A stretch of 57,913 nt of DNA, counting the filler, from Dimargaris cristalligena (taxonomy: Eukaryota), in NCBI GenBank assembly GCA_003614675.1. It is 3 parts of 3 records of this genome, joined end to end, with 100 filler letters (N's around TTAATTAATTAA, not from the genome) between each part and the next. Parts side by side here need not be neighbours in the genome. Positions count along the whole stretch, not along the records: positions 38,694 to 57,913 come from ML002734.1; 2 more parts are not named here. One strand, written 5' to 3'. The notes under the pieces were generated by a model, which was not told where the DNA came from, searched no databases, and saw only the letters and a program-made list of their open reading frames with translations. The first letter of the stretch is position 1, and each line of letters begins with the position of its first letter. The translations under genes were made by a program, and so were the position numbers. Below, piece by piece: positions 1 through 57,913 of the stretch.

Positions 1-1548
1 GGCCTCTTTGCCGTCCCGGACCATAGGCAGCAGGAGGGTGTTGAGGTGCTCCAGAGTAAAACCAAAGGCCCGGAGACGGGGATCCTCGGCGACGCGGGTA
101 GCGTCTAGGGAGTGAGGGGTCAAGAAACCGGCCTCGCGGTACTGTTGGCGGATGGTGTCAATATGGAGACGCTGCTTGGAGACCCATTCGCCAAAGGGAC
201 GGCGCTGCGCCACGGTGCGTTTGAGCTCGGCGTCATCAACTATGCGACCCTCCACGGTGTCGACCAGCAGCATCTTACCGGGCTGCAGACGGCCCTTGCT
301 GGCCACATCGGCGGGGTCAATCTTAACTGCACCGACTTCACTGGCCACCACCATCAGACCCGACTTGGTGGTGTAGTAACGGCAAGGCCGCAGACCGTTA
401 CGGTCCAGGCAGGCACCGCAGTAGCGACCGTCCGAAAACGTGAAGAGAGCGGGACCATCCCAGGGCTCCATCAGAGTAGCGGCCCACTCGTAGAAGGCCT
501 TCTTGGTCGGGTCCATATCGGGATTGTTTTGCCAGGCCTCAGGCACCATGGTCATAACGGCTTCGGGCATCGACAATACACCGTTCATGACGAGAAGTTC
601 CAACACATTGTCAAAGGCCGCCGAGTCAGAACCGCCGTCCTCGATAATGGGGCACAGTTTCTCCAGGTCATCCCCGAAGAGTTCGCTGCGCATCACACCT
701 TCACGGGCCCGCATCCAGTTGCGGTTCCCGCGCAGGGTATTAATTTCACCATTGTGGGCGCACCACCGCAGGGGCTGGGCACGGTCCCAACTGGGGAAGG
801 TATTGGTAGAGAACCGGGAGTGAACCAGCGCGAAATGAGTCAGAAACTCGGGGTCGTTGAGATCGTAAAAGTAGCTCCGCACCTGCTTGGGGTTGAGCAG
901 GCCCTTGTAGATAATGTTCTTGTTGGATAGGGAGCAGATGTAAAACCACTTGGACAGGGTGATGGTATGGGTGGCGTGCTTACGCAGCACGTAGAGCTGG
1001 CACTCGAAGAGCCGGGCGTCAAAGGGGCCGGCGGACGGGTCGAGCACCACCAGGGGCTGAAGGATCCAGGGCTCCTTGGACAGGGTGGTAGGGCCCAGCA
1101 TGGAGTTATTCACCGGTACGTGACGCCAGCCCAGCACCCGTAGGCGGTGGGAGGCGGCAATCTGTTCAAAGACGGCGATGCACTCGTTGCGCACCGCAGC
1201 GTCACGGCTAAAGTAGATATTACCCGTGGCATATTGGCCAGCCGGGGGCAATTCCAGACCCTCCTGGGCGGCGAATTGCTTTTGGAGGAAGGTGTGAGGC
1301 AGGGCGGTCATGACACCCGCACCATCGCCGTCACGCACGTCGGCACCAGTGGCACCACGGTGGGTCATATTACACAACAGGTCTTCGGCATCGGTGAGGA
1401 TGGCATGGTTGGCGCGGCCTTTGATGTCGACAATGAAACCGACACCGCAGGCGTCCTTTTCAAGTTCAGGGTTGTAAAGACCCTGGGCCGGGGGCAGGGC
1501 GTCGGCCCAGGAGGAGGAAGCAGGCTGGGTCGCACCAGTACGGGTCAT
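1..1548 (-). CDS. GLT1: NADH-dependent glutamate synthase (GOGAT), N-terminal 516 codons, truncated at the window/contig edge
   Basis: Missing from the ORF track because it has no stop in the window. Manual translation from ATG 1548 gives MTRTGATQPASSSWADALPPAQGLYNPELEKDACGVGF...NMTHRGA...DGDGAG...HSRFSTNTFPSWDRAQP...HNGEINTLRGN, the class II (Ntn) amidotransferase domain of glutamate synthase. Confidence 0.97.
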   Translation of the reverse strand, partial: MTRTGATQPASSSWADALPPAQGLYNPELEKDACGVGFIVDIKGRANHAILTDAEDLLCNMTHRGATGADVRDGDGAGVMTALPHTFLQKQFAAQEGLELPPAGQYATGNIYFSRDAAVRNECIAVFEQIAASHRLRVLGWRHVPVNNSMLGPTTLSKEPWILQPLVVLDPSAGPFDARLFECQLYVLRKHATHTITLSKWFYICSLSNKNIIYKGLLNPKQVRSYFYDLNDPEFLTHFALVHSRFSTNTFPSWDRAQPLRWCAHNGEINTLRGNRNWMRAREGVMRSELFGDDLEKLCPIIEDGGSDSAAFDNVLELLVMNGVLSMPEAVMTMVPEAWQNNPDMDPTKKAFYEWAATLMEPWDGPALFTFSDGRYCGACLDRNGLRPCRYYTTKSGLMVVASEVGAVKIDPADVASKGRLQPGKMLLVDTVEGRIVDDAELKRTVAQRRPFGEWVSKQRLHIDTIRQQYREAGFLTPHSLDATRVAEDPRLRAFGFTLEHLNTLLLPMVRDGKEA

Positions 1549-1652
1549 AATGAGAGAACGGGAGTGGGGGAGGGGAAGGCGAGGAGGAGAGGGTAGATGT
1601 TTTAAATAATACGAGCGGGAACGAAGAACAGCACACAAAAGTTCAGCGGGAC

Positions 1653-2480
1653 CTAATAAAACGGTACTAGATAAATAATGTAAATGTATAAGGATGGGAA
1701 AGGAAATGCGAAGAAACCGAGAATTAATATAGACAAAGTCGATAAAAGAGTAAACGGATCTAATAGTCGCGGGTGGAGCGAAGGGTGTAAAAGGCGAGAA
1801 CTATCTAATGGGGATTAATGAGGAAAAGGACAGCTTGGCTAGATGGGGAGGATAGCGAGGGGATGTTGGGATATATATACGGGCGTGTGTATTATAAAAT
1901 GGTGTAACCAAAAGAGAGGTTAGTATGCTGGTGGATATCGCTGAATAGGAGGCCACATGCCTCGGAGGATACGGAAAATTAGCGAATGAGGACAGACCAC
2001 TCGGACCAAATTACCGAATGAAAGGATATCTCTCCCCTAGTTTCTTTTTGCTCATTCCTCAACCAATTCGATAGGGTGGGCAGTACTCTACCCCCCTTCT
2101 CCTCATGAGATCATCTGAGTAGCACAATTGAATGGCGAGTAACCGACCAAAAGTTCCAGTTTATCCAGTGTGAGTGCCATCTCAAAAGATAAAACGGGGT
2201 GTAACCAATATGGGTCTCACAACCCTGGACTGCCGCACCAGAAGAAGGGACACACAGCCCATAGGTGGTTTGTTTCCTCCCCAATCCTTTTCTACCCCAT
2301 TTTCCGTGGTTTGAAAAAGTGCGAAGGTGTGGATGGGGCCAGTGTGGGGCTGATGGAATGTGCCTGCGTCTTTCAAGGATCCAGGAGGGGGTGGAGAGAG
2401 AGCAACATATATATATATATATAAAAGAGACCCGGGAAAAATCTAGGGAATATATATTTTACATTAGGGGGGCTGCTTAC
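1653..2480 (-). other. Putative 5'-UTR intron of GLT1
   Basis: Minus-strand donor CAG|GTAAGC at 2480 and acceptor TTTTATTAG at 1653, followed by a pyrimidine-rich leader up to the ATG. Pairing these two sites is inference. Confidence 0.4.
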
Positions 2481-5400
2481 CTGAATTAACACGCCTACTG
2501 TTGCTTTTTTGAGGAAAGGTATATTATTAACTTTACACACACTTTCGCGCGCGCTATTCACTAATAACAGTCATGATGAACAGGGTGGAGGGGACCAACA
2601 GTGGAAGGGAGTGAGAAACCAATCGATAAGAGATGTGGCGTCAGAGAGAGAGATGGTGGCGAATGGCAGTCAACCCCGGTAATGTGGCGTATTATTTTAG
2701 CAGCAGGCCAGGTGGGGAAAATGAGATCGCGAGTATAGTGGAAATGATAACAGTATGCAGAGTATTATTGACGCAGTCGGTTATCCACATGAAATGAAAG
2801 GGGAAGGGTAGAAAGAGATTCGGTGCCAGAATCGGAGAACAGTCACAGTATAATAGCAGAAATAGTTGGAGAGATTAGAAACAGGATATTTTTATAGGAT
2901 GAATGGCGATTATTCGCTGGTACTGGGGGTGGGATAGGTGGTGGACAGCGGACTGGAAAGTTTGATTGCAAGGAATAAGTAAACCACCGGTTTACCAAGC
3001 AAAAGGTGACTAAACGGCATGTGTTATCCACTACCAGTTTAAATAAATCAATAGAATAGGCCCATCAAGGGAGAAGAGATCTTCACTAAAGCACAGTCAC
3101 ACGATTCTAGGGGCTGGCTATAGTTTATATTATGATTATATTACCTTGAGAATCACAGGAGCGCAATGGCAAAGGGATCCGAAGATGCGCACAGTCGAGC
3201 GAAAGTACAAAGACGCGAGGAAGGGATACGGGAATAGCAATATTTGAGGGAGAGAGAGAATATCTCTATTGATAAAAAGTGGGCAGTAGGAAAGGAAAAG
3301 GATAGCGGTATACAAAGACAGGCGTATCCGAGAAAAAGAGCAAATATAGCGAGAATAAAATAATGGACCAAGATGGTCAGAAAAGGAATAGGGGATGTCG
3401 AACGAGGCGAAGGAGGGGAGAGAGAGAGCAAAAGGGGCAGCTGGTTTCAAAATAACGGCAACCAAGACCACTCGAGAATAAGGCGGGTTTCAAATTTGAT
3501 AAGATGGTGCAGTGATGAAATAGCAGGACCAGGTGAGTCACACACAGGGTACGAAAAGTATACGCGACGGAGGAGGAGTATAATAGCTGAGTGAGAGGAT
3601 ATGGCAAGGAAAGCGGAGATAAGTAGTAGATGGATGAGTTAATACATGTACGTAGAAAAACAAGGCCAAGGAGAGTGAGAGAAGAGATAGGAGAGGAGGG
3701 GGAGGGGAATGGTACAGTGAGGAAGAGATGTCTGTAGTGTATATGCGCGAAAGGCAAAATGCGTTGAGGGAAAGATAAAGCCGCCGAACCAGCGCTGTAG
3801 AACCGGGGAGCCCATGCCCTTTTATACGGAAGGCGGAGAGGTAAGAGGCATACAGATAGTGTGAGTAAAACTGGAATGACGGCAGCGATGGGTCTCCCTC
3901 TCTATATGCGCATCTTCTCAACTGCGTTGGCCTGTGATGAAGGGAAGGAGACGACCACACCCAATGCGCATAATCACCCTGCATTCAACAAGCTGGCGGG
4001 GGGATTTATTTCACAGGTATGCATACAATCTTAACCCTCCGATCCTCTCTCTCTCTCTCTCTCTTTCTTTCGTTCTCCTCCGTCTTGTCGTGTCCGTTGT
4101 CCAGGCCTTGGGAGGAGTTTTTTCCCGGTTGAAACAAAGCGGCCCAGGTCCTCATGATTGGCAGACCATCCCGACCAGGCGAGACGGGGATTACCTTCTC
4201 CCATACGCCCGAGTCTAGCTGAAGGAAAGCAGAGATGGGCCACCGGCTCAGTTTACATGGAACCGGAAAGGGTGCCAAATGGGAGGAAGTGGTATATAGC
4301 CCAAGGCCGCGGCTCGAAGCGCATATAGCCATTGGAGACATTATGCGTCGGGTGCGATCCTACGTCCATTCCTCCATTTGTAATACGGATTTAGCATTCC
4401 TGAAGAACCAAGGGATATAGTCGAATACGCCAAAACCTCTTTGGTCCCGATTAGCCCGTTTGCATCATACAGACGACTCGTTTATTATCTACCTATATAT
4501 ATATATATACTTATTTATATACTGGTAGGCCCTAGGCCGGTCACAAGTACCCCGTTCGTCTGAACCGTCCGTAGAGCAGTTGACCTGGCGGGGCTACATT
4601 GAGCCAGAGTAGACCGGTAAGAAATGCCACTACCCCCAACCCGACTTCCTAACGTATAGCAGCCATACACCACCACCTCTCCCCGGGCCATAAAAATCTG
4701 CCCAGGACCCTCCTCCTCGATATCTACACCGTCCTCACCCTCTGCTTGCCCCACGTAAAGGGAGGGGGGGTATTTGCATTAGTGTGACCGCCCCTCCCCC
4801 TCTCTGCAGTAGGAACCCAGTTTGTTGGTAGGGCTCATGAAATGACCCATTTTTGCAACCAGCCGCATAATGACTCCTCAATACTGTACTATGATATGAT
4901 TGCCAGCAGATAAAGTAATGCGGTCCGCAGGAATGAAAAAAAAAATGGCTTACGCATATTCACTAAGGGTTGGGTCCTTTGGAAGATATACCACACCACC
5001 CAATCACGCGTGAGACCACAGGGAAGAAATGAGAAATGTCCTCTTTCCCTCCCAAACTATAACATGTTTCTAGTTTGGGAATATTAGCCATTAAACCACC
5101 AGGACGCTGTATGACTTGAGCAACAAGGGATGGGTGGTGGTTGGTTAGATTTGGTTTCTGGATTTTCCGGGGCTGTCTACTATTTGGTGTATTAAACCTT
5201 TCCATCTCGTATCAAAGAATTGGAGAAGAAGCATGGCGGCCATTCATTCATTCAATTACCCATTTACCAAGGTAAGTAAGAAAATAAGTGAGCCGGTCAA
5301 TGGTTGGGGCCGTGCTCCACTTTATCGGCTAAACAAATTGGCGACTTTCCCGGGATACCGCGATTGGGTCTTGAATCAACTAGAGCTATACTACCCCTCC

Positions 5401-8400
5401 CTTTTCTTTTCCACACACAAGCACACTTAGAAATCGCCCCCTCCCCCTCACCAATATCGCCCAGTTGTCCGAAAATGACCTCCGTTTTCGTGAGATCCGG
5501 ACCACCTCAGAGACTACGGCTCACTGACAAACACAAGAAGACATGTTGGTCGCACATTCACCAATTCACTCTACTACCCTCTAAAGGTTCTTAGTACAAC
5601 CCCACCCCCAAACGATGTGGCGTTTTGCTTTCATTAGACCCACCATTAGTAAGGCATTTTTACGCGTACCGCGCAATCCGCAGTCAAGGTAAGCGTTACT
5701 CTCTATACCACAGCCCCAGCCTCCGAAACAAAAGGATTGGGAAGCGGGGGAGGGGGGGTTGTACGCAGCTTAGAAAACTGGTGTTTCCCTGCCGACTAAA
5801 GTGGATGATACTATCGAATAGGCCATCTGAAAGATATTGGCGGAGAAGAGGGGAGCGTCGAGCTTAATAGATAGAGAGGGCTTGTGATTTAAATGAGACT
5901 AATATGGTATGTTAAAATGGGGTAAATACTGATAATATTAACATCACTGTCCGTTGCCTATTGGGTAGTGCGAGAAGTGCTGGTGGAGGTTGTCCAACGA
6001 GGAGGATGGAACCACACGGGGCTCCGGTTGCACCCGACGGAACCAATCACATTGGCCGGTCACCATGCCACTCGGAACCCCACTCCACCAGAAACTATAC
6101 CGACAACGACGCTTGAAATCAGAATAGTAAGAGACGTAGGGGGGGGGATGGGGTTCCGGTTTGAATTGGGGAGGGGAAAGGAAGAGGAGGACGTTCACGC
6201 TCTGGAAGATTACAAATATAGAAGCGATATTGGGGAATAAGCGGGTGATATAATAGTATATCCCTACTCCCAATAGAATATTAGAGCTCTTCCAATCCCT
6301 CTCCCCTAGTACTAGTAGTACAGAGCTATATAGTCCGTGTGGACTGATGGAAAAGTGGTTGGGGGGGGTAAAGAGAGAAAAAGAGGAGAGGTTATATACC
6401 AAGACTCATCTTGTCCTGGTTTTGCGACTGAGGGGGGATAAAGCATCCATGGGGCATGCCACAGTAGGCTAAGTGGGGACATTGCCTTTTTCGTACAGCG
6501 CTAGTTTAGGTAACACATATTTTTTCGCTGAATATCATTTGGCTATTTACCAATGATTCTCGCTAGAGATGGCCTGACTACTAATTATTCTCACTATTAG
6601 AACTACTCCACTCAAACCCTGGTCTCCTAGTGAAACCCTGCTACTGGTCAAGCAAATCCATAGGTGAGTGAGAAATACATGGCAGTGAGAAATTAGAGAT
6701 CAGCCGCCCTTACGGATGACGGTTGTGGTCATCATCCTCCCATTGACTGCTGCCATCATTTTTTAAGGATCAACTTTCATCTTATCTGTTGATAGTGTAC
6801 AATTGAGGCGGTCATTACCCTAGTGACTTCATTTTCCCATACCTCACTAACCTATTTCTGCAGACCCCCATCATATATTATATTAAAATATGGTATAGTA
6901 TGGGGTAAGGGTAGCGCGTTGTGGGTCAACCTCCCACACTTCTTGCTGCATTCACTTTATATATATATATTGATATCATTGGAATACACCAATGCGCTCT
7001 TATTTCAGAGTTCGGATGAAACGACTGTCGTGCCTATTATCCACCTTGGTACATGTACACACACCCTCCCTCTCATGGCATTTAGGATATAACGAATGAT
7101 AGACCAGCTGCACCGATTCATGACGTTAAGCTTACGGGTGCACCTTTACTCCAGGGGAGAAAGGAGGTGACCTGTCAAAGCCACACCCGATGCTAAGGTT
7201 AAGTTAGCCTGTCTTTCTCTGACCTCATATTACCAGGGCCCGCAGTATGCAAGGGTAGAGCGCCGGAAATGGGAGTCATCTGAGCTCCTCACTATTCAGC
7301 CTTTGGCCGATTCTCGCTCGACCCGCATGCCTCTTCCTCCTCAAAGGGAGGGTACCTGTGGCAGCTTCATCAGGTAAACTAATGTCCAGTATATGATGGA
7401 TCTACTTGTCGGAATCTCTCTCATCGTGCTTTCCAACGTCATCGCTAGGGACACCGATGCAGCGATTAATGCACCTAGGCTGGGCTCGGCAGTGTTAGGT
7501 GGAATTGGAAGGGAGAGGTGGTGCATTTTGGCATGTGGGGCATCCACCATTTCTTCCCTCTGTCTAATCAGGCCCCATCTCACACCAATAGCGGAGTAGG
7601 AGTCGGATGCAGTTTTAAGCATGTCGGGGTAGGTAAACGTAAAAAAACACGCGGTAGGCGATGTTTATCTAATCCCAACTTATTATACTTACTCGTATAT
7701 ATCTCCTGTAGCCCCCTCCTCCCATCTCGAAAATCCAGCCTCGTGATAGGCCATAAAAATAATAGAGCACTATAATACCCCACTTCTCCCCGAAGAAACC
7801 GCCACCTAAACCGTGGTTGGTTGCAGCGGGGGTCGGGTAAATGATATTATCCACCAATGTTGAGACCCAAGGGATCGATTAAAAGGAAGAAACCAGTCAA
7901 ATCGGATTGAGGGGTATTTTGGAAAAATCTATCTCCCTCCCGCCTACTGATCACAGTTGATAAGAGAAGGCAGCTAGAAACCCAGGGCCGCCGATGCATG
8001 GCAACCGGTGCGTTCCGATACGGAGCCTGGTTCAATAGATCTATTATGCACCTGCCTCTGTCTACCACCCCCTCCCTCTCCGGCTTGTTCCTAACTCAAA
8101 CCCTCAACCACGCCGCAGATAAGAGATAAGGCAAGGGTGCTAATATCATTCATTAATCTTAATTAGAAAGCCGGTGAGCCATTCTTCCTCCTCCCGCGCT
8201 TACTTTCCCCGTTCTGGTTCAATTTAGCTAAACCTATCCGGTGGTTGGGATATATAGTTACATCTCCACCTGGCCTCGGACGTAAACCCATTGCTTGACT
8301 CCCCCCCTCCAATGAGACGACTAGGCAATTTCGGCCAAAAGGGGTTATATATATATATATATATTATAATATATTATATTTCAATGGGAATCTTAAACGA

Positions 8401-11400
8401 GATTGAATAGTCCATTGGTGGTCATTTACGTAAGCCCAGGCAAAAATGGGTTGGCCATTCAGTGTGCAGTAGGGTGGGGAGGGAAAACTGCACGCCCGCA
8501 CCATCATTCTGGCTTACCCTAGCTTTACACAGGTCCCGCCCATACATTTTTTAACTGATACTCTTATACCGAGACTCGACAATGATAAGCCAATCCGCCT
8601 AAACACGAATCTGATCATAACTTGGTTGACGTAGCTTACATTAAGGTGCCTCAGGCATGCATAGATTAGTCACAAACTGATATTGGCCACAAATCTAACT
8701 CAATGAAATGCGGGCGGTGTATAGGGACAATATATTGTCGTTATATGAATTGATAGCTTAAAGGCCAATTTTTTTAAAAATGTCAGGCCTATAATCTAAA
8801 CGAAACCAATAATGTGCAACTGTTGGGTCTCTTTTGATTAACAGGTAACTTAAAGCCACATATGTGATGAACCAGTCAGCTCATATTGAATTGTTTGATT
8901 AAAAACTGTCGAAAAATAAAAGATCAGCAGTTATACTTGGTACTACCTATTTTTAATACAATAACCATATCCCATATTTTATAGTTAATATTTCCGCTAT
9001 TGAATAGCAGCAACTGCCTATTTATCGAAACTAATGTTGCAGTTAATCTGTCTAGTCTCGTAATTAGGCCATGCCATGGAGTTCCCGCTTAAAGCAGCCC
9101 GGTGAGTCATCCTGACGGGGAATTGTCAAAGTGAACCACAATGAGGGGGGGGGGGGGGGTTGACGCAAGGAGATTGCCGCTAGTTTGCGCTTCTAGATGA
9201 TTTATAATGCGACAACGTGCCGTGTAGACCTAACCCGATAGGAGAGAGCCTAATGGGCCAACTATCTGGCCTATAACCGGAACGGGAAATCGAACTACGC
9301 CAGCGATGGGGAAAACTTTTACTGCTCCAGTGGAACGATTAGCGCCAGTTGCAAACTTCCAGGAGACGCAAGGGGGCAGTCACCGCTCCCTTAGTGTGGT
9401 AGTATGGGGCAGCCACTAGCCGTTGGCATCGCTAACTCGTGCACCAGCTGGGTCTTCAAACGCCAGCGACTGGTTCCGCCCCCAGGGGCTCGGGCTGGAC
9501 ATCTAGGATGGCCTAGCGTCAATCCAGTGGGATTGCTTGAACCAGCTGGTAGGGATTGGGCATAATAAATGGCCCATAGGCTGATGGTATCCGCTGGGCT
9601 CTCCTCCGCCAATCACCGCCACCACGTTGGAAGGGGGGTCGCACGGTAAACTAGAGAGATGCATTGGTTGGATTGCTTGGCAGGCTAAGTGGCCGCCCTT
9701 CCCATATGGACTGCTACCCAAATCTGGGCGCACGACCTGTCAGGCGAATTGGGCTATTGGGTGGGATAGAACTAATAAAAATCCACTAGCATGGCAAACT
9801 TTGGCACTAGCGCGGATGTTTAAAATAAGCGAAATATACCCCAAGGCGATTGGCGTATTTCGCGGTGCCCAGTTATTTAATGAAGTGTTAATGATTAATC
9901 AATACCATTATATCATTTTCATGATTTTACCAACACTGCTTTATGGCAATATTGGCTATCGATAGGATTTATTTATCAAGTTCGGTTCGCAATACCAGTT
10001 CATTGCACCCAGCGACTATGTATTCAAGAGGAACCTAGCTACCAGCCCCCTGTGAAGTCCTTTCAAACTGTGATAAAGTGGCCGACTTCGACTAAACCAG
10101 TAGCCTGCCAGGGCATCTTAACGACACTTTTCCCCCTAGGCTTTACCATCTGCGATTGCGACTCCACGGCCAGTCACTGACGATCTAACATGCCTTCCAT
10201 GCCCCCATCGAAGGCAGTGTGCCCTTGGTGGCCAACCTCCCTTCGCTCTTCACCAATTCCGCCCCCACTCATATCTGATTAGGAAGCCCCTTTTTTTGAG
10301 ACGCCAAGGAACTTCAGAGAGCACACACGCCTGGGCTCTTAACCAGTGTCAATCTTCAAAGCAATTGATAGGGATGTAAGTCATGTAGCATTATTTGGCG
10401 GGGCCGATATGGGTGAAGCCGAAACCAAAATGTACCTTTCTGGCGATAAATATTTAAACCATGGGGTTACTTCCCCAACCACTAAAAATATAGGAGCCAC
10501 TTTATTCGTGAAGACTTTCTCCCAGGAAGCCACGGGCCCCGTATACCACGTAATCGACCGGAAAGCCTCTTAATAGCCCCAATAAAAGGGTGCTGCAGTA
10601 ATGGGGACAAAGAGGCGCCAGTTAAACCTGGCCAACCCGGCACCAGGTCGCACCAATTTAGACATCTCATTTATCGTACTAGTTATACTCCGGGGGGGAT
10701 GCGAACCAAAAACTATGGGTTGGTCCGAATATTCTGACCAGCATTTATGATTGGATATTGGCGATAGACAAATATCCCCAGTAGCCCCCAACCGACTAGG
10801 TTGTATCACTGCACCCGGTATGGCATGTGGAGCAAGGTACAAGGACAAAAGCCGATTCCCCCGGGAAAATAGGAGGCTGTTATAAATTGACTATGCACCG
10901 CCCATTGCCTCACCTGTTAACGGCTGCTGACCTGCCTAATGGAAGAAGACATAAGTAAGATCGAAAAGAAGGCAAGGGGCCCCAGAAATAGGAAGGTCTC
11001 CAGGATTGGGTGATCTTACTCTTCTACCCGACAGTACTGCTATGAAGATCAGCCGTATGGCAAAGTTTGGTAAGAAATGATAAGGGCTAGAGAGGTATGT
11101 ACTCAGCCGCATCGTTTAAACCCTATGCTCAATTGGGTTTGCAATAGTTTGATGACTGGGTGCAAAATTAATTGCTGCCTTTTCTGACTTGTCGGCCAAT
11201 GCCTTGGACCTTCTCTACACGCTCTACTTCCTGTGCTCCAGTCATTTTATTTTATCTAATAGCAATATGTTCTCATGGACAGTGGCCAATAGCACCTTGG
11301 ACTAACGACCAGTCAAATATGTATTATACCCTTATATATTTGCGGCGGGGGCTTCAAGTATAGGCCTGATTCAAATGATTACCGCTGGTATACCCACCCA

Positions 11401-13446
11401 GTACGTCGAGAGACTTACCAAACTTCACATATGGTGCGCCTTAGCTATCCTACCTCCACTCTTAAAAACCACTGGTGCACTCTAAAGTGTTTCCCCCCTA
11501 TACCTAGTCTGAGCCAAATAACCTGCTTACTTGCAAATCACCAAAGATTTCCTACAGGAAGAAAGTGGGCCTGGCTAAGCACCATTAGTCTAACTTAGTT
11601 CGACCCGGTCGGTTAAATTGGCCACAGAGTAGTTTGCTACAACCTCGACCTCGCCAACCCCTGAAGGGTGCTGGTTAGCCATCTATTCGCTACATACCTG
11701 ACCTCAGCCCTATACGCACAGCGACTCCATATCAATGTGTATTAGCCCCCAATCGGCGACTGGTGATCCAATTTTAAATGTGAAGGGATCTGCCTCACCT
11801 ATTCCCCAGCTACTATTGTCGCAACTGGGCTTCAGTCTTGAACTAGTGTCTATGTTTGAGGGAATTAAAATCAGCCGAATTGGCAAGGGAATGCACTCCC
11901 CGCAATTTCTCTAGATAGGTAGATCGGCGGATCTATTAAACACAGACAATTTAGTTTCGATGATCCCCCAAGTACTGGAGGTCTTTTCCTTGGCCTACCT
12001 TGCCTCATGGCCGAAATCTGACTACGAAAAAGTTTTCCAGGTGATATACCATCTTGCCAGTCGAGGCCATCAGGGGGGAAATCGGGTCCGTAAACATTGG
12101 TACAGGTTCATATGACCAATCAGGTACATTTGCTCAGGGGGTAATGCGGGGATGAATTGCGGGGGAGGTAGAGGCCACAAGATATCTGCATGACATGTAC
12201 CACTTTAGCCGCCTGGCGAGCTGGTTTGGCGGCCTATGGTGCCAGGTAATCCAGTGGACGTGTATCCCACTAAGCTACAGTTCCATAATGCACTCGAGTT
12301 CAAGCTAGGGTGTATGGAATGGATACCGGCTGCTAGAAGGTGTGGGTTTCGAAGGCTCCTGGGCGGACTCCTCCCATGGCCCTATAATTCCTAAGAATAA
12401 CCGTGGCCTCCCTCCTACGTCTGTTTGCAGCCGGTGGTTGAATTGGCTGATGTACTACCTCCCTCCTGGCCGCTATATATTGTCGATCAGTCGAAATGAG
12501 TTCATTAGCGGTTAGGGGAGGGGGTTGTAAGAGTGAAGTATTTCGATTAAAAGGAGGGTTGTTGTAATGAAGCAACACCGGTCCGAATGATTTACCAAGG
12601 GGACATCTCCTACCCGTATGTTGTGAAGAACACGACATGCGGACCACTGAAAAGCATCGCCAGGAACAGGAGCCTATGCAGAGGCTGGGACATTGCCTTA
12701 TGCAGCACCTTGGTGTCCAGGACGACCTTTATTATTTACATTTGTTGTTCTGAGAGTCGACAAATTCCGTTACCGGGTGTTCACATTACTACACCTTGGT
12801 AGGAGTGTAGCTCCGGTTTGGACGCCCCTAATGAGTTCCCCCAACACTGCGGCGGGGCGTGCCGTGGCCAGAGACACTCATGATGTGGGAGATTCCCCTG
12901 ACTCGATGGAAACTGTGGATGACTCAAACATTTCATACTTTTTCAGGGGGACTAGGGGGTAATAATTTGGTAAAACAGGTAGGAGGTGAGGTAAATAACC
13001 AAATTTGCATCTACATCGGTACCATGCGTTGAGGCCATATCAGAAATCCGAGGACTGTTTGAATTTGGCTACCCGTGAAGCCATTCACCTATCAAGGAGT
13101 ACAAAGCATCCGAAGTGCAAGCGGTGGACTCCGGTTAGAAGGTAGAATAGGTAGGTGGTGGTGGCTGCTACCTCTGAGTAAATGGATCCAGACTAATGAC
13201 CATGGTGAGCCAATCCACCTCCTCAGTCGAGCCAGGTATTGTCGAGGTATATAAGATCGAATGCCCTGCGCCAATTGCCTTTATCTTCAGCTCCAGTAGT
13301 CCATAAAATCAGTTCCTTCTTCATCTGTAGTTTATCTGTAAACCTATAGGTATTCATCATACATTATCTTATTTTCGAATCCTCCCAAAATTCGGTAAAC
13401 CCCCCTATCCCCTCTCCAATCCCAATACCCAGCCTCATTAATCAAC

Positions 13447-14013
13447 ATGAAGGTCAACGTGATCGTGTTTACTGTCGCTCTTGCCGCCATGGTGGCAACT
13501 CCAGTACTCACAGCCCCACTAGATAAGCTGCTCGACAATGTCATTTGCGTAAACGCAAAGCTTCTTAACGACCATCCTTCCGACTTCAATCCCTGTGCCG
13601 GGTCCGGCAATACACGCCCCGATAACGGCAACGGTAATGGTGGCAACGGCAATGGCAACGGTGGTGGCAATGGCAATGGCGGAGGTAACGGCAACGGTGG
13701 TGGAGACGGTAACGGGGGTGGCAACGGTAATGGTGGCGGTAACGACAACGGTGGCGGCAATGGTGGCAGCGGCAACGGTGGTGGAGACGGTAACGGGGGT
13801 GGCAACGGTAATGGTGGTGGTAACGACAACGGCGGCGGCAATGGTGGTAACGGTAACGGAAATGGCGGTGGCGGTGGCAATGGAAACGGCAATGGCGGTA
13901 ACGGTGGTGGCAAGGGCGGTGGTCGCAATAACAACGGCGGCAAAGGCAAGGGTGGTAAAGGCAACGGCGGAAAGGAAGGACGGCCCCATGGCGACCAAGC
14001 TGTCGACTATTAG
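13447..14013 (+). CDS. Secreted Gly/Asn-rich low-complexity protein (188 aa)
   Basis: Signal-peptide-like N-terminus MKVNVIVFTVALAAMVATPVLTA, a short domain with two Cys, a long (GGN/GNG)n tract and a basic GK-rich tail. Confidence 0.85.
   Translation: MKVNVIVFTVALAAMVATPVLTAPLDKLLDNVICVNAKLLNDHPSDFNPCAGSGNTRPDNGNGNGGNGNGNGGGNGNGGGNGNGGGDGNGGGNGNGGGNDNGGGNGGSGNGGGDGNGGGNGNGGGNDNGGGNGGNGNGNGGGGGNGNGNGGNGGGKGGGRNNNGGKGKGGKGNGGKEGRPHGDQAVDY
13621..13970 (+). repeat. Coding GGC/GGT/AAC triplet repeat tract with an internal ~80-bp duplication
   Basis: GGCAACGGTGGTGGAGACGGTAACGGGGGTGGCAACGGTAATGGTGG occurs at about 13690 and again at about 13771. Confidence 0.85.
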
Positions 14014-14684
14014 AGCATCTATCCGCCCCAGTCGGGCGGTCTTGTCTTGGAGACCCACATCTCAAGTATTTTCTTATCTATCACCCTGTTTTCGTACCTA
14101 GGATATTAATTTAATAAAATCAGGGCAATATTAAACCACTAATCTTGGCCTATTAAAAATAACTCGCATGCGAACCGGAGACTGAGGGACAATCGAGAAG
14201 CGATGGCCCATTGACACTACAGGAGAAGTGGTCATTATGATACGACGTTTTACTACAGTCAATTGACCAGGATAGTGCGTGAAGGGGTTCCCAAGTCCAG
14301 CGTGTAAGAGCCAACTAAGCAAATAAGCTCAGTGTCTCTTTTCCCCGAATGGGCGACCAGTTCGTATAGACTATGCTTTCCTTACCGTGTTCGCCTTGAC
14401 CAGTAACCTCGGGTTTATTATTATTATTCTCAGTCTACCAACTCGTCTCACAAGCAACCCGTTCTCTTCTACCCATCTCTCTAATTGCCCACCTTTTGTT
14501 TTTTGCCCCATTGCCTCGGCGATTCGGACTTTTCCCGCCTTCAACTCTGTCCGTCTAGCCTGCCTTTCCCCCATCTCCTTTCATACCAGCTTGGCATGTC
14601 TTTGCGTGGACATGGCCAACCCCCCCCTCTAGCTTTACCCAGTCCTTGGGCCCCGCTTACCGACCCAACGCCCCACCACGCGCA

Positions 14685-17600
14685 ATGGGGGACGCCAGGG
14701 CGGCATCTCCCACAAGGACCACAGCCTCACAGCCCTCTGACCCGATCTGGCCCTCGTCCGAGGTACTGGAGTGGCTCCGCATCAACGACTTTGACGAATA
14801 TGTTCCGCTTTTTCAAGGTAAATGGCCTTCACTAAACCTGTAGCTCTATGCTACCAGGCCCGGTCTTTCCACTGTGTCATTTGTATTCGGTGAAAACCCC
14901 CCGTTTCGTCAATTTAACCGGGCCTTTATTCACCTACCATTCCACTTACTTCCCCGGGCGTGTTTTGGCGTTAGGCAACCATATCCACGGCCTCGCCTTC
15001 ACTCAATTAACCCACGAAAAATTGCGGCAGATTGGTATCCCAACCGTACGGGACCGCGCGCGACTCCTAAACGCTTCCCGAAAGACTCTCAGTCGACCGG
15101 AAGCCACCGCGCGATCCGGTCGTCGACCTATCCCTCACACCGTTACCGAGTTAGGCGTCCGGATACCGGAGCGGGGCGCCATACCCGTTTTTATAGAGGC
15201 CGGGTACCATTCGGATAGCTCCTACAATCATAGCAACACCAGCAGCACCCAGTCGCCCAATCCTTTAGGATCCACTTCGGGCAACGCCCTCCCTCCTCCG
15301 ACCCCCCCATTATTGACATCTCCCAAGTCCCGTCAGCCTGCATCGTCGGCCCCGATATCCCCCCTATCTATGGAATCCCCCCGGTCGCCATTGAACAATC
15401 GGTCACCGCGGGTTGGCCCCGAGGCGTCGCCAAACCCATCCCCCGGTACCGAGTCACCCGTTGGTGCCCCGTGGGCCACTGGTGGCCTCTTTGCACACGA
15501 TATGCCCGGTCGAAGCCAAACGGGAAACCCCGTTGCGCCCCCGTCGGGGTGGCCGCCTCCACCCCACGGCCCCCGATCGGCACCTATTCCCCATCCCGAC
15601 CCCCAGTGGCGCCCCCGCCAGCGGGAGTCGATGCTTCCGCTCCCGTCCACCCCTCTCCGCCTGCATAGCCAATTCACCAAAGGGGGCTCCCGGGCTCAGT
15701 ACGGTGGTCCACCAACTCGACTGGCCTCTCGGCGGGTCGGGGAATTAAATCACATTGATATTGGCCAGCAAAGCCGTCCCGTATCCACTTTTAGCTCGTC
15801 GGAACTCCCCGACCGGCTCCCACCTGGCCCGGCCCACTCTCTGTCCAGCGACCATTTGCCTCTGAACCCATCGCCCAAACCCCTTTCGGCCGGAATAGTC
15901 GCCCCGGCCAGGCGCAACGGGGTAGCACCCCCGGCCCCCGGGTCACGAACCAAACTATCCGACGACCAGTTGATCGCCGGTAACATGCCCATGCCCTCGA
16001 TCCTCGATGAATTCGCAATCTATCCCCGCAGTAGCTCACTTAATTACGTTCATACCCACGACCCCGCCGACGGGGCCTATAGCGTGGTGGTCCCTCCACG
16101 AGAGTCGTCAGCCGCACGGACCAAGCCCGGGCCAGCCACCGGCTCGAGTCCCCGGTTGGTCCCCGGGGAACCCCCGCTGCCCCATACCCCATCCGCCCGC
16201 AATCTAACCGTGTCGACCCGCCTTCGCCCAACCGGGCTAGCCTCCAATAGCTCCGGCACATCGCTGACTCTAGCCCCGTGTTCCCATTCCCCGTACTACA
16301 ATACCTGGGCTGGACGAAGTGGAAGTCCCGTCCTCCCCCCGACGGGGAAGCCGCCCATCGGAAATAGTCAAAGTGGAACCGGTAGTGGTAGTGGTGGTGG
16401 AGGTGGAGGTGGTGGATTTTTTAGTACTTTATTTAAACCCTTTTCTACCAATAGCCGCCGTAAGAGCCTGTATGGGGTCACTGGGGGTCGGGAGGGGGGG
16501 TCGGAATCCAAAGGGTCTCCGTCCCAAACTTTTCTGGACCCTGGCGCCGCTCCCTTGCCGACATCGCCTGCGCTTTCGGCCCATCAGCCCGGCCGGCCAC
16601 TGATTTTCTCAGTCCAGGTCAAGCTTGAATCGGACGAACGGTACGCGATTATCGAAATATCCTCAGCCACCAATGGGGCGGTTATCCGGGAACGGCTCTG
16701 CCAGGCCTTAGCCGTCGACCCCAATGCCGAGAATTACACCATTTGGACGGTTCCCCCGCTCCCCGCCGACCAGCGGGGCACCGATCCTATTGGCGAGGGT
16801 CCCCTTAGTGACGACGAGATTTGGAATATCAGCCAACAGGCCAATTCCATAGATGCCCCCAACGTGCGTTTCGTATTATCGCTAACCCGTACCCCCAGCC
16901 ATGCCTTCCCCACTTCACTCGTACCCCCTAACATCGGCAAACAAGCCAATATGGTGAGCCGGACTTACGGACGCAGCAGTCCACTGTGTCGGAGTCCCCT
17001 GGAGGCTGATGACCCCCGATTGGGCGGGGCCACGGCCACTCGAGTCGCCGATCTACCCCCGTACCCGGACGATATCTTTTCCTCCTTCAAAGTCCCTCGG
17101 GGCCGACCTCCATATAGTCCTGGTGCCTCCGACCCCAACCGTCTGTCCGATTGTGGAAGCGACACGAGCGATACGGGAGCGGTTGTTTCCTTCGAGCGAT
17201 CCAGTCGGTGGGACTACCTAGCGGGACTAGCCCGCGGCGACGACCCTATTTCGCTGAGTGAATTGTCGATGCAGGAGCTTCAGCGCCTGGGCGCCCACGC
17301 CCACGAGCACATTCCGCCTGATCTAGCCCGACCCCCTTCCTACGCGTTCCGCTCCTCCCACTCATCGATATCTTCCATTAGTCCCGGTAGCCGATCCCCG
17401 CCTGCGGGACACCACCCTCGGCCCCAACGGCTCTCGACAAGCTCCGTATCCTCGGTGCAGTCGGCCCGCGAGGTGGCGATTGTGGCGGCCGCCACTAGCA
17501 CCCCCTCCCTCGCCAGCGAAGGCAAAAAACCCGCCACCGGATCGAAGCCCAGTCGGCGCTTGGGAGGGTTCCTAACCATCGACACCAAGGCCGCCCTAAG

Positions 17601-19259
17601 TAAAGAGGTTAACCGGGCCATGGGTTCTCAGCGGTATTCGGGCTCGCTGGCCTCCCCGCACAACGCCTTCCTCAGCCAATCGACCTCCCACCCTAGCTCT
17701 CCAGCTACCCGCACCAGCAGCAACCATCTGTCCCCAGGAAACCGGGCGGACGACTCAACGCCACTTGCCTCGCGCGAGTCCCCCATGAGTCCCCAGGCCT
17801 GGAACGTGCTCTTCCCCAGTAACCATGTGATGAATAATGATAGCACGGGCTCAGGAGGGGCCAAAAACGTCTCCTCGGCCACCGAGCTGTGGCACACCCC
17901 CATGCAGCGCCCGGCGGCGGACAATACCACCCCGGGGGCCTCACCGGCGCTGGCTCCTCTCACCGCTTCGTCCAGCCACGCCACTCCGTTGGATAAATCC
18001 ACGGAACTGTGGTCCAAACCTCCCGTTGCCAGTACCTCGTCCACTACCCCTACAACCAGCAGTGCCACGAGCAAGGCCGCCCTGGACGCCGCTTTTCAAC
18101 TGGCTCGGCAGGGGGCAGCTCGGCAGGACCCACCGCCTTCCGTAAGCAAAGACACTGCCGTCTCGCCCATTGAAGCTACCAAACGAACCTCCATGGCCCA
18201 ACCCCGGCCCTCCATGGAATCAAACTCCTCCAGCTGTTCAGTGTACTACGATGCCTCCGAGGCCCAAGGCCGGGCTGAATTCCCCTTTGAAAAATCTAAT
18301 ATGTGCTCATCTCAGCCAGGAACTCCACCCCTAGGCGCCAGTTCGGTGGGTCGACTCCCGAAACCCCCTGAGGGGCTCTTGCCGCACGCCCTGTCCCCCG
18401 CCCGGCGCCAGCTCGAGCTACGGCATTCCCGGTCTAACTCGGATACCTCCCGACGCTCCTTCATCCGGCTCCACAACCGGACTCCTTCGGATAGCTCGAC
18501 CTCGTCGCGGGCCCGCTCCCGGACCGGAGTACTGCTTACCTCGGAACAGGTTTCCGCGGCTCTGGCCCTTGGGCGTGCCAACAGTCCAGCCAGTGCCAGC
18601 CGCAATAGGGGACCGCCTTCGCAGAGCGACACCCATACGCCGCATTCCCGGGTCTCTAGTATATCCAGTCAATTGACGGTGGACAGTCAGTGGGAGAGTA
18701 GTTCGGTACAATCATGGAACCAACGCCCGTCTACTAAACTCATAATCAATAATCTAGACCTGTTCTTCCCCCACCATGACCTGGATCAACCGATCATTGA
18801 ACCCCTTACGGAGATGGCCGAGCCATTCACCGAGCCTAGTCCCCAGGCCAGTCCAGCAATAGTTCCGATTACTATTGGCCTAGGTCTTCAGATGTTCCCG
18901 GAGACAACTTCCCCGATCCCAGTCTCAGTGCCACTCGCTCTAGAAAGCGATGCTTATCCCAGAACAGCCCCGGCGTCGCCCCCGAATCACGCCGGTAGCT
19001 TCGAATCCCCTATCCGCACCCTCCGGGATTCAGCGGTACCCCTTCCGCGGCTGGACGGCGACATACTGACGAGCCGGAAACGGAGTGTGCGGTTCGTGGT
19101 TCAGCAGGCCCAGCGGCGGCGGACGCTTTTGGAACAGCAGCTTATCTTCCGAAGCAATAGTGTTCGGAGTCAGGCCGGGCCCTATCCCGAGCTTGGCGCG
19201 GGCCCCCTGTCCGCTTCGCTTACATCCATCCTAAGCGGCACCGAGGCGACCCCGGGGGC
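14685..19259 (+). CDS. Bck1/Mkh1-like MAP kinase kinase kinase, N-terminal regulatory part (kinase domain lost at contig end); exons 14685-14817 and 14975->19259
   Basis: A GT-AG intron at 14818-14974 rebuilds a SAM domain (W..SEVLEWLRINDFDEYVPLFQ|GNHIHGLAFTQLTHEKLRQIGIPTVRDRARLL). Further in are a ubiquitin/RA-like segment (VQVKLESDERYAIIEISSATNGAVIRERLCQAL) and the motif RPSTKLIINNLDLFFPHHDLDQPII, typical of the region before the kinase domain in fungal Bck1-type kinases. Start codon uncertain. Confidence 0.72.
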
Positions 19260-19359
19260 NNNNNNNNNNNNNNNNNNNNNNNNNNNNNNNNNNNNNNNNN
19301 NNNTTAATTAATTAANNNNNNNNNNNNNNNNNNNNNNNNNNNNNNNNNNNNNNNNNNNN
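19260..19359. other. Artificial contig spacer
   Basis: 44 N + TTAATTAATTAA (stops in all six frames) + 44 N. Confidence 0.99.
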
Positions 19360-19450
19360 GCCGAATACAAACTAACCATAGATTCACATGCCCTGGCTGA
19401 ACCGATCCGAATGGATAGCCGACCGCTTCCCGCCCTGCCCTAACAATTAG

Positions 19451-22400
19451 CCCCGGGATTGCTCTCTGCCAGTCCCGCTGGGCCATTTAATGACCGCCCA
19501 ACCGGCAACACGCCCGATCCGAAGTCGGGATCGGCTCTCCGACTTCTAATCCAGCTTACCCAGCCGCCACTTCTGTTCCGTAAAAACGAGGCCCAGGCCG
19601 AGCGGGACCATCGTCGGTGGCACCGCATGGACATATGGGAGCGTGTTACGGGGGTTGCGCTTGATTCGACCCAAGAGCCGGGACCACTAGAGCCTGTCAC
19701 TGCCGGTTTGGAACGAAGTGGTACCAACTTTGGGCACTGGCTGGTCTACCATTTGGTGGCGGTTACATGCGAGCCAATGAAGATGCCCACCGCTACTCCC
19801 CAGCCCTCGTTGGTCACCGACAATGCTCCAAGAATGGCACCACTAGTTGCCCCGGATTCCCGGGAGGCCCTAGAGGAACTATGGCTGAATAATCAGAAGG
19901 CCATCCAGCTACTACGGCAGCCCCACCGATTCATTGGTTGGCAATTCCGGCAGGCCAAACGCTACCCCCGCCTACTTGCCCACAGTCAGCACCGAGCGCT
20001 TCGGCTTGCTGATTTAGGAGCCACCAGACTGCATTTCGAGGTCCATTATATGCTGGAGTCTCTAGTGTCCCATGGTATTTTATCCGAGTATAACTTAACG
20101 ACCGATTTCCTGGATGAGCTCGCCCGGCTGCCGGCGGCCACCGCCTGTCGGGCCCTTCAATTTTTATTTGGCCAGCAGGGCCGTATTTACCAACCCCTTC
20201 GGGAATTACAGACGATTGAGAAAATGATGCCCAGCGATAGCGCCTCCTCCGGGACCGCCGCCGCTAGTTCTTCTTCCGCCCCGTCAGCCTCTACCGAAAA
20301 TGGTTCCCATCGGCAACCCCAGAGCCCTACCACGCCGATATTTGCCTTCATTTCCCCCTCAACCAACCACAGTGTGATGATCCCCAAAGTGATCGTGACC
20401 CCAACCCGGGTGTATCTCTTACCGCCGACCGTGGAGAGCTCCAACCGCGTACTGCGGCACTACGCCCACCTCAAAGATCGGTTCCTTCGCGTCAGTTTCC
20501 GGGATGAGCGATTCAATCGGCTAGATAGCAACCCCGTTCAGCTTAGTAGTATCTATAGTCGGGTTTACCGGGCCCTCCGCCACGGTATACAGCTCTCCGG
20601 ACGGCACTACGAGTTTCTGGCGTTTTCAGCGAGCCAGCTGCGTAACCATAGCTGTTGGTTCTTCGCCCCCGAGCAGGCCTCTCGTGCTGAGAACCACCAT
20701 CCTAATGACCCTTTGACCCACGGTAGCCCAGTGACGGCGTCGGATATCCGCCAATGGATGGGCCACTTCATGGGGATCGCCAATGTCGCCAAGGCGGCGG
20801 CCCGTATGGGGCAGTGTTTCTCTACCACCACGGCGGTGTGCTCCCTTCCCGTGGACAACGTTTACCGCCTGGAGGATGTCTCCCAGGGCAAGTATGTATT
20901 TTCGGACGGAGTGGGCCAAGTCTCGCCGGCGTTGATGGCTTTGGTGGCCCGACAACAGGGGTTTGACCGCCCCCCCAGCGCCATTCAATTCCGGTTCGGC
21001 GGACACAAGGGGGTCTTGGCACTGGCGCCTCCCACACCGAATATGAACGACCAAGTGCACGCCATTGCGCTGCGACCCAGCCAAGAGAAGTTCCCCTGCG
21101 AACATCGCGTGCTCGAAATTGTACAGCCAGCGATTTTCACCCCCTGTACACTAAACCGGCAGTTGATTCTGCTGTTGGCCACACTGGGGGTTCCCGACTC
21201 CACCTTCCTTCGGCTCCAGAATGTGGCCGTGAAGGTGTTCCGGGACCTGCAGCACCACGCGGACGTAGCCATGCAGTTCCTCAAGTGCCAAGGTGGCGAT
21301 GCCCCATTCGTCCGGTGGGCCATACCCGCGATTGATACGGGCTTCTTCCGCCTGTGTGACCCATTCCTCGTATCCAGCCTACAATGCTTCAGCTCGGGGT
21401 GTCTCAAGGCGCTCCAGGAGAGGGCACGCATCCCCATTGACAAAGGGGCTAAACTCATGGGTGTTGTCGACGAGCTCGGTTTGCTGCAGCCCAACGAGAT
21501 CTTCGTGCGGTACTCGGATCCGCAATCCCCCGATAACAAACAGGTTGTAACTGGCCTTTGTGTGATTGGCCGTAACCCCTGCTTCCACCCTGGTGACGTA
21601 CGGGTTGTCAAAGCAGTCGACCACCCCCAGCTGCACTTTCTTACTGATGTAGTGGTATTTTCCCGCCTCGGCGAAAGGGATTTACCCAGTCAACTCTGCG
21701 GTGGAGACCTTGACGGTGACTTTTATTCGGTGATTTGGGATCCTTGCTTGGTGCCCACTAAAGCCTTCATGAACCCTGTCCCGCCTATGGATTACAGCGC
21801 ACCCCCGCCCCCTGCTGAGCCAGGCATGGTCATAGCGAATGGCAACACCGATGCCCGCGTAAAAAACGGGGGCGAATCGGCCAACTTGCCCCCGCCTCCG
21901 ACCGCCGAACAGAACTTGGCCCTGGCCCTACGGGATATGCAGCGGTTCTTCCTCAGCTATATTGTTAGCGATAACCTAGGCCAAATCGCCAATGCCCACC
22001 TGATACGTGCCGACCGGTCCCCCAATTTGGCCAAACACCCCGACTGTATCCGTTTAGCCGAGCTGCACTCGCTGGCGGTGGATTTCCCCAAGTCAGGTGT
22101 GCCCGCCGAAATGCCCAGCTATCTCCGACCCTTCGAGTACCCCGATTTTATGGCTAAACCCGATAAAACGCCCTACCGTTCGATCAGTGTACTCGGTAAA
22201 CTCTTCCGGGCCGTGCGCTGGTCCCCCGACGAGGACTTCATGCAGGTTGATGTATCCCCCCCACCCGCCGCCTCGACACCTGCTACGCCACCGAAAGTCT
22301 CACCGTCGACCACCTTGGTTGCCTCCCCTAAAGCGGAAATAGCAGCTCCACAGCCTCTGGTAGAGCTAACGGTACAGGTCGCACAGGTGGGTGATTTACC

Positions 22401-23616
22401 ACCCCCGTCTAGTTCACCGATTTCTAGCTCGTGTCAGACTTTACCACCGCCTTCAGTGTCGACAACGCCCCCATCCACATCAGCATCGACAGCAATGCCT
22501 ACCGACGATTCCCGCAAAACTGCTCATAAAAAGCGTCCGCTATTGAGCACCCAGGTCAACACGCTCCTGCAAGAACTGGTTGGCCCCGATTTTGTCCATT
22601 ATGTAGTAAACGCCCGGCAAATCCGGAAATACTACAACCAAACCCTGGCTACTATGCTGCGCCAGTACGGGATCCGCACCGAACAGGAATTGGTCGGAGT
22701 GATGCCCCTCCAATACTCCCATCTGGTCCTACAAAAGTCGCACGAATTCAAGGAAACCTTGAAGGGGGTGGTTAAACAGTTTCAGGCCGAATTTGAGGAG
22801 CTGTTTTTCGCGGAGTTTGGGTCGGATTCCCGGATGTTGTTCCGGCGATTTAACAAGTTGCCCTGGACAACGGCCTGTTTACTTTCACGCGATGTGCCGG
22901 TAGACCTTTTCACCGATGCCTCAACCAAAGCCCATAGTGATAGTGGATCAGTCGAAGCCGACAAGGCCAAAGCTGACGAGCCTCAGGCGGTAGCATCCAG
23001 CAGTGATGCATCTGCCGAACCATCGACGAACCCCTTACCACAACCGCTGTCCACCCGTAAAACGCTGGATACCATTACGCTTGCCCGGATCCGAGCTAAG
23101 GCCATGGCCTGGTACTATGTAACGTACCACCCCCTAGAGCGCTATGGCTCAAAATGTACCAAACACGACCACTTAGCCCGGGCTCTCCAACAGGCCGGGA
23201 TTAGGCTGCCCCCGAAACCGGACCAAGCCGAGCATAAACACTTTATATCATTTCCCTGGTGTGTCCCCGACGTACTGACTTATACGCTTAAATGGCGTCT
23301 GGCCATGAAACCGGGTCGGCGGGAGTCGGCTAACTTGCCTGCACCACATCCAACGGTCCCAGCAGGATTGGAGGGCGCTTCGATCACCACGGATGTTTCA
23401 GTTCAGCCGACCACTACTAATACCACTACACCCGAGTCCCTCGCTCTCAAAAATGAAGCTGCTCAGTATGCGGAGGTTGGAATTAAGCAGCCGTTAGAGC
23501 CGGTTAATATGGCCGCTCCTCAGCTTAACAAGATTGGAACAGATACTATACCCGCCATTGGTGGTGATTTTGATGATGGGCTTGGGGCCCTGTTAGCATT
23601 GGTGAATGATTTGTAG
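19451..23616 (+). CDS. Cellular RNA-dependent RNA polymerase of the RNA-silencing (RDR/SAD-1/QDE-1) family, 5'-truncated
   Basis: Motifs SNRVLRHY, FLRVSFRDE, FLAFSASQLR, ARMGQCFS, FSDGVG, SAIQFRFGGHKG, RNPCFHPGD, catalytic GGDLDGD and AVDFPKSG. The frame is open from 19444; a likely CTAAC..TTAG acceptor ends at 19450. Confidence 0.96.
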
Positions 23617-24249
23617 TCAGTGGTTAAGTAATAATTAGCCATGATGACAAGCCATTTACCTGAACTCAAATATACCTATATATTTGTTATCATTTACCTA
23701 AGTTTCAATATACCCTAATATATGTTTGTGTTTAAAGCCACCCTGGCCCATCTGTAACCGTACATTGGTTATACGTTGGTACGTTTGTGCCAATAAGTTT
23801 TACTCCTAACTTGGAGTAGAGTGGGTCAAAATGGTGCCCAAACTAATTGAACTGACACATGTTTGCATGCCTTTTCCGTGTGGACTATAAAAACGATAGA
23901 TTTTCAATGGTGTCTGGATTGGGGGTTACTCCACCTTGTTAAGCAACCCCCACGGCATATTACTGTTTTGTGGCCTAATACAGGCTGCACCCATTTGGCA
24001 CTCCAAAATAGCCCAAAAGTGAGAGGGTACTAAAATGAGTGGGAGGGGATTTAAACCAAAATACACTAGCTAGTGAGTGGGAAATAACCCGTCGTTTATG
24101 TTTACATTTAATGGGCGCCCAAGGGAAGGCTTAGTCGTCCCACCTTGGTTGCAATTTTGTTTTCATTCCATAGCCCACAGCTATACCGGCATTGTTGGTA
24201 TTGGTACTTTATAGATTATATTTTTACGTTTCCTTATTATACTTTGACT

Positions 24250-24713
24250 ATGAATGAGACTGGCCACCAGAGGAAAGAGCAACTTTACTTGGAGCTCGCA
24301 CATTCCCTACATACGCTCAACGGCAATTTGGAAACCCTGCGCAACAACTTTGAGGTGACCAAGCAGCAAACGACAGCCATTCAAAAGCTAACTCTAAGCC
24401 ACGCCTCATTGTAAGTTGGTATCCCCGAAGCAGCTAGGAGGGGCACTTATAGCTGAACTTTAGATAGTTGGTGATAAATAGTGAGCTGTTTTATACAAGG
24501 GGACCTATAAAAGCTATTGTTTCCGCGAGCCTGTCCCTAACCCCGCTGTCTCTATCTACTCATTTATGGCTCGTTCCTTGGCGACTCCCCCTATTTAAAT
24601 CCCTCATGTTGGTTTTATTATATATATGTAGATTTATCGGTAGTTCGATGGCCATGAAGAACGAGGCCTCGGGAAACTCTGAATCCCCATTAGACGAAGA
24701 TACACATCCATAA
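24250..24713 (+). CDS. HSK3: DASH/Dam1 kinetochore complex subunit Hsk3-like; exons 24250-24410 and 24632-24713
   Basis: The spliced 80-aa product ...LYLELAHSLHTLNGNLETLRNNFEVTKQQTTAIQKLTLSHASL|FIGSS... fits the Hsk3 pattern (LxxLxxNLxx...TxxQ...L...HA.LF). Canonical GTAAGT...TAG intron in phase. Confidence 0.65.
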
Positions 24714-25809
24714 TGTCGGGGAAGATGTCGGATTATGATTGCATGATTTCATAGTTTGGCGGAGTTTTACCCAGATATGCGGCTTTCTATAAGGCATCCG
24801 CACTTGAAGATATATTAATAAAACCAGCCAAAGCGCTTTTTAATCTAAGCAGAGATGTAGTATGGCAAATGAGGTTTTAAGGTTAGGAGGATGAATCAAA
24901 GAAAATCCAGATGAAGTCTACTGGTGTTGGTTCGTTTCAAGTGGTGTGCCAACCTCCCCCCCACCCTTCAACCTTCCCAATGATTAGAAAAAAGGGAAGG
25001 TGAATAAGGAGGGGCTCGGACAACTGTGATCGACACGGAAAGAGGCAGTGTGTGGCGAGGGGTGGGCTAATTGTGACTAGACTGTACTAGTGGGAATTCA
25101 AGCTACACTTGTCCCCCCCTCCCTCCCTTTCTCTTCACTTTGAAACATTTTAAAACAACAGTGTAGAAGAATGGTCAATGTGAGTGGAGGGGTGGACTAA
25201 GACCCCCCAGTCGAGAAGGAAGCCTAGAAGAATAAAGGTGAGATTTCCCTTCAGTATTGTGATTTCCGGATATCCAGTATTCAAGAACGAGAACAGTGGG
25301 ATTAAATTGTACGGAAGAGGTGGAGGTTAGGTTGGGTGGTTTCAGCTTGTCCAATAGCTATCATCCCACAAGCAACTAAAGTGTCAATATAACTGTGGTT
25401 AGTAGGTATATAATAAAGGCCCACCCACTCCCTCCATTTTCGTTACTTACCTTCCGGGGACCGACGATGATCAACAAGGTCATCGGTTCAGGCTGGGACC
25501 TGGGCATTGCACAACGCCTGGGGCCCGGTTTGCGAACATCTTCGGGTGTCTCGACCGGCAAATTTTTGGTAGCGGGGTGGTTTCGGATTCTCTTGTAGTT
25601 TCTGAAGTCACCCTTTACCTCCCCCTTCCCTAAACAAAACATGTAAAACAAATTTAGTATCACTTTTTTATCCCAACAGTAACATTTGGGATATATTTAA
25701 TAAAAATTTCTATCCCTTTCTTTAAGAGAGCAACTTGACTAAAACATCATTTCATCAGCATTGGTCCACTATTTTTTTACAGAGTTTCCTTCGTTGTGTG
25801 TAAGCCCGT

Positions 25810-27844
25810 ATGTCCGCCAGTAGTGAAGGCCACCCCAACCTGTCGTTTCCGTATACCAGCGACGATTGGGCCGGTCTGCCCGTCCATATCGTCCACACTC
25901 GACCGCATTCCGAACCCGTTTACCTTAGTTGGCTCACCCCGACGGACCCTGCCAAAGTGGCGCATTCCCGCTCCCATTCGCTTTCCCCTTCGGCCCTGGG
26001 CCGCCGAAGGGGCTATTCCCATTATTCCCCGGCGGCTCCATTGGTCTCCTTTTCGGACATCTCACGACTGTCCCTGGGCCCGGGTGCCTTGAGTTCGGAC
26101 CAGTTTTGGGCTTTACCGGCCCCGCTGTTCGACTCAGCAGTGCATGACTGGAGTCAGCCGACTGAACCTGACCCTGACCCCGACCCTGTCTCTACCTCGT
26201 CCACGAAATCGTCGTCGTCATTGTCACTGGCCCCGGCTAGGCCACCTCCCCCATTAGACCCAGGACCGGAGGTATTACCGTCCCGTTCAATCCACCCACC
26301 ACGGCCACTACGTGGTCTCGCTCCTGCTTCTTCTCTTCCCCTCAGTGGGTCGGAGGATACCTCGGATAAGGGCCTCACTGCCCTACCAATAAGTGGAGGA
26401 GGAGGACCTTGGTTCCCTTCAAGTCAACTTCCCGATTTTGCACCAGGAGCCCGCGACAGCCAATTTAGTTTTACTTCCCAAACGGCGCCTCCTCCCACTC
26501 ATTTAGCCAGTCCACTAAGAGATCTTCCAACCTACAGTTTATCTACTGATCACCCTCACCCTCATCATTATCAGCAATCACAGCCTCAGCCACTGCCACA
26601 GCATCTTCTAACTGGTCCCTCGGTGACTGGAGGTCATTTGGGAACTGACCCGCCACCACACCCCCTCCTCCAATTACCGTTTCCATTGACTCAGCCATCT
26701 ACTACTACTACCACCCAGAAGATGTCCCCCGTGACTGTTGGCGCCCATCCCCCCCACCAGGCCCAGCGGGTTGTTTCCTACCCAACGATGGCGGACCCCG
26801 TAGTCGCCAACTTACAGTACCAGCTCCTCGCCCTGCAATTAGAGTTAGTACAGTGTAAAGAACGGCAGGCCCAGGAACTTTTGCAACGGGAGCGGCGGCT
26901 GTCTCAGATTATGAATCACTATTATCGCGAAAAACGGCCGGCGGGACCTTCTAAGTCCGGTGACTCCGTCGCGTATGTCTCGTCGATACTGGAGGATGTC
27001 ATTGCGGCTTATGAGAACCGGCTAGCGGCGGTATCGACCGAATCCCGGGGGTCTCCCCCACCTGTTGTCACTCATCCCTTGGACTTGGATCCATTCCGGA
27101 CACACTACCGGCCCCCGCCGTCGTCAGGTAATCGGCCTACCCAATCCCAAGCCCCAACTCCAACTCCAACTCCAGCCCCAGCTTCCCAACCAACACCATC
27201 ACCCCTTCCTTACCCACCGAAATTAGAGGGATCACCACCCCCCGGTCGTAATCCGGAAGTAGAGGCCCTGCGCCGGGAAAACGAGCTACTCCAACTGCAG
27301 CTTCTGGCTTTTAACCAGGCCCAGCCCCGGTGGCGGACTTCAGGAGGACCTGCCTCCGACCCTCAACAGGCCAATAATAAGGCTCGTCTAACACGGGCGT
27401 TTATTCACCAGGATAAACTGTATTGGAAGTACCAGCTTTGGAAGGTCGACGACCTGGATGAGGACGAGTGTCGTAGCCTAATCAAAGTAAGTCATATATA
27501 CACCCGTGAATCCCCCCCCCCTTTGATGGTGTAGCCCTGCGTGGATTGTGGTTGATGGACAGACAGGTCATTTGGATCAAGACTCCCAAATCAATGATAG
27601 TTTGGTGTAATTTTAGCGCATCGGCCGACCTTCTTAGCCCTCCTCTACTCACCCACTCATTTGCTTACTTATTTACTCTGCTGCTCTTTTGGCGGATATC
27701 CAGGAATTTATGTTATTGTTCAAAGTCAATGATCCGCGACATCTCATGACATGGCTCAGTCTCCGCCGCCACAAGAGTGACGCCAAAAGGCCACCTCGCT
27801 CCCGTGATCAGAACCCAGCTCGTGTGGAGCCTCGGGAAGCGTAA
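25810..27844 (+). CDS. Hypothetical Pro/Ser-rich protein with coiled coils; exons 25810-27486 and 27704-27844
   Basis: Long ORF with heptad segments (LQYQLLALQLELVQCKERQ; EVEALRRENELLQLQL). The GTAAGT donor at 27487 and CAG acceptor at 27703 continue in frame (RSLIK|EFMLLFKV) to TAA at 27842. Confidence 0.7.
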
Positions 27845-28802
27845 TTGGGGGGGGGGGATACAGGCATGTACGTAGCGTGAAGCCGTAGAGAGAGAGCATA
27901 TGTGAGAGTGGTGGTGACTAGGACTTTTGGTGAAGACTATTGTTTCCCTAGATTGTATTTTATTTGTCGGGACACACCGCACCCCTTCTCCCCTTTGCCT
28001 AGTCCCGATTAGATGCAGTGATGAATCAGCCGATCGATTGAACCCACCGCCCGTCTTTACGACTGAGACCCGCGTATTATACTTGCTGGTATTTATGTTC
28101 CTATTAGTTTGTACACCACCTCTGGATTTTCAACATGCGTTTGGAGTAATAGCCTACATGGGGTTATAATTTGGCATCGGAATGGCTATCTAAGATAAAG
28201 GCTACTGTTGTTGTATGGATGAAACCGGTCCAGTATGTACGAAGGGGGGGGCTCTGAAACCAATTCGTTGGAGGGGCACTGAGAATGGCCGCACAAAACT
28301 TGGCCATTGAGGTGGGTTAACGAACAGGCTGACGGACATGTGGTTGGTGCAGAGGAGTGCGTAATCTAGTCGAGTTCCATTATCGGAGGAGATTCTCGTG
28401 TATGATTTTATTATTTATTGTTGTATTATAATACCACCCCCACAGATGCCGTATGGGTTACGTAGGGGAAAGTGACTATGGTATTCTCCAGCTAACCCTC
28501 TAACACTGTGTATTGGATATTCGGGGATGTGACAGTGTTTTAGTAGGTGGAGAGAATGAAATGCTGCTTGTTCTATATTAGAGTGGGCGAACACAGCCAG
28601 TTAAGTTGCTTAATAATATAATCTCCTTTCAGCCTATCCGTGGATTTTCTTGGTAGAGGTCCTCCCCAGTTGGCTGTGCATTCCACCTTTTTCCCCTTTT
28701 CTTTATTACACTCTACTATTCCTACTACTACTCCTTTTTAAGGTCTTATTACGGGGCTTCCTCCGTTGTTTCTTGTTTGTTGCCGGTTTACTTGTGAATG
28801 CT

Positions 28803-30099
28803 ATGACCATGGCCACCTCACCGCAAATCGCCACGTACGACCAACTGCTCCAGCTGGCCCGTGCCCAGCCCAAATTCTCCCCCCGGCTCCTGGAGGCCAT
28901 CCGAATTGTCGAAGAGGCCCTTGATAAATACGGGTAAGTTTTTCCTACGCCTTCCCTTTCGGGCAAGGTTGCACCCCCACGGCCCCGCCCGCTATTCATT
29001 CCCAGCTTCCTTTGCCCGTATATAGTCTCTCCCACGAACTCCGGCTAGGTGCTCCCAACTATAACCCAGTTCACAGCTCTATGCTACAAGTTGAAGCATT
29101 CCTTCCTACCCACTAAAACCTCTACGGCTGCTATCTCGGCTGTTATATACTCCCCCTCCCCTCCTCTCCCATTTTCTTTCACCCACTCGACTAGGCTCGA
29201 ACACATCGCCGTCAGTTTCAATGGCGGCAAAGACTGTACTATACTGCTCGAATTGGTCTCGGTCATTGCCGCCCACCGGCGCCCGACCTCAGCCTCTCCG
29301 CTTAAGCTCATCGCATCCTACGTAACTCACCCGGACGGCTTCCCCGAGGTGGACCAGTTCGTTGATGAAGCGGTCCAGCGCTATAATTTAGACCTCGTCA
29401 AAACCGCAGGTCCCCTCAAACAAGGGCTTACCGAGTTCATGCAGTTGCGTCCCCATATTCAGGCCATGGTGGTGGGGACCCGTCGGACCGACCCCCACGG
29501 GGCTACCATGCACCATTTTGAACCCACCAACGGCGACTGGCCCCGGTTTATGCGGGTGAACCCGGTCATCAACTGGTCCTATACCGAAGTATGGACGTTT
29601 CTCAAGCAGCTGCACGTACCCTACTGTTCCCTGTACGACAAAGGGTAAGTCGTTTCCCCACGAAGATGGTCATATATATACATACATGTATAGTATTGGT
29701 AGTATCCACTAAAGCTCATCCGTCGCCGGTACCTTGGAGAAGGGATACGAGTTCCTTTACGCCGGCCCGAACATTACCTTGACTGGGACTACGGTCCATT
29801 CACCTACAGACTTTCTCTCACTCTCACTCTCACTCCCACTCATCCTCGATCCCCTTATTGTGTCATTACCACCCGGACCCTCCCTGCACTCTAGGTTTAC
29901 GTCACTCGGGGAAACGCGGTCCACCAAGCCCAACCATGCCCTTGCGAACCCCAGTCTGTTGTGTGGCTATAATCCCGCGTGGACTCTAACCGACTGTAGC
30001 CGTGAACGGTATGGCCGGAGTACACCGGTGACTAGCGGCGAAATCAAGTCATTTAACGGGTCATCTCGGAATGTACCCCCTCAATCCCAACAAAAATAA
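28803..30099 (+). CDS. FAD1: FAD synthetase (FMN adenylyltransferase, PAPS-reductase family); exons 28803-28933, 29195-29644, 29895-30099
   Basis: Motifs SFNGGKDC, GTRRTDP, FMRVNPVINWSY, YCSLYDKG|FTSLG and a C-terminal ER.GR. Both introns are GT-AG and phase-consistent. Confidence 0.93.
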
Positions 30100-30510
30100 T
30101 AGACACTAGTCCGGCAGCCATTCAATATCCCCTCAACTGCTCTGTGGTATATCCCCTTCATGTAATTAATTTTAATTAAATTCACTCTGACAATGAGATG
30201 AAAGGACTGCTCTTTTATGTTCAATGAGAGTTGTTATCATATTTTGGGATTTGTTTAGTTAACTATGAAGAGTTATAGTGGGCGCTCCAAGGAAAATAGT
30301 GGTCGGATAGCTTAGGCTATTTACTTTGATTTAGAATGCCCCAACCAGAGCAGGGTTTTGCTGTTGTTCATCTACTCAAGGGTATATATTTTATAAAGCG
30401 CCCAGAATGCCCTATGCTACCCTGTCCAAGCATAAATTTGCTTAGTATTATATATCGACATTCAAAGCCCTCAATGCCGGCCTCGAACCTTCTAACATAT
30501 ATATATATAT

Positions 30511-30646
30511 GGGTGGCATTCAGCCAGGCTGTATAGCGAAAAATCCGTTGGATGAGGTAAATCCTACTGGTCAAAGTTGAATAACCCGTCTATTATTCTA
30601 GGCATATACCTTTTAAACCCCTATATAACCGGATCAAAGTTCGCCC
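30511..30646 (+). mobile_element. 136-bp MITE-like element, copy A
   Basis: Imperfect ~25-bp terminal inverted repeats (GGGTGGCATTCAGCCAGGCTGTATAG...CTATATAACCGGATCAAAGTTCGCCC) with ATAT on both sides. Colinear with 38912-39047. Confidence 0.75.
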
Positions 30647-30850
30647 ATATAAATATATATGGGTTGGAAGAGGGACGGGGTGAGGTGGGTTGGGGTCCCG
30701 ATGAGCCTTTAACAGCCGAGTAGACCATTCATGAGATACTACTTGCTGACCTTCCCCTAGTGTTGTCGGTTAAAAAGCACGAGTGATAATTCTACATGAT
30801 CGATTTAATCGACGGAATGACATTGGCGTCTTTCAGTGGAATCTTGGCCG

Positions 30851-30923
30851 AGAAGAGGGGAGACGACGAGGTAGAAGAGGGGAGACGACGAGGTAGAAGA
30901 GGGGAGACGACGAGGTAGAAGAG
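30851..30923 (+). repeat. 22-bp tandem repeat, about 3.3 copies
   Basis: AGAAGAGGGGAGACGACGAGGT three times in perfect tandem. Confidence 0.95.
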
Positions 30924-31488
30924 AGGAGAAGAGAAGAGGAGAGGAGAAAAGAAGGGAAGAAATATGGACCTCATTGATGGTGGTAAGTCCGTAGGCTAAT
31001 CGTCTATATAGTGTTGTATGAGCCCCCTGATTGTATCGCCGTTTTCTCGAATGGGACCTAGAGACCATGACGACTCTACGGCACTGGCCACTACTACTCT
31101 TTTGGTCTGGCATGATGGCGAATGTACCCAAAGTGAGGGGAAAGGGGGACTCTGTCATCCGATTAAAATTGGCGGGTTGTATGAGAAGGGGGTGTCCGGC
31201 TGTCTTAACGAGTGTGGGGCTCAAGAGCAAGGCTTATTTATACTATGGGGTCGGCAGCCATTGACAGAATTAATATTTCCTATTCATTTGACATCTCTGT
31301 AAATTTAGAGACATTTCCACCAACTCTGCATCCTCAACTGTGACTGCTTATTACTCGGTTTCAAGGCCTTTTAGATATATTCTTTCAATTGCATACCAGC
31401 ATTTTGACCAGCCCCGAGGACCTTCCATCACTCCTCCCCTCCTTCCTTCCTTCTTTCTTTCACAATTCCATCTCGCCTTTTAAACCGC

Positions 31489-32686
31489 ATGTATCATCCA
31501 TCATTTGCCGCGCTTCTAACTCTCGGGGGTTTAGCTGTCCTTGTTCACGCCGCTCCCGCTCCCCTCAATTCCATCACCATCAGCCAAGTGAATCTCGTCT
31601 CCTCCGATAAGCCCACCAAAAAAGCCGACCTCAGCACCGCCCCGGTAACCCCCGTATACCTGCCCATCCAAAAGCCCCTGCGGTTCATCTCCCGCTGGGG
31701 TCGGGACGACGTGAAGATTTACGAGCGTCTTCCCGTCCCGACCACAACCCAACGGGTGCTCATCGTGGGGGACATCCACGGCATGTTCCAACCCTTTGCG
31801 GCTCTGATCAAGGCCATGCATTACAACCCCATGACGGACCTGCTTATTCTGTTGGGGGATTTGATCAACAAGGGACCCGAGCCCCACAAGGTGGTCGAAC
31901 ACGCCCGCAAGTTAGGCGCCAAGTGTGTGCGGGGTAATCATGAGGACCGCTTTTTCTTCGAAAGGCATAGGCGGAACAATGATTTACCCATCCCGGAGAA
32001 ACTCGATCTGTTCCCCGAGACCGTACGGTAAGTAATTGGTTCCATTTAATTTTGGCGAAGGGACACGCCACCTCATTAGAGCGCTTGTCCCCTTAATAGT
32101 CTGACATGCCCGACGGACCCACAGCTGGGTTGGTTGATGGTAGCCTGGTATATTAATTAACCCTGGACTATGCGCTTTTCCCTGCGTCGCGGTATTGGGC
32201 AACCTACCTACTATACGCCCCCACTTTAATAGTCAGCTCACCGAGGAAGATATTACTTACCTCGCCGGCTGTTCCACGGTGATCCATTTAACCCAGTCGT
32301 ACGGTCCCCTGGGGGAAATCATCGCCGTTCACGCCGGTCTACAAGTCACTCGATCTCTCGATGCCCAGAAAGCGGACCGGGTCCTGAATCTACCCGAAAT
32401 CATTGATTGGTCCACCTACGACCGGACGTTCGCTACGCGACTCTGGCAGGACGACTGGGAACAAGCCGTCGACCCCGACCGGCCGCGAACAGTATTTTAC
32501 GGCCACGACGATGACCAGGGTCTCCAAATCCGCCCCCATAGTAAGGGCATCGACACGAGTTGCTTCCGGGGTAACCAGCTCACGGTCTATGAATTGCCGG
32601 CGACGAAACTGACATCGGTTAGTTGTGCCCCGGACAGTGACTATAGTCCCGTGGTAAGGGAGGATGAGACCGTACATTTCCATTAA
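31489..32686 (+). CDS. Secreted calcineurin-like metallophosphoesterase (Ppn2/YNL217W/ApaH-like); exons 31489-32027 and 32233-32686
   Basis: Signal peptide (...GGLAVLVHA-AP) and motifs IVGDIHG, LGDLINKGP, VRGNHE, AVHAG, FYGHD, GIDTSC. Intron 32028-32232 is in phase. Confidence 0.88.
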
Positions 32687-33248
32687 AAGTGGGTAGAGTA
32701 AGGCTATCGACTGGCACACTGAAAATGTGTGCTATAGTTATGCTCATCGGGTTGGGGACCTACCTCCTGTTGCTTTCGAGCCCATTATGAACTCTAGACG
32801 GCTCCTCGGGTATATTCGTATTTAGTGGCGGCTCGCGGTAACTCGCTATTACAAGTATAATGCCCTCATTAGAACAGATTAGAACTGCCCTATTCCCTGA
32901 TATATAACCTCAAATAAAGCGTATGCATACTCTCACATTTGGGCTGGATATAATGAAAGGTCGACCTGGTGGATGCATTATAATAGCCCTAATCATTAGT
33001 AGGTATGAAGCATTCCCACTTAAAAGTTAGGAGGTTTTTTTTTCGCAAGGGGGGCATCATCTAATTTGGGTATATTAGGCCCCACTTCTGTCATTCTTTG
33101 GTTTGGCTTATCTTGGGTTGGTTAGATTCCGCCATGTGAATAATATGAAGGGAGGTCAGTCGGCTACTAACCCCGCTTTTTGTGCCTCCGCAATATCGAC
33201 TTATATCAGAGCTATTTACGAGCATTGGTGTCGCTTCGTATAACTTAT

Positions 33249-33385
33249 GGGTGAAATTCGGCCCAACTGTATAGGGTTATAAATTAAATGTGTACGGGTT
33301 AATAGGTGGAGCGTTTATTTTCAACTGGTAGTATTTGCCTCTTCAACTGATTTTTCGTTATATACAGCCTGGTCCAAACCTTTCC
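33249..33385 (-). mobile_element. MITE-like element, copy C (reverse orientation, diverged)
   Basis: Aligns along its length to the reverse complement of copy A (GGGTGAAATTCGGCCCAACTGTATAG...GATTTTTCGTTATATACAGCCTGG). Confidence 0.7.
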
Positions 33386-33593
33386 GTTTTTACGAGATGG
33401 GCTGTAGTGACACCCTCGTGAAAGCTAGAGAGAAAAGGGGTAGGCTAAACCGAATTGCCGGCGGTATAGTTTCGTAGGTAAGTTGTATCCCAGTAGCAGT
33501 CAGCCTTGCGCACGGTGGTATCTTACCAATACGTTCAATAAGGTATGGGGGAAGTGGAGGAATGAGCCGTACCGAGCTATAAGGCTATTCCTG

Positions 33594-33752
33594 GGGCGAG
33601 CCTCGACTCAATTCCAGAAGACTTTAGATGTCACATAGTATATATATATATATATATATATATGTAGGGAACGGGGTAGGCCATTCTTTTAGCCTGTATT
33701 ATCTTTCCCGCTAAACGGATTTTTCGCTATATCACCTAGCTAACTGTTTCCT
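33594..33752 (-). mobile_element. MITE-like element, copy D (reverse orientation, with an internal (TA)n expansion)
   Basis: Shares AACGGATTTTTCGCTATA and flanking similarity with copy A. Left end GGGCGAG; the extra length matches the (TA)n run at about 33639-33663. Confidence 0.55.
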
Positions 33753-36094
33753 GTATTGAAATAATGGCAGACACTGGGCATAAATATAACCGAATAAACA
33801 AGCTCGCATGTATCATATTTCCCAACTACTGCTAATTACACCAGGAAATACTGTAAGGATATAAATGTGATGGTGGTTATTGATGAATCCTTCGAAGTGC
33901 CAAGCCAATATAACAGATGCTTTGGGTAGAAAATTGAGAGGCTGGACGATAATCCCTAGTTCTTCCGATACATTCCCCCCTCATTATATTGAATATTCCT
34001 GATCAATATGGTCCAGGCACCCCGAAGAAGATTTTGGCTGTCGGTTAATGTCCTGACACCAAAGCATCCCTTGAGCCAAAATGGGGCTGAAATGACACGG
34101 GGTTTTCCTGGAGCCGTCCAGCGATCTAACTTTGGTCGCGCGCTCTGTTACAGAGGGAAATCAGGGTGATGAGAGGGAGGGCTCACTATCGATAAGAACA
34201 ACCCCATGCCAGGGTTGTGGGACAAAGATGGTGTCTAGATAACATCAGTAGTTGAACTCTACAGTAAGGGTCTTGGTGCGACCCGTTCGTTCTAAAACCC
34301 CTCACCATTCCCGGCCCCCAAATCATCCGGCTGTGAAGGTCACCTGGAGTAGCTATGGTAACAGTGAATACTTTACACCAGCGGCCAAGGGAGATGAGTC
34401 AGCTCCTAAATAAACCCCCAATGATAGGGATATACGAACAAATAGTGCGCTCAAGGCCAGGGAACTGGAATCGGTATGGAGAGTAAACTGTGACTGTGAC
34501 TGTATCTGTATGTACATACCGGATTTATTCCAACAAGGCGTGCATTCCACACACATACACACACACACAAACCCCTTACTTCTCGGCCACCTTATCCCCC
34601 AAACTGAACCGACGTGTACACGCCCCAAGGGGATTTGTATTGTCCTTAACTGGGTTTTGGGCCACCAGACTGCCTTGTAGTACCCAAGTATTCCTAGATT
34701 GCCCTTTTGTATGGTCCATTTAGAAATATAATCCACTGGAAGCGGAGGTAAGGTTCGAATTCGAATTATGGTTATTCGACCTGTAATCTGTATATACCAA
34801 GGATGTGCCTTCTACATATGCACCCCTGGCTTATAGTCCCAGGAAGTAGGGCGGGTGGTAGCACATCCCATCTCGTAAAGGTGGCTTGTATAAACAGCAC
34901 ACGATGAGCATGATAGTGGACAAATCCGAGTAATCCATACGCTCCATTGTTGTGTGTATTGGCTTCCGAACCAAGTCCCAAAAAGAGAACGTATGCCAGG
35001 TAGAGAGAATGACATGGCCCTGGGCAGTATCCCTGAAACGTATGTGATATAATGCGCTAATGAGTCAGGCCAATCATGGTGGGCCAAAAGCTTACTAGGT
35101 CCGTCACGTGCAATGAACGGGATTCCTAAAATAGACGGATAGTGAGTGTGTGGACTCGGCTGTTTGTGACTAATTATATTTATATCTATATAATATATAT
35201 ACTGGCCCTGATTAAAAGTACCTCCCCCCCACAACAACTGGACAGACGATGATGGGGGTCGCGCGGCGCTGATTAAAGAGCCTAATAATGCAATGGCGGA
35301 ACTAACCGGAGGAACAGGCGGGGAAGAGTTCCTGATAAAACCAAACGAATGCGGGAGGGTCATGTGGTGGGCCTCGCTGAAGTTGGCCGTTGCCTTGTCG
35401 GGCCAAGTGGCATAATTCAATATAGGCCAATCTCCGTAAATTACTCCAGAGACACCTTCCCCCCCTATCATTTTATCGGTGGGCCAATGGGTAGCATTAA
35501 CCAGCGCAATTTATACCCACACTCACCCCATACATGCAGGTCGTTTGGTTAAAAAAGGATCCCTTCCAGTAGTTATCGGGGATATCAGTAGAGATAGGCT
35601 TATTATATATTAAGTAATGGGAGAAACGGAGGCTATTTATCGGATCAATCGTCATCAGTACTCCGGTTGATGGCTGCGATTACAGGCCGATCCGACCGAG
35701 CCGATAAAGGAGTTTCTCTATTGAATATATATGCTACTGTGCTTATACTATAGGGTGGATATATCATCAGGTTATGTGGAGCGGGTGACCCGCCAATCAC
35801 TAGGGTCAAAACGAACCACTACCATTGTACTGCCCATGCTTCTGATTCCAGAAGTCCCTTAGCCCTCCTCTCCTGTTTCGCCAGTCCGAACGGGAGAAGG
35901 ATGATAATGACGGGAGGGAGGAGGGGACGTTGAGGGGAAATCAAGCAGGCGCCGCGATACACCCGCACCCGCGCCCCCCTAGTTGAGTTGTTAGGCCCCG
36001 CGCATTCACCCTCCCTCCCTTTCGCTCAGGGAAGATTCCGGTACTGAAACCACAAACCAGCGGTGGTGGTTGTATGCTATATGCGCCTAAATCC

Positions 36095-36510
36095 TATATA
36101 ACCTGACCGTGCCCCCCCCCTCCCTCCTGCCTTCTACTCATACCATTTCATCTTCCTTATCTGTCCCTGCTTTGTTTCATTAGGGTTTATCCTGCCGCCC
36201 CTTGATCCTCTCCCCCGTTATCATCCCCACTGTTCTAACCCCCCCCCACACATTCTAGTTCAATTGTAAGTCACACAACCTTCCTCCCTCTGCCTGCGCA
36301 TTGCCGTCGTCCGTTCCTGATCTCGTGTATTCTGTAGCTGGTGTGACTGGTTATATTACCCGTTCTTGTTCTTCCTCCGATTCTCGAAGGAACTCTCTCG
36401 CTGCTCTGCTGATTCAACTTAACCTCCCTCCCACTGTAGTGACTAATCCTTGACTTTCCATCCAACCCGGCTCCATCCCCCCTCCCATTACCCCCTCCCC
36501 CCCATTGCAG
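36095..36510 (+). promoter_or_regulatory. GSIII TATA box (36095-36101) and putative 5'-UTR intron (36266-36510)
   Basis: TATATAA followed by a pyrimidine-rich leader; GTAAGT donor and TTGCAG acceptor 13 nt before the ATG. Confidence 0.55.
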
Positions 36511-36523
36511 TTTCATCTTCACC

Positions 36524-38551
36524 ATGACTGACGTTCGCAAGGCCGCTCTCCTAGGTGCCGTCCAGCGCCCCGCCCGCACCGTCTCCTTCCCCAAGGTGGA
36601 CGGTAAGGCCGTGTACCCCTCCGAGCTCTTTAACGAGATGGTATTCACTACCAAGGATATCTCCAAGGCCCTCCCCAAGCCCCTCTTCGGTGAGTTCATG
36701 AAGCAGAAGCGCGGTCACCAGATCCTGTCCAAGGCTACCGCCGACGCTATCGCCCACGCCGTCCGGGTCTGGGCCATGGACCGGGGTGCCACCCACTTCA
36801 CCCACTGGTTCCAGCCCCAGACTGACTCGACCGCCGAGAAGCACGACTCTTTCCTCACATTCCAAAGCACTCCCGGTGGTGAGGTAAGTTCATATATATT
36901 CCCCCATTACAACTTTCTTTGTTGGCATTGCTTCTAATTATCCTGCTATATAGTGGCCATGTGGTTGATCCATTCCTCCCCGTCCATTGTAAAGTTCGTA
37001 TGCTTGCCCTCCCGAGTCGAGTCGCTGACAGATTGAGCTTCTCTTTCTGTCTCATCTGGCAATCCTCTCAGCCTCCCTCAGCCGAGGTTCCGGCTCCCCC
37101 CTCCCGCTTATCTGTTCCGGGTCCTTAACGCGCCACTTTGCTGGATTGGGGTGGGGTGGGGTCTAATGCTGGCTATTTTCAGCTGCCCCCTGGCCCAAGC
37201 CGGCGAGAGAGACCCTAGTGGGTTTCACTGGGTTCCGATTCCACCCCATCCAATAAAAGGACTGCTTTCCCCGCGCGCCCGGGTCTCCTGGTTGGCGTAG
37301 AGTGTGACGTGGGGGAAGCGTGAGGGGACGGAGATACGGTGGCTGAAGGGACTAATGGCCGAGTCGGATTAAATTGGATCGGATTGGGTTATCTTTTTTT
37401 CTGTCTGCCCCCCATTAATTTTAAGGGAGAGGAGGGTTGGTGTAATTCCCCCCAATATTGGTGGTGGGCTGAGTAGTGTGGGAATGGTGGTGGTCATCGA
37501 TTTTAATTTAGCATCGATTACATGACAAGCCTACCCAACCCAACCCGACTATTCGCCTGCTCCACTTATACTATACCCAATATTTCCATGACCAATAACT
37601 GCGGCACATTCTCTAACCCACCCACTTATATTTATATTTGCCATGCCTTCCTTAACTGCATTTATTGGCCAAATACCCACTCCCTCCGAACACTCAACAG
37701 TACTCTGCCATCGACGCCTTCTCCGGCTCCCAGCTGCTCCAGTCCGAGCCCGATGCCTCCAGCTTCCCCTCCGGTGGTATGCGGAGTACCTTCGAGGCCC
37801 GTGGCTACACTGTCTGGGATACCTCCAGCCCCATGTTCATCCAGCAGGGCCCCAACGGCACCAAGATCCTGTATATTCCCTCCGTGTTCATCTCCTACAA
37901 CGGTGAGGCTCTGGACGAGAAGACCCCCCTGCTCCGCTCCTGCGCTGCTGTCTCCAAGGCCTCCGTCGAACTGTTGGCCCTCATCTCCCCCCGTTCTCTG
38001 ACCTCCCAGACCCCTACCGCCCAGGTCACCACCACTCTGGGTACCGAACAGGAGTTCTTCCTGATTGACCGCAGCATGTACTCTCTGCGTCCCGATCTCA
38101 AGATCTGCGGCCGTACTCTCCTCGGTAACCTTCCCCCTCGTCACCAGCAGATGGAGGACCACTACTTCGGTAACATCCCCTCCCGCGTGCTGTCCGTCAT
38201 GAGCGAGATGGAACTTGAGCTCTACAAGCTGGGTGTCCCCCTCAAGACCCGTCACAACGAAGTCGCCCCCGCCCAGTTCGAGGTGGCTCCCATCTTCGAG
38301 GAGGCTGCCGTCGCGGTTGACCACAACCTGCTGACCATGGAGGTCCTGCACAAGGTGGCCCACCGTCACGGCCTCAAGGCCCTCTTCCACGAGAAGCCCT
38401 TCAAGGGTGTCAACGGATCCGGTAAGCACTGCAACTGGTCCCTTAGCACCGACCGCGGCGAGAATCTGCTGGACCCTACCGTCAAGCCTGAGACCAACTA
38501 CCGCTTCCTGCTCTTCCTGGTGGCTGTCCTGGACGCCGTCCACAAGCACGC
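36524..38551 (+). CDS. Type III glutamine synthetase (GSIII), 3'-truncated; exons 36524-36883 and 37701->38551
   Basis: GSIII-specific motifs ATHFTHWFQP, AEKHDSF, EPDASSFPSGGMRSTFEARGYTVWD, GTEQEFFL, HNEVAPAQFE, HEKPFKGVNGSGKH. 817-nt GT-AG intron in phase 0. Confidence 0.96.
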
Positions 38552-38592
38552 GGGAGGGGATGTTACCGAAGTAGTGGTCCTCCATCTGCTGG
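38545..38592 (-). other. Inverted copy of 38144-38191 at the contig end (probable amplification/assembly chimera)
   Basis: Exact 48-bp reverse complement, joined through what appears to be a short microhomology (AGCACGC). Confidence 0.9.
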
Positions 38593-38593
38593 A

Positions 38594-38693
38594 NNNNNNN
38601 NNNNNNNNNNNNNNNNNNNNNNNNNNNNNNNNNNNNNTTAATTAATTAANNNNNNNNNNNNNNNNNNNNNNNNNNNNNNNNNNNNNNNNNNNN
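38594..38693. other. Artificial contig spacer
   Basis: 44 N + TTAATTAATTAA + 44 N. Confidence 0.99.
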
Positions 38694-38748
38694 GACTGTA
38701 GTTTCTAAAGATATCTCTAGGTCCCTGGTTCAAATCCGGGTTCTCGGA
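38694..38748 (+). tRNA. tRNA-Tyr(GTA), 5'-truncated, with an ~11-nt intron
   Basis: Anticodon loop CTGTAG, short intron, then ATCTCT-AGGTC-CCTGG-TTCAAAT-CCGGG-TTCTCGG-A (T-arm with GTTCAA B-box, acceptor 3' strand, discriminator A). Confidence 0.88.
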
Positions 38749-38752
38749 CGCC

Positions 38753-38766
38753 TTTTTTATTTTTTT
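38753..38766 (+). terminator. Pol III oligo-T terminator of the tRNA
   Basis: TTTTTTATTTTTTT 4 nt after the discriminator base. Confidence 0.75.
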
Positions 38767-38911
38767 AAACCGGATTCTCTAATTTTGATAATCGTGTGGT
38801 CAATTGTAGTCTAAACAAATAGAAAAATTCATGAAACTCTAATTTTGGATAAATTGATGCATGATAATCTGTATGGGGCGACATAAATTTTTTTTTTAGC
38901 ATACTTCATAT

Positions 38912-39047
38912 GGGAAAAATTCAACCAGGCTGCATAACGATAAATCCGTTGGATGTGGCAAAAATCACTGGTTATAAATGAATCTCTCACATATTTCCCC
39001 ATACGTGCATCATTCAAAAGCTTATACAGCTGCACTGAATTCCACCC
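38912..39047 (+). mobile_element. 136-bp MITE-like element, copy B
   Basis: TIRs GGGAAAAATTCAACCAGGCTGCATAA...TTATACAGCTGCACTGAATTCCACCC with ATAT flanks. Same length as copy A and gap-free colinear with it. Confidence 0.75.
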
Positions 39048-39959
39048 ATATGCCAATTTAAAGATTAGTAGTTTACTGGCATCAGGTAGTCGGTTGTTTT
39101 ATTGAGGAAAAACAAAAATATGGCATAGATTTTTATAGCCAAACAAACTAAGAGTGTAAACGCAGGGCCAGCTGGGAGTATTCTGGAAGACCTGGGTATA
39201 AGATGGAACCTAAGGATAGTGAGGAGTGAAGGGTGGTTAACAATATGGGAGAGCTGAACAGACCAATAAGGGCGGTAGGAATGTCAGAATGGTGGTAGCA
39301 CCTTTGGCGATTCGATTTACACGCCCCATTAACATAACTAGGTCATGGCTATAACTAGAGTACGAATAGAGCGGGGTTCGCTTTAAACACTTTAATGATT
39401 AAGTATAATACAAATGGTAATAATCATAATCCACCAAGAAAGGTATGCTAGTGACTAACTTATAGAGTATTAGCATCTCTGCTCCTTCTGTAGAGTTTCA
39501 CACATGATACACCTGACAATCCATCTGGCCTGTATATTATATACAGAATACTCGCCAATAATGGCAACGCCCTTTAAGTGACGTCTACAATCGCTTAATT
39601 TGATATATCTAGGCGTAGTGTGCCATAGATTTTATAAAAAATATAACGAACAAGGCTCGAAAATAAGGAATTACCAAAGCTCTTATCCAATCTATCAATA
39701 ATTGATAAGTCGGACTCACCTCGTGTGTATCGAGGCATTTGGTACGCCATTACTAATCCCCCTATTTGTTCTGGAAGGCCAGATACGCTTAATGCACGGC
39801 AAAAGCTTAGCCATATAGCTAGAAAAATAACGCGGATTTATTTACTAAAGTGGGCAATAAATCCTGCCAATATTGGTTTAGAACCTTACTCCCACTTGAT
39901 TTAAAACCACGAGTAAGAAAGAACAACCAGTCGCAATAGAGGAATCGATTTTCGGGGGC

Positions 39960-41604
39960 TTATTTAATGGTTCCCTTAGTTACGCTCTTGACGGTACAGA
40001 TACCGGCGTCAGTCTTGAGCAAATGGGCGACACCCTCGGGGCTCTGGTACAGGGCCTGGCGGGATTCATCAGTGAGAAGGCCGGGCTGGATGGTTTCCCA
40101 GATCTTCTTCTTGGGGTTAAGCACGGCCTCGGGTTCACCGGTGGCGAATCCTTCGAAGTAGACCTTTTGGCCGGGTTGGCTACCCTGGGGGGGTTCGACG
40201 AATTCCACGGTGTTACCGTCGGCCGACGAAGCGCAGAGCACCATGGCGAACGACTTGACACCGCGCATAGCCACGGGCTTCAAGTTGCACACGCACACCA
40301 CCTCCCGACCCTGCATGTCCTCCAGGGGAATGAATTTGACCAGACCCGACACAACGGTACGGGGTTCCTCCTCGCCCAGGTCAATCTTTTCGACGTAAAG
40401 GGAATCGGCATCGGGGTGCTTTCCACACTCAATAATCTTACCCACCCGGAGGTCGATCTGGGAGGGCACAATGGGCTTGGGTTCGTTGGCCGGCTTAGCC
40501 TTGGGCTTAGCGGACCCCTCGCCCTTGGCCTTCTTTTCCTTTTTGCTCTGCTTCTTGTCACCAGCGGCAGCACCGTCGGCAGCAGGAGTCGAGGCGGCGG
40601 CGGTGGTCTTGTTATCCGACTTGGCAGATTCGGCGGCAGGGGCAGCGTTTTCCTTGGGGGCGTTGAGATCAATTGGGACCTGGCTTAGACCCACACTCTT
40701 CAGGACGGCCTCGGGAATGGAGTGTTGGATGAGATCAAACCAACGGACGAGGTTGCAGAAGGTGATTTGCTTGGGGCGGGAGAGGGCGGCGATCCAGGCG
40801 TGGATGTTGGCAAAAGCGATAATATCGGCCACGGAAAAAGAGTTGTTGACCAGGTAGGTGTTATTGGCCAGTTCGTCGTTGGCCTCCTGGGCGTACAGGG
40901 TACGATCAGCGGCGTTGCGGCTACGGGCGGAGGCAGTCACCCACTGGTGCACGAGAGCACTTTCGACGTCGGTGCGGCCCAGAAGGTCAAGGCGCCCGGC
41001 TTTCTCGCACAGGTACAAGGCCAGGGCATCGGCCCCCTCGACAGTCTCACCGGAACCGATGGTGAGCTTAGAGAGCTGACGGGTCACGGCACGGGTAGGG
41101 GAAATGGATAGGTGGGCGAGGCCACGATGGAGGGCAAACATATTGAAATAGGGATATAATAGGATAGGTAGGAGGAATGAGGAATGAGGAATGAGGAAAT
41201 CAATTTTTAAAAAATAAAATGAACGGAGATTCAAAGACCCGGGGGATTGGTGGAGGCTTCGGGGCTCAACCTAAGCCTTGAGATTAAGCGCTATGGGGTG
41301 AATCGGTGGGCTTCGGCTGAAACCGTTTAAGTACTATGCGATTGGAATGGACTGGTCAAGGTGAATCTTGCGCAATATATAGAGCTAGCAGTCTTTTACC
41401 GTTGGCTTAGCTGGCAGCGTGAAATTCTCATTCCCTTACATTCCAGTTCCCCGGGGCACTTCCCACCCAGATATCACTGCTACTTACATCGTGCTCCACC
41501 GAAGCGGTCTGGACGTCGACTTCCTTGAGGGCATCCCCGAGGTAGCCAATGACGAGTTTAAGGCTGAGGTCGGAGTCCTTCACTTCAACTTGGTGGGAAG
41601 CCAT
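39960..41604 (-). CDS. ARC1: Arc1-like aminoacyl-tRNA synthetase cofactor (GST-like domain + EMAPII/Trbp111 tRNA-binding domain); exons 41604-41488 and 41075-39960
   Basis: GST_C-like segment (TYLVNNSFSVADI...RWFDLIQ), Lys-rich linker, then IDLRVGKI..HPDADSLYVEKIDLGEEEPRTVVSGLV..NLKPVAMRGVKS. Upstream exon MASHQVEVKD...VEHD|GTAAGT splices in phase to CAG|LSKL. Confidence 0.92.
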
Positions 41605-42032
41605 AGTGTCGATAAAGGGTTAATCTGTTAAAAGAAATAATAAAACAGAGGTAAAAAAAGACCGGGAAGTAGTGGTGGAGATGTCAAATAAGACAAAGCG
41701 GAACCAAGAGCAAGTGAGGGGAGGGAAGTACCACGGGCTAAGCGACTAGGTCGAATATATTGAGCGTGAAACCAAAGGCTGGCATGGATTTTTTTAGGCT
41801 GATGGACTACTTAGCACACATATGCGCATAGCATACACTCTGGCCAAGTCGAAAGGACTGAAAGGGGTAATACTTCCCTTGGAAACCGCCACCCCCCCCT
41901 ATTTCAGGACATGCGGGGAATGTTCTTTCCCAGTAGTCCCAACCGAGTCTAGTTCCAGACCAGTCGCCCTTCCTCATTCTACTCTTCTTCTCATTTTGCC
42001 GTATATTCCACCAAAGTCCTTTTACTAACACC

Positions 42033-45000
42033 ATGGCCCTGTCCCTTCCCAGCCGTCGCCAAGTCCTAAAACGACTCTGGCATATGTCCCCTAATATCGT
42101 CGACGATGCCCGCCACGAGAAGATCCTGTCGTACCTCACCTCCGATATCCAGCAGGCCCCCGTCCTTGGCGAGTGGTTGGCCGATGAGGCCCCTCTCGAC
42201 TGGTGCCAGGTAAGCTCCTCCTCTCCGCACCACTGCTGCACTATTCCCCTATGCCCAGTTGACTCGCTGAAAACCAGCCGCCCAATTGTATATTATCAAT
42301 TACACCAATATTACACCGGGCCACTCACTAATCGATAGGCTTGCTTGATTTCCCGTGCGTAAAAACACACCTTACCATGGTCCAGGAATGCATAACCGGG
42401 CAAAAAGATGAGCGTATTTGGAGCGTGGCCCTACGCTTCGTCGGACAATTGGTCGGCGCGGCTACCCGAACCGAGGCCCCGTCCGTATTTCCATCATTGC
42501 GGGAACGAGTGCCCCAGCTATTTCAGTTCTTTAACGAGCAACTGGCCGGTTCGGTTACATCACCCCGAGTCCGCTACGCTTGCCTTCAGGCATTGGCTGA
42601 CATGATCATTGACCCGGCAGCCCTACAATGGTACACTGGTCGTCTTTTCGCATTGAATTATCTGCCTAGTATTGGGTTGTTATTTGGGGCCAAGTGCTAT
42701 TTCGTGTAATTCTATTGAACGATTCGGCGATTACGAAAGGTTGGGACCTACCCTCCAAACCGGCTAGATTTCCGATAACCTCTAATGACCGAGTATCTAT
42801 GACATGCATATATTATATCCCCTACTAGGTTCTGCGCTTGGCACGCCAGTATACCGGCCATGATGTTCGGTTTCCGCCACTCCTCTTTCTATGTAAGCAC
42901 AGTTTGTACATTCTACTTGATTAAAACGGGATTACACCATGGACTCAGAATTTCCGTCAATTAGCCATCACTGATGACCCCTTTATTCATGCGAGCGGGC
43001 ACCAGATGGTTTAGGGTATGAAGAAAGTAACCTAACCTAATATACCCAATGCCTTTCTATGCGAACCTATTTCCATAAACAGACCGTCCAAGCCACCTGT
43101 CGCTTAGCTCAGCGCATCTTAAGCCAGATGGAGAAGATTTCGGCATCCAATAGTATGGATAATATCGAGGGTCCCTCCACCACGACCCGTTGGATCCAGT
43201 GGCGTGCGAATTTAGGCGCCACCATTCAAAGGGAACTGGACGAACGCACCACTTCACCCTTTGCGATCAAGCGGTTCCGGAACGAACCCCCGGCCTACGT
43301 TTTCGAATTAATCTGGACCTTGGCAGCGGCCCGGGACTACGTCTGCCTGGCCTTTATTCAGACCGCCGGATTGCTTCGGGCAACCACCGTGCAGGGGTGG
43401 CTCCAACTCCCCCAACGTATGCACCGAAGCCAACTCATGGCCATCCTTACCAGCTTACTGGACATACTGGAGGACGAACCGGGGCTGATTCCTCTACTCC
43501 AAAGTGGCACTGACTCGGGGTCGTCGGATCCACAGCCCCATTCCCACTACCTGTGGGATACCTTGGTGACCAAGACCCTTGCCGGGGAACTTCCCCTACT
43601 CCCGGCGTTCCAGACTGCCCTGGAAGCAGCTAAACTATGTCTCCAATGGAGCCGGACGCAGTCGGATCCGGCCAACCGACTTTGGGTACAGTCTCAGCTG
43701 AGCGATTTGCTGCTCACGGTTGAGCAGGGATTTACTGCCTGGGTAGCAGCAGGTACAGCGGGCAACCCAACCACCGCCTCTAATTCGGGGCCGGATCCAC
43801 TTGCCAAGGCCCTTCTCAGTCAACTCCAAGATAGCAAACAGTCGCGCGGTGCCAAACGGAGTGTCTTTACGGCCTGGGTATCTACCACGGCGGCCATTAT
43901 CACTGATCATACCCGTGCGCCCGGCGAAACTCAGGAAGAGGCATTTCCCGGCTTAGCCAGCCGATTCGCCAATCTTCTACAGGTAGCCCAAAGTGAACTG
44001 GTTCACCCCGAACGGCAAGTCACCATCCAACTGCTTGATCTGGCCGACTCGATTGTGCAGCAAACGGCACGTGATACTACTATTGATGATGGGGCCCCTC
44101 GGTGCACGCTCTACCCGTCGATTGAAGCCTTTCTACTCCGACTTCTGGATAGTGCAACGCCGGGGTGCTGTGGCCTAGTGGCCCAGCGTGCGTTCGCTTT
44201 GGGCGCTGCCATCTTAGCCCGTCGCCATCCCAGCGTAGTAGCGACTTCTCCCCACCAGTCAACCGGAACTCTCGAGCGCTGCCTTATGGAATCCGTACAT
44301 ATTAGATTCGCCGACGAGCGCTGGGAAATGAAAGATGCCTGTGCCACCTTAATCCGCCGTTTGGTGGAAGAACCCATCCTCCCTATTACTCCCCCACCCG
44401 GATCCAAAGTGGAGAGTGGGAAGCAGATGACTAGTAGTGGTAGTTTAGCCTACCTTATTCCCCAATATGATTTGGTGTCGCCTCTACTGGCCATGACCGG
44501 GGACGCCGAGCCGTATGCCCGTATGAGTGCCCTCGATACACTGACTTACTTGATCCATCCGGCTAGTTCAGCATTCGAGCAAGAACTTAATTCAGCAGCC
44601 CCTACTACAGTGAACCGTTTAAGCAGTAATAGTAGTAGTAGTAATACTATCGCCCCCTTCTTAATGCAGCGCCTGGCTGATACTTGGGATCACGCCACAT
44701 GGTTCACTTTACTCACTGATAGTGAAGCCTTTGTCCGTCGAGCCACGGTAGACCTGATCCAGACATTAATCGAGAAGTACCCCGCCATTACCCCATTCAT
44801 TGTACTGCAACCGGTGGTTCGCTGTTTAACGCCATCTATGCTACGTTCACTCATTGATGATTCGGATTACGAGGTTCGAGTTCGGGCCTGCCAACTCGTG
44901 TATCTATTGTGGTTCGTAATATCTGTTGGTCCCATCGAAGAAACCATCACGCAGTATACCCGATTTACATCAGACGCCTCATCCCTACCACTGGCAGCGA

Positions 45001-45764
45001 ACGACTGTCCATCGGAGCGGCTGTTTCAGTCCCTTGTTCCCCGCTGGCCATCCCCATCTGACCTGGCGCCCTGCCAGCATCCAACAGACACTTCGTCCGC
45101 ATCGGGGAAGTCTGTGTCGTCACCAACGTCTACCCTTCCGTATCCCCCACCGGGTCTGCACTGCCCCTACTGTTTGCGGATTGACAGTCTACTCATCCAG
45201 GCCACCCAGGACTCGTCCCGTTTTGTTCGGGCCCGGGCCGCTCACTGTCTCCACCGACTTCAAACTATATTAGGCACCTGGTTGGCCGGTCCGCCGGCAG
45301 CTACCGAACCCCCACCGCCGAAAAGCGAGCCGACCCCGCCGACCCAGGGGCTCCACGGCTGCTCGTTTGCCAAGGAACGAGATACCCCTAGTAGTAGTGA
45401 TAAGAACGCTGAGGAACATACTGCTGCTGATGATGATGATGATGATGATGATGCTGCTGCAAACGGCAATACCGGAGAGGCTCAACATGCGATGGAGGTG
45501 TGCACATGGTGTCAAACGGGGGAGGCCCTTCGAAACTGCCACCAGCGGTTCTACCGCAAGATTCAGGATATGGACTTTGATCGATTGTGGGCCACCACCT
45601 CGTGCGAACACCTCTACCATGAGGCCATTGAGTCCGACTTTCGGTTCGACAAGGGTGATGGTCCGGATGGTAGGGTGCCCGGTGGAGATGCGGTGGAAAT
45701 CAAAATGGATATGGTGGAAACTGAAGCCGAAAACTGTGGTAATAATATCCTCGATTGCTACTAA
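42033..45764 (+). CDS. BRAT1: BRAT1-like HEAT/ARM-repeat protein; exons 42033-42209, 42386-42630, 42829-42892, 43083-45764
   Basis: N-terminal VDDARHEKILSY (cf. DDxxxEKLL), SSFY|TV, HEAT motifs DERWEMKD, DAEPYAR, DSEAFVRRA, DSDYEVR, and C-terminal LDCY. Three phase-consistent GT-AG introns. Confidence 0.82.
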
Positions 45765-46159
45765 ACTAAGGCTGGTGCTTCTTCAAAGATACCGCAGTTC
45801 CACATTGTCTACCTGAAAGGTACGTCTAAAATAAAGTTAGGTCTTCGTCTTAATATTGATTTACCCTTAAAGAGATCTTGCTCGCAATTCAAAAGGAACA
45901 AAAGCCAGAATATGGCTGGGCTGATTTCATCCATGTTTCAAGACCCCGCAAATAAAAAGTGGCGACTTGGTCATAACAATAGTACACTCATGGGCATATT
46001 TTTATTATGATAAAGGAAAACTATGGCCAGCAAACCAACCAGGGTGGAGATTATGCATGGTGTATATATTCCATGATAAGGGATAATGGTTGTAGCCTAG
46101 TAAATCATTTTAGGGACTGCTACAAGCGGAACAAGCGAAAGACAGGTTATCCGACCAAT

Positions 46160-48045
46160 TTACAAGATCTCTTCAATGACGTGGATGTTCTCCTTCTCGA
46201 GCAGTTCCATGATGGGGTCGTTGATGACGGGGTCCATAGGGGCAATCACACCGGTTTGGGTGATCTTACCGTCAAGAATGAGCTGTACGGCAATACCACA
46301 GGGCACACCGACGGTCTTGGCCATGGCCATGACACCGTTGGGTTCACCGTATTCGAGCAGGGTGGAGGTACGGGTCTGTTTGGTACCGTCCTTCAGCACA
46401 CACTCGAAGCGATGCTGAAGGATGATCATGTCACGTTCGCTGGGTCCGTACATCATCTTGTCTTCCAGGGCGGCGCACAGCACGTCCAGGTAAGTACCAC
46501 GTTTGGCGATGAGCTTATCGGAGAACAGACCCAACCACTTCATGCCGTGGATGATACGCTCCTTCTCGCCGGCATCCTCGATGGCGAAACGGTCGGAAAC
46601 GGCCTTTTCGAAATCCTCCTGGCTCAGGGTCTTGAGCTTAGTGGCATCAATGTCGACGAGCTGGGCCAGAAGTTGTTTCCAGGGCATATCAGCGGCACTG
46701 GAGGCCAGGAAATCGCGTTCAGTGTCATCGAGGAACCCCAGATCGACCAGGGCCTTGACGAACTCGCAGAAACCCTCGTAGCGCAGACTGCCACGGAGCA
46801 CAGTGTGGGCCTCGGGCATCTGGTAGCGCTCGGGGTAGGGGGTGGAGTCGCGGTTAGCGTAACCTACCAGGGCGAAGGCGGGATAGACGTGGATACGTTT
46901 AGCCGAATTCATGAGATCCTTACCGGACACCTCGACGACCTCGCCATTTTCGAGGTAGCGGGCGGTGTTGCGGAGGGCCAGGAGCACACCACGGGAGGAC
47001 CAGCTGAATTTGTAACCTAGGGGGTTGTTGGAGCACTCGGGGGCTGGCAGACCACCGCAGTAGGACAGGAAGGAAACGACCTTGCCGCCTTCAGCCTGCA
47101 CTTCACGGATGGTCTTGATGGCGTACAGGTGGTCGATACCGGGGTCCAGGCCGATTTCGTTCATGACGATCACGCCGGCATCCTTGGCGGCGGCGTCGTA
47201 CTCCATCATGGCGGGAGAGACGTAGCTAGTGGTAACTACGTTCTTCTTGCTCTTGATGGCGGACTTGATCACCTTGGCGTGCTGGGTGTAGGGGATCAGA
47301 CTGATGACCAGGTCGTGGTCGGCAACCAGAGCGTCGAAGGCGGCCTCATCCGAGATGTCGAATGAAGTGGCGGTAGCCTGAGGGAACTGTTTGGCCAAGG
47401 CCTGGGCGTTTTCTAGGCTACGGCTCGCTAAGAAGTAGACAGTATCCGTGCGGGGGGGGTGATAAAATACATAGAAATAAGGGAGGTTAGGCGGTCATAC
47501 AGGGTCTGGTGGAATATTCAGCAATATATTTGGTTGCATCAGTATCTTTCGAGTGGATGGAGTACCTACCGATAGTGAGTTTGTTTTCGGGGCGACGCAC
47601 AAGGTACTCGGCGCAGGGGCCAGCCACGAAGCCGGAGCCCAGGAGCAGGATTTTGCTACGTAATGGTGAAGAGTCGAGTTTTGGTGCATTAGGTAGTCAT
47701 TTATACATTATTATATATATATAGAAATAAGTCACGTCAGTGAAATCCATGGTATACTAGAGGTGGCTGGAAGGGAAGTCACAGGAGAATCTACAGTCAC
47801 CCTATACAGGTGGTATACCGAAACAGTCGATGGCGCGCCCTGATCTCGAAGAAACTACGGGAAGGAGCATGTAAGGTGGCCTCCCGGTACCTCCAAATGG
47901 GACAGGGAGTCGGACTCTTGTCCGAGGATAAGGGTCTGATGGACCCCAAGCAGACACTCGTTCAATCTAGAAACTCTACTATAGTACCAAAACAAGACAG
48001 TCTGGGGTTATACCAGGGGAGGAAGACTTACCGATCAGCAACCAT
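46160..48045 (-). CDS. LYS9: Saccharopine dehydrogenase (NADP+, L-glutamate-forming; saccharopine reductase); exons 48045-48032, 47655-47570, 47427-46160
   Basis: Spliced start MVADR|KILLLGSGFVAGP...TIA|SRSLE and motifs VISLIPY, VTTSY, NEIGLDPGIDHLYA, SYCGGLP, PLGYKFSWS, AMAKTVG. Confidence 0.96.
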
Positions 48046-48328
48046 GGTGGGGTATTTGGAGTTTGAAATTACAAAGGAACAAAAGGACAGTCACATAAGC
48101 TATCAAAGCGAGTGGAAGGCGCCTTAAAAGCAAGAAACAGAGGAGAGGAGGGACGAAGGGATAGGAAGGAGTGAGTCGCCTGTGTGACTCGGCTGAGAGG
48201 GGCGTGCCGGAGTGGCTATATATATATACAATTATTACCCTTAATGCGCCCACGGGGCTATTTGCGGGAGAGTATACACGTTGAAGCGGGCGAATATAGC
48301 TTAGCTAATGCGAGAGGGTAGGGTGGGG

Positions 48329-48355
48329 TATATGCGCAGGCCTTATCTGACTCAT
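48329..48355. promoter_or_regulatory. LYS9 upstream element cluster: TATATGCGC, GATA site (CTTATC) and Gcn4/CpcA-type TGACTCA
   Basis: TGACTCA at 48348-48354 and CTTATC at 48342-48347, about 300 bp upstream of the ATG. TGACTC-type partial sites near 48172 and 48185; TA run at about 48218. Confidence 0.5.
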
Positions 48356-49044
48356 TTAGGTGAGCCGATTGGCCTGGCTTGGACCAGCCAGTCGAACTCC
48401 CCGCGCCATTCGCACACTTAAATGATGTCACTATCCCACTGGGCTAGGGCATCAGTGAATATCGGATGATATCAGGCAAAGGAGATGGTGGCTCCCCCTG
48501 GGTTTACTAAAGAGTGGCATTTAGATGTGCGGGCTCCCGTTGGCCCAGAGTAATAACTAACTACTACTGATGGAGACTACTTTGATACCGCCACTAACAT
48601 TAGAGGGGGGGTATGTGGCACACACTCACCACACAGAGATTATAAGATATTCTTGTTATTTTTACCATAATACTGATGGTAACTCCAAGACCAGTCTGAA
48701 CAGATTACCAACTACTATTATGCCAGCCAAAAAGTCTAATTAACGAAAGATGATCGGCGATACCGAGTAACTATGGCATGGGTAACTCGCCATAAGCCAC
48801 TATTGCAGAGTCTTTAGCACCTATATTATTAAATTTGAACCAGGCGACCTAAACACCAAGGCCATTTACCAACTAGTACAACTAGGAATCAAGAGGCGAC
48901 TGGAGGGATTAGCAATGCAGAACAAGCAAGGCCCTTTTTTTATATTGGCTAATATCCACTTATACAGTTAACCTTTTTTCCCACTTTGGCGTATTTACTT
49001 CCTCTTTGGAAACCGCATTCTCATAACCACTTCCTACCCATTGA

Positions 49045-50760
<1,716 letters not shown>

Positions 50761-51090
50761 GCGGGCCATGTCACACTCCCTTATAGTGGACCGGGCAATT
50801 CCTAATTCGACCGACTCGACATTGTTTTATTATACCCTAGAAGACATACCTTTCGACTGATTAGGCCAAGTCAATGTCCCTTTTTTGTTTTACCTCCATT
50901 TATTCAATGATCGATACCATAATAAACTATAAAGCAGGATCCATGTAATATTTTATTTGGGCAAATCATATAATTATATACATCTGCAAAACAAAATGGG
51001 TTTCATTGATCAGTAAGGGTACGGTACATCCTTATCAGGATATATGTGCTATATATATATATATATAACCCCTCATAATAAGCGGAAGGG

Positions 51091-52062
51091 CTAGAGAGTA
51101 CACCCGAGTAGAATGTTGTCGATCAATCGAGCACTACCTACCCGGAAGGCCCCTGATATAATAGCGCCATCCTCACCGATTTGCTCCAGCTCGTCCAGGG
51201 TTTCCGGGTGAGCCAAGCTGAGGTATTCCAACTGGGCGTCCGGCTGGTCATCAAACACGCGCTGGGCGGCGCCCAAAAGGGCTTCCCGGTTCCGTTCACC
51301 CTGTTGCTCGTACAGGGCTTGCGCTGCGGCCAGACTCCGTTGGAGAGTCAAAGCGGCAGGTATTTGGTCGGGACTTAAGTATTTATTCCGACTACTCAGG
51401 GCCAGCTGGTTAGCCGCGCGCGTGGTGGGAACAGTCACGATTTCCACGGGCAGCAAGAGGTCCCGTACCATGGTTTTGACCACCACGCACTGCTGGGCGT
51501 CCTTTTGGCCGAAATAGGCCCGGTCGGGTTGGACCGCATTGAGCAGTTTTAACACCACGGTGGCCACCCCCCGGAAGAAATGCGGACGGGGATCACCTTC
51601 CATTTGGTGCGACTTACCCAGGACTTCGAGAAAGGTGCCCCGTTGGGCCTGCACGTCCAGGGTAATCCCGCTGGGGTACATTTCGGCGACGGTGGGGGCG
51701 AAGACCACATGGGCCGAAGCCGACGCTGAGACGGAAGCGGGGGAATCCGTTGATCCCGCCGTCGCGGACGGGGGTGGCGATGGTGGTGGTGAACTAAGTA
51801 GGGCCACGTCGCGGTCTAGCGTGCGTGGGTAGGCGTGTAAGTCCTCGTGGGGGGCGAACTGGGCCGGATTCACGAAAATACTCACCACCACCCGGTCGCA
51901 CGACGAGCGGGCTGCGCGCACTAGGTTCAGGTGGCCCTCATGGAGGGCACCCATGGTGGGCACGAAACCAATCGTCCGGCCCTGGAGGACTTGCTCCCGG
52001 CGCCAGGCGCGCAACTCAGCGATACGGTGGAACACCAGAACGGGAGAGCCAGTAGTGGACAT
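51091..52062 (-). CDS. PAN6: Pantoate--beta-alanine ligase (pantothenate synthetase)
   Basis: GFVPTMGALHEGH, SIFVNPAQF, RPHFFRGVATVV, FGQKDAQQ, LALSSRN, RLIDN. Confidence 0.97.
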   Translation of the reverse strand: MSTTGSPVLVFHRIAELRAWRREQVLQGRTIGFVPTMGALHEGHLNLVRAARSSCDRVVVSIFVNPAQFAPHEDLHAYPRTLDRDVALLSSPPPSPPPSATAGSTDSPASVSASASAHVVFAPTVAEMYPSGITLDVQAQRGTFLEVLGKSHQMEGDPRPHFFRGVATVVLKLLNAVQPDRAYFGQKDAQQCVVVKTMVRDLLLPVEIVTVPTTRAANQLALSSRNKYLSPDQIPAALTLQRSLAAAQALYEQQGERNREALLGAAQRVFDDQPDAQLEYLSLAHPETLDELEQIGEDGAIISGAFRVGSARLIDNILLGCTL

Positions 52063-53658
52063 GGTTGGTACCGCTCGTTACAGGCAATAGCTTGGGAAAA
52101 GGGAGGTAAGGGGAAAGAGTATTGCGACAAAAGATTGCCCCACCGGCCGAAGTGACGGTGTTATGAAACGGGATTAAAACTTGGGTTACAAACGAATGAG
52201 GAGGGTGCCGTGTGGAGGAGGTCTGCGCCACATTTCAGGTATTGCTGACTTAACAGAACTTTCAGCATGGTCCTCCTCATTCAACAAAAATGGGTAGTGC
52301 GACCCAACTGGACTACCCTATTCAGGTTACGCCACTTCCACCCCCCTCTTTCCCCAAGTTAGTCCCCACAGGGGGGGGGGCACCTTAATTGGGGAGTAGT
52401 GGGTATTGGTTTCCTATAAGCGAGCATAGGCGCAAAGGGGGCTGCCCAAATATCTTTTACGCTAGCCAAAGGGGCTTAAGAGGTGGATACTACGACATGA
52501 TTTGTCGACAATGTACACTATCCCAGACTAAGCTAAGGCCCCGGTGATGCCAAACACCGTTCCATGAAAGCTTGTGCGAGTGAGTAGTCTTCATACCGTT
52601 ATAGCTTGCAGTCATAGATTTCAATCTACGGACCCTTACTAAATTCTCTGGGTGCCAGATATCTGCATTGGAACCCATGAAATAGAGCCCTAAACCTGCA
52701 TCTTTCATTTAATAAGCTAGCACGGATGGATACCTGGCCAATTCCACAAGTGAAGATGATTTAAGGGTGATTGGAATGGGTGGTACAATCACAAATATCA
52801 CATCCCCAAGGGCAATGGCGATACCCCTTATGCCCAAATAGCTATGGCCCCACAGACTGCTATCCACATTTGTGTAAATTGCTTCAGCTATAAGTTTTAA
52901 AACAACCATGTTTCATTAGTATCCAAATCGTGGGGCCAAAACCATACCCACAAAGGCGGGCTGCAGAATATCTTTATAAACCACCTCACTCTGAACATCC
53001 CATTGGACAACTTAGTTGATAAAGAGTTATACAATGGTTAACCTAATAAATAGGGGGCCTTCTTGAGCTACCAGAGGAGTGGGGGACCTGGATATTTGCG
53101 TAGGTTAGCCAATGGAGTAGATCACTAGATGCAGCAGCAATACTTGACCAGTTGGCCTATTCCAAGGTGCAGTAGGAAGACATGGTAATAATAAGGGTAG
53201 GAGATATCACCAACCAGATACACATCACCCAGTTGAGCACTGCCATTGTGTAATAATTACATTGGCTTTAACTACCTTAACCTAGTGTCAGGGACTCTGG
53301 CTAATGGTTGAGCCCTAAACTCAAGCTAAAATCAAGTAGTGAGGTAACTACAATAACAATCCATGGCACTTCCTACTGTTAAACCAAAATACTATACTAT
53401 ATGTAAATTAGATCACAGACATTTTACTCTTATTAAAGTGTATTCTTGGGGATGTAAAAAAGAGGAGGGTAAGGCAGTGGGGCTGAAGACCTAGAAAAGC
53501 AGCCTTGTGGAGTATGATGTACAGTGTATATAAAGTCATCTACACTCAAGGCCTAGTGAGTCAGAGGTACTGATAGTTAGGGGTATTGCCACCAATGGGC
53601 CTACAGTGACTGCAGGGATATGATACATTCCCTGCTATTATTTGTAAGGGTTCTTGGA

Positions 53659-53910
53659 TCAGGTTTTCAAGTGTGCAGTCATAGCAGTAGACATGGCCAT
53701 GTATTCACAATAGGGACAAATCTGTTGTTTTGGTGAGGGGGCTTTTCCATGGTGAACAAGGTGGGGGTGGTGGGTATGGCTTGTGGAAGAGGATGAGACA
53801 ATAATATCACCATGAAGTGTGTCTGAACCCCCAGAGTGAGCTTGGCAGTCCTGTACTGATTTCAATGCCACAACAGTAATAATAGCAAGGGCAAAGGTGG
53901 GAAGTTGCAT
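53659..53910 (-). pseudogene. Small secreted-protein gene, probably degraded by CpG transitions
   Basis: ATG at 53910, signal peptide MQLPTFALAIITVVALKSVQDCQA, TATAAAAA at 54055-54048; lies inside a CpG-free tract. Pseudogene status is inferred. Confidence 0.5.
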
Positions 53911-56900
53911 GGTAGGTAGGGTGAGTGGGATGACAGAAAGAGTGTGGGGGTACTCACTGGTGGTCAGTAAGGTCAGATAAAAAGAGAGAGGCTTGCTATT
54001 GACTATTAGGTGGGCTACCATTCATAGGATTAGAGACTGGCTGTTGCTTTTTATAGCTTAGAGACCTCCACCATATGGCTTAAATATTTCAGCTTAGTGA
54101 ACTAAGTAAGCCAAGGCAGCTTGGACTGACTATTCACTCGCAGTCTGTATTATGCTGGAGTCAGGACTAGCCGGAGGTTGCTGAGCAAACTACATGAAAT
54201 GGGGTGTACATCCCAACACATATTCAAAAGCCGGATGTTTTACAAAGTGACTGGCAGGGGCTTGGGTCAGTTTAATTCACTGGTATCCAGGCTTGCAGGT
54301 TGTACTTGTGACCCTCTACCACGTGGTTTAGTGGAAGAGAGGCTCAGGAATGTAGTGGTGCTTGTAGCAGCAGCACATGTAATGCCAATTAAAAGAAAAA
54401 ATTAATGGTATTCATCAAAGGAGAAAGAAAGTGAATTCCCATTTCACACTCATTTTCACTGCTTGTTCAACCACACACTGGGAAAAAAGAGATACACTCT
54501 CTCATTTTTTTTGGACATGGCTGTATTATTTCTAGACTTACATGTCCAAAAGCTAATGGGATGCACACGCAAGTATAAAAAAAGGATATGCCATGTTGTA
54601 CCAAGAAAGTGGGATTCCCGTGGACAGTAAGTACATAATATGTATGACTTCTTTAAACTAATGCATACCATAATGACATGTCTACTCGAGACAGCGCCAA
54701 CCCTGTCAACCATTATTGGCATTAACCACTCAGTATCGCCCCAACTGTACCACAGCCGCACATGGTCGGATATCTCTAGCTGAAAATACCATGGAAAAGG
54801 GCTCGAAATTGAAATACTAGTCAGGCAGAAGGCCTTAGGGGAGTGTGCCCATCACCCTTGAAAGAGATATACCCGAATAATTGCAAGTTGGCTGTTCCAT
54901 CTCAACATCCCCCAATCGAGGAAGCCAGGCCCTTGGTGTCTATTCATTTGTAATATCCAAGCCAGCACCACACATGCCTAAAACTCTATCCCATTTAGAT
55001 ATTGCTGGATTGGTCTTCAGAATGAGCTGATTTAAGACATGGCTGGGTTAATGGCAAGCTCAACCATTAACCCAATAGCTATTATTCCAGTTGTATTTGA
55101 TTTTGCTCACTAGCATGATCTAAACCCGCAAATAATAGCGATGTTGGCCCTCCCAGTCCCTGGTTCCCAAAACTTTAAAACTGCTAAAGACCTATCGAAT
55201 AATGGCTACTCGGGATACTATAGTCCTTAGCCACCGGACAGGCCAGTTTGTTTCCTTAAAATCATCCCAACTACGTTGGGTCAATTGGTGGCACCGATTG
55301 GGTTGATTTTCCCACCTGTGCGCCATTTTGTATCATACTCTTGCTTCTGTCGGCATCACATACCGGGGCCTTGCTTGCTTGTGGGTTTTACGGTTCTGAC
55401 AATGGATCGGTTGGTCAGTAGTAGGGCGAATAAGAGGCCGTATTAGCAGCAAGACTTCTTCGGCATCACTTCCACTTCCTTGATTTTGATAGCTACCCAC
55501 GTACCAGCCGAATTGTGCTACCATAAGTCACTAAAAATGTTTCAGTTTCTTCCAACTAAATACCGACAGGCGCCTGCCATGCCTCCCCCATGCGTATTCC
55601 TTTCTGATCAAGCCACCCCTGGTCATTACCCAATGTAGTTAGTGTCACCCACCGGCTCATACATAGGCATACGGAGTCATAAAGCGTACTTACTCCTAGA
55701 CAATCCACTCCTACCAAAAACATTCCTCCCAGTGTCACCATTGAAGAGTAAACTGTGGATGCTGGAGAGCAAGAGATTTCCCCCGGGCATTACTGATCCC
55801 TAAACAGTCGACTGTTGTCAATGGGTTGATCTATATCTAGGAATATCGGAGCGCTATCAAAGTGGTTCATTAAGTCAATACCAGCGAAAAAAACACCAAA
55901 ACCATCCCCAATGAGATTTCCGCCCTATTAGACCGTGAACTAAGCGATATTCTTACTCGTTGAACATAATCATTCTCTTTATGGGGTGGGATTACCTTAC
56001 CTTTATAACTACCTCAGGAAAGAAAGTATGATTACCTTATCTCTTTTTTCTTTTCTTATCTGGACACATACCTAATCCTGTATTGTGTTTAAAAGTCCCC
56101 ATTCAATAATACTGGTACATGGGCCCCAAGAGACCCACCATGCAGCTGCCCCTCCCCCTTTGACAATTTATTTATTCATTCAAGTTGACATGCGTGGTGT
56201 ATCTCCAGTAAATAGAGGATATTCTTAAGAATAGGGATAAGAGACTCAACTATATTCGGCACATTCGATCTCCTGAACCTACGATATCCAATTAGGCAAA
56301 ACATGGTATTCACTACTGGCTACCTAGTAGCGTGTTGTGAATATCCTGAGCCCCCTAGCAACGTCGGGCCAAGGAAACGGGTGTTAGAGCGGCTATCCGG
56401 AAGCTTAGGCTAGCCATTCAATTTCCGAAACACTGAAAGGGCTATTTTGGTCAAGATAGTGATAGTGTTGAGACGATGAATTTGAAGGATAAACGTAAGC
56501 ACTTTCTAATGCAACTTAAAAAAATATAAAAGAGAGAAGGAGTCGCAAGGGGCAAAGCTAGACGCCCGCGGCTAGTTTTAATGATTTAGATAAAAGAAGT
56601 AATCAAGACAAACCAATGTCCCGAGTATGGGATGATGTAACCAATTATACGGAATCAGTGGGACGCGGGAAAAGAAATTCTAATAGATAGCTGATAGTTG
56701 AATTAATTCATGTCACTTAAAGTTATTTACAGAAGGCCACCCAGCTATAATTTTGTTTGTTTTCCCAACAGTAGCCCAATGGCCTCGGTGAATATTTATA
56801 ATCCCCAGGAGGACATTTTGAAGAAGCTATATCGTGTTTCTCATCTCTGGTTAGTACCAATGGCTTTACCTGTGGACTACGTAGAAATATGACTTCTACT

Positions 56901-57505
56901 TTAGTTATCTCGTGGCATCACAAATCTAATTGCGTCTTCATATCAGTGCCCCATTTTTTTTGGCGATTTTATAGTCAACATTGGATAGGAAACTACCCAA
57001 CCATTGCATAACGAATGACCGATTTCTCAGAAACATGGACAACTAAACACAGCGACATCTACTTACAAAGGCCAGAGCACATTTAACCAATGTAGGTAAC
57101 ACGCTCCACTGTTAATAGTGCAATCTGTTAGGTCGATGTTGGGGAAATGCCATTAAAAAGGCCAAGATCAACATAGTATTTATACATTATACTCGTGGAA
57201 GCCGCGGCAGCGTCACACGATATACCGAGGAAGAAGTGGGGATATAGTCAAGGGCTTTATTGAGTGCTTCATTGGACGACGGCTAGAAAGGTCCAGACAT
57301 GGGCTACATCTAATTCAGGCGGTATTTAGCCAAGTTCGCCGCATTAAACTTGGCACAGCAAGTGAGCGTCAACAAACTGCGATACATCTTTGGGAGAATA
57401 TAAAAACCCTATTGGCCCGCCACTCAGGTTACAGTATCTTCCCTCCCAGCACCGCTTGCCTCCATCTCAACCAATCCGCCCCTCTCATCCCCACCCACCC
57501 TTACC

Positions 57506-57733
57506 ATGCACTGCCTCTCGTTTACCAAGGTCCTCCTCATCGCGGTCATCGGCATTAGCACTACGGCCCAGGCCGATCCTGCCGCCTTTCCCCAACCTAC
57601 ACCTTATCTCGAGCGCCGGGGAGTTGCCCTTGACGGCCCCAGCCCTGTGTACGAGCATCCCCTAGGTTCAATAGGACTTATAGTAACCGCAGCCAACCCG
57701 CCCCGCGCCCTTCGTACTGCAACCGTGGATTAA
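57506..57733 (+). CDS. Small secreted protein (75 aa) with a dibasic processing site
   Basis: TATAAAA at 57399, pyrimidine-rich leader, signal peptide ending AQA, then YLERR-G. Confidence 0.55.
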   Translation: MHCLSFTKVLLIAVIGISTTAQADPAAFPQPTPYLERRGVALDGPSPVYEHPLGSIGLIVTAANPPRALRTATVD

Positions 57734-57913
57734 TAACCGTAAATGATGGCCATCGCCACACTTTAATTGGCCACCAGAATGGTAAAGGCACGCACTAGTT
57801 ATCTTCACCTTCCGATATTGATACATTTCCATATGTTTTCTGGCATTGACATCTATGACCTTCTCATTTTCCTAAGTTGTCCATATTTATCATTTAGATA
57901 GAACGGGCTCCGT

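Follow-up and report, generated by a model that had tools for sequence, protein, structure and literature searches.

Decay of transposons by C-to-T mutation with a CpG signature is known from Microbotryum, Melampsora, and Puccinia, fungi with Masc2/Dnmt1 of class IIA; in that study, CpG-only signatures accompany a Dnmt1 of Masc2 type, and methylation followed by deamination is given as their cause (PMC4352252). The methyltransferase classes and deamination are also treated in two further papers (PMC7862722; PMC13297926). In Phycomyces blakesleeanus, 5mC is enriched at CG and located in repeats, with LTR elements being the most methylated, and it is found in silent genes as well; the same paper cites, second-hand, similar repeat-located 5mC in Linderina pennispora and describes 5mC as scarce in most Mucoromycota and Zoopagomycota (PMC11258239). 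Reviews likewise describe 5mC as scarce among early-diverging fungi, Zoopagomycota included. Neither CpG nor Dimargaris is mentioned in the main text of PMC12543289. No report of CpG decay in Dimargaris or of methylation in Kickxellomycotina turned up in the literature searches.

The locus analyzed here comes from Dimargaris cristalligena; Dimargaris is a parasite of other fungi. It resembles the decay in Microbotryum, Melampsora, and Puccinia in its CpG-only transitions, in the presence of a DNMT1-type gene with RFD and BAH domains, in that no RID was found, and in a link to repeats. It differs from these systems in that the loss is complete and reaches 1-2 kb into the flanks, in its Kickxellomycotina lineage, and in affecting a host gene where no transposable element (TE) was found. 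Phycomyces and Linderina are, like Dimargaris, early-diverging fungi with a repeat-linked CG signal, but the marks were measured there, whereas in Dimargaris they are known from the mutational footprint alone.

The whole stretch of DNA analyzed (57,913 nucleotides, hereafter the window) consists of three unrelated contigs joined by N spacers, and the tract sits on one of them (G000:C527), 3.8 kb from the contig end. An earlier note on this DNA had reported a stretch lacking CG, and a position scan confirmed it: no CG occurs in 53101..54138 (no strand assigned), between flanking CGs at 53099 and 54139, and apart from this tract the window has no CG gap longer than 246 bp. The 1038 bases of this core include 176 C and 271 G, giving about 46 CG dinucleotides expected and 0 observed. 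GC dinucleotides are frequent, as the note had stated (observed/expected ratio, o/e, of 0.96, a normal value), and both CA (1.47) and TG (1.17) are raised. A wider CpG-poor domain (52600..55200, no strand assigned), delimited by CG counts pooled by distance, surrounds the core and is roughly symmetric about the gene. In successive 200-bp steps away from the gene, observed and expected CG counts are 0/17.8, 3/17.2, 2/17.7, 6/14.9, and 7/21.0, followed by 29/55.1 at 1-1.5 kb and 66/73.1 at 1.5-2 kb. This distance profile bears out the gradual return of CpG on both sides that had been noted.

On the minus strand, the tract holds an ORF of 83 codons (53662..53910), which appears to be a decayed member of a family of small secreted C2HC zinc-finger proteins and contains 0 CG against 12.1 expected. 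Its start was placed at 53910 because the paralogs, in contigs C239, C123, and C694, start at that Met. The ORF, which has a hydrophobic N-terminus, and a TATA box read from the sequence as TATAAA (54050..54055, minus strand) had both been listed before and are present, as are the peptide PHLVHHG, the TGA, the TAA TAG seven codons further on, and the YLERRG of the ORF at 57506. The N-terminus of the ORF is a probable signal peptide of about 24 residues (53839..53910, minus strand), with a best 11-residue hydropathy of 2.95 from residue 6 and similar values in the three paralogs. The codons CAC CAT for His-His (53749..53754, minus strand) stand where the dibasic RR site is found, encoded by CGT CGC in C123 and aligned with CGC TGT in C239. 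The suggested origin of PHLVHHG from PRLVRRG is thus supported for the His-His pair and fails for the first His, which is Gln in three paralogs. Among C123, C239, and C694, the full LVRRG was found only in C123.

The zinc finger of the window copy (53662..53718, minus strand) reads C-x2-C-x11-H and lacks its fourth ligand; three paralogs have C-x2-C-x11-H-x3-C. A premature TGA (53659..53661, minus strand) occupies the position of the fourth-ligand Cys, aligned with TGT in C123 and C239, and therefore represents a transversion and not, as had been proposed, a decayed CGA. No change of this TGA was seen among the differences listed for a second isolate. An upstream in-frame ATG (54019..54021, minus strand), which opens an ORF of 120 aa, aligns with CG in C123 and C694, and is, on that ground, probably a product of CpG decay. 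The window copy of the gene is probably dead.

In total, six loci of this family were found in the genome by protein and DNA searches, so the gene is duplicated, as the note had supposed: the window locus, C239, C123, C694, and the broken C1165 and C1939, the last assigned to the family by DNA alignment. C123, C239, and C694 have a common layout of a signal-peptide-like start, a low-complexity linker, and one C-x2-C-x11-H-x3-C finger, and an intronless frame gives the complete finger in all three. Among seven database candidates, two are identical to the C123 protein over the aligned part. Both are hypothetical proteins of Dimargaris cristalligena, in agreement with the attribution to an early-diverging fungus, and their C-terminal ends disagree with the genomic frame of the C123-type gene, which is read as predicted splicing.

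When 1.84 billion proteins were searched with a profile, 116 hits were obtained. Only two of them, both the C123-type protein, align over the whole stretch between N-terminus and finger; the rest match mostly over the finger. The zf-C2HC_2 family (PF13913) was matched by six of the seven database hits scanned; the family's own Pfam score stays under the cut-off (14.6 bits for C239 against 27). Its C-x2-C-x11-H-x3-C pattern, complete in three paralogs and without the fourth ligand in the window copy, is like that of zf-C2HC_2, but the Dimargaris family has one finger behind a signal peptide. The best ESM Atlas score, 0.86, was to C2H2-type clusters and is a lead only. The family, as defined by a signal peptide, RR, and one C2HC zinc finger, is lineage-restricted as far as these searches reach, and no report on it turned up in the literature searches. 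Its members would be secreted and cleaved by Kex2, and they may act as effectors.

The gene lies in a duplicated block with its flanks (53151..55044, no strand assigned), common to C123, C239, C1939, and partly C1165, at 56-79% identity. The block contains no gap larger than 26 bp relative to C123 and C239; C1939 has an extra stretch of 226 bp that is missing from C123 and C239 too. Observed and expected CG counts in the coding region are 22/20.5 for C123, 20/23.9 for C694, 5/16.5 for C239, 6/17.2 for C1165, 3/14.1 for C1939, and 0/12.1 for the window, so that four of the six loci are CpG-poor. None of the 42 C123 CpGs aligned in the tract is kept in the window copy, where 30 of them became TG, CA, or TA (14 CA, 8 TG, 8 TA, and 12 other). 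With a stricter alignment, 0 of 40 are kept and 27 appear as TG, CA, or TA. Nine other dinucleotides of C123 are retained at 181 of 479 sites (p 8e-9 versus CpG) and GC at 9 of 45 (p 0.003); at 59% identity these alignments are noisy, and some of the C123 CpGs are new. The eight TA products are about as many as expected if some sites were hit again at the background rate. The window copy also retains none of the ten C239 CpGs that align within the tract.

Where C123 and C239 agree, C>T changes on the window branch were found at 7 of 42 CpA, 6 of 40 CpC, and 5 of 29 CpT sites; with C1939 as the sister, the counts are 1/17, 5/22, and 2/16, respectively. The loss in the tract is thus evidently CpG-specific, as claimed before, and without the CpA preference typical of RIP. 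Decay of the RR codons took a different course in each of the window, C239, and C1939, and a comparison of CAC CAT with CGT CGC in C123 and CGC TGT in C239 indicates that the site decayed by separate CpG hits. New CpGs are also missing: with 163 TG and CA sites and a T>C rate on the branch of 5-8%, 8-13 were expected and none is present (Poisson p of approximately 3e-4 to 2e-6, a rough estimate based on small counts). Of 25 sites compared between the window and C1939, 21 have a common TG-or-CA state (p 0.025 versus the 64%, or 14/22, of C239), as do 9 of 9 compared with C1165, although CpGs gained on the C123 branch make such counts too high. In view of these shared states, the scar may have been inherited in part.

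We interpret the tract as the scar of CG-context cytosine methylation with deamination over a duplicated secreted zinc-finger gene, and give this reading a probability of roughly 0.72. A DNMT1/Masc2-type enzyme would methylate a domain of 2-3 kb, and deamination of 5mC to T would turn CpG into TpG or CpA; CpGs arising later would also be removed. This CpG decay took out the dibasic site of the gene, and an unrelated transversion took out the last zinc ligand. The methylation itself, the role of the enzyme, and silencing are what we infer from the footprint.

A search for DNA methyltransferases, which the note had recommended, located PF00145 in two places of the genome, C729 and C715. The C729 frame contains DNMT1-RFD, BAH, and DNA_methylase domains and leaves the contig inside the catalytic domain; the C-terminal half was not found in the draft assembly. 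Its closest solved relatives are DNMT1/MET1-type chains (E 9e-39), and two chains whose titles say no more than DNA (cytosine-5-)-methyltransferase, and that we take to be DIM-2, score 2e-16. The methylase piece in C715 looks DNMT2-like. No RID/Masc1-like gene was found among these two candidates, which come from a loose first search of a draft assembly that DNMT5, DIM-2, or RID could escape, and no further methyltransferase paralog was found in the draft genome. By its domains, the enzyme encoded in the genome is of DNMT1 type up to the contig end.

How the domain was seeded is the weakest step of this reading. The gradient has its centre on the gene, and the searches turned up no TE; on these grounds we see an even chance that the seed was the duplicated gene, or DNA directly beside it, recognised either as a repeat or as a silent gene. 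Alternatively, the same chemistry could have started from an unrecognisable transposon in 52100-53150, or been inherited from a TE-adjacent ancestral copy, the gene being a bystander; we regard this as possible but would not favor it.

Much of what speaks for a TE seed comes from a genome sample of 422 kb, which takes up to 10 kb from the start of each of 60 contigs. These were picked at every 37th rank in size, except that one step was passed over and the final contig was included. In this sample, which over-represents contig ends and small contigs, CG-free tracts of at least 1 kb were found six times, in 5 of the 60 loci, and those of at least 500 bp 22 times. Tracts of this kind are therefore not special to this gene, contrary to what had been implied. 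Additionally, they are linked to repeats and not a common feature of single-copy intergenic DNA: a repeat hit was found in 54 of 72 CpG-poor windows of 500 bp versus 54 of 510 CpG-normal ones. Chief among the repeats is a 580-bp element that, by its TG...CA ends and 5-bp target duplication, is a solo LTR. A profile was built from 17 of its copies (22 were aligned, and five partial or misaligned ones were dropped). Within 800 bp of a copy lie 16 of the 22 tracts of at least 500 bp, a detection that is not independent, the profile being partly trained on these loci; the flank gradient is independent. Of the remaining six tracts, four touch a contig end or begin no more than 210 bp from one, one has a weak hit (E 0.004), and one lies in a contig of 2.3 kb. 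CpG o/e is 0.13 inside the LTR and, going outward, 0.10 (up to 200 bp), 0.16, 0.30 (400-600 bp), 0.48, 0.41, 0.57 (1-1.5 kb), 0.68, 0.79, and 0.82 (beyond 3 kb), so that CpG recovers over 2-3 kb. The profile around the window gene resembles this one, which counts in favor of methylation with deamination as the cause of the tract. In the C239 paralog, a copy of this LTR with its 5-bp target duplication sits some 45 bp upstream of the ATG. Among 89 open frames of CpG-poor domains, Pfam gave one hit, a reverse transcriptase. The CpG scar is, on this sample, common in the genome of Dimargaris cristalligena and repeat-linked. The TG-or-CA states common to the window, C1939, and C1165 also fit a TE seed, and 52100-53150, for which no homolog was found in genome searches, offers nothing to compare.

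Against a TE seed, no LTR was found in the window with the 580-bp profile (nhmmer --max, E 10), no Pfam domain in any of the 12 stop-masked frames of the locus, and no repeat or TE in or beside the tract by genome DNA searches and a blastn comparison with some 0.6 Mb of sequence. When 52100-53170 was searched with tolerance for transitions, the best score was 110 versus 81-100 for shuffles, which were run on fewer targets. Going from the tract into 52100-53100, CpG goes up, not down. The divergent decay of the RR codons and the missing new CpGs also count against this explanation. Deletion of an LTR from the block was rejected, there being no gap above 26 bp versus C123 or C239. A very old, unrecognisable TE relic at the locus is possible.

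The second isolate bears on the same question. One of its contigs spans 49000-57913 with 8,907 bases, uninterrupted, which rules out a polymorphic insertion at the locus; this comparison leaves out runs X1 and X3, which are possibly the source itself. Among the 40 differences listed of 240, 10 fall in 52100-53752 versus 28 in 49000-52099. With no excess in the former interval, ongoing hypermutation was rejected, and because the listed differences are no denser in the domain than outside, the scar is older than the split of the two samples. One flank CpG, at 52930, is lost in the second sample.

The 'RIP-like' process proposed in the note, a homology-triggered enzymatic C-to-T change with CpG preference on duplicated DNA, is improbable. 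In its favor, the block is duplicated, four of the six family loci are CpG-poor, TpA/ApT in the tract is 1.19, and old LTR copies show CpA decay. Nevertheless, a second duplicated block (54957..57913, no strand assigned), common to C1621 and C233, serves as an internal control: C1621 keeps 35 of 43 window CpGs over 836 bp at 92% identity (57000-57835), and CpA>TpA changes affect only 5 of 111 sites there. Over 54950-56225, by contrast, C1621 keeps 1 of 29 CpGs (p 2e-11 for the contrast), and a repeat adjoins at the C1621 contig end. The CpG loss is thus apparently regional and copy-specific, and duplication alone is no trigger. Likewise, most copies of a high-copy LTR of 220 bp keep their CpGs; the three copies with 0-1 CG all lie within 210 bp of a 580-bp LTR. 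This 220-bp repeat had been considered as a common promoter of secreted genes, which was ruled out, as it is itself a solo LTR. Furthermore, CpG loss extends 1-2 kb into unmatched flanks, (CpA+TpG)/(ApC+GpT) in the tract is 1.22, which is not low by RIP-index thresholds, and neither of the two methylase candidates found in the draft assembly looks RID-like.

In Leptosphaeria maculans, RIP reportedly leaks into effector genes near repeats. RIP in Neurospora and L. maculans is comparable to the Dimargaris case as a defence against repeats that introduces mutations into small secreted-protein genes in their vicinity, but the context at the present locus is CpG, not CpA, a high-identity duplicate is spared, and no RID was found. 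For homology-directed methylation of the MIP type, the gene-centred gradient is a fit; the sparing of the 92% duplicate and the intact state of two paralogs are at odds with it. Chance or compositional bias can be regarded as refuted: AT-rich intergenic DNA of the window does have a CpG o/e of 0.5-0.7, but 10,000 mononucleotide shuffles of the tract gave a minimum of 23 CG, gaps of at least 400 bp in the 422 kb number 33 for CG and, among 12 control dinucleotides, one (for TA), and the paralog comparison is directional.

The old LTR copies differ from the window locus in one respect. In pooled pairs, which are not independent, of two CpG-rich fragments with 13 old copies, C>T rates are 0.48 at CpG, 0.36 at CpA, 0.13 at CpC, and 0.11 at CpT; the LTR cores thus appear to carry an extra CpA component that is absent from the window locus, and of which a CG-only enzyme gives no account.

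The chemistry of methylation with deamination is already known and the footprint is of a known type, so the gain is modest. What would distinguish this locus, and looks rare, is a domain that is TE-free, gene-centred, and CpG-only. As a tentative and rather unlikely extension, Dimargaris may methylate host genes directly: duplicated secreted-protein genes would seed CG methylation without a transposon, through small RNA or homology, CpG decay would hit dibasic Arg codons and drive the turnover of family copies, and the second, CpA-directed decay of the LTR cores would point to two layers of targeting. The comparison with paralogs makes a clean case that CG methylation and deamination shape the genome of a member of Kickxellomycotina, a group for which reviews describe 5mC as scarce. 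It also gives a distance of spreading, with half recovery at about 0.7-1 kb from the element, and the TE-free domain would provide a ready test site for the seeding of methylation in this lineage.

The two solo LTR families receive different treatment in this genome, since CpGs are retained in most copies of the 220-bp LTR, in contrast to those of the 580-bp family. One 220-bp copy is located at positions 56466-56685 of the window, with a 5-bp target duplication and terminal dinucleotides. This copy ends in TG...TA; most other copies end in TG...CA. A single genome search yielded 45 matches, the majority on this element. A 580-bp solo LTR was found at L046:8397-8945 (a stretch of G000:C239), where only about 45 bp separate it from the ATG of the C239 paralog of the zinc-finger gene, which lies downstream of the insertion. 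Over some 2.7 kb upstream, CpG is almost lacking.

Relative to the window, contig G000:C1621 carries two inserted copies of a repeat of about 140 bp (L053:80-221 and 1829-1976). This repeat, possibly a MITE, was also found in C123, C233, C694, and C1165.

The intact C694 paralog (L051:4791-5123, a stretch of G000:C694) has a finger terminating in N-H-V-D-G-C, an ending similar to that of ubiquitin-binding UBZ4 fingers; a Pfam search of this paralog gave no match. In the second sample, the zinc-finger gene lacks 9 bases of the His-rich linker, in frame, at position 53760.

Two other signal-peptide ORFs are present in the window. The first (57506-57733, 75 aa), containing YLERRG, is CpG-intact, is oriented away from the zinc-finger gene, and has a near-identical counterpart in C1621; its Pfam search gave no match. 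The second (13447-14013, 188 aa) contains Gly/Asn repeats.

At the end of contig C526, a perfect 48-nt inverted copy (38144-38191 and 38545-38592), probably an assembly artefact, falls within a glutamine-synthetase-like frame.

On a different contig from the CpG-free tract, positions 19627-23616 encode an RNA-dependent RNA polymerase of the eukaryotic type, which matches PF05183 at E 5e-180. With this gene, RNAi machinery, a possible guide for methylation, is at least partly present.
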